Of a stretch of DNA of 64,000 bases, positions 1 through 64,000 are shown in pieces. Both the position numbers and the translations under genes were made by a program. This DNA is from Alphaproteobacteria bacterium (GTDB lineage Bacteria > Pseudomonadota > Alphaproteobacteria > Bin95): the NCBI GenBank assembly GCA_022825195.1, contig JAJDYL010000064.1, positions 807 to 64,806 on the forward strand, in the 5' to 3' direction. Positions within the stretch are counted from its first letter, which is position 1, and each line of letters opens with the position of its first letter. The notes under the pieces are model-generated. The model searched no databases. It worked only from the letters and a program-made list of their open reading frames with translations, and was not told the origin of the DNA.

Positions 1-811
1 GCAGGCCGGACAACAGGATGCCGGCGGTGAAGGCGACAGCCATGAGGAACAGGGTCGAGGCAACCTGCTGCGGGTCGAGGCCGCCCACATCGCGCAGCCA
101 GGGCGCGGCCCAGAGCGTCTGGAGGGCGATATGGGCGCCGCAGGTTCCCGCGATCATGGGCGCGAGGCGCCAGAAGGCGCGGTCGCGATAGACCTGCCCG
201 ATGCCGGCGATCTGCGCCCGGAAGCCGCCCGCGCTCAGCATGTCGGGACGCTCGCGCGGCGCCAGCAGGAAGATCGCCGAGGCCGCGAGCGCCACCACGC
301 CGCCGAGCCCCGCGAACACGCCCCGCCAGCCGTATGCGGCGACGGCCATGTGGGCGGGCTCGGTCGCGGCCAGCACGCCGAAACCACCGAACACCATGAC
401 CAGCGAGTTGAACAGCGGCACCCGCTCCGGCGGCGCCCACAGCACCACGGCCTTGAAGGACGCCATCAGCCCGCCGGCGAAGCCGAGGCCGATCAGGAGG
501 CGCGCCGCGACCAGCGCCTCCACCGACCCGCCGGCCGCGAACAGCAGCGAGCCGGCCGCGGACACCATGAGCAGGCAGGACTGAACCCGGCGCGGCCCGA
601 ACCGGTCCAGCAGCGCGCCGAGCGGCAACTGGAACGCGCCGAACGCGAAGAGGTAGGCCGCCGTAATCAGGCCCAGCCCCTCCGCCGACACGCCGATATC
701 GCGCTCCAGGTCCACCACCACCACCGCGTTCACCGCGCGCAGCAGGTAGGACATGAAGTAGCCGAGGCCGAAGGGTGCGACGACGGCGGCCCAGAGGCGC
801 CAGAGGCTCAT
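1..811 (-). CDS. MFS transporter (partial; start codon at 811, C-terminus beyond window start)
   Basis: Reverse-strand translation from ATG (revcomp of cat 809-811) gives MSLWRLWAAVVAPFGLGYFMSYLLRAVNAVVVVDLERDIGVS..GLITAAYLFAFGAFQLPLGALLDRFGPRR.., hydrophobic MFS-like N-terminus; not in ORF track because no stop inside window. Confidence 0.65.
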   Translation of the reverse strand, partial: MSLWRLWAAVVAPFGLGYFMSYLLRAVNAVVVVDLERDIGVSAEGLGLITAAYLFAFGAFQLPLGALLDRFGPRRVQSCLLMVSAAGSLLFAAGGSVEALVAARLLIGLGFAGGLMASFKAVVLWAPPERVPLFNSLVMVFGGFGVLAATEPAHMAVAAYGWRGVFAGLGGVVALAASAIFLLAPRERPDMLSAGGFRAQIAGIGQVYRDRAFWRLAPMIAGTCGAHIALQTLWAAPWLRDVGGLDPQQVASTLFLMAVAFTAGILLSGL

Positions 812-820
812 CCGCCGACC

Positions 821-1597
821 TCACATTGCGGCGATGCCGCCGTCCACGAAGAGTTCCGAGCCGGTGGTGAAGCTGCTCTCGTCCGAGGCGAGGTAGAGGA
901 TCGCATAGGCGACCTCCTCCGCCTGCCCGACCCGCCCGATAGGCACCTGCCGGGCAAGTTTCCTGAGCGCCTCCGCGGTGCCGAACTGCTCCTTGTAGCG
1001 GTCCAGGATCGGGGTATCGATGAAGGTCGGATGCACGGAGTTGCAGCGGATCGGCAGGCCCTGGCGCGCGCAGTGCAGCGCCACCGACTTGGAGAGGTGG
1101 CGCACGCCCGCCTTGGCGGAGTTGTAGGCGGCCATGTTGTGCCCGGCGATGACGCCGGCAATCGAGGAGATGTTGACGATGGCGCCCGAGCCCTCTGTCT
1201 CCCGGCAATGGGCGGCGATGGCGGGGATGGCGTGCTTGCAGCCGAGGAACACGCCGTCGAGGTCGATGGCGTGCACGAGGCGCCATTCCTCCAGCTCGAT
1301 CTCGGTCACCGGCTTGGTAAGGCCGATGCCGGCGCTCTGCACCAGGATATTGAGCCCGCCGAACCGCTCGACCGTTTCCGCCACGGCCGCCTCCCACGCC
1401 GCCTCGTCGGTGACGTCGTGGCGGATGAAGGCCGCGGCCGGCCCGAGTTCCGCCGCGAGCGCGGCGCCCTTCGCCTCGTCTATATCGGTGACCGCGACCC
1501 GCCCGCCCTCGCGGACGAACATCGCCGCCGTCGCCGCTCCCAGCCCCGAGGCGCCCCCGGTAATCAGCGCCACCTTGCCTTCGATCCGTCCGGTCAT
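821..1597 (-). CDS. SDR family oxidoreductase (short-chain dehydrogenase)
   Basis: MTGRIEGKVALITGGASGLGAA.. Rossmann TGxxxGxG, NSAKAG (YxxxK region), 258 aa; true ATG is internal to the 428-aa track ORF 821..2107 (upstream extension is GC shadow). Confidence 0.85.
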   Translation of the reverse strand: MTGRIEGKVALITGGASGLGAATAAMFVREGGRVAVTDIDEAKGAALAAELGPAAAFIRHDVTDEAAWEAAVAETVERFGGLNILVQSAGIGLTKPVTEIELEEWRLVHAIDLDGVFLGCKHAIPAIAAHCRETEGSGAIVNISSIAGVIAGHNMAAYNSAKAGVRHLSKSVALHCARQGLPIRCNSVHPTFIDTPILDRYKEQFGTAEALRKLARQVPIGRVGQAEEVAYAILYLASDESSFTTGSELFVDGGIAAM

Positions 1598-1610
1598 GTC
1601 GTCCGTCCCC

Positions 1611-2369
1611 CTATTTCGCGCAGAAGCCGCCGTCCACGACGAGTTCGGTGCCGTTGACGAAGCTCGACTCGTCGGAGGCAAGGAAGGCCACGCATTGCGC
1701 GACCTCCTCCGGCCGGCCGATGCGGCCGAGCGGGATCGCCTCGGCGCGGGCGTCGATGGCGCGCTGGCCGAAACGCTCGCGGTCGGGGTCGAGGATCGGC
1801 GTGTCGATGGGCCCCGGATGCACCGAGTTCGCGCGTATGTTGTAGCCGCGCCGGCCGCAATGGAGCGCAATCGTCTTGGTGACCATGTGGACGCCCGCCT
1901 TGGCGGAGCAGTAGGCGGCATAGACGGCGACGCCCCGGAGCGCGGCGACCGAGGAGATGTTGACGATGGACCCGCCGCCGCCCGCCGCCATCGCGGGCAG
2001 CGCCGCGTGACAGCCCAGATAGACGCTGTCGAGGCAGACTTCGTGGACCCGCCGCCAGCCCTCCAGCGTCTCCTGCTCGATGGTCGCCTTGGGCGCGATG
2101 CCGGCATTGTTCACCAGCACGGAGAGCCCGCCATGGTCTTCGACGCAGGCCGCGACGGCGCGGTCCCAGGCGCCGGCGTCCGTCACATCGTGGGCCAGCA
2201 CGGTCATCGACCCCCCGGCGCCGGCCGCGGTCTCTTCCGCGGCAGCCGCATCGACATCCGTCGCGACGACATGCGCGCCCTCCCGCGCCAGCAGCAGCGC
2301 CGTCGCGCGCCCGATGCCGGAGCCCGCCCCCGTCACCAGCGCGGTCCTGCCTTCGAGCCGTCCGCCCAT
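1611..2369 (-). CDS. SDR family oxidoreductase (paralog, tandem to previous)
   Basis: MGGRLEGRTALVTGAGSGIGRA.., NNAGI, YCSAKAG motif; 252 aa. Confidence 0.85.
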   Translation of the reverse strand: MGGRLEGRTALVTGAGSGIGRATALLLAREGAHVVATDVDAAAAEETAAGAGGSMTVLAHDVTDAGAWDRAVAACVEDHGGLSVLVNNAGIAPKATIEQETLEGWRRVHEVCLDSVYLGCHAALPAMAAGGGGSIVNISSVAALRGVAVYAAYCSAKAGVHMVTKTIALHCGRRGYNIRANSVHPGPIDTPILDPDRERFGQRAIDARAEAIPLGRIGRPEEVAQCVAFLASDESSFVNGTELVVDGGFCAK

Positions 2370-2396
2370 CCCCGTCTCCCTCTCGGTAAATCCGCC

Positions 2397-2438
2397 GTCA
2401 CTCTACCCTCTTGAATCCCTGCCGCGCATCCCCATCTG
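2397..2438 (+). promoter_or_regulatory. Sigma32 (RpoH)-type heat-shock promoter upstream of hsp20
   Basis: tctaccctCTTGAA(2410-2415)-14 nt-CCCCATCT(2430-2437) matches E. coli sigma32 consensus TCTCnCCCTTGAA-N13-15-CCCCATnT. Confidence 0.6.
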
Positions 2439-2544
2439 GGGGTTGTCCGAAGCTTGCCGGGTAGCGGGAGCGGAGGACGGCGGGTCCGGCCGGTGAGCGG
2501 CGGGCCCTGAGACATCGACAATCGCTTCTCAAGGAGGATGACCG
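2439..2544 (+). ncRNA. Putative ROSE-like RNA-thermometer 5' leader of hsp20 (about 100 nt, SD aaggagga at 2531-2538)
   Basis: Long GC-rich leader between predicted sigma32 TSS and ATG 2545; contains gcuugcc and cuucuc segments able to pair with the SD; ROSE elements are typical upstream of small HSP genes in Rhizobiales. Confidence 0.3.
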
Positions 2545-2994
2545 ATGACGGCATTCGATTTCTCCCCTCTCCTGCGGTCCACCATCGGCTTCGAACGGTT
2601 GATGAAGAATTTCGACCGCGTCATGAACGCCGACGCGACGGCCGAGCACTATCCGCCCTGCAACATCGTCAAGACGGGCGAGCACACCTACCGCATCGAG
2701 ATGGCGGTGGCGGGCTTCGGCGAAGAGGACCTTGCGATCGAGGCGAAAGGCGACGAGCTCGTGATCGCCGGCAAGGTCCGCAACCAGGGCGACGACCGCG
2801 TCTTCCTGCATCGCGGCATCGCGACCCGGCAGTTCCGGCGCGCCTTCCGCCTCGCAGAGCATGTGAAGGCCGCCGGCGCAAAGCTGGAGAACGGCATGCT
2901 CTCCGTCGAGCTGGTGAGCGAGGTGCCCGAGGCGCTGAAGCCCCGCCGGATCGAGATCGGGTCCGGCGCGCCGGAGGCCATCGAAGCGGCCTGA
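2545..2994 (+). CDS. Hsp20/alpha-crystallin family small heat shock protein (IbpA/HspA-like)
   Basis: FDFSPLLRSTIGFERLMKNFD..YPPCNIVKTGEHTYRIEMAVAGF..LENGMLSVEL; RBS 7 nt upstream. Confidence 0.9.
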   Translation: MTAFDFSPLLRSTIGFERLMKNFDRVMNADATAEHYPPCNIVKTGEHTYRIEMAVAGFGEEDLAIEAKGDELVIAGKVRNQGDDRVFLHRGIATRQFRRAFRLAEHVKAAGAKLENGMLSVELVSEVPEALKPRRIEIGSGAPEAIEAA

Positions 2995-3130
2995 GCGCAC
3001 ACAGCCCTCTCCCGACTTTCACGCAACCCGACGCCGGGCCTCCCCGAGGTCCGGCGTTTTCGTTCGGGGCCCGGGCGGGCGCCCCGAAACCGCCTACCGC
3101 CCGGCCCGGCGCTCGGCTAGATTGCCGGCC

Positions 3131-3964
3131 ATGACACTCTCGATCCAACCGCTTTCCGACGTGCTGGCCGCCGAGGTCCGCGGCGTCGATCTGCGCGAGC
3201 CGCTCGACGATGGCGACCGGGCCGTGCTGCACGAGGCGTTCCTCGACCGCCATATCCTCTGCTTCCGGGACCAGAAGCTGGACAAGCCGGCGCAATTGGC
3301 GGCGACGCGGCAGTTCGGCACGCTCGACGTGCATATCCAGCGCAACAAGGGCGACGACATCTCGCTCGTCCACACGGTCTCGAACCTCGACGCCGGGGGA
3401 AATCCGAAGCCGGAGGCGGCCGCGAAGGGCAACCTGCGCTGGCACTCCGACAAGTCCTACCGGACGGTGCCGTCCTGCGCGACGTTCCTCTATGCCGTGC
3501 AGGTGCCGGCCAGGGGCGGGCGTACCGAGTTCGCCAACATGAACCGCGCCTTCGAAGCCTATGCTCCGGAGCGGCAGGAAGCCTTCCGGGGTATGAAAGT
3601 GGTGCATGACTGGGTGCGCTCCTGCCAGAAGTCCGGCGAGCGCCAGGCGAGCGCGGAGGAGGCGGCGGTCTATCCCCCGGTCGCCCATCCGCTGGTGCGG
3701 CGCCACCCGGAGAGCGGCCGCGAGGCGTTCTTCATCGGCAACCACGCCTCGCACATCTCCGGGATGGACCGGGACGAGGGCGAGGCGCTGCTGGCGGAGA
3801 TCGAAGCGCACAGCACGGCAGAGCGCTTCGTCTGGCGCCACCGGTGGCAGCCCGGCGACCTGCTGATGTGGGACAATCGCTGCCTGCTGCACCGCGCCGA
3901 GGAGCGGGCCGTCGAGGCCCGGGTGCTCCACCGCACGGTCACGCGCGGCACATCGCCCTTCTGA
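3131..3964 (+). CDS. TauD/TfdA family Fe(II)/2-oxoglutarate-dependent dioxygenase
   Basis: ..[28 protein letters not shown]; ATG at 3131 preferred over TTG 3122. Confidence 0.85.
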
Positions 3965-3980
3965 AACGGAGCGCCGCTTC

Positions 3981-5636
3981 ATGGACGCGCCCACGGGCAG
4001 CGACTTCATCCGCAGCCGCATCCGCGCCGACCTTGCAGAAGGGCAGGTCGGGTCGGTCATTACCCGCTTTCCGCCGGAGCCGAACGGCTTCCTGCATATC
4101 GGCCACGCCAAGTCGATCTGCCTCAATTTCGGCGTGGCGGAGGAATTCGGCGGGCATTGCAACCTGCGCTTCGACGACACCAACCCGGCGAAGGAGGAGC
4201 AGGCCTATATCGACGCCATCCAGGAGGATGTGCGCTGGCTCGGCTTCGAGTGGGCGGGCGAGCCGGTCCATGCGTCCGACTATTTCGATACGCTCTACGA
4301 ATGGGCCGAGCACCTGGTCCAAACGGGCCACGCCTATGTCGACGGGCAATCGGCGGAGGAGATCCGGGCGGCCCGCGGCACGCTGACGGAGCCCGGCCGG
4401 CCGAGCCCCTGGCGGGACCGGCCGGCGGCGGAGAGCCTCGACCTGCTGCGCCGGATGCGCGCCGGCGAATTCGCGCCCGGCAGCTATGTGCTGCGCGCCC
4501 GGATCGACATGGGCTCGGGCAACATCAACCTGCGCGACCCCGTGCTCTACCGCATTCTCGACCATGCGCACCCGCGCACGGGCAACGCCTGGCGCATCTA
4601 TCCCACCTACGACTATGCGCACGGCCAGTCGGACGCCATCGAAGGCGTGACACATTCTCTCTGCACGCTCGAATTCGCCGACCACCGCCCTCTCTACGAC
4701 TGGCTGCTGGAGCGCGTGCCGGCTGCCTGCCGCCCGCGCCAGTATGAGTTCGCCCGGCTCGACATGACCGGAACGATCCTCTCCAAGCGCGTGCTGACCC
4801 GGCTCGTCGCGGAAGGCCGTGTGGCGGGCTGGGACGACCCGCGCATGCCGACCTTGCGCGGGCTCAGGCGGCGGGGCGTGCCGGCGGAAGCGCTGCGCGA
4901 CTTCGTCTCCCGGCTCGCGATCTCCAAGAGCGCCGGCCGGGTCGAGGCGGCATTGCTGGACCATTGCGTGCGCGAGCGGTTGAACCGCACCGCCGAGCGG
5001 CGCATGGCCGTGCTGCGGCCGCTCAAGGTGGTGATCGAGAACTGGCCCGAGGGACGGACGGAGTGGCTGGAGGCCGCCAACAATCCGGGCGACCCGGAAG
5101 CGGGCAGCCGCAAGGTTCCGTTCTCCCGCGAGCTCTGGATCGAGCGCGACGACTTCATGGAAGACCCGCCGAGGAAGTTCTTCCGCCTTGCGCCCGGCCG
5201 GGAAGTGCGGCTGCGCTACGCCTATTTCCTGACCTGCCTGGAGGCAGTGAAGGATGCGGCCGGCGAGACCGTCGCGCTGCGCTGCCGCTACGACCCGGAG
5301 ACCCGCGGCGGCAGCGCGCCGGACGGCCGCAAGGTCAAGGCGACGATCCACTGGGTCTCCGCCGCCCACGCCGGGCAGGCGCCGGTCCGCCTCTACGGGC
5401 CGCTCTTCGCCTGCGACGAACCGGCGGGCCTCGAAGACCTGAACCCCGACTCGCTTGAGGTCCTCGAGGACTGCCGCCTGGAGCCCGGCCTCGCCGGGTC
5501 GGAACCCGGCCGGCCGGTGCAATTCGAGCGCCTCGGCTACTTCGCCGCCGATCCCGACGGCGGCTTCAACCGCACGGTCGGGCTGCGCGACGACTGGGCG
5601 CGGATCAGGGCAAGGGAAGTCAGGACAGCTTCTTGA
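3981..5636 (+). CDS. glnS: Glutamine--tRNA ligase
   Basis: [23 protein letters not shown] (HIGH motif), 551 aa, class I aaRS GlnS architecture. Confidence 0.9.
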
Positions 5637-6903
5637 GCGACTCGCGCGCAGCGTCGAGCGTGTTCGCAATGTCCTCGTCGGTGTGCACCACCGAGAGGTA
5701 GAACTTGCTCTGTCCCTTGAAGACGCCGCGCGCACGCAGCCCGGCATTGAAGGCGTTGGTCTTGGCCGCGTCGGCGCGCATGGTGGCGCGGTAGTCGGAG
5801 ACCTCGCCGCCGGCGAAGATGACATCGAACATGGGCGGCGAGCCCAGCACCTGCCCCTCGTGCCCGCTCTCCTCCAGCAGCGTTTCCAGCCCGTCGATCA
5901 GCGCCTGACCGATCTGCTCGTGGCGCTCATAGACACCCGGCCGGCCCAGCACCTCCAGCGTCTTGAGCCCGGCGACGGCGGCGACGGGATTGCCGCTGAG
6001 CGTGCCGATCTGCTGCGCGAAGCGCTCGCCGTCCACGCGCCCGGCATCGAAATGGGCCATGATGTCGTCGCGCCCTGCGATGGCCGCCAGCGGATAGCCG
6101 CCGCCCACGACCTTGCCGAGCGAGCACATGTCGGGCGTCACGCCGTAGCGCTCCTGCGCGCCGCCGCGCGCGAACCGGAAGCCGGTCACGACCTCGTCGA
6201 AGATCAGCACGACCCCGGTTTCCTCCGTCACCTCGCGCAGTGCTTCGAGGAACCCGGGCTTCGGCGGGATCAGCCGCTGGAACGGCTCGGCGATGACGGC
6301 CGCCAGCTCGTCGGCATGGTCGCGGATGAGCTGCACCGCGGTTTCGGCGTCGTTGTAGGGCGCGATCAGCACCTCGTCGCGGACGGCCGCGGGAATGCCG
6401 GCGCTGTCCGGGGCCGCCTGCGGGAAGTTGCCGGGCCGCTTCGGCGCCATCGACATGAGCGCATAGTCGTTCATGCCGTGGAAACCGCCCTCGAACTTCA
6501 GGATCTTGTCGCGGCCGCGGAAGGCCCGCGCGATCCGCATGGCGTAGAAGGTGGCCTCCGTGCCGCTGGAGACGAAGCGCACCTTTTCGGCGCAGGCGAC
6601 GCGATCGATCACGGCCTCGGCCAGCCTGATGCCATGTTCGTTGTTGGCGAAGAAGGTCGTGCCGCGGCCGACCTGTTCCATTACAGCTTCGACGACCTCG
6701 GGGTGGCAGTGCCCCGCCAGCATCGGCCCGGAACCGAGCAGGTAGTCGATATATTCATTGCCGGAGACATCCCAGACATGGCTGCCCTGCCCGGAGCGGA
6801 TGACGATCTCGAACGGCACATTGCCGAAGCTGCCGGCCGGCAGCACCCGGCGCGCGGTTTCTCGCAGCGCGGATTCCTCCGCGGTGAGCACGGGTTCAGC
6901 CAT
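5620..6903 (-). CDS. Class III (PLP-dependent) aminotransferase, glutamate-1-semialdehyde aminomutase-like
   Basis: ..[28 protein letters not shown]..; 427 aa; 3' end overlaps glnS 3' end convergently by 17 nt. Confidence 0.85.
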
Positions 6904-7510
6904 TGCGCTTCCTTTCTACTGCCGCCCGGATCAGCTCCAGGCGGTCATTGCCGAAATACATGTCGTCGCCGTCGAGGAAGAAGGTGGGCGAACCGAAGCC
7001 GCCTCGTTCCATCAGCTCGTCTGTGGTGTCGAACAGTTTCTGCTTGACGCCCGGGTCCGCGATGGCGGCGAAGAAACGCTGCTTGTCGAGGCCCGCAGCC
7101 TCGACCACTTCCGCCAGCACGTCTTCCCGGCCGATGTCGCGGTCGTCGCGCCAATAGGCCTCGAAGCAGCCCCGCGCAAACGCCGGCAACCGGCCCTCGT
7201 CAATGGCATGGAAGCAGCCGCGCATCGCCTTGACCGAGTTGACCGGAAAGACCGAAGGCTTGCCGATTTCGATGCCCTCGAAGCGGGCCCAGTCGTTCAT
7301 GTCCTTGCGGTAGTAGGCGTCCTTGGGCGGGACCGGGTTCTCGCGGCGTTGATAGACGCTCGGATTCACCTTGTTGAAGACGCCGCCGACCAGGAACGGC
7401 TTCCAGACAAGGTCGAGTCCCAGTTCGGCGCAGAAATCCTCGATGCGGTGGAAGGCCAGATACGTCCACGGGCTCGATACATCGAAGAAAAACTCGAGAG
7501 TGCTGCTCAT
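6896..7510 (-). CDS. 2-hydroxychromene-2-carboxylate isomerase / DsbA-like thioredoxin-fold protein
   Basis: LEFFFDVSSPWTYLAF..GSPTFFLDGDDMYFGNDRLELI; 8-nt overlap with upstream aminotransferase start. Confidence 0.8.
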   Translation of the reverse strand: MSSTLEFFFDVSSPWTYLAFHRIEDFCAELGLDLVWKPFLVGGVFNKVNPSVYQRRENPVPPKDAYYRKDMNDWARFEGIEIGKPSVFPVNSVKAMRGCFHAIDEGRLPAFARGCFEAYWRDDRDIGREDVLAEVVEAAGLDKQRFFAAIADPGVKQKLFDTTDELMERGGFGSPTFFLDGDDMYFGNDRLELIRAAVERKRNG

Positions 7511-7525
7511 GGCGTCGCGAGGCTC

Positions 7526-8296
7526 CTAGCGTGACACGGCGCCGCCGTCGATGGTGACGACGGTGCCCGAAATGTGCTTCGCGCGGTCCGAGGCGAGAAA
7601 GACGACGAGATCGGCGCAGTCCTCCGGCTCGCCGGGCGGCGGGTTGGTCGGCATGCATTCCTGCCAGCGTTCCTCGTCGCCGAACCGGTCGAGCGCCTGG
7701 GCGCGCATGATGGTCGTCAGCCGCTCGGTCAGGATGGGGCCCGGATTGACGCCGACGATGCGGAAGCCGTCGTCGGGGCTCTTGCCGCCTAACGCGCGGG
7801 TAAACGCAATGAGGCCTGCATTGCCGCCGGCGCCTGCGATATAGCCCGCCAGCGGTCGCTCGCCGCCGGTGCCGACGACATTGACGATCACGCCCGCCCG
7901 CTTCGCCTGGAAGACCGGATAAAGCTCCCGGCACATGTTGATGTAGCCGAACACCTTGAGGTCCCAGGCCACGCGCCAGCGTTCCTCGTCGATCATGTGG
8001 ATCGGGCCGCCGGGAATGGCGCCCGCATTGTTTACGACGATGTCGAGCTCCCCGCCCCTCTCGGCGACCAGGCGCTTGACGTTGCCGCCGTCGGAAAGGT
8101 CGAGCGGATGGATCGTGACCGCGACATTGTGCCTCCCGCGGATGTTGTCCCGGGCGCGTTCGAGATCGGCCGCCGTCCGCGCCACAAGGTGCAGGTCGCA
8201 GCCTTCCTCGGCGAAGAGTTCGGCGCAGGCGAGCCCGATGCCTTTCGAGGCGCCGGTAATCAGCACGGTCTTTCCAGCCAGACTCAGATCCATTGG
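7526..8296 (-). CDS. SDR family oxidoreductase
   Basis: MDLSLAGKTVLITGASKGIGLA..NNAGA..; internal ATG at 8296 (track ORF extends to 8377). Confidence 0.85.
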   Translation of the reverse strand, partial: PMDLSLAGKTVLITGASKGIGLACAELFAEEGCDLHLVARTAADLERARDNIRGRHNVAVTIHPLDLSDGGNVKRLVAERGGELDIVVNNAGAIPGGPIHMIDEERWRVAWDLKVFGYINMCRELYPVFQAKRAGVIVNVVGTGGERPLAGYIAGAGGNAGLIAFTRALGGKSPDDGFRIVGVNPGPILTERLTTIMRAQALDRFGDEERWQECMPTNPPPGEPEDCADLVVFLASDRAKHISGTVVTIDGGAVSR

Positions 8297-8617
8297 ATGA
8301 GGTCCCCTTTGTAATCGTCCTGTGTTTCGGGGCAGGGAACACCGGATAGCCGCCGACGGCAAGGCCGCTGCGCCCATGTTCGGCGAACGGCCCCTTTTTC
8401 GTGCCGTTGTGCAGAATTATGATACCGTTGGTCATTGTGGCGCGAGTCGGCGGCAAGATCTCCGCCGCTTTCCGCAACTCTTGACGAAGGCCCGCGGGAG
8501 CCGAAAACACCTTGCCCCTGTTGCTCCGGGAGTACGTCCCGCGTCGACCGGCGAGGCAGGATCGAAAGAGACCGGCACTTACCGTTGTGCCAACGACACT
8601 GCAGAGGAGCAGATGCC

Positions 8618-9613
8618 ATGAACAGGTTCATCCCGACAACCGCGCTGGCGGCGGCCGCCTTGCTCGGCGCCAGCCTCGCCGCCGGCGATGCCGCGGCCCA
8701 GGAACGCAAGTTCATCTCCATCGGCACAGGCGGGCCCACGGGCGTCTATTTCGTGGTCGGCAATTCCGTATGCCGCATGGTCCACAAGGAAGCCGCCGAA
8801 GGCCGGAAGAAGGGACGTAAGCACGGCATCCGCTGCGCTGCCCCGTCCACCGGCGGCTCGACCTACAATATCGGCCAGATCTGCGCGGGCGAGCTCGAAT
8901 TCGGCGTCGCCCAGTCCGACTGGCAGTTCCATGCCGTCAATGGCAGTTCGGAGAAGGTCACGAATTGCCCCGGCCTGCGCGCCGTCTTCTCGGTCCATCC
9001 CGAGCCCTTCCACCTGATTGCCGCCGACGGCTCCGGCATCGGCTCCTTCACCGACGCCAAGGGCAAGCGGATGAACATCGGCAATCCCGGCTCGGGCCAG
9101 CGCGGTACCACCGAAGTGCTGATGGAAGGCCACGGCATGAGTGCGGACGACCTGGCGGTGGCGACCGAGCTGACCTCGTCCGAGCAGTCCCAGGCGCTCT
9201 GCGACGGCAAGATCGACGCTTACGGCTACACGGTCGGCGTGCCGAATGCGGGCGTCGCCGTGGCAACCGACGGGTGCGGGGCTTACATCGTCAACCTCAA
9301 CAGCGATGTCGAGAAGAAGCTGGTCGCGGAAAATCCCTACTATGCGTTCGCGACGATTCCCGCCGGCACCTACAAGACGACCGCCGAAGACGTCACGACC
9401 TTCGGCGTCATGGCGACCTTCGTCACGCATGAGAACGTGCCCGAGCAGGTGGTCTACGAGGTCACTCGCGCGGTAATGGAGAACCTGGACGACTTCCGGT
9501 CCCTCCATCCCGCCTTCGCCAATCTCGATCCGGCGAACATGACGATGGACGGCCTCTCCGCGCCCCTGCATCCCGGCGCCGAGAAGTACTACAAGGAAAA
9601 GGGCCTGAAATAG
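8618..9613 (+). CDS. TAXI-family TRAP transporter solute-binding subunit (signal peptide)
   Basis: MNRFIPTTALAAAALLGASLAAGDAAAQERKFISIGTGGPTGVYF..; ggag RBS; 331 aa. Confidence 0.85.
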   Translation: MNRFIPTTALAAAALLGASLAAGDAAAQERKFISIGTGGPTGVYFVVGNSVCRMVHKEAAEGRKKGRKHGIRCAAPSTGGSTYNIGQICAGELEFGVAQSDWQFHAVNGSSEKVTNCPGLRAVFSVHPEPFHLIAADGSGIGSFTDAKGKRMNIGNPGSGQRGTTEVLMEGHGMSADDLAVATELTSSEQSQALCDGKIDAYGYTVGVPNAGVAVATDGCGAYIVNLNSDVEKKLVAENPYYAFATIPAGTYKTTAEDVTTFGVMATFVTHENVPEQVVYEVTRAVMENLDDFRSLHPAFANLDPANMTMDGLSAPLHPGAEKYYKEKGLK

Positions 9614-9738
9614 CCTCGGTCCCTGGCGGCCGGCGCTCCAAGCGGGCGCCGGCCGTTTCTTTTTGACCATCTATCGCCCCGCAGGGCGGCGACCGGGCGC
9701 ATTACAGCCCTGCGGCAGCGGGAAACGGCGGTCCTGAC

Positions 9739-12084
9739 GTGGCAAAGCCGCCTGCCGATATCGACAAGACCCTGGAGGAGCTGGAGTTCCAGGGCCGCCG
9801 ACAAGGGCCGCGGCTCGCCATGGCGGTCGGCGCAGTTTGTTTCGCCTGGTCGATCTACCAATTGTGGATCGCCTCTCCGTTCCCGTTCATGTTCGACTTC
9901 GCGGTCATCGGCGATGTTCCTGCCCGCGGCATTCATCTGTCCTTCGCCCTGCTGCTGTGCTTCCTGATCTACCCGGTGTCGCGCGGGCGGGCGGGGCGCG
10001 GCCTGCCCTTCCACGATGTCGCCTGCGCCCTTCTCGGTTGCCTCGCCGCCCTTTACCTGTTCTTCGGATGGGACGGCCTCGTCGCCCGGCAGGGCGTGCT
10101 CCATGTCTGGAACGGGGCGCCGGTCGAGGCGGTTCTCGGCGGCGTCGGCATCGTGCTGCTGCTTGAGGCCGCCCGCCGGGCAGTCGGCACACCGCTGGTC
10201 ATCGTCTGCGTCGTCTTTCTGCTCTATTCGATCTTCGGGCAGGTGATGCCGGAGGTCGTCTCGCACAAGGGGCTCAGCCTGAATCGGCTGATCGGTTATC
10301 AGTGGCTGACCGGAGAGGCCGTCTTCGGTATCCCGCTCAGCGTCTCGGTCAGTTTCGTGTTCCTGTTCGTGCTGTTCGGGGCGCTGCTCGACAAGGCGGG
10401 AGCCGGGCAGTATTTCCTGGCGCTCTCCTTTGCCATGGTGGGCCGGTACAGCGGCGGCCCGGCCAAGGGGGCGATCCTCGCCTCCGGCATGACGGGCATG
10501 ATTTCGGGCTCGTCGATCGCCAATGTCGTCACCACGGGCACCTTCACGATTCCCGTCATGCGCCGGATCGGCATGCCGGCGGTCAAGGCCGGCGCCATCG
10601 AGGTCGCGGCATCGACGAACGGCCAGATCATGCCGCCGATCATGGGCGCCGCAGCGTTCATCATCGCCGAGTTCATCGGCATCTCCTATGTCGATGTCGT
10701 GATAGCGGCGGCAATCCCGGCGGCGCTCAGCTATATCGCGCTGTTCTACATTTCCCATCTGGAGGCGCAGAAGCTGGGCCTTTCCGGGCTCCCCGCCGCC
10801 GAGGTCCCGCCTTTCCGGACGACCTTCGTGAGCGGCCTGCACTACCTCATCCCGATCGTCATCCTGGTCTATCTGCTGATGGTGGAACGCTGGAGTGCGC
10901 ACAGCGCGGTGTTCTATTCCATCCTCTCGCTCATGGGGATCATCCTCGCCCGCCGGGTCTTCGGCGCAATACGGGGAAACGGCACCGCCGTCATCGACGC
11001 GCTGGCACAGGGGCTGGCCGAGATCTATGCCGGCATGGTCGCCGGAGCCCGCAACATGATCGGGATCGCCGTGGCCGTGGCCGCGGCCGGCGTCATAGTG
11101 GGCGCGGTGTCCTCGACCGGCCTCAACAACGCCATGGTCGGCGTCGTCGAGGCGATTGCCGGCAGCAATGTCTATGTCCTTCTGGGGTTGACCGCCGTGC
11201 TTTGCATCGTGCTCGGCATGGGGCTGCCAACGACCGCAAACTATCTGGTCGTCGCCTCCCTGCTCGGCGGCGTGCTGGTGGAACTCGGCAGCGCGTCCGG
11301 CCTCGTACTGCCGTTGATCGCCGTTCACCTCTACGTCTTTTACTACGGGCTTCTGGCCGATTCGACGCCGCCCGTGTGCCTCGCGGCATTCGCCGCCTCG
11401 GCCATCTCCAGGGCGGACCCGTTGAAGACCGGCGTGCAGTCCTTCCTCTACGACATCCGCACCGCTGTCCTGCCGCTTGTGTTCCTGTTCAACACCGAAT
11501 TGCTGTTGATCGGCATCGACAGCATCTGGCACGGCGTCCTTGTCGTGCTCATGTCGCTGTTCGCCATTCTGGCATTCAGCTCCCTCACCCAGGGCTGGAT
11601 GCTGGTCCGGGTCCGGTGGTACGAGGGAGCATTGCTCGCCGTGGCCTGTTTCATGCTGTTCCGCCCCGGCTTCTTCATGGATCAGGTCGCGCCGCCTTAT
11701 GACCCGGTCCACTTCGAATCGTTCGTCTCGGGCGGGTTTGCGCCCCCGCCGGAACGGCATGTCCGGCTGCATGTGACGCGCGAGACCGATTATGGCGACC
11801 GCTACAAATTGTTCGCCCTGAAAACACCCGAAGACCCGGCAGACACCCCGGCGGAAACCTTCGGGCTCCGGATCGGACGCGAAGACGACGGGCGTTATTC
11901 CGTAGCCGACCTGGCCTTCAACGGCATGGCCGAGCGCGCCGGGATGGAATGGGGCGACTATGTCACCGGAGTCGATGTCGAGCAGACGGACCTGCCGCCC
12001 AAGGAGTTGGTCTATCCCATCGGGGTGGCGCTGCTCGGCCTTGTCGGACTGTCCCAATTTCGGCGCCGCCGGAAGGCCGTCTGA
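9739..12084 (+). CDS. TRAP transporter fused 4TM/12TM permease (TAXI-associated) with C-terminal extension domain
   Basis: 781 aa, many TM helices, 125 bp downstream of TAXI SBP; GTG start at 9739 (alt ATG 9820); C-terminal about 140 aa soluble segment plus final TM helix. Confidence 0.85.
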   Translation: MAKPPADIDKTLEELEFQGRRQGPRLAMAVGAVCFAWSIYQLWIASPFPFMFDFAVIGDVPARGIHLSFALLLCFLIYPVSRGRAGRGLPFHDVACALLGCLAALYLFFGWDGLVARQGVLHVWNGAPVEAVLGGVGIVLLLEAARRAVGTPLVIVCVVFLLYSIFGQVMPEVVSHKGLSLNRLIGYQWLTGEAVFGIPLSVSVSFVFLFVLFGALLDKAGAGQYFLALSFAMVGRYSGGPAKGAILASGMTGMISGSSIANVVTTGTFTIPVMRRIGMPAVKAGAIEVAASTNGQIMPPIMGAAAFIIAEFIGISYVDVVIAAAIPAALSYIALFYISHLEAQKLGLSGLPAAEVPPFRTTFVSGLHYLIPIVILVYLLMVERWSAHSAVFYSILSLMGIILARRVFGAIRGNGTAVIDALAQGLAEIYAGMVAGARNMIGIAVAVAAAGVIVGAVSSTGLNNAMVGVVEAIAGSNVYVLLGLTAVLCIVLGMGLPTTANYLVVASLLGGVLVELGSASGLVLPLIAVHLYVFYYGLLADSTPPVCLAAFAASAISRADPLKTGVQSFLYDIRTAVLPLVFLFNTELLLIGIDSIWHGVLVVLMSLFAILAFSSLTQGWMLVRVRWYEGALLAVACFMLFRPGFFMDQVAPPYDPVHFESFVSGGFAPPPERHVRLHVTRETDYGDRYKLFALKTPEDPADTPAETFGLRIGREDDGRYSVADLAFNGMAERAGMEWGDYVTGVDVEQTDLPPKELVYPIGVALLGLVGLSQFRRRRKAV

Positions 12085-12130
12085 CCTTCCCTGCCGAATT
12101 CCCGCCTGGCGGTACGGCCGGGCGGGCGGC

Positions 12131-12985
12131 TCAGGCTCCCGGATAGAGGCCGGAGATTTCCCGCCTGACGATCTGCACCGCCTCCGGGAGCGGATCGGGC
12201 TTCTCCAGCAGCTGAATGACGGCCCGGCCCGGGGAGGGCAATGCCGGGGCGTGGGGAACGGTCCTGGTCCCGGCCGGAACGGCGCCCTCCGCCATCACGG
12301 CGACAGCCGCGCCGCAGGCCACGGCGCTCCGGATGGCCTCCGTGTCGGTGCTGGTCAGCACGTCCCGCCAGGTCGTACCGCAGGAGTTGAGCGCCGCGAC
12401 TGCCGCCTCGCGGGCCGGGTATCCTGCGGGATAGCCCGCGACCGGTATCACGGGCCAGTCGCCGAGGGCGAACCTGGGAGCGGATACCCAGTAGAGGCGC
12501 GGCCGGGACAGTATCGCCGCCGACGGCGTGTCCTCCAGCGCCATGACCACGGCGAGATCGAGCTCGCCGGTCTCGACCTGCCGCCGGAGCGAGAGGCGGT
12601 CCCCGCAGCGTATGTCCAGCTCCAGCGCCGTGTAGGTTCCCCGCATCCGCTCCAGGAGACCGGGAAGCAGGGTCGGGGCGCAGTCCTCGGACACGCCGAG
12701 GCGGACGCTGCCAGCAATCAGCTTGGAACCCGCCCGGTCGAGCAGCCGGTCATGCAGATCGACCATCGCCCGGGCCGCAGGCAACAGGTCGCGGCCGGCT
12801 TCCGTAAGCCGGACATCGGCGCGGTTGCGCTCGAAAAGGCGCATGCCCAATTGCTCTTCCAGGGTGCGGATGCGCAACGACATCGTTCCCTGCGAGCAGC
12901 CTAGGAGCTCTGCGGCGATGGAGAAGCTCCGCTCGGCGGCCACCGTCAGGAAGGACCGCAGGAGCCTGGTGTCGATATCGGCCAT
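12131..12985 (-). CDS. LysR family transcriptional regulator
   Basis: MADIDTRLLRSFLTVAAERSFSIAAELLGCSQGTMSLRIRTLEEQLGMRLFER (N-terminal wHTH), 284 aa. Confidence 0.9.
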   Translation of the reverse strand: MADIDTRLLRSFLTVAAERSFSIAAELLGCSQGTMSLRIRTLEEQLGMRLFERNRADVRLTEAGRDLLPAARAMVDLHDRLLDRAGSKLIAGSVRLGVSEDCAPTLLPGLLERMRGTYTALELDIRCGDRLSLRRQVETGELDLAVVMALEDTPSAAILSRPRLYWVSAPRFALGDWPVIPVAGYPAGYPAREAAVAALNSCGTTWRDVLTSTDTEAIRSAVACGAAVAVMAEGAVPAGTRTVPHAPALPSPGRAVIQLLEKPDPLPEAVQIVRREISGLYPGA

Positions 12986-13030
12986 AAATATTTATATTTT
13001 CGATAGCTGTTGCCAGTCAATCTCGCCGTC
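12986..13030 (-). promoter_or_regulatory. Sigma70-like promoter abutting lysR start (possible leaderless transcript)
   Basis: minus-strand reading: gaTTGACTggcaacagctatcgaaaaTATAAATatttATG; -10 ends 4 nt before ATG. Confidence 0.3.
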
Positions 13031-13062
13031 GGCCCGCGGCTCCCTGTCGCCGCTTGCCGGCG

Positions 13063-14352
13063 CTATCCCCTTGCCGCGCTGAGCCCGGCCAACGGCGGCG
13101 CGGTCGCGTGGACGGGGCGCCGCAGGATGAGGAGGCGGCGGGCCTCTTCCGTGCGCGCGCTGCGGAGGAGGGCGCCCAGCAGCGCGAATTCCAGGAGGTC
13201 GCGCTGGGCGCGGCTGCCGCCGACCCGTTCATGCCCGGCCATCCAGGGCGCGAGCAGCGCGACGGCATCGTCCCAGTCGCTCCGGGCATAGGCGCCAAGG
13301 GCTTCGGCCAGGCCCGACACCATGTCGCCCGCCGGGCCGGCGGCGGACTCGGCAATGCGCGCCAGCCTGTCGCCGCGCCCGGCCATGGCGTGCGCCAGCG
13401 CCGCGTGCAAATCCGCGAAGGCGATGCCGGGATCGGGGAAGAACTTCGCCGCATAATCGCTGAGGCGCTGCCAGGCGCCGTCCGGCGCGGCCGCGCCGGC
13501 GAGCTCGGCGCGCAGTACGAAAGCGGCGCTGTCCGTCAACACGTTGATCGGCGGCCCCCACGCGCCGCCCGGCGCGACATCGGCCTCGAAGACCCGCCAC
13601 GCTTCGTCACGCTCGCCGGCCTCGACCCGCCAGATCGCGACGTGCCAGGCGATGTGGCAGGAAAGCTGCGCCTCCCGGTCGTAATCGCGCCGCCAGGCGT
13701 CGAGACGCGCAAGGCCGTCCTCGCGCTCTCCCGCCTCGTAGTGGACATGCGCGCGGATATGCGCGGCGTTGGCATTGCGCGGGTTGCCGGCCAGCGAGCG
13801 CTCCAGCAGGCGTTCGGCCTCCGCCACCTGGCCGGCCTCGACCTGCGAGAAGCCGTGCTGGGCGAGAAACCACCAGTCGTCGCCATAGTGGGGTGCCAGC
13901 CGGTCGGTGAAGGCCAACTGCTCCGCCTCGCGGCCGGCGCGGCCGCTGAAGCCGATGAGCCCGAAGACGCCGCAACAGGGCTGCGCGATCATGGCGTCGA
14001 GCGGCCATTCCCTGAGGTGGGCGAGGATCGCGGCATAGGCGCCCGGCCCGTCCCCGTCGATCAGCAGGCCGAGCGCGTTCAGATGGCCGGCCTCCCTGTC
14101 GGAACATCCGTTCGCGGCAGCCCGCGCGGCGGCGATCGCCTCGCGCGCCTCGCGCCCCCGGCCCCGCATCTGCATGGCCCGCGCCCGGCCGGCATGGGCG
14201 AGCGCGAAGGACGGATCTTCGGCGGCGGCGCGCGCAAACGCCTGCTCGGCGCCCGCATTGGCACTGAGGAACAGGTCCATTCCCTCGACATAGGCATCGC
14301 GCGCGGCTGCGCTGCCCGTGGAGAGGGGGAGGCCGTACCGGTCCCGCTGCAT
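13063..14352 (-). CDS. Tetratricopeptide-repeat protein (TTC38-like)
   Basis: MQRDRYGLPLSTGSAAARDAYVEGMDLFLS..NANAAHIRAHVHYEAGE..HIAWHVAIW; internal ATG at 14352 chosen (track ORF to 14535 overlaps acs). Confidence 0.65.
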   Translation of the reverse strand: MQRDRYGLPLSTGSAAARDAYVEGMDLFLSANAGAEQAFARAAAEDPSFALAHAGRARAMQMRGRGREAREAIAAARAAANGCSDREAGHLNALGLLIDGDGPGAYAAILAHLREWPLDAMIAQPCCGVFGLIGFSGRAGREAEQLAFTDRLAPHYGDDWWFLAQHGFSQVEAGQVAEAERLLERSLAGNPRNANAAHIRAHVHYEAGEREDGLARLDAWRRDYDREAQLSCHIAWHVAIWRVEAGERDEAWRVFEADVAPGGAWGPPINVLTDSAAFVLRAELAGAAAPDGAWQRLSDYAAKFFPDPGIAFADLHAALAHAMAGRGDRLARIAESAAGPAGDMVSGLAEALGAYARSDWDDAVALLAPWMAGHERVGGSRAQRDLLEFALLGALLRSARTEEARRLLILRRPVHATAPPLAGLSAARG

Positions 14353-14372
14353 GGGTGCGTCCTCCCCGGCCG

Positions 14373-16325
<1,953 letters not shown>

Positions 16326-16387
16326 CGTCTCCCGCCCGTTTCCGAGTCCGCCCGATAGTCGCGCCGCCGGGCGGTTTTTTCCAGACC

Positions 16388-17470
16388 CTATCGGTTGCCG
16401 CCCGGCTCCCGGAACTGCTTGCCGAGGCGCAGGCCCTGCGCCTGGTAGGTGGAACCGATGCCGCCGCCATAGATCTTGTCCGGCGCCGCCAGCATCGGCT
16501 CGTAGATCAATCGCCCGACCGGCTGGCCGTCCTCGACGACGAAGGGCACGTCGTGGGCGCGGACCTCCAGCACCGCCCGGCTGCCGGCGCCATAGCCGAA
16601 ACCCGGGTCGAAGAACCCGGCATAGTGGACCCGGAATTCGCCCACGCGGGTGTCGTAGGGGCGCATTTCGGCGGCGTGATCGGGCGGTATGGCTACGGTT
16701 TCCTTGGAGGCGAGAATGTAGAAGTCGTCGGGGTTGAGCACGATGCCGCGGCCGGGGCGGGCGGCGACCGGCTCCCAGAACTCCTCAGGATCGTAATGGC
16801 CGACGCGCTCGACATCGACAAGGCCCGCATGGGCGCGCGCCTTCCAGGCGATGACACCCCCCGCCCCTTCCGTATCGACCGTCAGCACCAGCCCGTCGTC
16901 GATAACGGCTTCGCGGTCCACCAGCGCGTCGCGCGCGTGCAGGTCGCGCAGCGCCGGGTCGTCGCCGCCCTGCGCGCCCCGCCTCAGGCGCAGCTGCACG
17001 AGGCGCGCGCCTTCCCGGACCAGGATGGAGAAGGTACGCGGCGCCAGTTCGACATAGAGCCGCCCTGCATATCCGGCCGGCAGCCGGTCGAATTCCGGCA
17101 CCCGGTCGGCGATCAGCCGCGCGAACACGTCGAGGCGTCCGGTCGAACTCTTGGGGTTGGCGATGGCGGCCGTGCCGGCGTCGATGGCCACCCGCTCCAT
17201 GAGTTCGGCGATATAGACGCAGCCGCGTTCCAGCACCGCTCCCCGTGCGAGGTCGATCTCGTGCATGGCGTGGCGCCCGATGCGCCCGGCCACGGCGCCA
17301 TCCGGTCCCGGCAGGAAGCTCGCCCGGACCCGCCAGGCGCGACGGCCGAGCCGAAGGTCGAGGCTCGCCGGTTGGATCTGATCTTCCTCGATGGGCCGGC
17401 AAGCCGAGAGCGCGCCGGCCTCGACAGCCTCCCGCAGGAGCTGTGACGGCAGAATGCCCGTTGGCTTCAC
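16388..17470 (-). CDS. dcd: 2'-deoxycytidine 5'-triphosphate deaminase (long alphaproteobacterial form)
   Basis: [32 protein letters not shown]..; GTG start at 17470 overlapping ialB stop (GTGA); 360 aa; track ORF N-terminal extension to 18124 is shadow. Confidence 0.8.
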
Positions 17471-17970
17471 TCGAGGAAGGTGAGCGCGCGCGTGAAGCCG
17501 CGCAGCGAGACCGGGAGGGCCACCTGCCTGCCGTCCACCATGCTGAAGGACAAAACGGCGGTCAGATGCTGCTTGAAGGCCGTCAGCATCACCTCGTCCA
17601 TTTGCATGTTCGCCTCGCAACCGGCCTGCACGCAGAACAGAAGCGGCGGCCGCCGGACGGCCTTCTGGTTGCCCTCGACCCAGAGGGTGATTCCCGCCGG
17701 CAGGTGGACGCCGAGCGGTACCGTGAGCGATGCGAGAAGAGGCCTGTCGGGCCCCGGACGTCCGATCGCCACCGTGGCGGCTGCCTGTTCGGACCCTGCT
17801 GGGAACAGGCGCTGGAAAATGAAGCACTGCTCCGCCGCGTCGGGCTTGTCCCCGGGCGCCTTCAGACAGCCCTTGGTCCAGTCGCCCGACGTCTCGCCCC
17901 GGACGACTTCTGCGGCCGCGGGCTGTGCTGCGGCAGCCAGCAGGATCAGTAACAGGCATCTGAGGAACAT
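17467..17970 (-). CDS. ialB: Invasion-associated locus B (IalB) family protein, secreted
   Basis: MFLRCLLLILLAAAAQPAAA (signal peptide) ..WTKGCLKAPG..CEANMQMDEVMLTAFKQ..; 167 aa. Confidence 0.8.
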   Translation of the reverse strand: MFLRCLLLILLAAAAQPAAAEVVRGETSGDWTKGCLKAPGDKPDAAEQCFIFQRLFPAGSEQAAATVAIGRPGPDRPLLASLTVPLGVHLPAGITLWVEGNQKAVRRPPLLFCVQAGCEANMQMDEVMLTAFKQHLTAVLSFSMVDGRQVALPVSLRGFTRALTFLE

Positions 17971-18122
17971 GGCAGAAACTCTGAAAGGGCGGGCAGGGCT
18001 GGGGCGGATGTTTAGCACCGCCGGGGCGGGTTTGGCGAGAGCGGCGCGCTTCCGGTCGTTGCCGCGCCTGGAGAGAATGGGTATAGCAGCGTGCGATGCG
18101 AGAGGCGGAGAGGGGCGGCGCC

Positions 18123-19292
18123 ATGCAGTTCGGGTGGAGCGAGCAGCACGACCAGATGCGAGAGGCGGTGGAACGGCTTTGCGCCGGCTTCGACCTCGAC
18201 TACTGGCGCGAGCGCGATGCGGAAGGCGAATTCCCGCACGATTTCCACCGCGCCATGGCGGAAGGCGGATGGCTCGGCATCGCCATGCCGGAGGAGTTCG
18301 GCGGCTCGGGGCTCGGCATCGTCGAAGCGGCGGTCCTGATGCAGGCGGTGGCCCAGTCCGGCGCGGGGATGAGCGGCTGCTCCGCAATCCATCTCAACAT
18401 TTTCGGCCCCCATCCCATCGTGAAGCACGGGACGAGCGAGCAGCGGCAGCGCATGCTGCCGGAACTCATCGCCGGCGAGAAAAAGGCCTGTTTCGCCGTC
18501 ACCGAGCCGGACTCCGGCCTCAACACCTCCAGCCTCAAGACGCGGGCCGAGCCGGACGGCAAGGGCGGATATGTGGTTCACGGGCAGAAGCTCTGGACCT
18601 CGACGGCGCAGGTGGCCGACAAGATGCTGCTGATCGCGCGCACGACGCCGAGGGAGCAGTGCAAGCGGTCCTTCGACGGCCTGACGCTCTTCTACACGGA
18701 TTTCGACCGCCGCTACCTGACCCCGACGGAGATTCCGAAAATGGGCCGCTCGGCGGTCGATTCGAACTCGGTGTTCTTCGACGGCCTGCCGGTGCCGGCG
18801 GAGGACCGGATCGGCGATGAGGGCAGGGGCTTCTACTACTTGCTGGACGGCCTGAACCCGGAGCGCATTCTCGTAGCCGCCGAGGCGGTGGGCATCGGGC
18901 GCTGTGCGCTCGGGCGGGCGGCGGACTATGCGCGCGAGCGCCAGGTCTTCAACCGGCCGATCGGCCAGAACCAGTCGATCCAGCATCCGCTGGCGGAAAG
19001 CTGGGCGAAGCTCGAGGCAGCGGAACTGCTGGTTTACAAGGCTGCGTGGATGTACGACCGGGGCGAGGCGTGCGGGCCGCAGGCCAATGCCGCGAAATAT
19101 CTGGCGGCGGAGGTGGGCCACGAGGCCTGCGAGCGGGCCATCCTCACCCATGGCGGCATGGGCTACGCCAAGGAATACCATGTGGAGCGCTGGCTCAGGG
19201 AAATCTGGATCGCCCGGATCGCGCCGGTGAGCTGGCAGCTCGCGCTGTCCTTCATCGCCGAGAAGGAACTCGACCTGCCGAAGAGCTATTGA
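18123..19292 (+). CDS. Acyl-CoA dehydrogenase family protein
   Basis: [56 protein letters not shown]..; ATG 18123 preferred over 18096. Confidence 0.85.
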
Positions 19293-19331
19293 GGCGGGCC
19301 GGCCCCGGGGACAACCGGGACGCCGCGCCCG

Positions 19332-21266
<1,935 letters not shown>

Positions 21267-21296
21267 GCTTCCGTCCGTCCCCGTTTCTCGTTTCTT

Positions 21297-23093
21297 CTAC
21301 ATCCCGCTCCGGGCGCGCGACCTGCGGGCCTCCATCACCAGCGCCGGCATGCGCTCCAGCGAACTGTCGGCATCGGTTTCCGCCGTCGCCGCAACCTCGC
21401 GCTCCATGGCCGCCGACCGATATGCTGCGAAGACCTGCTCCATCCCCTTGCGCGCCTCCGCTATCGCGGCGTTCGGGCGGGCAAAGGAAGCAAGGCTGTA
21501 AACGGCCTCGCACAGCACACCGCCGATCGCGCCGGAAAGACCGACCGTTTCGAGATGGGTTCGCCAGACGCCCGCGTCAATCCCTTCCCCTTCGGCAGCG
21601 AGCCTTAGAATCTCCTGCCGAAGTCTGTCAAGCGACGCCGCGCATTCGAGCTCGGCGATCTCGCGCGCAAACTCGACCGCGAGACCGGGATGGTTGACCG
21701 CCGCCGCGAGCACGCCCTGCACCTGCCGTTCGCGCAATCCGGCAATCCGTGCCTGGCCCCGGTCCCGTCCGCCGCCCGCAGAGGAGGGCGGCGCGGGCCG
21801 GCGCGCGCCCGTTTCCGGTCTGAGGTTGACCCCGAACTGCTCCTGCAGGCGAGACCGGATCTCGGCTTCGTAATAGCGCCGCACGGTCCGGTCCCGGATG
21901 CCGGAAGCCAGCGCCAGCAGATTGCCGCTGAACCGGGCGCGGCGGTCGGGCGAGTCGGGGCGCACCGCCGCCGCTTCGCTCGACCAGAGGAGGTCGATGG
22001 GCGCCTGGGCCCGCTCCACCACGGCGCGCAACGCCGCCGCACCGTCCTGGCGGACCAGGTCGTCCGGGTCGCGGTCGTCCGGCAGGCGCGCGAAGCGCAG
22101 CGACTTTCCGGGCGCCAGCAGCGGCAGCGCGCGCTCCGCAGCGCGCCGGGCCGCGCGCTGGCCTGCCTCATCGCCGTCGAAGCACAACACCGGCTCGTCG
22201 ACGATCCGCCAGAGCGCCCTCAATTGATTCTCGCCGAACGCTGTGCCGAGCGACGCCACGGTATGCGCGAATCCCGCCTGGGAGAGGGCGATGGCGTCCA
22301 TGTAGCCCTCGACGACCACGATCTCCTTCGCTCGCCACGCGGCGTCTCGCGCCTGGGCGAGGCCGTAGAGCACCTCTCCCTTACGGAAGATCGGAGTCTC
22401 GGGCGTGTTGAGATATTTCGGCTGCGCATCGCCGAGCGTGCGCCCGCCGAACGCGATCGGGCGCCCCCGCCGGTCGGTGATCGGGAATACGACGCGGTTG
22501 CGCAGCGAGGCAACCGGCGCCTCCGCGCCCTCGCGCAGACGCAGCAGTCCGGCTTCGAGCAGGGTTTCGGCCTCGAAACCGCCGCGCTTCAACGCTTGCG
22601 CCACCGCCCCCGACTCTCCGGGAGCGTATCCCAGACGGAAACGGCCGATCGTGTCGTCGTCGAGGCCGCGTCCGCGCAGATAGTCCATCGCCCGCCTGCC
22701 TGCCGGCAGGCGCAACTGGCGTTCATAGAAGGCGGCCGCCGCTTCCACGGCGTCCAGCAGGCCCCGTCGCCGGCGGGCCTGAGCCGCCGCTTCGGGGCTC
22801 TCGCGCGGCACTTCCAGTCCGGCAGCCTGGGCGAGCTTCTCGACGGCTTCGGGAAAGGAGAGCCCTTCCATGCGCATCAGGAAGCCGATGACGTCGCCGT
22901 GCTCGCCGCTGGAAAAGCAATGGAAAAAGCCTTTCTCCGGCACGACGGTGAAAGAGGGCGTGCGCTCCTGCTTGAAGGGCGATAGGCCGACATATTCCCG
23001 CCCGCGCCGCTGCAATTTCACATGGCGCGAGACGATGTCGACCAGGGACACGCGTTCGCGCAGCTGTTCGAGAAAATCGGGCGGGAAAGCCAT
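21297..23093 (-). CDS. dnaG: DNA primase
   Basis: ..CPFHQE-like zinc ribbon (FKQERTPSFTV..GFFHCFSSGEHGDVIGFLM), TOPRIM region EGYMDAIAL; 598 aa; immediately upstream of rpoD. Confidence 0.9.
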   Translation of the reverse strand: MAFPPDFLEQLRERVSLVDIVSRHVKLQRRGREYVGLSPFKQERTPSFTVVPEKGFFHCFSSGEHGDVIGFLMRMEGLSFPEAVEKLAQAAGLEVPRESPEAAAQARRRRGLLDAVEAAAAFYERQLRLPAGRRAMDYLRGRGLDDDTIGRFRLGYAPGESGAVAQALKRGGFEAETLLEAGLLRLREGAEAPVASLRNRVVFPITDRRGRPIAFGGRTLGDAQPKYLNTPETPIFRKGEVLYGLAQARDAAWRAKEIVVVEGYMDAIALSQAGFAHTVASLGTAFGENQLRALWRIVDEPVLCFDGDEAGQRAARRAAERALPLLAPGKSLRFARLPDDRDPDDLVRQDGAAALRAVVERAQAPIDLLWSSEAAAVRPDSPDRRARFSGNLLALASGIRDRTVRRYYEAEIRSRLQEQFGVNLRPETGARRPAPPSSAGGGRDRGQARIAGLRERQVQGVLAAAVNHPGLAVEFAREIAELECAASLDRLRQEILRLAAEGEGIDAGVWRTHLETVGLSGAIGGVLCEAVYSLASFARPNAAIAEARKGMEQVFAAYRSAAMEREVAATAETDADSSLERMPALVMEARRSRARSGM

Positions 23094-23113
23094 TCGGGGC
23101 GCCGGGCCTGCCG

Positions 23114-23569
23114 TCAGGCCGCAAGCGCGGCCTTGACCGTCCGGCTGATCTCGCCGAAGTCCATCTGTCCGGCATACCGCCGCTTCAGCTCGGCCATGAC
23201 CCGGCCCATGTCGCGCATGCCCGAGGCGCCGAGGTCGCCGACCACGGCGTTCACAGCGGCAATTTGCGCTTCCGTGTCGAGCTTGGCCGGCAGGAAGCGC
23301 TCGATGACGGCGATTTCGCGCCGCTCTTCGTCCACCGAGTCTAGCCGCCCGGCTTCTTCGTAATAGCGGGCGGATTCCTCCCGCTGGCGAACCATCTTGT
23401 CGAGCAGTTCGCGGATTTCCGCATCGCCGATGCCGTCGGCATTGCCCTGTCCGCGCGCCGCGATGTCACGATCCTTGATTGCGGCCAGAATCAGCCTGAC
23501 GGTGCGCAAGGTCATGACATCCTTGGCACGCATCGATTCCTTCAACGCCTCATTGAGTTGCACCCGCAT
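23114..23569 (-). CDS. GatB/YqeY domain-containing protein
   Basis: MRVQLNEALKESMRAKDVMTLRTVRLILAAIKDRDIAARG.. 151 aa; classic position upstream of dnaG. Confidence 0.85.
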   Translation of the reverse strand: MRVQLNEALKESMRAKDVMTLRTVRLILAAIKDRDIAARGQGNADGIGDAEIRELLDKMVRQREESARYYEEAGRLDSVDEERREIAVIERFLPAKLDTEAQIAAVNAVVGDLGASGMRDMGRVMAELKRRYAGQMDFGEISRTVKAALAA

Positions 23570-23826
23570 GGAAGTCTCCCGCTCTTCCAGATCGCGGCCG
23601 GTATCCCGCCGCGAGTTGTGACAGGTTCACGACAAAACGCCGCATACACGGCGTAACGTGTTGATATTGAACTTTTCTCCTCGTGGTGCACGCCTTGACA
23701 TGAGCCGCCTGCCTGCTTATCCCCTCGGCGGTTGGAACATGCCCCGGACAGCCGAAATTATGTATTCCCGACTCCTGTCGTCAAGAGTTTCCGACTGCCG
23801 CCCGGCGCAAACGAGCCGGTAATCCC

Positions 23827-24987
23827 ATGGTTATCCACCCCCCCAGGCCGGACGGCGCCACGGCCGCCCTGGTCCTGGCCGACGGCGCCGTATTCTGGGG
23901 CCGGGGCTTCGGCGCGGAGGGTGCGGCGGTCGGCGAGGTCTGCTTCAACACCTCCCCGACCGGCTATCAGGAAATCCTGACCGACCCCTCCTATGCCGGA
24001 CAGATCGTCACCTTCACCTTCCCGCATATCGGCAATGTCGGCGCCAACGGCGAGGACGTGGAGTCCGGCGTTCCGGCCGCGCGCGGCCTCGTGCTGCGGA
24101 TGGACCCGACGGAGCCTTCCAACTTCCGCGCGACCCGCCGGCTCGAAGACTGGCTGGCGAGCAGCGGCCTCGTCGGCGTCGCGGGAATCGATACTCGCGC
24201 GCTGACCCGGAGGATCCGCAGCGCCGGGGCGCCCAACGGCACGGTCGTGCACGCCCCGGACGGACATATCGACATCGAGGCCGCCGTCGGCCGCGCCGCC
24301 GCGTGGCCGGGTCTGGAAGGCATGGACCTCGCGCGGGAAGTCACCTGCCGGCAGACCTACCGCTGGGACCGGACCCGCTGGGCGCTCGGCCGCGGCTACG
24401 GCCGGCTGGAGCGCCCGGCACGCCACGTCGTCGCCGTCGATTTCGGCGTCAAGCACAATATCCTGCGCTGCCTTGCGGACCTTGGTTCGGCCGTGACCGT
24501 CGTGCCCGCGGAAACGGACGCGGACGCCATTCTGGCGCTGGAGCCGGACGGCGTCTTTCTCGCCAACGGCCCGGGCGACCCCGCGGCTACCGGCGTCTAT
24601 GCGACCGGAACCGTCCGCGCGCTCATCGAGAGCGGCAAGCCGATCTTCGGCATCTGCCTCGGCCACCAGATACTGGCGCTGGCGCTCGGCGCGACGACGG
24701 CGAAAATGGCCATCGGCCATCGTGGCGCCAACCATCCCGTTAAGGACCTGGAGACCGGCAAGGTCGAGATCACCAGCCAGAATCACGGTTTCGCCGTGCT
24801 GAGAGAGAGCCTGCCGCCGGGTGTGGTCGAGACACACCGTTCCCTGTTCGACGGGTCTGTGGAAGGACTGCGCGCGGAGGGCCGCCCGGTCTTCTCGGTG
24901 CAATACCACCCGGAAGCCTCGCCGGGGCCGAGAGACGCCCATTACCTGTTCCGGCGCTTCACTGACATGATGGACGCCCATGCCTAG
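23827..24987 (+). CDS. carA: Carbamoyl-phosphate synthase small (glutamine amidotransferase) subunit
   Basis: ..[11 protein letters not shown].. (GATase catalytic Cys), ..[12 protein letters not shown]; 386 aa. Confidence 0.9.
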
Positions 24988-27900
24988 ACGCAACGATATC
25001 GGCTCCATCCTCATCGTCGGAGCCGGCCCCATCGTGATCGGCCAGGCCTGCGAGTTCGACTATTCCGGCACCCAGGCCTGCAAGGCGCTGAGGGAAGAGG
25101 GCTACCGGATCGTCCTGGTCAACTCCAATCCGGCGACGATCATGACCGACCCGGACCTGGCCGACGCGACCTATGTGGAACCGATCACGCCCGAGCTCGT
25201 CGAGCGGGTCATCGAGTGCGAGCGGCCGGACGCGCTGCTGGCCACCATGGGCGGGCAGACGGCGTTGAACACGGCGATGGCGCTCGCCGACAACGGCGCG
25301 CTCGACCGTTGGGGGGTGGAGCTGATCGGCGCCGACCGGACCGTTATTGCCAGGGCCGAGGACCGGGAGCTGTTTCGCGAGGCGATGCACGAGATCGGCC
25401 TCGAAACGCCCCGCGGCGCGCTGGTGGGCGACATGGATGCGGCGCGGCGCGCCATGCGGGAGATCGGCCTGCCGCTCATCATCCGTCCCTCCTTCACGCT
25501 CGGCGGCACGGGCGGCGGCGTCGCCTACAATCCGGAGGAGTTCGAGCGGATCGTCCAGGGCGGGCTCGATGCCTCGCCCGTAGGCGAGGTGCTGGTCGAG
25601 GAGTCGGTTCTCGGCTGGAAGGAATATGAGATGGAGGTCGTCCGCGACCGGGCGGACAACTGCATCATCGTGTGCTCCATCGAGAATGTCGATCCGATGG
25701 GCGTGCATACCGGCGACTCGGTGACGGTGGCGCCGGCGCTTACCCTCACCGACAAGGAATACCAACTGCTGCGCGACGCCTCGATCGCCTGCCTGCGCAA
25801 GATCGGCGTCGATACCGGCGGTTCGAACGTCCAGTTCGCCGTCGATCCCGAGGACGGCCGGTTGGTCGTGATCGAGATGAATCCGCGCGTCTCGCGCTCG
25901 TCGGCGCTTGCCTCCAAGGCGACGGGCTTCCCGATTGCCAAAGTGGCGGCCAAGCTCGCCGTTGGCTACACGCTGGACGAGCTGCAAAACGACATCACGC
26001 AGACGACGCCGGCCTCCTTCGAGCCCGTCATCGACTATGTCGTCACCAAGGTGCCGCGCTTCACCTTCGAGAAATTCCCCGGCGCCGAGCCGCTGCTCAC
26101 CACTTCGATGAAATCGGTCGGCGAGGCGATGGCCATCGGGCGATGCTTCTCCGAGTCGCTGCAAAAGGCGCTGCGCTCGATGGAGACCGGGCTGACCGGC
26201 CTCAACGAGATCGAAATTCCGGGCGCGCCCGCGGTGGACGCCATCGTGCAGCTCCTGTCCGAGCCCAGGCCCGACCGGCTGCTGGTCATCGCGCAGGCCT
26301 TCCGCCACGGCCTCGACCGGGAACGCATCCGCCGGGCCTGCCAGTTCGACCCCTGGTTCCTGGAGCAGATCGAAGCGCTGGTCCGCGTCGAGGAGGAGCT
26401 GCGCGCCGGGGGCCTGCCGGAGGCCGCGCAGGGTCTCCAGGCCGTCAAGCAGCTCGGTTTTTCCGATGCGCGCCTCGGCGAATTGACCGGGCTGGACGAG
26501 ACCGAAGTGGCGGCCCGGCGCCGCGCGCTCGGCCTCGCGCCGGTTTACAAGCGCATCGATACCTGCGCCGCCGAATTCGCCTCCGCGACCCCCTACATGT
26601 ATTCGACATGGGAGGGGACGGGGCTTGCGCCTGCGGAGTGCGAGGCCGATCCGGCCGAGCACCGCAAGATCATGATTCTCGGCGGCGGCCCCAACCGCAT
26701 CGGGCAGGGTATCGAGTTCGACTATTGCTGTGTCCACGCCGTGTTCGCTCTCAGCGAGGCGGGCTACGAGACCATCATGGTCAACTGCAACCCGGAGACG
26801 GTTTCCACCGACTACGACACGGCGGACCGGCTCTATTTCGAGCCGTTGACGGCCGAGGACGTCATCGAGATCGCCCGGGTCGAAGGCGGGCGCGGCGAAC
26901 TGGTCGGCGCCGTGGTGCAATTCGGTGGGCAAACGCCGCTCAAGCTCGCTTCTGCGCTGGCGGATGCGGGCATTCCCATACTCGGCACCTCGCCGGACGC
27001 CATCGACCTTGCCGAGGACCGGGAGCGCTTCCAGGGCCTGCTCTCGGAGCTGGGCCTCAGCCAGCCTGAAAACGGCGTTGCCGTCTCCGCCGGGGAAGCG
27101 GCCGCCATCGCGGATCGGATCGGCTATCCGGTGCTGCTCCGGCCCTCCTACGTGCTGGGCGGACGAGCGATGGAGATCGTCCACGACCGGCCGGCACTCG
27201 ACCGCTATATCCGGGTTGCGGTGGAAGTCTCGGGGGCGAGCCCGGTGCTGGTGGACCGCTATCTCCGCGATGCGACCGAAGTGGACGTGGATGCGCTCTG
27301 CGACGGCCGGAACGTGGTCGTCACCGGCGTGATGCAGCATATCGAGGAAGCAGGCGTGCATTCCGGCGATTCGGCCTGCTCGCTTCCGCCGCACTCGCTT
27401 GCGCGCGAGACCATCGCCGGGATCGAGCGCCAGACGGAGGCGCTGGCCCGGGCGCTTGGCGTCGTCGGCCTGATGAATGTCCAGTTCGCCGTCACGCACG
27501 GGCCGGAGGGCGACCGGATCTACATTCTGGAAGTGAACCCGCGCGCCAGCCGGACGGTGCCGTTCGTCGCCAAGGCCACCGGCGTGCCGGTCGCCAAGAT
27601 CGCCGCCCGGTTGATGGTCGGCGAGCCGCTCGACGCCTTCCCGAGGCCCGAGGCGCCGGGGCATATCGCGGTCAAGGAAGCGGTCTTCCCCTTCGCACGG
27701 TTCCCCGGCGTGGACACCGTGCTCGGCCCCGAGATGAAATCGACGGGCGAGGTTATGGGCATCGACACGGATTTCGCGCGCGCCTTCGCCAAGGCGCAGC
27801 TCGGGGCCGGGGTGACGCTGCCCGGCGGCGGCACGGCATTCGTCTCGGTGCGGGACAGCGACAAGCCGGGCGCGGTCGAGGTCGCCCGGATGCTGGCCAC

Positions 27901-28237
27901 CGGCGGGTTCCGGCTGATCGCGACCGGCGGCACGGCCCGCGTGCTGAAGGCGGAGGGCCTGGAAGTCCATGTGGTCAAGAAGGTGCTCGAAGGCCGGCCG
28001 CATATCGTGGACGCCATCAAGAGCGGTGAGGTACAACTGGTCATCAACACGAGCGAAGGCGCAGCCGCGCTCCGGGACAGCTACAGTCTGCGCCGCGAGA
28101 CGCTGAACCGCCGCGTTCCCTATTTCACCACGCTCGCCGGCGCGCACGCCGCAGCCCGCGCCATCGCGGCGCTCGAGGCCGCCCGCCTTGAAGTGGCCCC
28201 CTTGCAATCTTATTTTGACGGGTCGTTCCGGCTCTGA
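24980..28237 (+). CDS. carB: Carbamoyl-phosphate synthase large subunit
   Basis: 1085 aa, duplicated ATP-grasp domains, MGS-like C-terminus; start overlaps carA stop by 8 nt. Confidence 0.95.
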
Positions 28238-28269
28238 TTCGATGCGTTGCGCAAGGGAAATTGGCTGAG

Positions 28270-28743
28270 ATGGACAAGGTGCCGATGACGCCCGAAGGCT
28301 ACCGGCGGCTGGAGGAGGAGCTGCGGCGACTCCGGACCGTCGAACGGCCGGCCGTAGTGCGCGCGATTGCCCAGGCCCGCGAGCACGGGGACCTCTCCGA
28401 GAACGCCGAATACCACGCGGCCCGTGACCGGCAGTCCTTCATCGAGGGGCGCATGGCGGAACTCGAGGACAAGGTCTCACGGGCGGAAGTGATCGATCCT
28501 GCGCAGATTTCCGGCGACAAGGTGATGTTCAGCGCACAGGTGACGGTCGTGGACGAGGAGAGCGACGAGGAGTCCTGCTACCGCATCGTCGGCCAGGACG
28601 AGAGCGATATCGCCGAAGGCCGGCTCTCCATCGCCTCGCCGCTCGCGCGGGCGATGATCGGCAAGTCGGTCGGCGACCAGATCGAGGTCGATGCGCCGGG
28701 CGGCGCGCGCTACTACGAGATATTGAAGATCGACTACGCCTGA
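28270..28743 (+). CDS. greA: Transcription elongation factor GreA
   Basis: MDKVPMTPEGYRRLEEELRRL..GDLSENAEYHAARD..; ATG 28270 preferred over TTG 28261. Confidence 0.9.
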   Translation: MDKVPMTPEGYRRLEEELRRLRTVERPAVVRAIAQAREHGDLSENAEYHAARDRQSFIEGRMAELEDKVSRAEVIDPAQISGDKVMFSAQVTVVDEESDEESCYRIVGQDESDIAEGRLSIASPLARAMIGKSVGDQIEVDAPGGARYYEILKIDYA

Positions 28744-28744
28744 G

Positions 28745-28770
28745 CCGGCCGCGCGGGCCGCGGCCGATGT
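28745..28770 (+). terminator. GC-rich hairpin after greA (possible terminator, no U-run)
   Basis: cggccgcg-cgggc-cgcggccg, 8-bp stem immediately after greA stop. Confidence 0.25.
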
Positions 28771-28927
28771 CCTCCGATACTGTCATATCCCGGATATTCC
28801 GGCGGGAGGCCGAGGCATTCGATCATGGAAGACGACCGGGTTCCGAATATCGCGAACCCGTTGGCTCGAGGCAGCGATCCGGAAACCGGCCCCTCCGGCG
28901 AGAAGCGAGTGACCGACGGCGCAACCG

Positions 28928-29599
28928 TCACCACGGAATCGTGCGCCCCCGCCAGTCGAGGAAGGCGCCGGACTGGCGGTCGGTGAGCCTCTCGGCGATG
29001 CGGCGCATGCCGCGCGCGCTTTCCTCCGGCGTCACCGGGGCGTGCGCGCCGCCCATGTCGGTGGCGACATGGCCCGGATGCAGGATGGCGACGCGCACCC
29101 GGCCCGCCAGCTCCAGCGCGAAGGTGCGCGCCGCCATATTGAGTCCCGCCTTGGAGCTGCTGTAGGCATAGCGGCGCACGCCTGCCGCCTGCGAAATCGA
29201 GCCCAGCTGGCTCGTCACGAAGGCGACGGTGCGCCGCTCGCTGGCCGCGACATGGCCGGCGAAGGCCGCCGCGAACGCCACCGGCGCGATCGTGTTGACG
29301 CGCAGGCAGTACGCCCATTCCTGCGTGTCGAGCCGGGCGAGCGAGCGGGTGCCCGGCGAGTCGACGCCGGCATTGTTCCAGAGCAGGTCGATGCGCTCGT
29401 CCCGCCAGCGTTCCGCGAGCGCGGCAATGCCGTCATCGTCGGTGACATCGAGGCGGGCCGCATCGGCGATGCCGTCGAGGCCGGCCAGCGCCGCCGGATC
29501 GCGGCAGACCGCCAGCACCCGCCAGCCGTCGGCCAGATAGCCGCTTGCCAGCGCGCGGCCGATGCCGCGCGCCGCACCGGTAATCAGGGCCGTGGGCAC
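28928..29599 (-). CDS. SDR family oxidoreductase (short form, GTG start)
   Basis: VPTALITGAARGIGRALASG..LWNNAG..YAYSSSKAGLN; only in-frame start preceding the Rossmann motif is GTG at 29599 (16-nt overlap with RidA gene). Confidence 0.7.
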   Translation of the reverse strand: MPTALITGAARGIGRALASGYLADGWRVLAVCRDPAALAGLDGIADAARLDVTDDDGIAALAERWRDERIDLLWNNAGVDSPGTRSLARLDTQEWAYCLRVNTIAPVAFAAAFAGHVAASERRTVAFVTSQLGSISQAAGVRRYAYSSSKAGLNMAARTFALELAGRVRVAILHPGHVATDMGGAHAPVTPEESARGMRRIAERLTDRQSGAFLDWRGRTIPW

Positions 29600-29973
29600 T
29601 GCGCCGTGACTTCGATCTCGATCTTCATGGCGGGATCGACCAGCCCGGCGACGACGACGGCCGTGGCGGCCGGGCGGATATCGCCGAACGCCTCGCCGAA
29701 CACCGGCATGAGTGCGGGAAAATCCCCGGCGTCGGTCAGGTAGTAGGTGACGCGCACGACATCCTCGAAACCGGCCCCGGCCTCCGCCAGGGCCGCCCCG
29801 ATAATGGCGAAGGCGAGGCGCGCCTGCTCGACGACGTCCTCGGGAATCGCCCCTGTTCCGGGGTCCGCCCCGGTCGTGCCGGCGACGTGAACCCAGCCGT
29901 CCTGGACCACGGCGCGGGAGTAGCCGGCGGCCGCCTCGAAGCGGCCGCCGGAGGAGATCAGCCGGCGGGTCAA
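29584..29973 (-). CDS. RidA/YjgF family reactive-intermediate deaminase
   Basis: 129 aa ..YSRAVVQDGWVHVAGTTG..VVRVTYYLTD..; start overlaps thiolase stop (ATGA). Confidence 0.85.
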   Translation of the reverse strand: MTRRLISSGGRFEAAAGYSRAVVQDGWVHVAGTTGADPGTGAIPEDVVEQARLAFAIIGAALAEAGAGFEDVVRVTYYLTDAGDFPALMPVFGEAFGDIRPAATAVVVAGLVDPAMKIEIEVTAQCPRP

Positions 29974-31157
29974 GCCGCGCGTTCGATGGCCATGGCCGTC
30001 GCCTCGCCGCCGCCGATGCAGATGGCCGCGACGCCCTTCCGCGCGCCGTTCTTCTGCATGGCGTTGATGAGCGTCGCCACGATCCGCGCGCCGGACGCGC
30101 CGACCGGGTGGCCGAGGGCGCAGGCGCCGCCATGGACGTTCACCTTGTCGGCCGGCAGCGCGAACTCGCGCATCGCCGCCATCGGCACCACCGCGAAGGC
30201 CTCGTTGATCTCGTAGAACTCGACCTCGTCCTTGTCCCAGCCGGTCTTCTCGAACAGCTTCTGCATGGCGCCGACAGGCGCGGTCGTGAACCAGCGCGGC
30301 TCCTGGCTGTGCGAGGTATGCGCGACGATGGTGGCGAGCGGCGCGAGCCCCCGGCGCTCGGCCTCGGACCGGCGCATCAGCACCAGCGCGGCCGCCCCGT
30401 CGGAAATCGAGCTGGAATTGGCCGGCGTCACCGACCCGTCCTTGGCGAAGGCGGGCCTCAGGCTCGGAATCTTCCCGATATTGGCGGTGAAGGGCTGCTC
30501 GTCCTGCTCCACGACCGTCTCGCCGCGCCGCGTCTTCACCGTCATCGGCACCATCTCGCCGGCGAAGGTGCCGTCCTCGTTCGCCGTGCGGGCGCGGTTC
30601 AGCGACCGGATCGCGAATTCGTCCTGCTCCTCGCGGGTGAACTGGAAGTGCCGCGCCGTCTCCTCGGCGAAGTGGCCCATGAGCGCGCCCGGCTCGTAGG
30701 CGTCCTCAAGGCCGTCAAGGAACATGGCGTCCTCGAACCGGCCGTGGCCCATGCGCATGCCGGCGCGCGCCTTCTCCACCATGTAGGGTACGTTGGTCAT
30801 GCTCTCGAAGCCGCCCGAGACCATGACATCGTTGGTGCCCGCGAGCAGCAGGTCGTGGCTCAGCATGGTGGCCTTCATGCCGGAGCCGCAGAGCTTGTTG
30901 ATCGTGGTGGCGCCCGCCGATTTCGGGATGCCGGCATGGATGGCGGCCTGGCGGGCCGGCCCCTGGCGCTGGCCGTGCGGCAGCACGCAGCCGAGGATCA
31001 CCTCGTCCACATCCTCGGCCGCCACGCCCGCGCTCTCCAGCGCGCCGGTGATCGCGCGGGTGCCGAGTTCCGGCCCCGTCGCATCCTTGAGCACGCCCTG
31101 GAAGCTCCCCATCGGCGTGCGCGCCATGCCCACAATGACGACCGGATCCGCGTTCAT
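29970..31157 (-). CDS. Acetyl-CoA C-acetyltransferase (thiolase II)
   Basis: ..INKLCGSGMKA.. (active Cys), ..NVHGGACALGHPVGASGARI..; 395 aa. Confidence 0.9.
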   Translation of the reverse strand: MNADPVVIVGMARTPMGSFQGVLKDATGPELGTRAITGALESAGVAAEDVDEVILGCVLPHGQRQGPARQAAIHAGIPKSAGATTINKLCGSGMKATMLSHDLLLAGTNDVMVSGGFESMTNVPYMVEKARAGMRMGHGRFEDAMFLDGLEDAYEPGALMGHFAEETARHFQFTREEQDEFAIRSLNRARTANEDGTFAGEMVPMTVKTRRGETVVEQDEQPFTANIGKIPSLRPAFAKDGSVTPANSSSISDGAAALVLMRRSEAERRGLAPLATIVAHTSHSQEPRWFTTAPVGAMQKLFEKTGWDKDEVEFYEINEAFAVVPMAAMREFALPADKVNVHGGACALGHPVGASGARIVATLINAMQKNGARKGVAAICIGGGEATAMAIERAA

Positions 31158-31275
31158 CGCTCACTCCTTGTTGCAGTGCAGCATTCATCATAGGGCATCC
31201 GCCGCGCTTGTCAAAACCCTGGCGCAATCGGTCGCAGGCCGCAGGCCGCGCCGGGACCGGCTGCGGGCGCGCGTG

Positions 31276-31311
31276 CGGGCTTGACATCTTTCCTTGTTGT
31301 TCTATATATGT
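31276..31311 (+). promoter_or_regulatory. AT-rich island with near-consensus sigma70 promoter
   Basis: cTTGACAtctttccttgttgttcTATATAtg; TTGACA-N16-TATATA in otherwise GC-rich intergenic region. Confidence 0.3.
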
Positions 31312-31608
31312 TTCTTCAACCGTTGACCGGGCGAAAGAGGCCATGACCTGACGACCTGTCGGGAGCGGGCGCGCGGCGCGCCGCTCCGCCTGACGTTTCC
31401 AACCCGCGACGCCGGCGGCCGGGGCCAGACGGCAAGCGGGAGGGGTGCGGCCGCCGCGATGCGGGAAGCAGGGCCGCATTTCATCCAACCTGACCTTGAG
31501 GACGGCGGCGGTGCGGGCGGAATCGGCAGGGCGGCAGTCGGCGCGGCGGTTCGCTCGACCTGGCCGGGCAAGGACCCCGGCGCGGCATATGGAGAAGGAG
31601 GAGGAGCG

Positions 31609-32056
31609 ATGACGGACGGGAGAGCGGGCGGGCCGGAGGACGGGCTGCCGGGGCCGAGGCGGGGCCGGGCCGTGGGCGCGGACCTGCGGGGGCAGGCGGT
31701 GGCGGCGGTGGTGCGCCACGGCATGGGCGTCAGGGCCGCGGCCCGGCATTTCGGGCTCGGCGAGAAGTCCGTCCAGCGCTGGGTGAAGCAGTTCCGCGAG
31801 CGCGGCCATGTGCGGCCCGGCAGGCAGGGCGGCAGCCGCTCGCGGATCGAGCCCGAGCGGGAGCGGATCTTCCGCATCCTGGCGGCGCGGCCGGAGCTTT
31901 CCATATGCGGGCTGCGCGACGCGCTGGCCGCCGAGGGGCTGGCGTTCAGCACGGCGACGGTGCAGCGTTTCCTGAAACGCCACCGCCTGGAGCGCAAACG
32001 CCGCCTCGCCCGCCGGCGGCGCGACCGGGGGAAAGGCCCCGGCGCGGCGTCCGGCG
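31609..32056 (+). mobile_element. IS630-family transposase, N-terminal HTH domain only (truncated remnant; DDE domain absent)
   Basis: ..DLRGQAVAAVVRHGMGVRAAARHFGLGEKSVQRWVKQFRERGHVRPGRQGGSRSRIEPERERIFRILAARPELSICGLRDALAAEGLAFSTATVQRFLKRHRLERK matches IS630 N-terminal domain; strong RBS ggagaaggaggagga; frame then degenerates and overlaps rhodanese 3' end. Confidence 0.6.
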
Positions 32057-32923
32057 CTAACCCCGCGACGCCCGCCGGCTCCATTCCATCCAGGAGCCGT
32101 CATAGAGGCGCAGGCGCTCCACCGGATAGCCCATGAGGTAGAGCGCGAGCATCGGCGTGGCGGCGCGCACGCCCGAGTGGCAGTAGAAGATGTGGTCCTG
32201 TTCCGGGTCGAATCCGGCCTTGGCGAGCAATGCGCCGATTTCGGCGGCGGTGCGGAACTCTGCGGGCCGGCCTTCGTCCGCTCGGCGGAACGCGCGCCAG
32301 CCGATGAAGCGGGCTTCGCCGATGGGGCCGGTTCCCTTCCATTCCGGCGTGTCGCGCGCGTCCCAGAGATGCGCGCCCGCCTCCGGGCGGGCTTGCGCGA
32401 CCTCATCGAAACCGGCCGTCCAGCCGGCGAGGGCGGGCGCGGCGGTGAAATTTCCCTCTTCGGGAGGCGGCCGGCCGGGGCCGCGTTCGATCGCGTAGCC
32501 CGCCTCCGCCCAGGCCCGCCAGCCGCCGTCGAGCACCCGCACGTCGGCCTTGCCGTAGAGCCGGAACAGCCACCAGAGGCGCGCGGCGTCGTAGGCGTTG
32601 TCATAGACCACCACGGCGGTGTCGCCGTCGATGCCGAGTCCGCGCGCGAACGCCTGGAAACGCGCCCGGTCCGGCGCCATGCCGCCGCGGCCGGTATAGG
32701 CGCGGCGCGGCGCGTGGCGCGCGCCCGGAATGTGCCCGAGCAGCCAGGGCCTCTTGCCGACCGCCGCCAGCACGACGGGTTTCGGGCCGGGGCCGTCGAG
32801 CGCGGCCTTCAGTTCGGCAGGCGCAACCAGGGCATGGCCGCGCGGGAAACCCTTGTAGCGCTCCGCTCCCAGCGGTCCGGCCGCAAGCAGGAGGACGAGC
32901 GACAGGAGGGCGGTGCGGACCAT
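32057..32923 (-). CDS. Rhodanese-domain sulfurtransferase (tandem rhodanese, signal peptide)
   Basis: MVRTALLSLVLLLAAGPLGA..; ..FYCHSGVRAA.. catalytic Cys loop, ..YDGSWMEW; 288 aa. Confidence 0.85.
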   Translation of the reverse strand: MVRTALLSLVLLLAAGPLGAERYKGFPRGHALVAPAELKAALDGPGPKPVVLAAVGKRPWLLGHIPGARHAPRRAYTGRGGMAPDRARFQAFARGLGIDGDTAVVVYDNAYDAARLWWLFRLYGKADVRVLDGGWRAWAEAGYAIERGPGRPPPEEGNFTAAPALAGWTAGFDEVAQARPEAGAHLWDARDTPEWKGTGPIGEARFIGWRAFRRADEGRPAEFRTAAEIGALLAKAGFDPEQDHIFYCHSGVRAATPMLALYLMGYPVERLRLYDGSWMEWSRRASRG

Positions 32924-32957
32924 GGCGGCTGCTCTTCCCGGCGCCGGAGGAAGGCCT

Positions 32958-33320
32958 CTACAGGCCGCTGCCGAACATGTCGTACAGCATGGCGGCGACT
33001 TCGCCTTCGAGCGGGAAGGAGAGCATGCCGAGCACGGAATAGCCGAGCAGCCAGGGCATGGCGTAGAAGCGGAACAGGAAGAAGAACCAGGCGACGTAAA
33101 GCGGCACGACCGGGTCGATCAGGAAGCCCGGCGTGACCGGCCTGAAAACGCGCAGGATCGGGTCCGTCATCTTCACGAACGCCTTCATGAAGAAGAAGTC
33201 GGAGGTGACGGGAAGGAAGATGTTCATGGCGGCGCGGCCGACCAGGGTCCACATCGCTATGCCGAGAATGTAGTCCAGAAGCACCACCCAGCCGGGCAGC
33301 GCATGCGCGAGGCTATCCAC
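32958..33320 (-). CDS. yggT: YggT family membrane protein
   Basis: 120 aa, two hydrophobic halves, ..DPILRVFRPVTPGFLIDPVVPLYVAWFF.. Confidence 0.75.
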   Translation of the reverse strand: MDSLAHALPGWVVLLDYILGIAMWTLVGRAAMNIFLPVTSDFFFMKAFVKMTDPILRVFRPVTPGFLIDPVVPLYVAWFFFLFRFYAMPWLLGYSVLGMLSFPLEGEVAAMLYDMFGSGL

Positions 33321-33526
33321 GGCGCCCCACTACCGTCCCGACCGGAACGTGCCGGCGCTCTTGCAAGCTGTCCCCGCCCGTCCCCGTATCGTCATGCCTG
33401 AACGCCCCCGGATACCCGGAACAACTCCGGGCATGACGAGAAAAGGCGCGGCGGGAAGAGGCATGGCGGGAAAGGGGCGTTCGCGCATGATGCGGGAACG
33501 GCCGGACCGAGCGAGCCGGCGCGGCT

Positions 33527-33552
33527 GGAGGCGGGGCCGAAGCCCCGCCTCC
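33527..33552 (-). terminator. Perfect hairpin downstream of the symporter gene (ggaggcggggc-cgaa-gccccgcctcc)
   Basis: 11-bp GC stem, 4-nt loop, 27 nt past the symporter stop; no U-tract. Confidence 0.4.
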
Positions 33553-33578
33553 ATGAGCGCCTGAAGGCCGGTTGGCCG

Positions 33579-35396
33579 TCAATGCGTCTCGGCCAGGATC
33601 GGATCGCCCGTCGGGATACGGGTTTCGTCCACCATGGCCTGCGTTTCCGCATCCGGCTCCGGCGTCATCAGCGACACCACCACCATGACCACGAGCGAGA
33701 CCGGCATGCCGATCATGCCGAAGCGCAGATGGTCGATCGACCAGAGCTGGGCCCCGCCGCCATACACATGGTAGAGGTAGATGGAGCCTGCCAGGAAGCC
33801 GGCGATCATGCCGGCGATGGCGCCCTCCCGGTTGGCCCTCTTCCACCAGATGCCGAGCACAAGGGGGAAGAACAGCCCCGAGCAGGCGAAGCAGAACGCC
33901 CATGCCACCGCGCCCAGGATACCGGTGAGCTTCAACGAGGCCACCAGGGCCGCCAGCACACCGATGCCGACCAGCAATACGCGGGCCACCACCAGGCGGC
34001 GGCGCGTATCGGCCTGCGGGTCGATGATCTTGTAGTAGAGATCGTGGCTGAGCGCGTTGGCGATCGCCAGCAGCAGCCCGTCGGCGGTGGACATGGCAGC
34101 CGCCATGCCGCCCGCCGCGACCAGGCCGGAGATCACGTAGGGCAGGCCGGCGATCTCGGGCGTGGCCAGCACGACGATGTCGGGCCGCATGAAGAACTCG
34201 TTGAGCTGCACGATGCCGTCGGCGTTCTGGTCCTGAACGGCAAGCATCCCGACATGGGCCCAGTTCTGGATCCACTCCAGCGCCATCACGTCTTCCACCG
34301 CCTTGCCGACCACCGCGGTTGCGAGGTTCGGGTCCAGCAGCTGCAGCTTCGTCAGCGTGGCGAGCGCCGGCGCCGAGAAATACAGCAGGAAGATGAAGAA
34401 CAGCGACCAGCCGACCGACTTGCGCGCCTGGCGCACCGACGGCGTCGTGAAATACCGCATCAGGATGTGCGGCAGCGACGCCGTGCCGGCCATCATGCAG
34501 AGCGCCAGCGTGACGAACTTCCAGCTGTCGAGCGAGGTCTGCGGGTCGAAATGCGCCGTCGTCAGCACCTTCAGCCCCGCCACGGCCTCGGCCGCCGGCT
34601 GCAGTCCGTATTCCGCCTCCAGCTGCTGGATGCGCTGCGCCGCCTCGCCGTAGCCGAAATGCGGGATGATGCCGAAGCCCTGTTCGTTCGACATCCAGAT
34701 CAGCGGCACCAGGTAGGCGATGATGAGCACGATATACTGCGCCACCTGCGTCCAGGTCACGCCGCGCATGCCGCCCAGCATGGAGCAGAGCAGGATGCCC
34801 AGGAGGCCGAACCACACGCCGAACTCGAACGGGATGTCGAGCGCGCGGGCGGCGATCGTGCCGGTGGCGTTGATCTGCGCCGTCACATAGGTGAAGGACG
34901 CCACCACCAGGACGAAGACCGCGCAGAACCGCGCGAGGTTGCCGCCGTAGCGGGTGCCGATGAAGTCGGGCACCGTGTAGCAGCCGAACTTGCGCAGATA
35001 GGGCGCCATCAGCGCGTTGACCAGCACATAGCCGCCGGTCCAGCCGATGACGAAGCCCAGATAGGGGTAACCGCCGAAATAGATGCCGCCGGCGAGCGCC
35101 ACGAAGGAGGCGCCGGACATCCAGTCCGCCGCCGTGGCCATGCCGTTGTAGAGCGACGGGACCTCCCGGCCCGCAACGTAATAGGCGTCCACCTGCATGG
35201 TGCGCGACAGCCAGCCGATGGTGGCGTAGATCGCGAGGGTGAAGAGCAGGAACAGCACGCCGATGGTCCTGGCGCCGACGCCGAACTGCTCGATGATGGC
35301 CATGAGGGCGAAGAAGCCGAGGAAACCCAGCGTGTACAGGCCGTACACCTTCCCCAGCTTGTCGACGAACCTCGTGCCTTGCGCTTGTGCGTTCAT
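33579..35396 (-). CDS. Sodium:solute symporter family cation/acetate symporter (ActP-like)
   Basis: 605 aa, multiple TM helices, ..GGMRGVTWTQVAQY.. SSS signature; paired with DUF4212 small subunit. Confidence 0.85.
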   Translation of the reverse strand: MNAQAQGTRFVDKLGKVYGLYTLGFLGFFALMAIIEQFGVGARTIGVLFLLFTLAIYATIGWLSRTMQVDAYYVAGREVPSLYNGMATAADWMSGASFVALAGGIYFGGYPYLGFVIGWTGGYVLVNALMAPYLRKFGCYTVPDFIGTRYGGNLARFCAVFVLVVASFTYVTAQINATGTIAARALDIPFEFGVWFGLLGILLCSMLGGMRGVTWTQVAQYIVLIIAYLVPLIWMSNEQGFGIIPHFGYGEAAQRIQQLEAEYGLQPAAEAVAGLKVLTTAHFDPQTSLDSWKFVTLALCMMAGTASLPHILMRYFTTPSVRQARKSVGWSLFFIFLLYFSAPALATLTKLQLLDPNLATAVVGKAVEDVMALEWIQNWAHVGMLAVQDQNADGIVQLNEFFMRPDIVVLATPEIAGLPYVISGLVAAGGMAAAMSTADGLLLAIANALSHDLYYKIIDPQADTRRRLVVARVLLVGIGVLAALVASLKLTGILGAVAWAFCFACSGLFFPLVLGIWWKRANREGAIAGMIAGFLAGSIYLYHVYGGGAQLWSIDHLRFGMIGMPVSLVVMVVVSLMTPEPDAETQAMVDETRIPTGDPILAETH

Positions 35397-35408
35397 GAGC
35401 CGCCCCCC

Positions 35409-35672
35409 TTATTCCTCAGCCACTCCGTGCTCCTCGTCGATGTTGTCCTGGAAGATGTTCTGGACAACGATCAGCAGCACGAAAATGATCAGCGAGCCCT
35501 GCACGATGAAATAGTAGCCGAGCGGGAATCCGAGGAAGGACGCCGCATCGAGCTCCTTGGCGAACCATGGCACCACGTATCCGAACAGGAACCACAACGC
35601 CAGGATCACATAGGTTAGGGTGGAGGTTTTCCTCCAGTGCGCTTGCCGGGTTTCGGCACTAACTTCCGCCAT
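35409..35672 (-). CDS. DUF4212 small membrane protein (SSS-symporter accessory subunit)
   Basis: 87 aa ..HWRKTSTLTYVILALWFLFGYVVPWFAKELD..FLGFPLGYY..; 12 nt upstream of symporter. Confidence 0.8.
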   Translation of the reverse strand: MAEVSAETRQAHWRKTSTLTYVILALWFLFGYVVPWFAKELDAASFLGFPLGYYFIVQGSLIIFVLLIVVQNIFQDNIDEEHGVAEE

Positions 35673-35804
35673 GCGTCTCTCTCCCCTTCCTTCTCGTTGT
35701 TAGGGCGTGGGCCTCCCCGGCCTTGAGGTTCGACGCTTCGGACTTCGTCCCGGGAACCGGGGATGCCGCACGGATCCTAAATCGCCTATAGTCGAGATTC
35801 TTTC

Positions 35805-36491
35805 GTGTGTGAACCCGAAAAAACGGCCATGTTGCGCAAGAGCGTCCGCGGTCTCGCGACGATTGTGGAGAGATTCCGGCCGCGTTTCGAGCGCCACAGG
35901 CTCGATACGCCGGAGAGGCTCGCCGACTTTCTGCGCACCCGCTCTTCCTATGTCGCGCAGACCTCGCTCTACGGCTATCTGAAGACGCGAATGGGCACGA
36001 GCTACCGCCTTTATTTCGAGGACGACACGTTTTCCGCCTCGATCCGCCAGGCGGCCGTGAAGCTTTTTCTCTCCTGTCTTGCGGACCTGACGGTGTTTGC
36101 GGCGGCCCTTTCCGAGAGGGACGGGACCCTGCCGCCGGGCGGCGCGGCGGCGCTGGCGCAGCGCTGTTTCCGCCTTGCGGCCGAGCGCGGGCTCGCCGAT
36201 GCCGGCGCCGGCCCGGTGCCGGCGGAGGTGCTGGAGCGGTTCGACCTCCGCGTCCGGGCGGCCGACTGGACGGCGGCGGCGGACGGCCGGCATGCGTTCG
36301 CCGGCAGCGAGGCCGACCTGGTGCGTTTCGCGCCGGTCATCGACGAATACAAGGAGCTCGACCGCGAGATCGTGACCAACTCGATCCGCTTCCGCTGGCG
36401 CGACGCGCGGGACCAGCTCCGCCGGCGCCTCGACGCCCCGGCGCTGTCCGGAGCCATGCGGCAGGGCGGTCCCGACGGGGGGAATCGTTAG
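35805..36491 (+). CDS. Hypothetical protein (no family recognised)
   Basis: 228 aa, codon-biased frame, divergent from DUF4212 gene; ..YGYLKTRMGTSYRLYFEDDTFSASIRQAAVKLF.. Confidence 0.5.
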   Translation: MCEPEKTAMLRKSVRGLATIVERFRPRFERHRLDTPERLADFLRTRSSYVAQTSLYGYLKTRMGTSYRLYFEDDTFSASIRQAAVKLFLSCLADLTVFAAALSERDGTLPPGGAAALAQRCFRLAAERGLADAGAGPVPAEVLERFDLRVRAADWTAAADGRHAFAGSEADLVRFAPVIDEYKELDREIVTNSIRFRWRDARDQLRRRLDAPALSGAMRQGGPDGGNR

Positions 36492-37840
36492 CCCGGCCCG
36501 GGGTGCAGTTGCCGGCCGGCGACCCAGCTTGCGCGCACGATGCGGTCGTCGCCCAGGATCATCAGGGCGAGCAACGTGTCGGCAAGCGTTTCGCTGAGCG
36601 CCTCGCGCGCGGCGAGCAGCGGGGTCGCGCGCGGGTCGAGCACGGCGAGGTCGGCGAAGAAGCCGGGCTCCAGCCGCCCGATTTCCCCCTCCATGCCGAG
36701 CGCTTCGGCATTGCCGAACGTCGCCAGGTAGAAGGCGCGCTCGGGCGCAAGGCGCCGCCCCCGGAGCTGCGCGGTGCGGTAGGCGGAACCGAGGGTCGCC
36801 GGCAGCGAATAGCCGGTGCCGCCGCCGATATCGGTGGCGACGGCGAGCCGGGGCGCGCCGGTCCCCCCGTCCGGCGAATAGGGTCCGATGTCGAACAGGC
36901 CCGAGCCCAGAAAGGCGTTCGAGGTCGGGCAGTGGACCACCGCCGACCCGGCTTCGCCCAGCCGCCCGCGCTCCCGCGCCGAGAGATGCACGCCATGCGC
37001 GAAGAGGCTTGCGGGTCCGAGCAGGCCGAAGCGGTCATAGACATCGGTATAGTCGGCGCAGTCCGGGAACAGCCGGACCACCTCGGCGATTTCCTCCTCC
37101 GTCTCGGACAGGTGCGTCTGCATCAGCGCGTCCGGGTAGCTCTTCAGGAACTCGCCGGCGGCGGCGAGCTGCGCCGCCCCCGACGTCACCGCGAAGCGCG
37201 GCGAGAGCGCATAGCGGAGCCGCCCCCGGCCGTGCCAGCGGGCATAGAGGCGCTCGCTCGCGCGGAGTCCGGTTTCGGCGCTGTCGCGGAGCGCGGCGGG
37301 CGCATTGCGGTCCATCAGGGTCTTGCCGGCGGCGACCGCCATGCCGCGCCGTTCCGCGGCGGCGAAGAGCCGGTCGGCGGCCTCCTCGTGGACGGTGGAG
37401 AAGACCAGCGCGGCGGTGGTGCCGTGGGCCAGCAGCAGGTCGAGGAACATCTCCGCCGCGGCCGCGGCGTGGTCCCCGTCCGCATAGCGCTGCTCTTCCG
37501 GGAAGGCGAAGCGGTCGAGCCAGTCGAGGAGGCCGCGGCCGCCTGCGGCGAGGATCCGGTACTGGGGGAAATGGATATGCGGATCGACGAACCCCGGCAG
37601 GACCAGGCAGCGGCCATAGTCCCGCTGCGGGGCGTCCCCGAATTCCGCCGGCAGGCCGGCCGCAGCGCCCCGCCAGACGATGCGGCCCTCCTTCAGCGCG
37701 AGCGCGCCGCCGGGCAGGTCGCGGACGGCGGCGGCGCCGAACGCCGCGGGATCGCCGGCAAAGTCGATCAGGCGGCCCAGAACGACGCAGTCCGCGCCGT
37801 TCCGGGCAGGCGGTCCGCTACTGGGGCAGCTTGTCGTCAA
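36488..37840 (-). CDS. guaD: Guanine deaminase (amidohydrolase superfamily)
   Basis: ..PGFVDPHIHFPQY.., ..QTHLSETEEEI.., ..HCPTSN..; start uncertain (23-nt overlap with upstream SBP stop). Confidence 0.75.
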   Translation of the reverse strand: MTTSCPSSGPPARNGADCVVLGRLIDFAGDPAAFGAAAVRDLPGGALALKEGRIVWRGAAAGLPAEFGDAPQRDYGRCLVLPGFVDPHIHFPQYRILAAGGRGLLDWLDRFAFPEEQRYADGDHAAAAAEMFLDLLLAHGTTAALVFSTVHEEAADRLFAAAERRGMAVAAGKTLMDRNAPAALRDSAETGLRASERLYARWHGRGRLRYALSPRFAVTSGAAQLAAAGEFLKSYPDALMQTHLSETEEEIAEVVRLFPDCADYTDVYDRFGLLGPASLFAHGVHLSARERGRLGEAGSAVVHCPTSNAFLGSGLFDIGPYSPDGGTGAPRLAVATDIGGGTGYSLPATLGSAYRTAQLRGRRLAPERAFYLATFGNAEALGMEGEIGRLEPGFFADLAVLDPRATPLLAAREALSETLADTLLALMILGDDRIVRASWVAGRQLHPGPG

Positions 37841-38882
37841 CGCCCTTCACATACCAGTCCATGCCGAGCAGCATGCCGTCGTCGGCCCGCTCGCCTTCCG
37901 CGACCCGGAGCGTGCCCTCCTGGTCGTGGATCGGGCCGGTGAAGGGATGGAACTCGCCCGAGCGGATCTTCGCCTCCATCGCGGCGGCGTCCGCGGCGAC
38001 ATCCTCCGGCAGGTCGGTATAGGGGGCCATCACCACCATGTCCTCGGCGAAGCCGCCCCAGACATCGCCCGACTTCCACGTGCCGTCGAGCACGGCCTGC
38101 ACGCGGGAGATGTAGTAGGCGCTCCAGTCGTCGATGATCGCGGTGTAGTGGGCGGCCGGCGCGAAGGCGTCCATGTCGGAGGCCTGGCCGAAGCCGTGGA
38201 CGCCGCGCTCGCCGGCGATCTGGACCGGCGCCGGGCTGTCGGTGTGCTGGGTCATGATATCGGCGCCCTGGTCGATCAGCGCCTTGGCGGCGTCGGCCTC
38301 CTTGCCGGGATCGAACCAGGTGTTCACCCAGACGATCTTCAGCTTGAAGTCCGGATTGACGGACTGGGCGCCCAGCAGGAAGGAGTTGATGCCCCGCACG
38401 ACCTCGGGGATCGGGAAGGAGGCGACATAGCCCGCAACGCCCGATTTCGACATCTTCGCCGCGATCTGGCCGATGATGTAGCGGCCCTCGTAGAAGCGCG
38501 CGGAATAGGTAGCCACATTGTCCGCCCGCTTGTAGCCGGTCGCGTGCTCGAACTTCACGTCCGGAAAGCGCTTGGCGACCTTCACCGTCGGGTTCATGAA
38601 GCCGAAGGAGGTGGTGAAGACGATGTCCGCCCCCTCGCGCGCGAACCGCTCGATGGCGCGCTCGGCGTCGGGGCCTTCGGCCACGTTCTCGACATAGAGG
38701 GTCTCGACCCTGTCGCCGAAGGCCTCCTCGATGGCGAGTCGGCCCTGGTCGTGCTGGTAGGTCCAGCCGTGGTCGCCGATCGGGCCGACATAGACGAACG
38801 CCGCCTTGACGGGGTCGTCGGCCCGGGCGGCCGGAAGCGCCAGCGCCATGGCGAAAGCGGCGAGGATGGTAGCTCTCAACAT
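37818..38882 (-). CDS. BMP-family (PnrA-like) ABC transporter substrate-binding protein, purine/nucleoside type
   Basis: MLRATILAAFAMALALPAARA signal; ..FVYVGPIGDHGWTYQHD..; internal ATG at 38882. Confidence 0.85.
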   Translation of the reverse strand: MLRATILAAFAMALALPAARADDPVKAAFVYVGPIGDHGWTYQHDQGRLAIEEAFGDRVETLYVENVAEGPDAERAIERFAREGADIVFTTSFGFMNPTVKVAKRFPDVKFEHATGYKRADNVATYSARFYEGRYIIGQIAAKMSKSGVAGYVASFPIPEVVRGINSFLLGAQSVNPDFKLKIVWVNTWFDPGKEADAAKALIDQGADIMTQHTDSPAPVQIAGERGVHGFGQASDMDAFAPAAHYTAIIDDWSAYYISRVQAVLDGTWKSGDVWGGFAEDMVVMAPYTDLPEDVAADAAAMEAKIRSGEFHPFTGPIHDQEGTLRVAEGERADDGMLLGMDWYVKGVDDKLPQ

Positions 38883-38953
38883 TCCCTGTTCTCCAACTGG
38901 GCCCGCGGGCCGCGTTTCCGTTTCCGGCCGGGAGCGCCCGAGGGCGTCTGCCC

Positions 38954-39874
38954 CTACCGGTCGGGGACGAAGACCTGTCCGAGACATGCCGGCGAGTCGT
39001 TTCTCGCCCTCCATCGGTCGCGCGAGAGTATCACCAGGGCCGCGACCGTCGCAATATAGGGAAGCGCCGAAAGGAACTGCGGCGGCACCGGGATGCCCTC
39101 TGCCTGGGCATGGAATTGCAGGATGAGCGCGCCGCCGAAGAGATAGGCGCCGACGGCGGCGCGCAGCGGCATCCAGCTCGCGAACACGACGAGCGCAAGC
39201 GCGATCCAGCCGCGCCCCGCGGTCATCCCCTCGACCCATTGCGGCGTATAGGCCAGCGACAGGTAGCCGCCCGCCAGCCCGGAACAGGCGCCGCCGAAGA
39301 GCACCGCCAGGAAGCGCGTCCGGATGACGTGCACGCCCAGCATGTGGGCGGAGCCGTGATTGTTGCCGACGGCGCGGAGCGCGAGCCCGGCGCGGGTGCG
39401 GAAGAGGAAGCGCGAGACGCAGACCGCGAGCGCCACCGACGCATAGACGAGCGGGTCCTGCCCGAACAGGACCTGGCCGACGACCGGCAGGTCGGTCAGG
39501 AACGGGATGTGGATGCGCTCCAGCTTCAGGCCCGGCTGGCCGATGAAGGCTTCCCCGATCATGCCGGAGAGGCCGAGCCCCAGCAGCGTGAGCGCAAGCC
39601 CGGAGGCGACCTGGTTGGCGGCGAGCCGCAGCACCAGGAACCCGAACAGGCCGGCGAGCGCCATGCCGCCGATCATGGAGGCGACGACGCCCAGATAGGG
39701 CGAGCCGGTGAGCTGGGCGCCTGCGAAGCCCGTCACCGCGCCCACGATCATCATGCCCTCGACGCCCAGATTGAGGACGCCGGAGCGCTCCGTCACGAGT
39801 TCGCCGAGCGCCGCGATCAGCAGCGGCGTCGCGGCCGTCACGATGGTGAGGATGACGGCCTCGAACCCGGTCAC
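38954..39874 (-). CDS. ABC transporter permease (BMP/ribose-type)
   Basis: 306 aa polytopic membrane protein; start overlaps upstream permease stop (ATGA). Confidence 0.85.
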   Translation of the reverse strand: MTGFEAVILTIVTAATPLLIAALGELVTERSGVLNLGVEGMMIVGAVTGFAGAQLTGSPYLGVVASMIGGMALAGLFGFLVLRLAANQVASGLALTLLGLGLSGMIGEAFIGQPGLKLERIHIPFLTDLPVVGQVLFGQDPLVYASVALAVCVSRFLFRTRAGLALRAVGNNHGSAHMLGVHVIRTRFLAVLFGGACSGLAGGYLSLAYTPQWVEGMTAGRGWIALALVVFASWMPLRAAVGAYLFGGALILQFHAQAEGIPVPPQFLSALPYIATVAALVILSRDRWRARNDSPACLGQVFVPDR

Positions 39875-40959
39875 GGCGCGTCCTCCGCGCGCGCCGCCGC
39901 GCGCCGCGCGGGCAGGAAGTGGAGGCGGTAGCGGATGAAGACGTCGCAGGCCAGCACGAAGATCAGGATCGCCCCCTGGAACACCCGCGCGATCTTGTCG
40001 GAGATGCCGAGCGCGACCTGCGCCGACTCGCCGCCGATATAGGTGAGCGCCAGAAGCAGCGAGGCGAACACCACGCCCACCGGGTTCAGCCGCCCGAGGA
40101 AGGCGGCGATGATCGCCGTGAAGCCGTAGCCGGGCGAGATGGAGGGGTGGAGCTGCCCGATGGTGCCGGATACCTCCGCTATGCCCGCAAGGCCGGCGAG
40201 GCCGCCGGAGATCGTGAGCGCGGCCATGATCGACCCGCGTTCGGAAAAACCGGCGAAGGCGCCCGCCCGCGGCGCCGCGCCGATCACCCGGAACTCGAAG
40301 CCCTTGAGCGTGCGCCCGAGCAGGATGGCGAGCGCGGCGACGGCGAGCAGGGCGATCACCGTGCCGAAATGCATCCGCCCGGCCAACGCCGGTATCACCG
40401 CATCGGCCTCGAAGAGGCGCGATTCAGGGAAATTGTATCCCTCGGGGTCCCGCCACGGGCCGCGCACCAGCCAGTCCAGCAGGAGCTGGGCGACATAGAC
40501 CAGCATCAGCGAGGTCAGGATTTCGCTGGAGCCGAAGCGGACGCGGAAGAAGGCGGGTATGGCCGCCCAGGCCATGCCGCCCAGCACGCCGCAGACGAGC
40601 ACGGCCGGCAGCAGCAGCGGCCCCTGCACTTCCGGCAGCATGACCGGCAGGATCGACCCGCACACGGCGCCGACCGTGTATTGCCCCTCCGCGCCGATGT
40701 TCCAGACATTGGTGCGGAAGGCGAGCGCGAGCCCGACGCCGATGAGCGCAAGCGGCGTCGCCTTGACGACGATTTCCTCGAGCGACCAGGCGTCGGTGAG
40801 GGGCTTGACGAAATAGACGTAGAGCGCCCGGAGCGGGTCGTGCCCCAGCGCCGCGAACAGGACGGCGCCGAAGACGAAGGTGAGGGCAAGCGCCAGCAGC
40901 GGCGAGAGCCAGACCATCAGGCGCGAATCCTCCGTCCGCTGGCGGAGTTCGATCCGCAT
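39871..40959 (-). CDS. ABC transporter permease (BMP/ribose-type)
   Basis: MRIELRQRTEDSRLMVWLSPLLALALTF.. 362 aa; internal ATG at 40959; track N-terminal extension is shadow. Confidence 0.85.
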   Translation of the reverse strand: MRIELRQRTEDSRLMVWLSPLLALALTFVFGAVLFAALGHDPLRALYVYFVKPLTDAWSLEEIVVKATPLALIGVGLALAFRTNVWNIGAEGQYTVGAVCGSILPVMLPEVQGPLLLPAVLVCGVLGGMAWAAIPAFFRVRFGSSEILTSLMLVYVAQLLLDWLVRGPWRDPEGYNFPESRLFEADAVIPALAGRMHFGTVIALLAVAALAILLGRTLKGFEFRVIGAAPRAGAFAGFSERGSIMAALTISGGLAGLAGIAEVSGTIGQLHPSISPGYGFTAIIAAFLGRLNPVGVVFASLLLALTYIGGESAQVALGISDKIARVFQGAILIFVLACDVFIRYRLHFLPARRAAARAEDAP

Positions 40960-40964
40960 GGCCG

Positions 40965-42485
<1,521 letters not shown>

Positions 42486-42625
42486 GTGCGCAGCTTCCCC
42501 AGGCAAGGTTCGTTGGACGCTAGGCCGCGCCATGCGGAGCGTCAATGCGGAATCGGGGCCAGAAAAGGGACGGGCGCGCGGCCCGGACAGCCGCACGCCC
42601 GCCGGTTCCGGCCGGCCTCCCGCCG

Positions 42626-43969
42626 CTAGAAGAGCGGCGAGGAGCCCCTGCCGAACTCCGGATAGGCTTCCATGCCGAGCTCGGTCTTGTCGAGGCCGTC
42701 ATCCTCGGTTTCCTCGGAGGCCCGGATGCCGACAAGCAGCTTCAGCGCGAACCATGCCGCCAGCGAGACGACGAAGACGAAGACGCCGATGGCCAGCACG
42801 CCGATGAGCTGCACGGTGAAGTCGCCGCCGCCGAAGATGCCGACCGCGAGCGTGCCCCAGATGCCGGCGACCAGGTGCGCCGAGATGGCGCCCACCACGT
42901 CGTCGATCTTCAGCCGGTCGAGCAGCGGCACCGCATAGACCACCAGCACGCCGCCGATGCCGCCGATGACGAGCGCCAGCACATGGTTCTGGAGGTCGGG
43001 GCCGGCGGTGATCGAGACGAGGCCGGCAATCGCGCCGTTCAGCGCCAGCGTGAGGTCGATCTTGCGGTACATGGCGTAGCTCGTCGCCATGGCCGCCACG
43101 ACGCCCGCCGCGGCGGCGAGGTTCGTGTTCACATAGACGATCGAGATCGCCACCGCGTCGAGCGCGGAGCCGAGCGCGAGCTGCGAGCCGCCGTTGAAGC
43201 CGAACCAGCCGAACCAGAGGATGAAGGTGCCGAGCGTCGCCAGCGGCAGGTTGGCGCCCGGCATCGGGTTGATGCTGCCGTCCGGTCCGTATTTGCCCTT
43301 GCGCGCGCCCAGAACGATGGCGCCGGCGAGCGCCGCCCAGCCGCCGGTGGAATGCACCAGCGTCGAGCCGGCGAAATCGCTGAAGCCCATCTCGGCCAGC
43401 CAGCCGCCGCCCCAGACCCAGGACGCCTGGATCGGGTAGATCAGCGCCGAGAGCAGGACGGTGAACGCCAGGAAGGGAACTATGCGGATACGCTCGGCCA
43501 GGGTGCCGGAGACGATGGAGGCGGCCGTGGCCACGAACACCATCTGGAAGAACCAGTCGGACATGACCGAATAGCCGCCTTCGACCACGGCGGCGACCTG
43601 TTCGGGCGTGGCTTCCTCGGCGTTGAGGAGCGCGAGCTCGGCGTCGGAGGGGTTGTAGAGGAAGTCGAACGTGCCGATCCAGCCGCCGTTCACGTCCGTG
43701 TACATCACGGCATAGCCGACGATGTAGAACATGATCCCGGCCAGCGAGTAGAGCGCGATGTTCTTCAGGCAGATCGCCGCGGTGTTCTTGGTCCTGACCA
43801 GGCCCGATTCCAGCATGGCGAAGCCGGCGGCCATCAGCATCACCAGGAAGCCGTGCACCAGGAACGAGAAGGTGTTGAAGACGAAGGCGAGTTCGCCCTC
43901 GACCGCTGCGTGGGCGGGCGAGGCCGCCAGCAGGAGAAGGGCCGCGAGGCCCGGTATGGCGCGAAGCAT
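42626..43969 (-). CDS. amtB: Ammonium transporter
   Basis: 447 aa, signal peptide, ..FGFNGGS.. Amt signature, about 11 TM helices. Confidence 0.9.
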   Translation of the reverse strand: MLRAIPGLAALLLLAASPAHAAVEGELAFVFNTFSFLVHGFLVMLMAAGFAMLESGLVRTKNTAAICLKNIALYSLAGIMFYIVGYAVMYTDVNGGWIGTFDFLYNPSDAELALLNAEEATPEQVAAVVEGGYSVMSDWFFQMVFVATAASIVSGTLAERIRIVPFLAFTVLLSALIYPIQASWVWGGGWLAEMGFSDFAGSTLVHSTGGWAALAGAIVLGARKGKYGPDGSINPMPGANLPLATLGTFILWFGWFGFNGGSQLALGSALDAVAISIVYVNTNLAAAAGVVAAMATSYAMYRKIDLTLALNGAIAGLVSITAGPDLQNHVLALVIGGIGGVLVVYAVPLLDRLKIDDVVGAISAHLVAGIWGTLAVGIFGGGDFTVQLIGVLAIGVFVFVVSLAAWFALKLLVGIRASEETEDDGLDKTELGMEAYPEFGRGSSPLF

Positions 43970-43987
43970 GTCGTTATATCCTCTTCG

Positions 43988-44419
<432 letters not shown>

Positions 44420-44449
44420 TTATTTTGAAAGGCTGTGAGAGGTGGCGCA

Positions 44450-44467
44450 GATAATTGCCCAATTATC
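44450..44467. promoter_or_regulatory. Perfect 18-bp AT-rich palindrome GATAATTGccCAATTATC upstream of glnK promoter
   Basis: 8-bp inverted arms, 2-nt spacer; about 125 nt upstream of glnK start; candidate regulator/IHF-type site. Confidence 0.3.
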
Positions 44468-44715
44468 AGGCGTAACCTCGATGGCGGGACCGATGCGATT
44501 AATTTATAGGCATTCAGGTGCAGTCACTGCCACAATTCGTAATCCGGTCGAGAGGGCGCGCAGGGTGCCCGCCTTGGAGCGAGAGTCCGGGGTGACAGTT
44601 CGGGGCAAGGCGGGGGACGGAGCACGGCGTGGCCGGGCGAGCCGGCGCACCGGATACGAGTCGAAATGAGATGTGCAAATCCGATGGGGGGCCGGGGCGC
44701 GGCGCCGAACGGCAG

Positions 44716-45201
44716 TCAGTGCAGGCGGCGGGGCAGGCTCTCCACCGATTCGGCCACCAGCGCGTCGGCGCGGGGCTTGTCCAGATGGCGCTCGATCAGG
44801 GTCCGGGCCGCCGCGGCCGAGAGCCGGACGGCATGGGCGCGCACCTCGGCGAGCGCCTCCTGCTCGGCCTGGGCGATCTTGGCGAGCGCCTGCTGTTCGC
44901 GGCGCCCGAGCGCCTCTTCGAGCGCGCGCCCGGCCTCTTCGGCGATGCGCGCCGCCTCCTCGCGCGCGTGGGCGAGCACGGCCGCGGCTTCGGCTTCCGC
45001 GCCCTCCTGCTTCCTCCGGTAGTCCGCGAGCAGGGCCTGGGCTTCCTCGCGGAGCGCCGCCGCGTCGTCCAGCGACGCCCTGATTCCCGCCGCCCTGTCG
45101 TCGAGCGCCCCGGTCGCCATCCGCCAGACCGCGCGCGCGACGGCGGCGATGAAGATCACGAAGCCGACCGCGGTCCAGAATGTGGGATCGGAGAACATCA
45201 C
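44716..45201 (-). CDS. atpF: F0F1 ATP synthase subunit b
   Basis: 161 aa, N-terminal TM helix then Ala/Glu/Arg-rich coiled coil; last gene of F0 operon. Confidence 0.8.
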   Translation of the reverse strand: MMFSDPTFWTAVGFVIFIAAVARAVWRMATGALDDRAAGIRASLDDAAALREEAQALLADYRRKQEGAEAEAAAVLAHAREEAARIAEEAGRALEEALGRREQQALAKIAQAEQEALAEVRAHAVRLSAAAARTLIERHLDKPRADALVAESVESLPRRLH

Positions 45202-45683
45202 GCGCCCGCCTGCCGGGCCGCATTGGCGGCCTCGTCCGCATCCACCTCGACGCCGATCAGCCTGGCCGTCATGGCCTGCGCGACTTCCCCCGCCGCCGCC
45301 TCGATCCCGGCCAGCGCTTGCCTGCGCGCCTCGGCGATCCGGGCTTCGGCGGCTTCGGCGTCACCGGCAATCCGTTCGCCGAGCGCCGCATGGCGGGCCG
45401 CCGCCTCGGCCGCGGCCGCTTCCTGCTGCTCGCGCAGCAGGCGGCGCGCCTCGGCGCGCGCATCCGCCTGCGCCTGCTCATAGGCGCGCAGCACGCCTTC
45501 GGCCTCGTCCCTGAGCGCCGCGGCCCGGGCGAGATCGTCGTCGATGCGCTTCTGCCGCGCCTCCAGAATGCCCTGCACGCGCGGCAGGGCGACCCTGAGC
45601 ATCACGCCCAGCAGAACGGCGAACACCACCACCAGCCAGAAGATCTGGCTCGCATAAGTCGAGATTTGCTCCAGTTGCGGCAT
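45198..45683 (-). CDS. atpF2: F0F1 ATP synthase subunit b'
   Basis: 161 aa, MPQLEQISTYASQIFWLVVVFAVLLGVML.. TM + coiled coil; overlaps atpF start. Confidence 0.8.
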   Translation of the reverse strand: MPQLEQISTYASQIFWLVVVFAVLLGVMLRVALPRVQGILEARQKRIDDDLARAAALRDEAEGVLRAYEQAQADARAEARRLLREQQEAAAAEAAARHAALGERIAGDAEAAEARIAEARRQALAGIEAAAGEVAQAMTARLIGVEVDADEAANAARQAGA

Positions 45684-45704
45684 GGCGGGCGCGGAGTCGC
45701 GGCC

Positions 45705-45929
45705 TCAGCCGAACAGGATCACGAGCGCCACGACGAGCGCGAACAGCGCAATGGCCTCGACGAGCGCGAAGCCCAGCATGGTCATCGGGAACACTTCCCC
45801 CCGCGCCGACGGGTTGCGCCCGACCGCCTGGATGAAGGAAGCGAAAATGTTGCCGATGCCGATACCGGCGCCGATGACGCCGATGACGGCAAGACCCGCG
45901 CCGATGAACTTGGCGGCTTCTAAATCCAT
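45705..45929 (-). CDS. atpE: F0F1 ATP synthase subunit c
   Basis: MDLEAAKFIGAGLAVIGVIGAGIGIGNIFASFIQAVGRNPSARGEVFPMTMLGFALVEAIALFALVVALVILFG; 74 aa proteolipid. Confidence 0.9.
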   Translation of the reverse strand: MDLEAAKFIGAGLAVIGVIGAGIGIGNIFASFIQAVGRNPSARGEVFPMTMLGFALVEAIALFALVVALVILFG

Positions 45930-45964
45930 GGGTTGGTTCCTTCTTCGCGTGGGCGGATAGCCGG

Positions 45965-46699
45965 TTAGTGGAGGTGAAGCGCGTCGTTGATGTAGAGGCA
46001 GGTGAGGATCGCGAACACATAGGCCTGGAGGAAGGCGATGACGATCTCCAGCCCCGTCAGCGCCGAGACGAAGGCGAGCGGCAGGATGCCGGCGACGCCG
46101 AGCGCCGGCACGAAGCCGGCGAAGACCTTGAGCAGGGTGTGGCCGGCCAGCATGTTGGCGAACAGGCGCACCGAAAGGCTGATCGGCCGGGAGAGGTAGG
46201 AGATGATCTCGATCGGGATCAGCAGCGGCCACATGAACACCGAGACGCCGGGCGGCACGAAGAAGCTGAAGAAGTGCATCCCGTGCTTGATGAAGCCCAG
46301 CACGGTGACGCCGACGAAGACCACCGCCGCCATGGCGAAAGTGACCGCGATATGGCTGGTGAAGGTGAAGCTGTAGGGGATCATGCCGGCGAGATTGCCG
46401 AACAGGATGAACATGAAGAGGGTGAAGATGAGCGGGAAGTATTTCCGGCCCTCGTCGCCCACCGTGTCGCGCACCATGCCGGCGATGAACTCGTAGGCGA
46501 GTTCGGCGATGGACTGCAGGCGCCCCGGCACCAGGGCGCGCTTGCGCGTGCCGCCGACCATCACCGCGATCACGCCGGCCGCGGCCACGACCATCCAGAC
46601 CGTGGAATTGGTGATGTCGAGCTGGACTCCGGCCACAGGTATGTCGACCAGCTCCTTGATCCGGAACTGCTCCAGCGGACCGTGCGCGTCTCCCGCCAC
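45965..46699 (-). CDS. atpB: F0F1 ATP synthase subunit a
   Basis: ..LSVRLFANMLAGHTLLKVF.. conserved Arg helix; GTG at 46699 chosen (track start 46768 would overlap atpI by 56 nt). Confidence 0.8.
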   Translation of the reverse strand: MAGDAHGPLEQFRIKELVDIPVAGVQLDITNSTVWMVVAAAGVIAVMVGGTRKRALVPGRLQSIAELAYEFIAGMVRDTVGDEGRKYFPLIFTLFMFILFGNLAGMIPYSFTFTSHIAVTFAMAAVVFVGVTVLGFIKHGMHFFSFFVPPGVSVFMWPLLIPIEIISYLSRPISLSVRLFANMLAGHTLLKVFAGFVPALGVAGILPLAFVSALTGLEIVIAFLQAYVFAILTCLYINDALHLH

Positions 46700-46712
46700 C
46701 CGGGTTCCCCCT

Positions 46713-47060
46713 CTAGCCTTCCTCGCCGTCCTGCCGGCGCCGCTCCCGGCGCCAGCCGGGCGCGGCATCCATGCCGCTCATATACCGGTACACATTCATC
46801 ACCCCGGCCGCCGCCCCGAGCACGAAAAAGACCACCATCAGCCAGGGCGCGGTGTCGAGCCAGCGGTCCAGCCCCCACCCGATGGCTGCACCGACCCCCA
46901 GCGCTGCCACCAGTTCCACTCCGATCCGCATGGCCGCGCCCAGCCCCTCCTTCGGGGCTGCCTTCGGCGCCTTGCCGTCGCGACGGCGCCGGGCATCGGC
47001 AAGTCTGTCGGAGAAATCGTGAAGGGGGCCGTTCCTGTCGTCTTCGCCCATTTTCGCCAC
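46713..47060 (-). CDS. atpI: ATP synthase protein I (AtpI/AtpZ family)
   Basis: 115 aa, two TM helices (..GVELVAALGVGAAIGWGLDRWLDTAPWLMVVFFVLGAAAGVMNVY..), first gene of F0 operon. Confidence 0.65.
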   Translation of the reverse strand: MAKMGEDDRNGPLHDFSDRLADARRRRDGKAPKAAPKEGLGAAMRIGVELVAALGVGAAIGWGLDRWLDTAPWLMVVFFVLGAAAGVMNVYRYMSGMDAAPGWRRERRRQDGEEG

Positions 47061-47214
47061 GAAACGCCGTCCGGCGCGAATCCCGCCCCGAAAGCGCCCG
47101 GACCCTAGGGCGGCGGCGGTCCGGCTGTCAAGAAACCGCCATGCCGGGCAAACCGTTGATCCGGCGTCGAATTAGCCTGCGATCCGGACTATGCGACAGT
47201 ATGTATCGCCGCCC

Positions 47215-48918
47215 TCAGCCGGCCGAAACGACGGTATCGGAGATGCGCTCCGCCATCATGATGGTCGGGATGTTGGTGTTGGCGCAGGGCACGGACGGCA
47301 TGATCGAGGCGTCGACCACCCTGAGCCCGGCGAGGCCGCGCACCCGGCCTTGCTCGTCCGTCACCGCCATCGGGTCGTCGTCGGCTCCCATGCGGTTGGT
47401 GCAGGAGGCGTGCCAGACCCCGACGGCCGTGGCGCGCACGAAACCCTCCAGCGCCTCGTCGTCCTCCATCATGTCGCGCAGCCTGAGGCCGCCGGTTATC
47501 AGCCGGTCGATCAGCGTCCCCCTCAGGCCGCCGGCCATGTCCAGCACGCCGCCGACGGCCTTCGAAATCATCTCGTTGCGCCTGGTCACGCGGCCCATGG
47601 CGCGCACCTTCTCGCTGTAGGAGGAGGGGAAGGTATAGCCGGCGACCCGCGCCACGGCGGGGTGTAGGTTGATGGCGGATGCGCGCAGGAAGGCATCCTT
47701 CAGCCGGTCGAGGTCGCGCTCGTCGGACAGGAGGTTGAACTCGACCTCGGGCTCCTCGCGCCAGTCCTTCGACACGAGGCGGACCTCGCCGGTGGAATAG
47801 GACTTGTTGACGAAGACGAGCAGCGAGCCGAGGCGCTCTCCGACCGCATGCCAGCCGGACTTCGAGACCTGGACGATGAACATGTCCCCCGGGGGCGCAT
47901 CGTGCAGGCCGGAGGAATAGCGCGCGCCCACATGGATGTGGCGGGCGTCCTTGCGCGTCATCCGGGACTCGCCGGGCAGCCAGGTGGAGCAGGCGACCGA
48001 GGGATGGTCCATCAGGTTCTGCCCGACCCCCGGAAGATGGTGGCGGACCTCGATGCCCATGTCGGCCAGGTGGCCCGCCGGGCCGATGCCCGAGCGAAGC
48101 AGGTGGGCCGGCGAATGCACCGCGCCGCAGCACAGCACGACCTCGCGGCCCGTGAAGGTCTCCGATACGCCCCGCCGCCCGGCCTTGACGCCCACCGCGC
48201 GCAACCCGTCGAACAGGATCTCCGACACCTGGGTCTCGGAGCGGATTTCCAGGTTCTCGCGCAGCCGCGTCGGCGGGTCGAGATAGCCGATCGCCGTCGA
48301 GACCCGGCGGTCGTAGAGGTTCGACACCGTGACCGGGAAATGGCCGTCCTCGAACGCGCCGTTCTGGTCGGTGAGATAGGGGTAGCCGAGCTCGGTCATG
48401 GCCTCCGCCACGGCCTTGGCGTAGGGCGTCCATTCCTGCTGGTAGATGCGCCGGATCGGGATGCGTCCCTCCCGCCCGTGGAGCGCGTCGTCATGGTCCA
48501 TGTCGCGCTCGAGCTTCCGGAAAAAGGGCAGGCAGGACTCCCAGCTCCAGCCCTTCGCGCCCTGGCGCCCCCAGTCGTCATAGTCGTTCGGGGCGCCCCG
48601 GTTGGCCATCTGCCCGTTGATCGACGACCCGCCGCCCATGATCCGCGCCTGCTCGTAATTGCGCAGCTCCGGCCTCTGGCTTTCGGGCAGGTTCTTGTTG
48701 ATCGGCTGGAGCCGCACCCGGAGCTTGTTCCAGGTGTAGTCCGGGTTGAAATAGGCCGTGCCGGGATAGCTCGAATGCACATCCGGCGGGATCGCGCCGT
48801 GCGGCGTGTCGATGCCCGCCTCCAGCAACAGGACCCTGTTGGCGCTCCTGGCCGAGAGCCGGTTCGCCATGACAGAGCCGGCGGACCCGCCGCCGACGAT
48901 GATGTAGTCGTACTGCAT
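47215..48918 (-). CDS. GMC family FAD-dependent oxidoreductase (choline dehydrogenase-like)
   Basis: MQYDYIIVGGGSAGSVMANRLS.. (FAD ADP-binding), ..MGADDDPMAVTDEQGRVRGLAGLRVVDASIMP..; RBS gggagg; internal ATG 48918. Confidence 0.85.
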   Translation of the reverse strand: MQYDYIIVGGGSAGSVMANRLSARSANRVLLLEAGIDTPHGAIPPDVHSSYPGTAYFNPDYTWNKLRVRLQPINKNLPESQRPELRNYEQARIMGGGSSINGQMANRGAPNDYDDWGRQGAKGWSWESCLPFFRKLERDMDHDDALHGREGRIPIRRIYQQEWTPYAKAVAEAMTELGYPYLTDQNGAFEDGHFPVTVSNLYDRRVSTAIGYLDPPTRLRENLEIRSETQVSEILFDGLRAVGVKAGRRGVSETFTGREVVLCCGAVHSPAHLLRSGIGPAGHLADMGIEVRHHLPGVGQNLMDHPSVACSTWLPGESRMTRKDARHIHVGARYSSGLHDAPPGDMFIVQVSKSGWHAVGERLGSLLVFVNKSYSTGEVRLVSKDWREEPEVEFNLLSDERDLDRLKDAFLRASAINLHPAVARVAGYTFPSSYSEKVRAMGRVTRRNEMISKAVGGVLDMAGGLRGTLIDRLITGGLRLRDMMEDDEALEGFVRATAVGVWHASCTNRMGADDDPMAVTDEQGRVRGLAGLRVVDASIMPSVPCANTNIPTIMMAERISDTVVSAG

Positions 48919-48990
48919 CGCAAGCCTCCCCGGGCGCCATTCTTCTATGCGGATGCGGAAATGGGAAGGCTTCACGGCACGAGAACGGCG

Positions 48991-49017
48991 TTGACATGCC
49001 GGCGCAAGGAATACAAT
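48991..49017 (+). promoter_or_regulatory. Sigma70-like promoter TTGACA-N15-TACAAT in AT-rich spacer upstream of hypothetical/PIN pair
   Basis: cgTTGACAtgccggcgcaaggaaTACAATact; places TSS about 30 nt upstream of ATG 49056. Confidence 0.35.
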
Positions 49018-49055
49018 ACTTAGGTAAGTAAGAACTTGCAGGACCTGGCGGACCG

Positions 49056-49622
49056 ATGGCGACGAACCGGGAACGGCTGATGAAGGAAGCGGCGGCGCGC
49101 GGCAAGTATGCGCCGCTTCACAGGCATCTGCTGTCGCTCTGGCCGGAGACCGAGTGGCGGGCCGGTTTCGACGAGGTGGAGCGGGTGCTGGGCTTCCGCC
49201 TGCCCGATTCGGCGCGCCTGCACCGGCCCTGGTGGGCCAATTCCCGCAAGGGAAGCGGACACTCCCATGCGCTCGCCTGGCAGGCGGCGGGCTGGCGGAC
49301 CGCGCGGGTCGACCTGGAGGCGGAAACGCTGGTGTTCGAGAGAGAGGCGGCGGCGATGGAGACCGCGCCGCTTCGCTATGGAGGGGAAGACGAAGACATG
49401 ACCCGGCACGGGGCGGGGCTTCGGGAGGCTTCGGCAACGATGAGCCTGGCGCCGCGGCGGGCGGCGCGGCGGCCCAGGCGCGATTTCGACCTGGACCGCG
49501 ATTTCCCGCCCTGGAACGGCGGTCCCTGGCCGGAAGGCTTCACGGTAAGCCGCGAGCAGATCTATGACGATATGGGCCGGTTGACCGGCGGACCGGAGGA
49601 CGAGTCCGGGTCCGACGGCTGA
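49056..49622 (+). CDS. Hypothetical protein, candidate cognate partner/antitoxin of downstream PIN toxin
   Basis: 188 aa; N-terminal conserved-looking domain (..VLGFRLPDSARLHRPWWANS..) plus acidic/Arg-rich low-complexity C-terminal half; stop 5 nt before PIN gene start. Confidence 0.55.
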   Translation: MATNRERLMKEAAARGKYAPLHRHLLSLWPETEWRAGFDEVERVLGFRLPDSARLHRPWWANSRKGSGHSHALAWQAAGWRTARVDLEAETLVFEREAAAMETAPLRYGGEDEDMTRHGAGLREASATMSLAPRRAARRPRRDFDLDRDFPPWNGGPWPEGFTVSREQIYDDMGRLTGGPEDESGSDG

Positions 49623-49627
49623 CCCGC

Positions 49628-50062
49628 GTGTTCCTCGATACCAATCTCTTCATCCCCGCCCGGTTCGACGCGGCCCCGGCCCACGCTTTGGCAAGGGCGG
49701 CGCTGAACCGGGCCGAGCGGTCCGGCGAGGTTCTGCGCATCAGTCGCCAGGTCATGCGCGAATATCTGGCGGCCGCGACCCGACCGCAGGCATGGTCCGC
49801 TCCCTTGCCGGTGGCGACGGCGCTTGCCGACCTCTCGTGGATGGAGGAGACGTATGAGGTGCTGGAAGACGGACCGCATGTCATGGGCACGCTGGCAGGG
49901 CTCTGCCGCGAGATACCCGTCGGCGGCAGGCAGGTGCATGACGCCAACATCGTCGCCACCATGCTGGCGCATGGCGAGCGGCGCCTGCTGACCTTCAATG
50001 TCCGGGACTTCCGCCGCTTCGCCGCCCATATCGAGCTGGTGAACCCGGAACCCGCCGCATAG
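49628..50062 (+). CDS. vapC: PIN-domain ribonuclease, type II toxin VapC family
   Basis: VFLDTNLFI.. (PIN Asp1), ..QVHDANIVATMLAHGERRLLTFNVRDFRRF (C-terminal acidic residue region); GTG start; 144 aa. Confidence 0.8.
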   Translation: MFLDTNLFIPARFDAAPAHALARAALNRAERSGEVLRISRQVMREYLAAATRPQAWSAPLPVATALADLSWMEETYEVLEDGPHVMGTLAGLCREIPVGGRQVHDANIVATMLAHGERRLLTFNVRDFRRFAAHIELVNPEPAA

Positions 50063-50780
50063 GCCGGGCCGCCTGCGCGCCGCCGTTCCTCAGCCGGTCC
50101 GGCACGGCGAGGCGGCTCCAGGGGAAGGCATGGACCCGCTCCCGGCCGGGCAGCAGGACCCGCGGCGGCCGGGCGAACAGCATGCGGACCGCCGGGTCGT
50201 GGACATCGAGCCCGCCCGTATAGGCGCCGAAGGCCGGCAGCAGCAGGCGCTTCCCGTCGGTGACGAACGCCCGGCCGGAGACCTGCCGCCGCCCGGTCGA
50301 GACCGTCGCGCGCGGGTGCAGATGGCCCGCCACCTCTCCCGGCGCCGGGTGCGGATGCGGCTCATGGCGGAACAGGAGCGGTCCGGCGCGCCATTCGGCG
50401 AGCGCGCATCCGCCGAAGCCCGCCGGCGGTTCGGGGTCGTGGTTGCCGCGCAGCCAGAGCCATTCGTAGCTTCGCGCAAGCCGGTCGAGACGGTGCGCCG
50501 CCTCCCGGTCGAGACGCGCGCCCGCGTCCGGGTCGTGGAATCCGTCGCCGAGCGACACCCAGCGCGCCGGCCGGTAGTCCCTGGCCAGCGCCTCCAGGCG
50601 GTCCAGGGTCGCATGGCTGTCATAGGGCGGCAGCAGCGCGCCGCCTTCGGCCGCGAAGGCCGAGCCCTTTCCGAAATGCAGGTCGGCGACGATGAGCGTC
50701 CGCGTCTCCGGCCACCAGAGCGCGCCCGAAGGGTCGGCGGCGAGCGAGGCCCCGTTCAGCCGGAAGGAGGCCGCCGTCAA
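49995..50780 (-). CDS. pdeM: Ligase-associated DNA damage response endonuclease PdeM (calcineurin-like metallophosphoesterase)
   Basis: ..WWPETRTLIVADLHFGKGSAF.., ..LWLRGNHD..; start overlaps lhr stop by 4 nt; 3' end overlaps vapC convergently. Confidence 0.8.
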   Translation of the reverse strand: MTAASFRLNGASLAADPSGALWWPETRTLIVADLHFGKGSAFAAEGGALLPPYDSHATLDRLEALARDYRPARWVSLGDGFHDPDAGARLDREAAHRLDRLARSYEWLWLRGNHDPEPPAGFGGCALAEWRAGPLLFRHEPHPHPAPGEVAGHLHPRATVSTGRRQVSGRAFVTDGKRLLLPAFGAYTGGLDVHDPAVRMLFARPPRVLLPGRERVHAFPWSRLAVPDRLRNGGAQAARPMRRVPGSPARYGRRSGGSPGH

Positions 50781-53236
50781 AGCGGGAGTTCCGCCATGCC
50801 CGCACCGTCCATGGCTTCGGCCACGAGCTCGCTCTCGCTCTCGGCCGCCGTCTCGGCCAGCAGTTCCTCGATGGCGCCGCCATAGACGAACTCCTTGCCG
50901 ATCTCGAGCAGGACCGGCACGGCGAGCGGCGACACGCGGTCGAGGCGGCGCACTTCTATCCGGCCCCTGGCGCGGGCGAGCATCCCGCCCAGCCGGCGAA
51001 TGTCGGTCAGCCCCCTGGCGGCGTCGCGCCTCGTTGCGCGCAGCAGGAGGTGGTTGGGCTCATGCCGGCGCAGCACGTCGTAGATGAGGTCGGCGTTGAA
51101 GGTGACCTGGCGGCGGGTCTTTTCCCGCCCCGGATGGCGGCGTTCGATCAGCCCCGCCACGACCGCCACATTGCGGAAGGTCCGCCTGAGCAGGGTCGAC
51201 TCCGCCATCCAGTCTTCGAGGTCGTCGCCCAGCATGTCCTCGGAGAACAGCCCGTCCATCTCCTCGGCCTCGCGCAGGCTCCAGACCGCCAGCACATAGT
51301 CCGACGCGCAGAAGCCGAGCGGCCCGAGCCCCGCGCGCTCCATGCGCCGGGTCAGCAGCATGCCGAGCGTCTGGTGGGCGTTGCGCCCCTCGAAACAATA
51401 GGCGACGAGATACCATTTGCCGCCGCGCGGGAAGGTTTCGACCAGGAGCCCGCCCGGACGCGGCAGCACGGAGCGCCAGTCCTGCGCGCTGAGCCATTCC
51501 AGCACGTCGGGCGGGAACTCCCGCCAGCGCCGCCGGTCGGCGAGCAGGCCGCGCACCCGCTCGGCGAGATGCGTGGTCAGCGGCAGCCGCCCGCCGCCAT
51601 AGGCAGGAATGCGCGGCGCCTCGCCTGTGGCGGAAGAGGTGCGGATGGTCATGTCCCGGATGCCCTCGAAGCGCAGCATCCGGCCGGCGAACACGAAGGT
51701 GTCGCCCGGCGTCAGCGTGTTGGCGAAATACTCCTCCACCTCGCCGAGCACGCGCCCGCCGAGCCGGACCTTCAGCGTCACCGCCTCGACGATGGTGCCG
51801 ACATTCATCCGGTAGCGCCGCACCACGTCCCCGTTGGCGGCCCGCAGCCGGCCGGAGGCATCGCGCTTCAGCCGCCGGTAGCGTTCATAGGCGCCGAGCG
51901 CATAGCCCCCGGTCGCCACGAAATCGACGGTTTCCGAGAAGGTCCTGCGGGTAAGGCCGCGATAGGGATGCGCGCGGCGCACCTCGCGGAACAGCGCCTC
52001 CTCCTCGAACGGCCCGGACGCCGCAACGCCGGCTATGTGCTGGGCCAGCACATCCAGTCCGCCGGGCTCCGGCGCGTCGCCGTCGAGCGTACCCGCGCGG
52101 ATCGCGTCGATGGCGGCATGGCATTCCAGCACCTCGAAGCGGTTGGCCGGCACCAGCAGCGCCCGGCTCGGCCGGTCGAGGCGGTGGTTGGAGCGCCCGA
52201 GACGCTGTAGCAGCCGCGCCGCGCCCTTGGGCGCGCCGACCTGCACCACGAGGTCCACATCGCCCCAGTCGATGCCGAGGTCGAGCGAGGAGGTGGCCAC
52301 GACGGCCCGCAGCCGGCCCGCCGCCATCGCCGCCTCAACCTTGCGGCGCTGCTCCGGGGCGAGGCTGCCGTGATGCAGCGCAATGGCGAGGCCGTCCTCG
52401 TTGAGGTCCCAGAGCCCGCGGAAGATGAGCTCCGCCTGGGCGCGGGTGTTGACGAAGACGATGGTCGTCCGGTGGTCCCGGATGGCCGCATGGATCTCTT
52501 CCAGCGCATAAACGGCCATGTGGCCGGACCAGGGCATCGGCCCGCGCATCCTCGCAATGGCGATTTCCGGCGCGATGCCGCCCCGCCCGACCACAACCTC
52601 GACATCCGGCTCCCGTCCGGCGCTGGGCGAAAGCCAGGCGGCCAGATAGTCCCGGTCGGCGACCGTGGCGGAAAGCGCCGTCCGCCGCGCTCCGGGCGCC
52701 ATGCCGCCGAGTCGCGCCAGGCCGAGCGACAGCAGGTCGCCCCGCTTGTTGTCGGCAAGCGCGTGCAGCTCATCGACGATGACGCAGCGAAGGCTGGCGA
52801 ACAGCGCCGGGGCGTCCGGCCAGGAGAGCATCAGCGCCAGCGACTCCGGCGTGGTCATCAGCATTTGCGGCGGCTTCCGGCGCTGGCGCTCCCGCTTGCG
52901 CTGCGGCGTGTCGCCGGTGCGGGTCTCGACCCCGATATCGAGGCCCATTTCCGCGATCGGGGCCTCCAGATTGCGGTGGATATCGACGGCCAGCGCCTTC
53001 AGCGGCGAGACATAGAGCGTGTGCAGGCCGGGGCGCGGCGCCGTTGCGAGTTCGGCGATGCTCGGCAGGAAACCCGCGAGCGTCTTGCCGCCGCCGGTCG
53101 GCGCGACCAGCAGGGCCGAGCGGCCGGCGTCGGCCGCGCGCCACATCTCCAGCTGATGGGCATGGGGCCGCCAGCCGCGCGCCCGGAACCAGCCGCGGAT
53201 CGCGGCGGGTTGCGCAACCCCGATGCCTGCCTCCAT
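50777..53236 (-). CDS. lhr: Ligase-associated DNA damage response DEXH-box helicase (Lhr-like)
   Basis: ..LLVAPTGGGKTLAGFLP (motif I), ..CVIVDELHALADNKRG (DExH), ..about 820 aa; ATG 53236 has GGAAGGAAG RBS (alt ATG 53272); track ORF N-terminal 330 aa is shadow. Confidence 0.85.
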   Translation of the reverse strand: MEAGIGVAQPAAIRGWFRARGWRPHAHQLEMWRAADAGRSALLVAPTGGGKTLAGFLPSIAELATAPRPGLHTLYVSPLKALAVDIHRNLEAPIAEMGLDIGVETRTGDTPQRKRERQRRKPPQMLMTTPESLALMLSWPDAPALFASLRCVIVDELHALADNKRGDLLSLGLARLGGMAPGARRTALSATVADRDYLAAWLSPSAGREPDVEVVVGRGGIAPEIAIARMRGPMPWSGHMAVYALEEIHAAIRDHRTTIVFVNTRAQAELIFRGLWDLNEDGLAIALHHGSLAPEQRRKVEAAMAAGRLRAVVATSSLDLGIDWGDVDLVVQVGAPKGAARLLQRLGRSNHRLDRPSRALLVPANRFEVLECHAAIDAIRAGTLDGDAPEPGGLDVLAQHIAGVAASGPFEEEALFREVRRAHPYRGLTRRTFSETVDFVATGGYALGAYERYRRLKRDASGRLRAANGDVVRRYRMNVGTIVEAVTLKVRLGGRVLGEVEEYFANTLTPGDTFVFAGRMLRFEGIRDMTIRTSSATGEAPRIPAYGGGRLPLTTHLAERVRGLLADRRRWREFPPDVLEWLSAQDWRSVLPRPGGLLVETFPRGGKWYLVAYCFEGRNAHQTLGMLLTRRMERAGLGPLGFCASDYVLAVWSLREAEEMDGLFSEDMLGDDLEDWMAESTLLRRTFRNVAVVAGLIERRHPGREKTRRQVTFNADLIYDVLRRHEPNHLLLRATRRDAARGLTDIRRLGGMLARARGRIEVRRLDRVSPLAVPVLLEIGKEFVYGGAIEELLAETAAESESELVAEAMDGAGMAELPL

Positions 53237-53281
53237 GCCGCCGGCTTCCTTCCCCGGGCCCGAGGAGGCCATAGTAGCGCG

Positions 53282-54271
53282 ATGGCGGATGCGCTCGAAG
53301 ACTGGCTCCGGCCGACGCCTGCGGGCCTCTGGTGCGAGCCCGGCGGGTTCCATATCGACCCGCAGCGGGCCGTGCCGCGCGCCCTCGTCACCCACGGCCA
53401 TGCCGACCATGCGCGCCCCGGCCACGGCGCGGTGCTCGCGACCCCGGAGACGCTCGCGATCATGGCGCTGCGCTATCCGCGCGACCGCCCTGCCCGCCAG
53501 GCGCTCCGCTATGGCGAGACCGTCCGGTCGGGCGGCGTCTCCGTCCGGCTGGCGCCCGCGGGCCATGTGCTCGGCTCGGCCCAGGCGGTGCTCGAATATC
53601 GCGGGCGGCGGGTGGTCGTCTCGGGTGACTACAAGCGCACGCCCGACCCGACCTGCGCCGCCTTCGAGCCGGTGCGGGCCGATGTCTTCATCACCGAGGC
53701 GACCTTCGGCCTGCCGGTGTTCCGCCTTCCGGACGACAGGGACGAGACCGCCCGCCTGCTGCGCTCGGTCGAGACCTTCCCCGACCGCTGCCATGTCATC
53801 GGCGCCTACAGCCTCGGCAAGTGCCAGCGGATGCTGGGCCTGCTGCGCCGCGCCGGCTGCGACCGGCCGATATGGCTGCATCCGGCGCTCGACGAGATGA
53901 CGGGGCTCTATCGGCAATTCGGGGCCGACCTCGGGGAAACGCGCCCGCTCGGAGACGCCGGCGGCCTCGCCGGCGAAATCGTGCTTCATCCTCCGGGGCC
54001 GGAGCAGCGGACGGACCGCTTCGCCGACCCGGTGCGGGTGTTCGCCTCGGGCTGGATGCAGATCCGCGCCCATGCGCGCCGGCGCGGCGTCGAGTTGCCG
54101 CTCGCCATTTCCGACCATGCCGACTGGACGGGGCTCACGGCCACCATCGCCGAGACCGACGCGTCGGAGATTCGCGTGACGCACGGATCGCCCGACGCCC
54201 TGATCCGCTGGGCGCAGGGCCGGGGCCTCGACGCCCGGCCGCTCGAAGCGCCGGGCAGCCACGCCCGATGA
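53282..54271 (+). CDS. Ligase-associated DNA damage response exonuclease (MBL-fold/beta-CASP)
   Basis: ..ALVTHGHADHARPGHG.. (HxHxDH), ..VVVSGDYKRTPDP..; divergent from lhr with 45 bp (or 9 bp) between start codons. Confidence 0.85.
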   Translation: MADALEDWLRPTPAGLWCEPGGFHIDPQRAVPRALVTHGHADHARPGHGAVLATPETLAIMALRYPRDRPARQALRYGETVRSGGVSVRLAPAGHVLGSAQAVLEYRGRRVVVSGDYKRTPDPTCAAFEPVRADVFITEATFGLPVFRLPDDRDETARLLRSVETFPDRCHVIGAYSLGKCQRMLGLLRRAGCDRPIWLHPALDEMTGLYRQFGADLGETRPLGDAGGLAGEIVLHPPGPEQRTDRFADPVRVFASGWMQIRAHARRRGVELPLAISDHADWTGLTATIAETDASEIRVTHGSPDALIRWAQGRGLDARPLEAPGSHAR

Positions 54272-55863
54272 GGGCTTTCGCCGCGCTGCTGGACGGGCTT
54301 GCGTCTGCGCCCTCGCCCGCCGTCCGGGTCCGCCTGATGGCCGACTATCTGGGGCGGGCGCGGGACCCCGAGCGGGGCTGGGCGCTGGCCGTGCTCGCCG
54401 GCGGCCTCGACACCGCCCGCGTCCGGCCGGCGGCCTTCCGTGCGCTTGCGGCGGCGCGGGTGGACGGCGAGCTTCTGCGCCTGTCGCTCGAATTCGTCGG
54501 CGACCCGGTCGAGACGGCCGCGCTCGTCTGGCCGGAAAGCGGGGCTGCGCCCTGCCCGCCGCCGCTCGCCGAGGTCGCGCCCGCGCTCGCCGGCAGCTCG
54601 CGGCAGGCGGCGCCGGGGCTGCTCGCCCGCTGGTTCGACCGTTCGGACATGCCCGTCCGCCGGGCGCTGGCGCATCTCTCCGCCGGGCGTGCGGCCAGGG
54701 ACGTCACGCCGCGCGTCGCGAGAACGGCGCTCGCTTCCGCCTTCGCCGCCGATCTCGGCGCCATCGAGGAAGTCTGGCACGGGCAGGCTCCGCCCTACGG
54801 GCCCCTCTTCGCCTGGCTGGAAGGCCGCGCGCCGCGCCCCGAGACGGTCGCCGGCTTCCGCCCGCTCATGCCGGTCCGCCCGCTCGATGACGCGGCTGCC
54901 GCCGATCTCGATCTCTCCGGCTACCGGGCCGAGCGGCAATGGCCGGGCCTGCGCGTGCAGCTCGTGGCGGAGGCGGGCCGACAACGGCTCTACAGCGGGT
55001 CGGGAGACGATATCTCATCCCGTTTCCCGGACATCGTCGCGGCGATGGAGGGGCTGGAGGGCGTGTTCGACGGTGTGCTGATGGCGGCCTCCGGCCCGGA
55101 CGGCCCGCCCTACGGGCCGGCGCCGCCGGAAGCGCTCGAAAGGCGGCTCGGACGCCGGAGCGCCACGAGCCGGCTGCTCGCGGAACTCCCGGCCTTCGTG
55201 CGCCTTTTCGACCTGCTGTTCGACGGCGCCGACGACATTCGCGCGTTGCCGCTCCGGCAACGGCGGGCGCGGCTCGAAGCGCGGATCGCCGGCCGGCCCC
55301 GCTTCGACCTGTCGCCGCTGCTCGCCCTCGAAGGGCCGGAGGCGCTGGACGCGCCTTCCCGCCGCGGTGTCTCCCTGGTGCTGAAATCCGCCGACGCTCC
55401 CTATCTTCCCGGCGGTTCGTCCTGGCTTGTCCGCAAGGCCGCGCCGCGGACGGTCCGCGCGCTGCTCCTCGCCGTGCGGCCCGGCGGGATCGGGGAACGC
55501 GGCCCGAGCTACAGTGTCGCGCTGCTGCGGGACGGCGCACCGGTTTCCGTCGGCGACGCGCCCTCCCGCCTCGACAAGGCGGAACGCGACCGGCTGGACC
55601 GTTGGATTCGCACCCGCATATCGGGGCGCTACGGCCCCGTCCGCGCCGTCGAGCCGGGGCTCATACTGGAGGTCGTGTTCGAAGCGGTCCGCGCCGCGCC
55701 CCGCCGCAAATCGGGCCTTGCGCTCGTCAGCCCCGAAATACGCCGTATCCTCTGGGACCTGCCGGCGGATGCCGCGGACAGCCTGCAACGATTGACGGCG
55801 CCGGTCAGCCGTCCGCCAGCAGCCGGTCGAGCTTCCCGCTCATCGCCTTCTGGTTCTCGATGA
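54268..55863 (+). CDS. ATP-dependent DNA ligase homolog (ligase-associated DDR cluster) with degenerate motif I
   Basis: Start overlaps exonuclease stop (ATGA); motifs III-VI recognisable (..FDGVLM.., ..LVLKSADAPY.., ..WLVRK..) but motif I reads ERQWPGLRVQ instead of KxDGxR. Confidence 0.75.
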   Translation: MRAFAALLDGLASAPSPAVRVRLMADYLGRARDPERGWALAVLAGGLDTARVRPAAFRALAAARVDGELLRLSLEFVGDPVETAALVWPESGAAPCPPPLAEVAPALAGSSRQAAPGLLARWFDRSDMPVRRALAHLSAGRAARDVTPRVARTALASAFAADLGAIEEVWHGQAPPYGPLFAWLEGRAPRPETVAGFRPLMPVRPLDDAAAADLDLSGYRAERQWPGLRVQLVAEAGRQRLYSGSGDDISSRFPDIVAAMEGLEGVFDGVLMAASGPDGPPYGPAPPEALERRLGRRSATSRLLAELPAFVRLFDLLFDGADDIRALPLRQRRARLEARIAGRPRFDLSPLLALEGPEALDAPSRRGVSLVLKSADAPYLPGGSSWLVRKAAPRTVRALLLAVRPGGIGERGPSYSVALLRDGAPVSVGDAPSRLDKAERDRLDRWIRTRISGRYGPVRAVEPGLILEVVFEAVRAAPRRKSGLALVSPEIRRILWDLPADAADSLQRLTAPVSRPPAAGRASRSSPSGSR

Positions 55864-56188
55864 TCTCGTTCTGGCGCTGCGCCAGACCGGTCACGACCCG
55901 GACGATGTCGTTCTGCCGTTGGATAATCGCTTTCTGATTGATCTCGGCCTGCTCGGCCCGCGTTTCCAGAAGGCCGGCCGACTCGGAGTTCGCCTTGACC
56001 TCAAGCACCAGCCAGCCGAGCGCGCCGAGAAATGCCGCGACGACCACCACCGCCAGCGGATGGCGCGTGAAGTCCGCGGCGGCGTTGGTGCGCCGGTCGA
56101 TCAGGCGCTCTATCGCGTCGAGCTGCGCCGGCGTGAACGGTGCATCGGCCTTGTCCATGAAAGCGCTCTTCTGCAACGACCAAGCCAA
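55805..56188 (-). CDS. Hypothetical single-TM protein with C-terminal coiled coil
   Basis: 127 aa; ..HPLAVVVVAAFLGALGWLVLEV.. then Gln/Glu-rich heptads; 3' end overlaps ligase 3' end by about 59 nt. Confidence 0.45.
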   Translation of the reverse strand: MAWSLQKSAFMDKADAPFTPAQLDAIERLIDRRTNAAADFTRHPLAVVVVAAFLGALGWLVLEVKANSESAGLLETRAEQAEINQKAIIQRQNDIVRVVTGLAQRQNEIIENQKAMSGKLDRLLADG

Positions 56189-56280
56189 TATAACCGAAGC
56201 CGGGCAGGTCCTGCAACGGAAACTGGCGCCGCCGAATCGCGCCGCCTACCATCGGCCGGGACAATTCCTCGCGCGGAGCC

Positions 56281-57330
56281 ATGCGCATGCCCTCTGTCGA
56301 AGCCCCGGACGCCGCCGCAATGTCTGCCCAGGCGGAGCTTCACCACCAGTATCTGCTGGGCCTCGAACTCATGGTGGCCGCGAACGAACGGCCGGAGGTC
56401 GTGGGCGAGTGGATGTGCCGCCTCTTCCGCCGGCTGCATGAGGAGAAGTTCCTTTCGAGCTTCAGGAAACTGGGGCTGGAAGGCCTGCCCGACGCCGTGG
56501 CATGCGCCCGCTATCACACGCTCTCGAATGTCATAGGCGGCGTTCCGGTCGAGTATATGGAGGAGTCCGACCGCAAGGCCTGGGTCCGCTTCCGCTATCC
56601 GCGCTGGATGTTCGACGGGCCGGCGATCTGCGGCATGCCCGTCGAGGCGGGCCGCGGTTTCCTGCTCGGCTGGTATGCGCGGAACGGCAGGGCGCTGAAC
56701 AATCCCCGGCTCGGCTTCGTCTGCGTTTCCGAGGACATGACCGGCCAATTCGGATTTTGCGGCTACTTCAAGGAATATGACCGCGATCTCGCCGACGGCG
56801 AGCGCCTGGTCTTCGCGCCCGATGAACGGCCCCCGCCCTTCGACCCCGACCGGCAGCCGGCCGCGCCCGAGGCCGACTGGAGCGAGGAGCGGCTTGCGAA
56901 GGCCAACCGGAACTATGCGGCGGAATTCATCCGCAACGGCATCCGCGAACTCGCCGCCGCCATCGGCGGGGAAAAGGCGCTGGAGTACGGCAAGCGCGCC
57001 GCGCGGCTGACCGGCCTGCAGCACTATCGCCGGATGGCCGACGCGGTAGGCGGCATCGACGGCGGGCCGAAGGACGCGGCGGACTTCCTCGCCGCCATGT
57101 TCCGGGGCATGGGCGACGGCGTGGACGCGCAGGACGCGGGGGACGGCGCCGTTTCCCTGCGCCAGACCGGGCTCAGGATCGTTCGCGGCCTCGCCGGCCC
57201 GGAGCGCGAGACCCTGCTGGCCTGCTGGATCGAGCTCTGGCAGGGCGCGGTGGCCTCGCACCGGCAATTCATGGAGGTCGAAGTCGCGCCCGACGGTGAC
57301 ACGCTGCTCTGGACGATCCGCCCGTCCTGA
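56281..57330 (+). CDS. Hypothetical protein, Cys-rich, no family recognised
   Basis: 349 aa, strong GC3 codon bias, six Cys (WMCRLF, VACARYH, AICGMPV, FVCVSEDM, FGFCGYF, LACWIEL). Confidence 0.5.
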   Translation: MRMPSVEAPDAAAMSAQAELHHQYLLGLELMVAANERPEVVGEWMCRLFRRLHEEKFLSSFRKLGLEGLPDAVACARYHTLSNVIGGVPVEYMEESDRKAWVRFRYPRWMFDGPAICGMPVEAGRGFLLGWYARNGRALNNPRLGFVCVSEDMTGQFGFCGYFKEYDRDLADGERLVFAPDERPPPFDPDRQPAAPEADWSEERLAKANRNYAAEFIRNGIRELAAAIGGEKALEYGKRAARLTGLQHYRRMADAVGGIDGGPKDAADFLAAMFRGMGDGVDAQDAGDGAVSLRQTGLRIVRGLAGPERETLLACWIELWQGAVASHRQFMEVEVAPDGDTLLWTIRPS

Positions 57331-57426
57331 AACCGGCCGTCCTTGCCCGACGGCAATCTTCGCGCCAGTTTCGATATCCCGGCAACAGGATGGCTTCCGG
57401 GAATTTCGGCGAGGAGGAGAGGCAGC

Positions 57427-58152
57427 ATGGTCAACTGGGTTGAATTCGACAGGGAGCTCGGCGCCACCTTCGTCCGCTATGCGCACATGGTCGCGAGGCG
57501 CGGCTATGTCCACAACACGCTCGGGAACATGGCGGTCCGCAAGCCGCACCCGGAGTTCGAGCACGGCGTGGCCTACACCAAGCATGCCGAGATTTCCCTC
57601 GAGGAGATGAGCATCGACAACATCGTCATCACCGACATCCCGACGAGCCGGCTGCTGCACGGCGAGGCGGTGACGAGCGTCGGCCACAATCTCAACCGCG
57701 AGATACTCAGGCTCCGGCCCGACATCCACGCGGTCATCCACGCCCATCATGACGAGACCATCGCGTTCTTCGGCTCCGGGGCCTTCGAGGAAGTCCGGAT
57801 CCTCTCGCTCGACATGCCGTTCATCCACGGCAAGCCGCCCTACTACCTGCCTGCGGATATCGATGTCGAAACCGATGTCGGCCCGGTCGGGGACTTCATC
57901 GCCGACACCAATTGCGTGGTGCTGCTGGGGCACGGCGTCACGACGCTCGGGCGGACGATCTCCGAGGCGTACCACCGCCTGAATTCCTTCGCCGCCGAGG
58001 TCAGGCGCAACATCGTCGCGGAACATCTCGCCGCGATCAAAGGCAGCAGCCCCAGATACCGGAGCCAGGACGAAATCGACCTCATGCACCGCTTCGCCGA
58101 GCGGATCATCTATCCCGACAGGGCCGAAGCCGTGATGGCGGCGGAAGACTGA
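57427..58152 (+). CDS. Class II aldolase/adducin family protein
   Basis: ..YVHNTLGNMAVR.., ..IHAVIHAHHDETIAFFG.. (metal-binding His cluster); 241 aa; RBS ggaggagagg. Confidence 0.85.
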   Translation: MVNWVEFDRELGATFVRYAHMVARRGYVHNTLGNMAVRKPHPEFEHGVAYTKHAEISLEEMSIDNIVITDIPTSRLLHGEAVTSVGHNLNREILRLRPDIHAVIHAHHDETIAFFGSGAFEEVRILSLDMPFIHGKPPYYLPADIDVETDVGPVGDFIADTNCVVLLGHGVTTLGRTISEAYHRLNSFAAEVRRNIVAEHLAAIKGSSPRYRSQDEIDLMHRFAERIIYPDRAEAVMAAED

Positions 58153-58294
58153 CGAGCCGCCGGGACCGAAACCGCCCGCCGGATGCCGGGCGCCCGGCGC
58201 ACGGGCATCGCGAAGGCCCGGCTTCGAGCGACGGTGCGGAGCACATGGAGCGCATTGACCGCGCCCGGCTGCCGGCCTATGTGGGGACCCCGGC

Positions 58295-58368
58295 GGCGCG
58301 GTGGGAGAGTGGCTATCCATCGGACTGCAAATCCGCTTACACCGGTTCGAATCCGGTCCGCGCCTCCA
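58295..58368 (+). tRNA. tRNA-Cys (GCA)
   Basis: GGCGCGG..tcgga-CTGCAAA-tccgc..accggTTCGAATccggt-CCGCGCC-T-CCA; 7-bp acceptor stem, anticodon loop cuGCAaa, T-loop TTCGAAT; resembles E. coli tRNA-Cys. Confidence 0.8.
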
Positions 58369-58421
58369 GCCCCTCGCCAAGCCCGGAAAGGGCCGCTATA
58401 AGGGCGCGCATTCGGGTCTGT

Positions 58422-58496
58422 TCCGCGGTAGCTCAGTGGTAGAGCGGTCGGCTGTTAACCGATTGGTCGTAGGTTCGAATCCTACCCGCGGAGCCA
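58422..58496 (+). tRNA. tRNA-Asn (GTT)
   Basis: TCCGCGGTAGCTCAGTGGTAGAGCGGTCGGCTGTTAACCGATTGGTCGTAGGTTCGAATCCTACCCGCGGAGCCA; canonical cloverleaf, anticodon loop cuGUUaa. Confidence 0.9.
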
Positions 58497-58512
58497 TCCC
58501 CTCCCCCGCGGT

Positions 58513-59652
58513 TCAAGCAACCACTTCATACAGGGCGTCCACCAGCGCGCTCAGGCGGGGGCTGATGCCGGGGCCGGAATACATGCGGTTGGGCGCGTAG
58601 GCGAAGCCGAGGCCGGCATCCGGGTCCGCAAAGCCGATGGCGCCGCCCGCGCCGGTATGCCCGAAGGCGCGCGGGCTCGGCCCCATCGCCAAGTGACCCG
58701 GCAGGCCCAATATGAAGCCGAGGCCCATGCGCCGCGTGTGTCCCAGCAGCTCCTCCTTGCCGAACCACTGTTCTGCGGTGGCTTCCGCCAGCACCTCCGC
58801 GCTCAACAGGCGCCGGCCGTCGAGCATGCCGCCGGCCGCGAGGCCGTCGAAGAGCCTTGCGACGCTCCGCGCGGTGCCGATGCCGTTGATCGAGGGGATT
58901 TCCGCGCTGCGGAACCGCCCGGTGTTGAAGTCCTCCGGCGGCACCTGCGCCATCGCCCGACACATCAGGGAGTCCGGCTGCGAGCGGTCGAACAGCGTGC
59001 CGGCGGTCTCGCCGAAGAACGCCGCGCACCGCCCGTGCAATGCTGCCGGCAGGCCGATCCAGTAGTCGATGCCGTGCGGTTCGCAGACCTCCTCGGCGAG
59101 GAAACGCCCGAGGCTCCGCCCGTCGGTGCGCCTTATCAACTCGCCGGCCAGATAGCCGAGGGTGACGGAATGGTAGGCGCGCGACCGGCCCGGCGGCGAC
59201 AGCGGCGCCTGCGCCGCCAGCGCCCCGGTCATCGCCTCCCAGTCATAGGCCGCGCCTTCGGGCATGGCCTGCGCGATCGCCGCCAGCCCGGCGCGGTGGT
59301 CGAGCACCCACCGGACCGGGATTTCGGCCTTGCCGGCGGCCGCGAATTCGGGCCAGTAGCGCGCCACCGGCTCGTCCCATGCGATCAGCCCGCGGTCCAC
59401 GGCCATCGCGGCGCAGAGCGCCGTCACCGCCTTGGCGACCGACATCATGCAGACCAGCGTGTCCTCCGCCCAGGGCCGCGTGCGGGCGCTGTCGGCGAAG
59501 CCGCCCCAGAGGTCGATGACCGGCTCGCCGTTCAGGGTCACGGCGACGGCCGCGCCGGCCTCGCCGCGGGCCGCGAAGTTCTCCGCGAACGCATCGGCCA
59601 CCCCGGCGAAACGCTCCTCGCAATGCCCGTTCACCACGCCGGTATCCGTCAC
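58513..59652 (-). CDS. Serine hydrolase, beta-lactamase/transpeptidase-fold family
   Basis: VTDTGVVNGHCEERFAGV.. ..MSVAKAV.. (SxxK) ..; GTG start overlapping upstream stop (GTGA); 379 aa. Confidence 0.8.
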   Translation of the reverse strand: MTDTGVVNGHCEERFAGVADAFAENFAARGEAGAAVAVTLNGEPVIDLWGGFADSARTRPWAEDTLVCMMSVAKAVTALCAAMAVDRGLIAWDEPVARYWPEFAAAGKAEIPVRWVLDHRAGLAAIAQAMPEGAAYDWEAMTGALAAQAPLSPPGRSRAYHSVTLGYLAGELIRRTDGRSLGRFLAEEVCEPHGIDYWIGLPAALHGRCAAFFGETAGTLFDRSQPDSLMCRAMAQVPPEDFNTGRFRSAEIPSINGIGTARSVARLFDGLAAGGMLDGRRLLSAEVLAEATAEQWFGKEELLGHTRRMGLGFILGLPGHLAMGPSPRAFGHTGAGGAIGFADPDAGLGFAYAPNRMYSGPGISPRLSALVDALYEVVA

Positions 59653-60533
59653 CGGTCCTGCCCGCCCTCTTCGACCGCATGGATGAGCGCCGGCCAGTAG
59701 GCGTCGCCGAGGCCCGCAGCGACGGTGCGCTCCAGCAGGCCATGGGCGGTCTCCATGCCCGCGAGCGTCATTCCCGATGCCTCCTTCAGCTCCATCACAT
59801 AGTCGAGGTCCTTCAGCATGTAGCGCGCCGGGAACCGGCCTTCGGGAAAGCTGCCGGGCAGCAGGGCCGTCATGCCGTGCTGGCGGAGCGCGAAGCTGTC
59901 GCAGCCGTGGCTGAACGCCTCGAACAGGCGCTCGCCGTCCACGCCCGCGCGGCGGCCGAGCAGCAGCGCCTCGGCCAGCGCGGTGACGGACTGCGCGAGC
60001 ACCATGTTGAGCAGCAGCTTGGTCACCGCGCCGCTGCCGCTTGCGCCGCAATGCAGCACCGTCCCGGCCATGCAGTCCAGCAGCGGCGCCAGCCGGGCGA
60101 AGGTTTCCTCCTCGGCGCCGACCATGATGCTGATTTCCCGGCCGGCCACCGTCTGCACGGTCCCCGCGACCGGCGCATCGACATAGGCCGCGCCCTTCCC
60201 GGCGAAGGCGGCCGCGAGCTCGCGGGCGAGGTCCAGCGGCACCGTGCTGCAATCGACGATGACGCCGCCGGCGCGGGCGTGCGCCAGCAGCCCGTCTTCG
60301 CCCAGGCAGACGCCGCGAACCTCATCCGCCCCCGGCAGCGACAGGAAGACGGTGTCGCAGCCGCGCGCCACCTGCCCCGCGTCCCCGGCCGCGGCGCACC
60401 CCTGCCGGACGCCGGCGGCGCGGGCTTCGGGGTCGATGTCGTGGACCGTGACCGGCAGGCCGGCGCGCCGGACGAGGTTCCGGCACATGGGCCCGCCCAT
60501 GGCGCCGAGCCCGATGAATCCGAGGGTCGTCAT
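59649..60533 (-). CDS. NAD(P)-dependent oxidoreductase, 3-hydroxyisobutyrate dehydrogenase family
   Basis: MTTLGFIGLGAMGGPMCRNL.. (GxGxxG) ..LLNMVLAQ..; 294 aa. Confidence 0.85.
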   Translation of the reverse strand: MTTLGFIGLGAMGGPMCRNLVRRAGLPVTVHDIDPEARAAGVRQGCAAAGDAGQVARGCDTVFLSLPGADEVRGVCLGEDGLLAHARAGGVIVDCSTVPLDLARELAAAFAGKGAAYVDAPVAGTVQTVAGREISIMVGAEEETFARLAPLLDCMAGTVLHCGASGSGAVTKLLLNMVLAQSVTALAEALLLGRRAGVDGERLFEAFSHGCDSFALRQHGMTALLPGSFPEGRFPARYMLKDLDYVMELKEASGMTLAGMETAHGLLERTVAAGLGDAYWPALIHAVEEGGQDR

Positions 60534-60550
60534 GTCCGCCCCGCTTCCGG

Positions 60551-61540
60551 CTAGCCGTCGATCCGGCGTTCCATCTTTTCGCGCATGTGGTCGCCGGCCA
60601 TGATCGGTCCGTATTTCGGCGGGTTGCCGGCATCGCAGCAGGAGTCCAGGCAGGCGATCTCTGCGTCGTAGTTCGGGTGCAGGAAATAGCCGATGGTCTG
60701 GCGCCGGCTCTCCCCGCGCTGCGCCTCCGGCGGATTGACGACCCGGTGGACGGTGGATTTCCAGCGGTCGTTGGTCCAGCGCTGCATCATGTCGCCGAGA
60801 TTGACCGCCAGCTGCCCCGGACCGGGCCGCACATCCTTCCAGGAGCCGTCCGGCATCAGCGCCTGCAGGCCGCCCGGCGCATCGTTGAAGGCGAGGATCG
60901 TCAGGCTGCCGAAATCGGTGTGCGCGCCGCAGCGCAACTGGCCCGGCTGCGGGTCGTCCTCGATGACGGGATAGTGGTTCGACGGGCAGGTGCTGAAATG
61001 GTCGTCGATCTTGTCGTCGAAGAAGGTCTCGGGGAGCGAGAGGGCCTGGGCGAAAATCCGCATCAGGCGCTGCGCGAGCGCTTCGAACGCTTCGTAGAAC
61101 GCGGTGAGCGCCTCCCGGTAGGCGGCCGGGCGCGCCGGCCAGATATTGTCCGAGTAGAACAGCGGCGCGCCCGGAATGCGGGCGAAGCGGCCGGCGGGCG
61201 GGACCAGGGGGCCGATGAAGAACTGCTCCCGGAGGTCGGGCGGCGTCTCCTGCCCGTAGGTGCGCGCGAGGTTCCGGGTCGCGACGGCGTGGTAGCCGCG
61301 GGGCGCGACCCCGTCTTCCGGCATGAAGCGCGCCTTTTCCTCCGCGGGCAGGTCGAAGAACTCGCGCGAGACCGAGAAGGCGCGGTCGATCACTTCCTGC
61401 GGGACGCCGTGGCCGGAGACGATGAGGAAGCCGACAGTCTCGCAGGCCCAGCCGACCCGCCCGGCCACGTCCCGCCTGTCCCCGGCCGCGCCGGACCGCC
61501 AGGGGCCGAGGTCGATCACCGGAATTGCGTCGACGGCCAT
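60551..61540 (-). CDS. 2OG-Fe(II) oxygenase (isopenicillin-N-synthase-like)
   Basis: MAVDAIPVIDLGPW.., ..CGAHTDFGSLTIL.. (HxD), ..STVHRVVNP..; 329 aa. Confidence 0.8.
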   Translation of the reverse strand: MAVDAIPVIDLGPWRSGAAGDRRDVAGRVGWACETVGFLIVSGHGVPQEVIDRAFSVSREFFDLPAEEKARFMPEDGVAPRGYHAVATRNLARTYGQETPPDLREQFFIGPLVPPAGRFARIPGAPLFYSDNIWPARPAAYREALTAFYEAFEALAQRLMRIFAQALSLPETFFDDKIDDHFSTCPSNHYPVIEDDPQPGQLRCGAHTDFGSLTILAFNDAPGGLQALMPDGSWKDVRPGPGQLAVNLGDMMQRWTNDRWKSTVHRVVNPPEAQRGESRRQTIGYFLHPNYDAEIACLDSCCDAGNPPKYGPIMAGDHMREKMERRIDG

Positions 61541-61663
61541 GCTCGGGGGAGTTCCTTTCCCGGATACGCCACCCGGACAGTGTAGACCGGCGCGCGCGTC
61601 CGTCACAGGCCCGGATGGCCCCCGTTGCGCGGGACACGCGCCGGAGCCTTTCCCGGCAGACGG

Positions 61664-61695
61664 AAAAAGCCGCCTCCCCCGCCGGGGGAGGCGGC
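61664..61695 (-). terminator. Rho-independent terminator downstream of liv-type SBP gene
   Basis: minus strand: gccgcctccccc-gcc-gggggaggcggc followed by UUUUU (forward aaaaa 61664-61668). Confidence 0.6.
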
Positions 61696-61718
61696 CAGTT
61701 TCGGCTATGCCGGCGCGG

Positions 61719-62918
61719 CTATTTGCCGGAGTCGAAGATACCGCCGAAGAGGACCCAGCCGTTGCCGTCGAAGCGCGAGAGCTGAACGGCCTGGACCGGG
61801 TAGAAGTCGTCCGGCGCGGTATTGACCAGAATACCGGGCAGGAGCAACGGCAACTCGATGTCCTTGAGATTCGCCGCGCAGGCCATGATGCCCTCCCGCG
61901 ACAGGTCTTCGCAGCCGTCGAGCATGATGTGCAGCAGTCTGGAGACATTGTAGCCGTACGCATAGTTGGCGTCCGTCAGGTCGGAGCCCGGCATGTGCTT
62001 CTCCATGAAGCCGACCCATTCCTTGAAGCCCGCATCGTCCTGCCACTGCGGATCGACCGGGTCCTTGATGTACTGGGCGGTAATCAGGCCCTTGGAGCAG
62101 TCGAGGCCGGCCGGCGAGAGGGTCGCGCCCACCGAGGAGGACACGTTGTTCAGCAGGTGCACGGGCTTCCATTCGATCTCGCAGGACTTGCGGATCGCCT
62201 GGGCCGCGAATTTCGGGATCGTGATGTTGAAGAAGACATTGGCGCCGCTCTCCTTCATCTTCAGGACCTGACTGTCCACCGTCGGGTCGGTAACCTCGTA
62301 GGGCAGCATGGAGACGACGAGTTCGTCCGCCTTGTCGCCGAGGCCGTGCAGGAAGCCGTCGCGATAGTCCTTCCCGTAATCGTCGTTCTGGAACAGGATC
62401 GCGATCTTCGGGTCCTCGACATTCTCGAGCACATATTTCGCGTAAGTCTCGCCCTCGACGTCATAGGTCGGCTGGAAGCCCATGGTCCAGGGGAACTTGT
62501 CCGGCTGGCCCCACTTGCTGGCGCCCGTTGCGACGAAGAGGTGCGGCACCTTCTTGGCGTTCACATAGCGGTGGATGGCGGAGTTGGTGGGCGTGCCCAG
62601 CGTCTGGAAGAGGAAGGCCACCTGCTCCTGCTCGACCAGCTTGCGGACCTGCTCGACGGTGCGCGGCGGGCTGTAGCCGTCATCCAGCGAGATGAAGTCG
62701 ATCTGGCGGCCCTGGATGCCGCCCATATCGTTCACCATCTTGAAATAGGCGGAGATAGTCTTGCCGATCACGCTGTAGACCGAGGCCGGGCCCGAATAGG
62801 GGTTGGTGTTGCCGATCTTGATCGTGGTGTCGGTGATGCCGGTCATGTCGGCGCCGTGGGCCGTCCCGGCGAGCAGCGCCGCCGCCGCTGCGGCGGCAAG
62901 CATGTTCCTGATGCGCAT
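61719..62918 (-). CDS. Branched-chain amino acid (Liv-type) ABC transporter substrate-binding protein
   Basis: MRIRNMLAAAAAAALLAGTAHGADM signal; ..IKIGNTNPYSGPAS.. type-I PBP; 399 aa. Confidence 0.85.
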   Translation of the reverse strand: MRIRNMLAAAAAAALLAGTAHGADMTGITDTTIKIGNTNPYSGPASVYSVIGKTISAYFKMVNDMGGIQGRQIDFISLDDGYSPPRTVEQVRKLVEQEQVAFLFQTLGTPTNSAIHRYVNAKKVPHLFVATGASKWGQPDKFPWTMGFQPTYDVEGETYAKYVLENVEDPKIAILFQNDDYGKDYRDGFLHGLGDKADELVVSMLPYEVTDPTVDSQVLKMKESGANVFFNITIPKFAAQAIRKSCEIEWKPVHLLNNVSSSVGATLSPAGLDCSKGLITAQYIKDPVDPQWQDDAGFKEWVGFMEKHMPGSDLTDANYAYGYNVSRLLHIMLDGCEDLSREGIMACAANLKDIELPLLLPGILVNTAPDDFYPVQAVQLSRFDGNGWVLFGGIFDSGK

Positions 62919-62951
62919 GAGTCGATTTCTCCCTTTCGTTGAGAATTGGCT

Positions 62952-63944
62952 CTACCGGCCGGCGGCCGATTTGCGTTTCCACCACGCGAAACCGCGTTCC
63001 ACGGCTCCCCAGACCCCGAACGGCACGAAATACATCGCCAGGATCAGGAAGATGCCGAAGATCGCCCAGGGCGGCGGCACGAACGGATAGGCGCGGCTGA
63101 TGTCCTGGGCGAAATTGGGCACGAAGACCAGGAACAGCCCGCCGAAGATCACGCCCGGAATCGACACGATGCCGCCGACCACGGACCCGACCAGGAGGTT
63201 GACCGCGAGGAAGAAATTGAAGGCGTCGGGCGCGACGAACTCGGTCACGAAGACGCTGAGCGCGCCCGCGACGCCGGTGTACATGGCGCTGATGCCGAAG
63301 GTCGTCGTCTTGTAGAGCGCCGTGTTGATGCCCATGGTGCTGGCCGCGATCGGATTGTCGCGGATCGCCATGATCGCCCGGCCCGACCGGCTGTGCAGCA
63401 GGCACCAGGCGACGGCCATCAGGAACACCATGACCGCGAGCGTCACATAGTAGAGCGACTGGTCGGCGCTCAACCCCTCGATCAGCGGCTCGGGCTTGGG
63501 CACGAAGAGGCCCTGCACGCCGCCCGTCCAGTGCTCCAGGGCGTCGAACTTGAGCAATTGCGGCGTCGCCACGGCGAAGGCGAAGGTCGCGAGGGCCAGA
63601 TAGAGCCCCTCCAGGCGGAGCGCGGGCAGGCCGAACAGGAAGCCGACCGCGAACGCCGCCAGCGCCGCCACCGGCAGCGTGGCGTAGTGGTTCCACTCGA
63701 AATGGTAGAGCAGGATCGCCGCCGTGTAGGCGCCGACGGCGTAGAAGGCGCTGTGGCCGATGGAGAACTGGCCGTTGTAGCCGGTCAGGATGTTCAGCCC
63801 GAGCAGCGCAATGCCGTAGGCCATCGCCTGGGTGAACTGGAAGCTGGTGAAGTCCGACACCAGGTGCGGCACGACCGCCGCGAACAGGACGGCCGCGCCG
63901 AAGCCTGCCAGCAGTCGGGGCGTGACGGGGTTCGGGCGGTCCAC
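62952..63944 (-). CDS. Branched-chain amino acid ABC transporter permease (LivM-like)
   Basis: 330 aa polytopic; ..LGLNILTGYNGQFSIGHSAFYAVGAY.. Confidence 0.85.
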   Translation of the reverse strand: MDRPNPVTPRLLAGFGAAVLFAAVVPHLVSDFTSFQFTQAMAYGIALLGLNILTGYNGQFSIGHSAFYAVGAYTAAILLYHFEWNHYATLPVAALAAFAVGFLFGLPALRLEGLYLALATFAFAVATPQLLKFDALEHWTGGVQGLFVPKPEPLIEGLSADQSLYYVTLAVMVFLMAVAWCLLHSRSGRAIMAIRDNPIAASTMGINTALYKTTTFGISAMYTGVAGALSVFVTEFVAPDAFNFFLAVNLLVGSVVGGIVSIPGVIFGGLFLVFVPNFAQDISRAYPFVPPPWAIFGIFLILAMYFVPFGVWGAVERGFAWWKRKSAAGR

Positions 63945-63948
63945 GGCG

Positions 63949-64000
63949 ATCAGACCCTGCGCACCACGACGCGGCCGAACAGCCCCGCCGGCTTGAAGAC
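63949..64000 (-). CDS. Branched-chain amino acid ABC transporter permease (LivH-like), C-terminal fragment at window edge
   Basis: reverse translation ..VFKPAGLFGRVVVRRV* ends 5 nt before livM start. Confidence 0.45.

Follow-up and report, generated by a model that had tools for sequence, protein, structure and literature searches.

A predicted VapBC-kind operon in which a PIN toxin is paired with a modular, DUF7662-fronted antitoxin

Introduction

PIN/VapC enzymes are RNases that recognise particular sequences and structures. In VapBC systems, such a toxin is encoded directly downstream of its antitoxin in the same operon, and classical VapBs are small proteins in which an N-terminal regulatory domain is followed by a C-terminal toxin-binding tail. 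Sites of dimeric HTH repressors are typically dyad-symmetric. A larger layout is found in the AbiE systems, in which AbiEi is a large two-domain antitoxin with an N-terminal winged helix that autoregulates the operon and a C-terminal part that handles the toxin.

Here, we describe a gene pair in a 64-kb stretch of DNA (the window) that encodes a PIN protein and, immediately upstream, a 188-aa protein that we refer to as A188. A sequence-only reading of the window had taken the pair for an inserted and possibly defence-associated module with a partner protein that could not be placed. From the comparisons reported below, we consider it likely that the pair forms a type II toxin-antitoxin operon of the VapBC kind that is complete in itself and autoregulated, and whose antitoxin is modular and non-classical. 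In other words, the locus reads as a VapBC variant, in which an ordinary PIN toxin is combined with an undescribed type of antitoxin that has a DUF7662 front and a standard tail.

Results

The A188 gene (49056..49622, + strand) has an ATG start and a TGA stop at 49620-49622, and is separated by 5 nt (CCCGC) from the PIN (VapC-like) gene (49628..50062, + strand), which starts with GTG and encodes 144 aa (MFLDTN...). Because of this 5-nt separation, the two genes are likely co-transcribed and translationally coupled. The 3' end of the PIN gene overlaps convergently by 68 bp (49995..50062) with pdeM (49995-50780, - strand; TIGR04123, 217 bits). An ORF check confirmed the coordinates, the gap, the GTG start and the overlap that had been read from the sequence. 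The overlap touches only the ~60-aa PdeM tail outside the family model: the match to the model stops at residue 201 of 261, and the PdeM proteins of several relatives can be aligned only up to residue ~234.

The assignment of the downstream gene to the PIN family holds, with a match to PF01850 above the cut-off (32.3 bits versus 23.6). The protein also matches TIGR00028 (Mtu_PIN_fam) with 52.7 bits (E = 5e-14), below the cut-off of 73.6, and by these scores is related to this family but outside it. Alignment of 49 homologues, a check that the sequence-only reading had called for, shows that the catalytic acidic residues are kept: D4, E45 and D105 show no variation, and conservation of D127 is 90% or higher. 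The nearest solved relative is VapC43 of M. tuberculosis (7vwo), which was found using the family profile (E = 2.3e-8); a PDB search with the single PIN sequence gave no match. A match to AbiEi_4 below the cut-off (E = 0.018) came from the PIN protein and none from A188. We suggest that the PIN protein, whose acidic active site is intact, would act as an endoribonuclease that depends on Mg2+ and, by analogy with other VapCs, that its target is probably tRNA or 23S rRNA.

A188 consists of three parts. The first is the N-terminal domain (aa 1-96; 49056..49343, + strand). Residues 35-96 match Pfam PF24698 (DUF7662) with 43.7 bits (cut-off 26; E = 2.3e-11), and PF24698 is carried by all A188 homologues listed (n at least 474). 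DUF7662 is the sole Pfam match of A188, and there is no NCBIfam or PADLOC match. Thus, the partner does have a place, in a very large uncharacterised family. Its unlikeness to classical antitoxins stands: searches of Pfam, NCBIfam and PADLOC with A188 gave no AbrB, RHH, Phd/YefM or HTH match. In the AF2 model, pLDDT is mostly 85-94 between aa 11 and 96, falling to about 60 at the loop of aa 61-70, and a domain-only model (pLDDT 82, pTM 0.74) has the topology H-H-E-H-h-loop-H-E-E. Together with the Pfam match, this confident fold bears out the earlier impression that the N-terminal half is domain-like. In the Foldseek comparison that had been proposed for the 188-aa protein, the best matches of the N-terminal domain were all winged-helix DNA binders, but with E at least 0.3 and TM 0.38-0.47 they are statistically insignificant; a PDB sequence search with the A188 profile gave only spurious GFP-like and His-tag matches. 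The predicted fold of DUF7662 is, therefore, winged-helix-like only weakly, and we take the resemblance as a lead.

The second part is a linker (aa 97-140; 49344..49475, + strand) that is variable and predicted to be disordered (pLDDT < 50 at residues 99-138), and that includes a ~30-aa clade-specific insertion at which most homologues are gapped, being about 157 aa long. Thus, A188 with its 188 aa is roughly double the size of a classical antitoxin, as had been noted, but part of the excess is this insertion. The third part is a conserved C-terminal motif (aa 141-180; 49476..49595, + strand), which reads ...GPWPEGFTVSREQIYDDMGR..., with SREQIY at 49548-49565. P151, G156, W158, P159, R166, D171 and G178 are invariant among 75 homologues, and AF2 models the tail as two short helices with pLDDT 65-70. 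The description of the C-terminal ~90 aa as low-complexity and disordered, therefore, fits aa 97-140 but not the strongly conserved aa 141-180.

The same ending, SRExIY or IRDSIY, is found in five short antitoxins (81-101 aa), unrelated at their N-termini, whose genes precede those of the closest PIN homologues on plasmids. They end in ISREAIYGERG, DSRESIYAGRGE, IRDSIYD, ISRESIYGDRG and ISRESIYGERG, where A188 has VSREQIYDDMGR; three of the five were scanned and had no Pfam match. In addition, a 58-aa ORF that consists of linker and tail only adjoins an intact PIN gene (locus L091). Because SRExIY recurs in five unrelated antitoxins and because this tail-only variant lies beside an intact PIN gene, the tail is likely the neutralising element, in agreement with the earlier proposal that the C-terminal part binds the toxin. 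The N-domain of a further locus (L011) is interrupted by an IS256/Mutator transposase, whereas a 93-aa tail-bearing ORF and the PIN gene are intact. DUF7662 proteins that have the N-domain only, without the tail motif, had no PIN neighbour. By sequence comparison, SRExIY is the canonical element common to the short antitoxins of related PINs, and A188 appears to have kept this tail with a swapped front half. We propose that A188 aa ~141-180, with SREQIY at the core, would neutralise the PIN protein and that, by analogy with other VapB tails, this segment would be disordered alone and fold onto the active-site groove of PIN.

Genomes with an A188 homologue are spread over several phyla, and most of them seem to be sponge-associated MAGs. 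An intact PIN gene lies directly downstream in 50 of 68 such genomes and a decayed one in 8 more, with typically 5-25 nt between the end of the A188 match and the PIN start. Sampling from the PIN side gave a DUF7662 gene directly upstream in 4 of 5 homologues, the fifth having a tail-only mini-antitoxin. The pair occurs in Alpha- and Gammaproteobacteria, Acidobacteria, Binatia, Chloroflexota, Longimicrobiales and others, and its presence in unrelated contexts in these groups supports that it is mobile on a broad scale. Moreover, the module is 50-60% identical among phylogenetically distant, apparently sponge-associated bacteria, which suggests horizontal exchange within the sponge community. 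In about nine loci, an intact antitoxin is accompanied by a truncated PIN or by none, and the converse, with the tail destroyed, was never seen; this polarity of decay is typical of toxin-antitoxin pairs, although the argument is biased because the loci were gathered with the antitoxin as query.

The window itself lies within a conserved neighbourhood. The order AtpB-GMC-[pair]-PdeM-Lhr is kept in 13 related MAG species and three metagenome contigs, i.e. the site between GMC and pdeM is occupied in each of the 16 related genomes and contigs that extend across it, and the synonymous divergence of the pair resembles that of the GMC gene next to it. No clean empty GMC-pdeM site was found, also with a PdeM query against metagenomes, which gave the three occupied contigs. 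On the short contig L085, found by a metagenome search, a different module is present at the pdeM site. It had been asked whether relatives lack the pair at this site; the 16 that cover it all have it. Thus, by the sequence-only reading's own yardstick of conserved vertical synteny, a recent insertion is weakened, as it is by the GMC-like synonymous divergence, and the idea of an inserted module holds as an old event. Within its own clade, the module lies among housekeeping genes and is vertically inherited.

Against relatives, dN/dS is 0.20-0.42 for the antitoxin and 0.22-0.41 for PIN, and these values of 0.2-0.4 indicate purifying selection on both genes. This bears on the possibility that the pair is a decaying remnant, i.e. 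a functionless passenger between GMC and pdeM with a catalytically silent or unexpressed PIN. Decay is seen in relatives, with a truncated PIN in L005, the IS-split antitoxin in L011 and orphan antitoxins in L014, L023 and L052, and dN/dS of the pair is above that of the flanking GMC gene. However, both ORFs in the window are full-length, the active-site residues of PIN are intact, both genes are under purifying selection, and the promoter and operator-like block described below is invariant among relatives with variable bases on either side. We, therefore, regard a remnant as very improbable.

Upstream of A188, GC content drops to 54% at 48950-49049 compared to 65-80% around it, as expected from the AT-rich spacer described earlier. 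The -35 box TTGACA (48991..48996, + strand), which a promoter scan also picked up, is identical across 11 aligned orthologous upstream regions, and TTGAC recurs at the corresponding position of most distant loci. The -10 region (49012..49020, + strand) can be read as AATACT (49015-49020) or as TACAAT (49012-49017), with spacers of 18 and 15 nt, respectively. The sequence-only reading had proposed TTGACA-N15-TACAAT, and both boxes with this spacer are present; however, the scan picks TTGACA-N18-AATACT (10/12 matches), and distant loci have xATAYT at the homologous position 17 nt past TTGAC. On these two grounds, we favour AATACT. One promoter-like site was found compared to 0.1 expected in shuffles, and together these sequence features support that the pair is served by its own promoter.

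Directly past the -10 box lies an operator-like conserved motif, GGTAAGTAAGAACTT (49023..49037, + strand; putatively about -6 to +12), which occurs once in the window. Within it, GGTAAGTAAGAAC (49023-49035) accompanies the module across phyla. In an alignment of close relatives, GGTAAGTAAG is unchanged and the bases that flank the promoter-operator block are variable; in distant phyla, the motif family xAAG-xAAG/xCAG-AGAACT likewise follows the -10 box. AGNNAGAAC is present in 23 of 61 upstream regions compared to 0.07 expected from the background rate. The motif is absent upstream of the distant plasmid DUF7662 genes that were checked (Paracoccus, Deinococcus, Paraburkholderia) and would, therefore, be restricted to the PIN-linked subfamily. 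Two other identities were rejected. As an ECF/sigmaE -35 box (GAACTT), the motif would require a -10 box that would hit the start codon, and the ATG spacing varies; as a three-frame stop signal (TAG/TAA/TAA), it would not account for distant loci that keep xAAG/xCAG-AGAACT without stops.

We suggest that A188 would bind this motif as an operator. An RNA-level alternative is that GGTAAGTAAGAAC acts as a 5' leader that is recognised or cleaved by PIN, or that controls translation, with DUF7662 binding RNA or protein. In its favour, the motif starts right past the -10 box and is probably mostly transcribed; it is built of xAAG repeats with a 4-nt period and lacks the dyad symmetry that repressor sites usually show; PIN/VapC RNases have the specificity that such recognition would require; and DUF7662 is fused to RNases (HEPN) besides DNases. 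However, the spacing from TTGAC to AGAAC is 38-43 nt in 20 of 32 scorable upstream regions, whereas the distance from the motif to the start codon varies from 11 to 38 nt, and this constant spacing to the -35 box fits a promoter-anchored DNA site better than translation control. In addition, a subset of loci has a perfect DNA palindrome, TAAGTACTTA, inside the motif, no notable structure signal was found, and no Rfam family matches at the locus, where the search gave just one sub-threshold chance match within the coding region. Regulation at the RNA level is, therefore, improbable in our view, and we favour a DNA operator.

Discussion

Based on these data, we suggest a model in which the DUF7662 domain, flexibly linked to the tail, would be a winged-helix-like DNA binder. 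In this model, A188 sits on GGTAAGTAAGAAC overlapping -10/+1 of the TTGACA promoter and represses the operon, and the tail of A188 neutralises PIN. The DNA-binding role is suggested by the winged-helix structural neighbours and by fusions of DUF7662 to a DNA methylase and to HNH, GIY-YIG, NERD and PD-(D/E)xK-like nucleases. The layout of the genes, their domain assignments, the conserved pairing, the common C-terminal motif, the conserved motif near the promoter and purifying selection are observed here; toxicity of PIN, its RNA target, neutralisation by the tail and DNA binding by DUF7662 are predictions that we infer from them.

The DUF7662 family at large invites a different emphasis. It comprises 4,959 clusters at 50% identity in a representative library, and we found no mention of it in the literature searched, where papers on VapC43, on toxin-antitoxin systems of sponge bacteria and on HEPN proteins likewise contributed nothing specific. 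Its fusion partners also include HEPN, TIR, protein kinase and DnaJ domains (the methylase being of the N6_N4 type), HEPN_Swt1 is fused to it in 11 of 73 long members, a TIR+HEPN fusion is present, and tandem arrays of 6-10 copies occur. Because of the fusions to effectors that do not act on DNA (HEPN RNase, TIR, protein kinase, DnaJ) and because of the arrays, DUF7662 looks more like a sensor/adaptor than a plain repressor domain. Accordingly, DUF7662 might not primarily bind an operator but sense an invader cue (such as a phage protein, or nucleic acid that is foreign or modified), and the A188 tail, which would keep PIN inactive, might then free or activate it with abortive infection as the outcome. 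Such a pair would be the counterpart of the single-chain DUF7662-HEPN, DUF7662-TIR and DUF7662-nuclease proteins. That typical defence effectors (HEPN_Swt1, TIR+HEPN, NERD, protein kinase, N6_N4 methylase, HNH, GIY-YIG) are partners of DUF7662 speaks for such sensing, as do the arrays, the duplicated-domain antitoxins within the A188 family, a related SRExIY-antitoxin/VapC pair flanked by brxC and pglX within a BREX system, and an AbiE module at the pdeM-proximal site of one relative. By contrast, PADLOC-DB 2.0 has no family that matches A188 or PIN at E <= 1, so the earlier suggestion of a defence-associated pair meets no known defence-system model; a collection of 50,697 phage records has no homologues; autoregulation is the simpler explanation of the conserved motif near the promoter; and the module lies amid housekeeping genes with vertical inheritance in its clade. 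On balance, we hold sensor-coupled defence to be rather unlikely, and note that sensing and autoregulation are not mutually exclusive. The broader form of this idea, in which prokaryotic conflict systems widely use DUF7662 to sense invaders or to recognise nucleic acids and A188-PIN is a two-component abortive-infection form spread horizontally among sponge symbionts, seems to us similarly doubtful. If it were true, DUF7662 would serve to arm the HEPN, TIR, HNH and GIY-YIG effectors of the single-chain relatives as well.

The autoregulated operon that we prefer provides a first hypothesis for a large family of unknown function, i.e. that DUF7662 supplies the regulatory or DNA-binding half of a VapB-type antitoxin, for which there is a defined candidate operator. 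Moreover, the short SRExIY tail appears to be a portable PIN-neutralising unit that is combined with varied front domains, and a tail rule could aid the annotation of many pairs of a hypothetical protein and a VapC. Because DUF7662 is repeatedly fused to defence effectors, knowledge of its ligand could also clarify uncharacterised conflict systems.

Among known systems, the closest include the VapBC systems, in particular those of the M. tuberculosis TIGR00028 group. As in these systems, a PIN toxin of ~140 aa with conserved acidic residues is encoded directly downstream of the antitoxin in the same operon; the antitoxin is predicted to combine an N-terminal regulatory domain with a C-terminal toxin-binding tail; and a conserved site lies close to a dedicated sigma70-type promoter, as autoregulation would predict. 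However, the front of A188 is DUF7662 and not AbrB, RHH/CopG, Phd/YefM, Xre-HTH or MerR, A188 has 188 aa (family norm about 157) compared to 70-90 aa in classical VapBs, and its PIN partner scores under the TIGR00028 cut-off and reaches VapC43 by profile only. The plasmid pairs of an SRExIY-tail antitoxin and a VapC, found in Acaryochloris, Planktothrix, Nostoc, Deinococcus and Planctomycetes K2D with the antitoxins annotated as hypothetical, share other features: within the plasmid collection, their PINs come closest to that of the window (26-38% identity), and their antitoxins have the ending ...SRE(A/S)IYG(E/D)RG or IRDSIYD, as in A188. By contrast, these antitoxins have only 81-101 aa and a front that is unrelated to DUF7662. 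The single-chain DUF7662 fusions share with A188-PIN the combination of DUF7662 and a nucleic-acid-targeting effector, which in A188-PIN would be non-covalent, whereas the fusions, likewise uncharacterised, are one polypeptide without an SRExIY tail and without a PIN domain. Finally, the type IV AbiEi/AbiEii systems have a similar layout of a large two-domain antitoxin; this likeness is an analogy only, since the AbiEii toxin is a nucleotidyltransferase and not a PIN protein, and AbiEi has no sequence relationship with A188.

An intact gene pair under purifying selection

A188, a candidate antitoxin of 188 aa, is encoded on the plus strand from an ATG at 49056 to a TGA at 49620-49622, and the candidate toxin PIN (144 aa, GTG start) follows on the same strand at 49628-50062, 5 nt after the A188 stop codon. 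These coordinates exactly reproduce the ORFs, gap and start codon of the sequence-only reading, and they bear out its 68-bp overlap between the PIN 3' end and pdeM (49995-50780, minus strand; TIGR04123, 217 bits). Because the PdeM family model stops at residue 201 of 261, and the ORF has a tail of ~60 aa beyond it, this overlap touches only the non-conserved PdeM tail. The 144-aa protein is indeed a PIN protein (PF01850, 32.3 bits vs a cut-off of 23.6). The top-scoring NCBIfam model is TIGR00028, "TA system VapC family ribonuclease toxin", whose cut-off of 73.6 bits is not reached (52.7 bits), which places the protein outside this family by score. Across 49 aligned homologues, D4, E45 and D105 never vary and D127 hardly does; the acidic catalytic residues that the sequence-only reading had left to be verified are present.

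In comparisons with close relatives, both genes are under purifying selection, with dN/dS of 0.20-0.42 for A188 and 0.22-0.41 for PIN (flanking GMC oxidoreductase gene, 0.09-0.17). Given this selection, the intact ORFs and active site and an invariant promoter, it is scarcely credible that the pair is a decaying remnant.

A188 contains a DUF7662 domain

A188 had been regarded as unplaceable, but Pfam DUF7662 is recognised at residues 35-96 (E = 2.3e-11, 43.7 bits vs a cut-off of 26), and this domain is present in all of the at least 474 A188 homologues. Alignment of 75 homologues gives a three-part layout: a strongly conserved N-domain (aa 1-96), a variable linker with a ~30-aa insertion in the window's clade (most members have ~157 aa) and a C-terminal motif with seven invariant residues (aa 141-180, F-LDRDFPPW--GPWPEGFTVSREQIYDDMGRLTGGPE). 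With this alignment, AlphaFold2 predicts the N-domain confidently, with pLDDT 85-94 over most of aa 11-96 and a dip to ~60 in the loop at aa 61-70; the N-domain alone gives pLDDT 82 and pTM 0.74. Disorder is predicted for the linker (pLDDT <50), and the tail is modelled with two short helices, at intermediate confidence. Thus, of the low-complexity, disordered C-terminal half proposed earlier, the disorder stands for the linker, whereas aa 141-180 form a conserved motif.

With 4,959 clusters at E <= 1e-3 among 1.84 billion cluster representatives searched by profile, DUF7662 is very large. The literature searched contains no mention of it, and A188-type antitoxins are named "hypothetical protein" in all sources found. 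Its architectures include tandem arrays of 6-10 copies, HEPN_Swt1 fusions (11 of 73 long members), fusions to TIR+HEPN, NERD, protein kinase, N6_N4 DNA methylase and DnaJ and, on plasmids, to HNH and GIY-YIG nucleases. Judged by domain content, such partners characterise defence and conflict systems, where DUF7662 would recognise nucleic acids or act as a sensor. The fusion partners support the alternative that DUF7662 senses invaders and that the pair is an abortive-infection device; PADLOC and phage-collection searches returned nothing for it, and we consider it unlikely.

Among individual proteins, P0241, P0242, P0243 and P0245 are giants of 769-1314 aa built of 6-10 tandem DUF7662 domains. 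Antitoxin-family members of 245-285 aa carry two in tandem (P0016, P0023, P0026; loci L036, L044, L046, L048, L056). Fusion proteins (P0309, P0362, P0367, P0334, P0272, P0317; plasmid matches H13, H17, H19, H21, H25-H29; L065:434-1198) combine DUF7662 with HEPN_Swt1, TIR, protein kinase, N6_N4 DNA methylase, HNH, GIY-YIG, DUF4268 or a PD-(D/E)xK-like domain.

A188 is likely to neutralise the toxin through its C-terminal tail

Five PIN homologues, from Acaryochloris, Planctomycetes K2D, Deinococcus, Planktothrix and Nostoc, are the closest in the plasmid collection, and each is preceded by a "hypothetical protein" of 81-101 aa. The N-terminal halves of these antitoxins are unrelated to DUF7662 and to each other, and a Pfam scan of three of them gave no match. 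Their C-terminal ends are ISREAIYGERG, DSRESIYAGRGE, IRDSIYD, ISRESIYGDRG and ISRESIYGERG, and the A188 counterpart is TVSREQIYDDMGR; chance agreement in five of five does not seem plausible. Conversely, PIN was never found 3' of tail-less DUF7662 proteins (e.g. L059, L062, L064 and the PD-(D/E)xK-like fusion protein of L065).

Two natural variants agree with the tail as the neutralising element. At L091:1319-1926, an intact 141-aa PIN immediately follows a 58-aa ORF of linker and tail only (...GPWPEGLKLTREEMYEDRC), a minimal antitoxin version without DUF7662. At L011:3436-5453 (MAG OZ219786.1), a Mutator/IS256 transposase (413 aa, PF00872, E = 1.6e-121) is inserted in the antitoxin orthologue after ~codon 38, splitting the N-domain and leaving a 93-aa tail-bearing ORF and an intact PIN, which amounts to a natural N-domain knock-out tolerated by the cell. 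We suggest that the tail is likely to be the neutralising element of A188.

On Planktothrix agardhii plasmid p2 (NZ_LR882946.1; L073:546-1235), a SRExIY-tail antitoxin and VapC lie between brxC and pglX of BREX-1.

The pair is widespread and vertically inherited within its clade

A search with A188, using one genome per species, gave 68 loci. A full-length PIN lies directly downstream in 50, mostly 5-25 nt from the end of the A188 match; PIN is cut down or frameshifted in eight and absent in ten, of which five lack any C-terminal motif and two are small fragments. From the toxin side, a DUF7662 gene lies directly upstream of four of five PIN homologues (60-64% identity). Decay is polar, as expected of a toxin-antitoxin pair, with the toxin gone beside an intact antitoxin in ~9 loci, a count biased by the antitoxin-anchored collection. 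Hosts include Alpha- and Gammaproteobacteria, Acidobacteria, Binatia, Chloroflexota, Longimicrobiales and Vicinamibacterales. Sponge microbiomes can be recognised in the names of several records (Spongia_Bin9, Ca. Poriferihabitaceae), and the remaining host MAGs are presumably also of sponge origin.

The order AtpB-GMC-[A188-PIN]-PdeM-Lhr is kept in 13 related alphaproteobacterial MAG species and three metagenome contigs, the pair's synonymous divergence is within the range of the GMC gene, and the GC content of both genes is genome-like. Together, these observations argue for vertical inheritance within the clade, while the unrelated contexts of the pair on a wider scale point to horizontal acquisition at some earlier time. 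The proposed inserted module thus survives as an early acquisition and not as an insertion within the clade. No clean empty site between GMC and pdeM was found among the relatives and metagenome contigs searched.

The PIN-pdeM junction is variable, with extra DNA in L010-L012. On metagenome contig LXNI01013855.1 (L085:296-2400), an AbiEi/AbiEii module replaces the pair beside a PdeM 88% identical to that of the window; the AbiEi-like gene is a weak match below the Pfam cut-off, the AbiEii gene is split, and GMC would lie beyond the end of this short contig. This site next to pdeM is a possible hotspot for TA or Abi modules. Elsewhere, an apparent second antitoxin-PIN pair (by eye) lies ~500 nt downstream of an orphan DUF7662 antitoxin (L023:5925-6850), and a HigB-toxin/HTH pair lies immediately upstream of a DUF7662-PIN pair (L089:117-838), which suggests that TA modules cluster locally around DUF7662 loci.

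In the region 49995-54271, pdeM is followed on the minus strand by an Lhr-like helicase ORF (50777-54262), and a plus-strand protein resembles, by eye, a metallo-beta-lactamase-type exonuclease; together with pdeM, these look like a ligase-associated DNA-damage-response cluster. At 57027-57120, ARAGORN calls a 94-nt tRNA-Arg(ACG) for which the Rfam tRNA model is below its gathering score, while the neighbouring tRNAs Cys and Asn are detected by both; either a false prediction or an atypical tRNA could explain this.

A conserved promoter and a candidate operator

The promoter proposed earlier has its -35 box TTGACA at 48991-48996 (plus strand) and TACAAT 15 nt on, although the scan tool favours AATACT at 18 nt. 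In the surrounding spacer, GC content drops to 54% (65-80% either side). TTGACA and GGTAAGTAAG do not vary across 11 orthologous upstream regions, in contrast to the bases flanking this promoter-operator block. Distant phyla have the same arrangement, TTGAC, 17-18 nt, xATAYT and then at once xAAG-xAAG/xCAG-AGAACT(A), with a perfect palindrome, TAAGTACTTA, in one subgroup. Of 61 upstream regions, 23 contain AGNNAGAAC, where the remainder of the loci would predict 0.07; the count is inflated by relatedness, but the motif spans phyla. Measured from the -35 box, its positions cluster at 38-43 nt, and measured from the start codon they spread over 11-38 nt; the motif is therefore tied to the promoter (~-6 to +12). 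The 64-kb window contains a single copy. We interpret the motif as a candidate operator, to which the conserved DUF7662 domain would bind. Its 4-nt periodicity and partial transcription would also suit a role at the RNA level; that the conserved leader acts in this way is quite improbable.

In the leader of the divergent GMC gene (48922-48972), a 10-nt inverted repeat (AAGCCTCCCC / GGGAAGGCTT, 31 nt apart) includes the complement of the likely GMC Shine-Dalgarno sequence. The surrounding block GCGGATGCGGAAATGGGAAGGCTTCAC is kept in most close relatives, and the repeat might form a hairpin that controls GMC translation.

A model and its relation to VapBC

Based on these data, the pair is probably an autoregulated VapBC-type TA operon. 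In this model, the SRExIY tail of a modular antitoxin would keep the PIN RNase inactive, while the DUF7662 domain would bind an operator overlapping the promoter and thereby autoregulate the operon. The pair is of value chiefly because it offers the very large DUF7662 family its first testable function, and the portable SRExIY tail could serve as an annotation rule. In comparison with VapBC, A188 lacks a recognised antitoxin DNA-binding class, whereas the toxin and operon organization correspond and, by comparison of sequences, so would the tail. Overall, the A188-PIN pair would resemble VapBC in its mode of action.

Follow-up and report, generated by a model that had tools for sequence, protein, structure and literature searches.

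A LigB-derived protein that lacks the catalytic residues of DNA ligases is conserved next to an MBL-fold exonuclease in uncultured Alphaproteobacteria

Results

Gene organization of the locus

The window (the whole 64-kb stretch of DNA analyzed here) encodes on its forward strand a LigB-derived protein of 531 aa, henceforth the pseudo-ligase, at positions 54268..55863, as delimited by its open reading frame (ORF) and translation. It is preceded on the same strand by the gene for a ligase-associated MBL-fold exonuclease (Exo; 329 aa, 53282..54271), whose TGA stop codon overlaps the pseudo-ligase ATG at 54268 in the tetranucleotide ATGA. Transcribed divergently from Exo on the reverse strand (50777..53236) is the gene for a Lhr-Core-type DEXH helicase (Lhr; 819 aa when read from the Met at 53236, with an alternative start at 53272), and its stop overlaps the start of a gene encoding a PdeM/MPE metallophosphoesterase endonuclease (PdeM; 261 aa, 49995..50780, reverse strand). 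The layout around the pseudo-ligase is hence PdeM<-Lhr / Exo->Lig. As the initial annotation of this DNA had stated, the three neighbors keep their catalytic motifs (HGHADH in Exo, APTGGGKT and DELH in Lhr, GNHD in PdeM), and all of them score above the NCBIfam equivalog cut-offs of their families (TIGR04122, 414 bits against 325 for Exo; TIGR04121, 1098 against 850 for Lhr; TIGR04123, 217 against 150 for PdeM). No rRNA genes were found in the 64-kb window, and the only other tblastn match considered as a second ligase in the window (14898-15380, E=0.002) was discarded as spurious, for it lies within an acetyl-CoA synthetase gene, in an alternative reading frame.

Profile searches matched residues 2-510 of the pseudo-ligase to positions 1-523 of the 526 positions in the TIGR04120 profile, with a score of 386.3 bits that lies under the curated equivalog cut-off of 400; a canonical LigB from Azospirillum, scored for comparison, reached 815.7 bits. 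The sole Pfam match was PF01068 (34.1 bits against a cut-off of 26.2), starting from profile position 23, with PF04679 and PF04675 undetected at E <= 0.1, whereas canonical relatives contain both PF01068 and PF04679. The protein comprises a DNA-binding domain (DBD, residues ~1-200), a nucleotidyltransferase domain (NTase, ~201-392), an OB domain (~393-510) and a disordered tail (510-531). An AF2 model yields a three-domain fold (pLDDT 91, pTM 0.82), with archaeal ligases, human Lig1 and LigIV as its best Foldseek matches in the PDB. As modeled, the pseudo-ligase retains the full DBD-NTase-OB ligase architecture, with homology to LigB along its full length.

Loss of ligase motifs

Canonical LigB proteins read E-W-K-W-D-G-I-R at motif I, where the pseudo-ligase reads E222-R-Q224-W-P226-G-L-R229 (54931..54954, forward strand), retaining the Glu, Gly and Arg but replacing the Lys nucleophile with Gln and the Asp with Pro. 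Re-reading of the sequence gave the same codons as initially annotated (CAA TGG CCG GGC at 54937-54948, encoding Q224-W-P226-G inside YRAERQWPGLRVQL), and the earlier placement of Q224 and P226 in the Lys and Asp columns of motif I is upheld by phmmer alignment against archaeal ligase structures, by a MAFFT alignment with 86 canonical LigB proteins and by a profile HMM derived from those 86 proteins, where posterior support is maximal. The profile HMM alignment identifies no other conserved Lys in motif I, and the protein contains exactly the four lysines previously counted (K373, K390, K437 and K481), none of them in a KxDG context. Among 33 members of the clade described below, position 224 is Gln in 29 and Glu, Leu, His or Asp in the others, while position 226 is occupied by Pro (20), Ser (5), Gln (4), Ala (2), Glu or Val. 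The initial contention that both changes demand two to three substitutions per codon holds for Asp, where GAY must change at two or more positions to give CCG, but not for Lys, which can become Gln through a single substitution (AAG to CAG or AAA to CAA).

The remaining motifs had been thought intact from motif III to motif VI, but alignments and the profile HMM reveal losses in most of them, all on the forward strand. In motif Ia (54991..55011), the canonical YSRxGDD reads YSGSGDD, with Arg replaced by Gly (R244G). Motif III (55066..55083) reads FDGVLM instead of LDGELL, and the E270V change that turns DGE into DGV is present as Val in 32 of the 33 clade members. The Glu-Gly pair of motif IV (canonical IEGLMLK) is gone from the VSLVLK remnant (55369..55386), which preserves a Lys (Lys373) that is invariant both in the clade and in canonical proteins. 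At motif V (55423..55437), WLVRK stands for WFKWK; its first Lys is gone (K388V), its second is present in just 21 of 33 clade members, and the GRPKG loop preceding the motif has been deleted. Motif VI is lost altogether: LVSPEIRRILWDL (55723..55761) takes the place of MRFPRVxRIRWDK, with three Arg and a Lys replaced, and the core RFPRxxRIRWDK reads VSPEIRRILWDL, so that RFPR...R..K becomes VSPE...L..L. The clade consensus at this motif is E-R-P-E...L...L, the replacement residues being themselves conserved. Motif IIIa (RLFDLL, 55201..55218) is retained in the alignments, with Phe instead of Tyr preserving the aromatic character and with its invariant Asp.

Many conserved basic residues on the DNA-contacting surface of the NTase and OB domains have also been replaced (R244G, R383G, K388V, R391A, R405P, R410E, K430D), and canonical nick clamping may be lost. 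Taking the roles of ligase active-site residues from a published review (PMC7470946), the pseudo-ligase is, as read from its alignments, devoid of the AMP-accepting Lys and of all the conserved residues that handle the metal, the AMP phosphate, the 5'-phosphate of the nick and PPi. Established ligase enzymology predicts that canonical three-step self-adenylation or nick sealing would be impossible for such a protein. The unprecedented mechanism contemplated by the initial annotation is unsupported, given that metal-, phosphate- and leaving-group-handling residues are gone along with the nucleophile.

Clade-wide conservation and selection

The losses are common to 34 protein clusters (90% identity) from uncultured Alphaproteobacteria that are 59-100% identical to the window protein and near-constant in length (512-536 aa). 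The nearest orthologues (59-81% identity) lack KxDG, and canonical relatives are found only from 48-49% identity downwards, indicating that the change is lineage-specific but maintained, rather than the product of simple decay. Uninterrupted ORFs and the PdeM<-Lhr / Exo->Lig layout were observed in all eight clade loci examined (the window, L001-L006 and L045), with no frameshifts in the seven related loci, and the layout is still intact in the deepest member of the clade (Lhr 87% and ligase 60% identical).

Pairwise dN/dS was estimated at 0.26 for the pseudo-ligase, 0.09 for Lhr, 0.21 for Exo and 0.18 for PdeM, with values of 0.24-0.27 for the three pseudo-ligase domains at a dS of ~0.5-0.7. 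The non-synonymous rate of the pseudo-ligase is 4.6 times that of Lhr and 1.8 times that of Exo. In canonical clusters, by contrast, the ligase roughly keeps pace with Lhr and Exo, and constraint on the pseudo-ligase is therefore clearly relaxed. The canonical calibration is based on close pairs only (L009, L018 and L024); distant pairs were dropped because dS saturation in GC-rich genes inflates their dN/dS values.

Approximately 33 positions with at least 95% conservation in canonical LigB have shifted to another state in the clade, through replacement or deletion, and this new state is conserved at 90% or more; replacements include R223, V270, P287, R292, R397, R404, P405, D430, R434, R480, E490, L495 and L498. 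The fraction of near-invariant canonical columns that is retained decreases from the DBD (76%) to the NTase (58%) and OB (39%) domains. On the evidence of these comparisons, purifying selection has preserved the pseudo-ligase ORF while this uncultured alphaproteobacterial clade diversified. Its predicted combination of absent catalytic residues and retained fold is that of a pseudoenzyme, with purifying selection and clade-wide conservation setting it apart from a pseudogene. The proposal of a dead pseudo-ligase kept in an otherwise intact operon thus emerges on firmer ground than originally argued, since the losses reach beyond motif I to the other nucleotidyl-transfer motifs, purifying selection operates across the clade and the three neighbors are intact.

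Recurrence of Lys-less LigB homologues

LigB homologues without the motif I Lys (Lys-less) are widespread and account for 50 of the 89 full-length representatives at 50% identity, a figure that over-counts fast-evolving dead forms. Across these 50 representatives, retention is complete for the motif I Gly (100%) and high for the motif IIIa Asp (98%), the motif I Arg (88%) and the motif IV Lys (78%), followed by the motif I Glu (62%) and the stacking aromatic (48%), and falls to 24% for the motif III Glu, 12% for the motif IV Glu and 4% for the first motif V Lys. Carriers include two cultured species, Oceanibacterium hippocampi (WP_176244920.1) and Monaibacterium marinum (WP_180955858.1), where the proteins are annotated as active ligases at NCBI. 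Like the window protein, these two and the MAG proteins P0168 and P0185 belong to the LigB family and have undergone a like degeneration, with K replaced by Q or L and further losses in motifs III-V. They differ in constituting separate, less degenerate lineages that score 468-489 bits on TIGR04120, against 386 for the window protein, and several are consequently named as active ligases by NCBI.

Most of the other Lys-less homologues are coupled to Exo as in the window, but several lack an adjacent Lhr-PdeM pair. The Exo->Lig stop/start overlap is retained in most dead-ligase lineages, even when there is no adjacent Lhr. Some Lys-less homologues are orphans, such as L048, with neither Exo nor Lhr nearby, and in one lineage (L133) Exo has been lost and the dead ligase retained. 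Three apparent Exo-Lig fusions (P0122, 840 aa; P0201, 730 aa; P0272, 632 aa) were rejected as frameshifted Exo sequences that run on into the open upstream portion of the ligase frame. True fusions would have served as Rosetta-stone evidence of interaction; all three on record are frameshift artefacts.

A neighbor-joining tree of the ligases proved star-like and uninformative for counting losses, owing to long branches, and best-hit analysis could not tell a single ancient loss apart from repeated ones. The tree was therefore built on Lhr, which evolves slowly and on which two of the other Lys-less lineages, P0185 and P0205, could be placed. Neither groups with the window clade, which is recovered with 100% bootstrap support apart from a 99%-supported group mixing two dead-ligase lineages and a canonical one. 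This separate placement indicates at least two independent inactivations.

A survey anchored on Exo covered the 80 metagenome loci most similar to a canonical Exo. It contained 31 canonical ligases and 17 ligase-less loci, with no dead ligases among these 80 loci nearest to canonical Exo. Of 48 Exo-anchored loci, 17 have no ligase of any kind after Exo, and Lhr is present in 16 of those 17; a ligase-shaped subunit is not universally needed by the module.

Discussion

The motif losses, the intact ORF under selection and the recurrence of the phenomenon jointly imply that this ligase-shaped protein probably serves some purpose other than joining DNA. We favor, with a probability of roughly 0.6, a reading in which it is a selected, non-catalytic ligase-fold subunit descended from a LigB-type ATP-dependent DNA ligase, most likely acting as a partner of the translationally coupled Exo. 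The pseudo-ligase would then be a structural or DNA-binding subunit of the repair module, with translational coupling pointing to the Exo nuclease as the likeliest partner, and its tasks might include binding or marking nicks, gaps or ends, or positioning or regulating Exo. Another ligase, for instance the NAD+-dependent LigA of bacterial replication, would carry out the final sealing. Since the pocket keeps the side that contacts adenosine (the Glu and Arg of motif I, the aromatic residue of motif IIIa and the Lys of motif IV), it might still accommodate an adenine nucleotide or AMP-DNA. More tentatively, and with the odds somewhat against it, non-catalytic LigB could be a recurrent and positively maintained part of the Lhr-Core/MPE/Exo module, one that partners or regulates the MBL exonuclease independently of ligation, possibly gated by adenine nucleotides, in a role that is perhaps hidden in canonical LigB too. 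If true, this would give bacteria a natural equivalent of the structural function that Lig4 has in eukaryotes. We found no description of a natural dead DNA ligase kept by selection, and no natural Lys-less LigB, in the searchable literature on the gene cluster, on Lig B and on dead or pseudo ligases.

The preserved pocket also lends itself to a rather unlikely alternative, in which the protein is a non-catalytic pseudoenzyme that binds adenine nucleotides or AMP-DNA and serves the module as a sensor or regulator that depends on its ligand, instead of as a passive scaffold. Residues with nucleoside-side roles in ligases (PMC7470946) show little or no variation in the clade, including Glu222 (adenine N6), Arg229 (ribose), Phe314/Asp315, the motif IV aliphatics and Lys373 (adenine N1), and the phosphate and metal contacts are all lost there. 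Across the 50 Lys-less representatives, the motif I Gly and Arg, the motif IIIa Asp and the motif IV Lys are mostly kept, in contrast to the Glu of motifs III and IV and the first motif V Lys. The pocket residues, however, may serve fold stability alone, and the partial retention of the stacking aromatic and motif I Glu among those representatives speaks against this alternative. The same preserved pocket side is what favors an enzyme with non-canonical activity, be it through another nucleophile, through sealing or de-adenylation restricted to AppDNA nicks or through a different nucleotidyl-transfer chemistry. Motif I Lys mutants of some ligases can still perform step 3 on pre-adenylated substrates, which also counts in its favor. 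Such activity nonetheless seems very improbable here: steps 2 and 3 depend on residues that have also disappeared (the Asp of motif I, the Glu of motifs III and IV, the Lys of motif V and the Arg of motif Ia; roles in PMC7470946), position 226 is freely variable, and the vicinity of motif I offers no conserved Lys, His or Cys as a substitute. The single invariant Lys is the one in motif IV that contacts the adenine base.

A slowly decaying relic without a function of its own, with an ORF that persists because too little time has elapsed or because translation or transcription coupled to Exo makes its removal mildly deleterious, would agree with the markedly faster evolution relative to both its neighbors and canonical ligases, with the existence of Lhr/Exo clusters devoid of ligase, with dead homologues that are orphaned or sit beside a lost Exo, and with the ease with which long spurious ORFs arise in high-GC DNA. 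We nevertheless regard decay as quite unlikely, in view of a dN/dS that is low and uniform over three domains at a dS of ~0.5-0.7, of the absence of frameshifts in the seven related loci, of the narrow length range of the 34 clusters, of the dozens of replaced positions strongly conserved inside the clade, of the intact layout in its deepest member and of the confident AF2 model. The possibility of a sequencing or assembly error masking true AAG and GAC codons, raised in the initial annotation, is refuted: nothing was found in its favor, an identical protein is present in two independent assemblies, one from ENA and one from Logan, and the substitutions recur with five other motif losses in the 34 clusters and in seven other genomic loci.

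The selected, non-catalytic subunit that we favor has implications for the Lhr-Core/MPE/Exo/LigB cluster, since lineages keeping a ligase-shaped protein without ligation would amount to a natural separation-of-function experiment. A dead ligase in this cluster implies either that the ligase subunit has a structural or regulatory task or that sealing is handed over to another ligase. It also exposes a systematic annotation error, whereby RefSeq and GenBank give the name 'cisplatin damage response ATP-dependent DNA ligase' to Lys-less proteins with TIGR04120 scores of 468-489 bits, inflating counts of bacterial ATP-dependent ligases and the pathway inferences derived from them. Pseudoenzymes are common in general, and the surprise is accordingly moderate and not extreme.

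Comparison with known systems

The closest known system is canonical LigB (TIGR04120), with which the window protein shares full-length homology (43-49% identity), the DBD-NTase-OB architecture and the slot right after Exo, with its stop/start overlap, beside Lhr and PdeM. Unlike canonical LigB, the window protein lacks the Lys and Asp of motif I, the Arg of motif Ia, the Glu of motifs III and IV, the first Lys of motif V and the whole of motif VI. Its TIGR04120 score is 386 bits versus ~816, it has no PF04679 match, and it evolves several times faster relative to Lhr. Characterized Lig B enzymes seal nicks autonomously (PMC7470946), and their canonical mechanism is predicted to be closed to the window protein.

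A ligase fold that aids repair without ligation, as proposed here, is known from eukaryotic NHEJ, where Lig4 deprived of its catalytic activity continues to promote repair and to support the repair complex (PMC9638927, PMC11754673, bioRxiv 10.1101/2022.10.26.513880). Inactive Lig4 proteins were made in the laboratory by point mutation of an active enzyme that has BRCT/XRCC4 partners, whereas in the window pseudo-ligase the inactivation is natural, ancient and bacterial and extends over the motifs at large, and Exo is a putative partner. The Foldseek matches of the pseudo-ligase model include the LigIV-Artemis complexes 3w1b and 3w1g. Artemis, a nuclease of the MBL/beta-CASP type, docks on the LigIV DNA-binding domain, and this arrangement parallels the putative pairing of the MBL-fold Exo with the pseudo-ligase in the window.

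Catalytic motifs and gene neighborhood

The pseudo-ligase is encoded by a 531-codon reading frame (54268-55863, + strand) whose ATG shares bases with the TGA of the upstream exonuclease gene (ATGA). Nucleotides 54937-54948 read CAA TGG CCG GGC and encode Q224-W-P226-G. Alignment with phmmer against archaeal ligase structures, with MAFFT against 86 canonical homologues and with a profile HMM derived from those 86 consistently assigned Q224 to the lysine position of motif I and P226 to its aspartate position, with maximal posterior support in the profile HMM alignment; of the four lysines in the protein, not one lies in a KxDG context. This agreement, together with the lack of a KxDG lysine, establishes the core observation of the initial annotation, namely the exchange of the motif I Lys and Asp for Gln and Pro in a protein with only four lysines. 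Its count of two to three substitutions per codon was too high for the lysine, since Lys to Gln takes one nucleotide change, and motifs III to VI, reported there as retained, are altered: DGE reads DGV in motif III, the motif IV Glu is lost, KWK reads VRK in motif V and RFPRxxRIRWDK reads VSPEIRRILWDL in motif VI, while the GRPKG loop is deleted and the motif Ia Arg is replaced by Gly. The adenosine-contacting half of the pocket, with residue roles as assigned in PMC7470946, is kept (motif I Glu222 and Arg229, motif IIIa Phe314-Asp315, motif IV aliphatics and Lys373).

PF01068 is the only Pfam match of the protein, which scores 386.3 bits on the cisplatin damage response ligase (LigB) profile TIGR04120, slightly below the cut-off of 400, against 816 bits for canonical Azospirillum LigB. 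Its AlphaFold2 model shows the full three-domain fold (pLDDT 91, pTM 0.82), with disorder confined to the last 18 residues, and Foldseek matches it to archaeal ligases, human Lig1 and LigIV, including LigIV-Artemis structures. A called 117-aa reading frame without Pfam match (55805-56158, - strand) converges on the gene and covers its final ~59 nt, which encode the C-terminal tail (disordered and not conserved); this call may be spurious, given the high G+C content. The G+C content of the window is about 72-75%, with GC3 near 0.9, and many long spurious reading frames therefore occur on both strands.

The window preserves the order PdeM <- Lhr / Exo -> Lig of the known four-gene ligase-associated damage-response cluster. 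As initially annotated, the metallophosphoesterase PdeM (49995-50780, - strand), the helicase Lhr (50777-53236, - strand) and the MBL-fold exonuclease Exo (53282-54271, + strand) have intact catalytic motifs, and each exceeds its NCBIfam equivalog cut-off (217 vs 150, 1098 vs 850 and 414 vs 325 bits, respectively). No further ligase was found across the 64 kb. Two genes at 49056-50062 (+ strand), DUF7662 and then PIN-domain, are likely a toxin-antitoxin-like pair; the PIN-domain gene converges on PdeM with a 3′ overlap of ~68 nt. According to the annotation of locus L043, the region upstream of the repair cluster (~44000-49500) holds an F0 ATP synthase operon (a, c, b, b′, AtpI-like) and a gene for a GMC oxidoreductase. 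The sole Rfam gathering-score matches in the 64 kb are tRNA-Cys(GCA) (58295-58368, + strand) and tRNA-Asn(GTT) (58422-58496, + strand), with no rRNA genes among them.

Conservation and selection

An assembly error hiding a KxDG motif, which the initial annotation had considered, is ruled out, as is any sequencing artefact, by the presence of an identical protein in an ENA scaffold and an independent Logan assembly and by the identical set of motif losses in all 34 clusters (59-100% identity) of the window clade, recovered from 5.8 billion proteins; in the same search, canonical LigB sets in abruptly at 48% identity. The four-gene layout and an uninterrupted ligase frame recur in 7/7 related loci (L001-L006, from GTDB MAGs, and L045, the locus of the deepest clade member). 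Three database proteins of 632-840 aa (P0122, P0201, P0272) were considered as Exo-Lig fusions and rejected, their Exo being frameshifted near residue 220-230 and followed by a long open stretch of the ligase frame; misassembly of GC-rich contigs is their probable source. In the window, this frame stays open upstream of the gene as far back as 53629.

The window clade ligase is under purifying selection. Nei-Gojobori dN/dS within the clade is 0.26 for Lig (0.24-0.27 over its three domains), 0.21 for Exo, 0.18 for PdeM and 0.09 for Lhr. Constraint is nonetheless relaxed relative to canonical clusters: canonical pairs with 58-67% identity in Lhr have 56-68% in Lig, whereas clade-to-canonical pairs at equal Lhr identity reach only 43-49% in Lig, and Lig dN, which approximates Exo dN in close canonical pairs, is in the clade 1.8-fold that of Exo and 4.6-fold that of Lhr. 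Plain decay is contradicted by the 188 canonical columns conserved at ≥95%, of which 108 are kept in the clade and about 33 carry an altered state (replacement or deletion) that is itself ≥90% conserved there, several of them reversing the residue charge within the OB domain and motif VI. Retention of these near-invariant columns declines from the DBD (76%) through the NTase (58%) to the OB domain (39%).

Inactive and absent ligases in other lineages

In a bootstrapped Lhr tree the window clade is recovered with 100% support, two other dead-ligase loci group with a canonical Tepidamorphus locus (99%), and no replicate (0/200) unites all dead lineages, which indicates at least two independent inactivations. 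Among 48 informative Exo-anchored loci on metagenome contigs, 31 carry a canonical ligase and 17 lack a ligase after Exo (including L069, L073, L085, L088, L090, L097, L107, L109, L119 and L120, on JGI contigs). Lhr is still present, divergent from Exo, in 16 of these 17, the ligase-less loci form a separate clade on the Lhr tree (100% bootstrap), and L073 has Ku and a LigD-type ligase after Exo. Together with the dead forms found elsewhere, this makes the module's ligase position evolutionarily labile, as it may hold an active enzyme, a dead one that is retained, or none.

Among 1.84 billion 50%-identity representatives scanned exhaustively with HMMER, of which one stands for the whole window clade, many distinct lineages lack the lysine. 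It is absent from 50 of the 89 full-length representatives among the top 150, a proportion inflated by over-counting of fast-evolving forms, and the catalytic set is complete in only 17 of the remaining 39. Two Lys-less proteins come from cultured strains, Oceanibacterium hippocampi (WP_176244920.1, P0174) and Monaibacterium marinum (WP_180955858.1, P0191), offering direct experimental access. These and a MAG protein (MFO1236060.1, P0185) are named 'cisplatin damage response ATP-dependent DNA ligase' by NCBI and score 469-489 bits on TIGR04120 despite the lost lysine and catalytic degeneration; with P0168 the range is 468-489, all above the cut-off.

Across eight further Lys-less lineages, five show the Exo-Lig stop/start overlap (Lhr-PdeM lies close by in one of them), one has unrelated genes inserted between Lhr, Exo and Lig, one has Lhr and Lig with Exo absent, and one has an orphan Lig; Exo and Lhr motifs are intact wherever the contig covers them. 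In L133 (GCA_030428405.1, JAUIEH010000023.1), a dead ligase (K to N) has Lhr about 4.7 kb upstream and is directly preceded by a 241-aa reading frame without detectable Exo similarity, so that this lineage may have lost or replaced Exo and still kept its dead ligase.

Discussion

By descent and position, the window protein is a LigB orthologue. Established enzymology (PMC7470946) rules out canonical adenylation, AMP transfer and phosphodiester formation for it, and on its motif content it is very unlikely to ligate canonically; that it is nevertheless maintained for a function we regard as probable (roughly 0.85). It would act as a non-catalytic ligase-fold subunit, most plausibly partnering Exo, to which it is translationally coupled, in DNA binding or as a scaffold, with nick sealing left to another ligase; the specific assignment to Exo is tentative. 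A variant of the subunit proposal, in which Lig would be an adenine-nucleotide-binding regulator, is suggested by the selective preservation of the nucleoside pocket.

Lig B enzymes have been described as autonomous nick sealers (PMC7470946), and no description of a natural Lys-less LigB was found in the searchable literature. Engineered inactive Lig4 provides a precedent for ligation-independent ligase function (PMC9638927, PMC11754673, bioRxiv 10.1101/2022.10.26.513880). The literature on this module names a cluster of four genes and a variant of two, Lhr-Core+MPE (PMC7826289), and the three-gene Lhr/PdeM/Exo arrangement of the ligase-less loci falls outside both. The genomic association of Lig with an MBL-fold exonuclease resembles that of LigIV with the MBL nuclease Artemis at the protein level.
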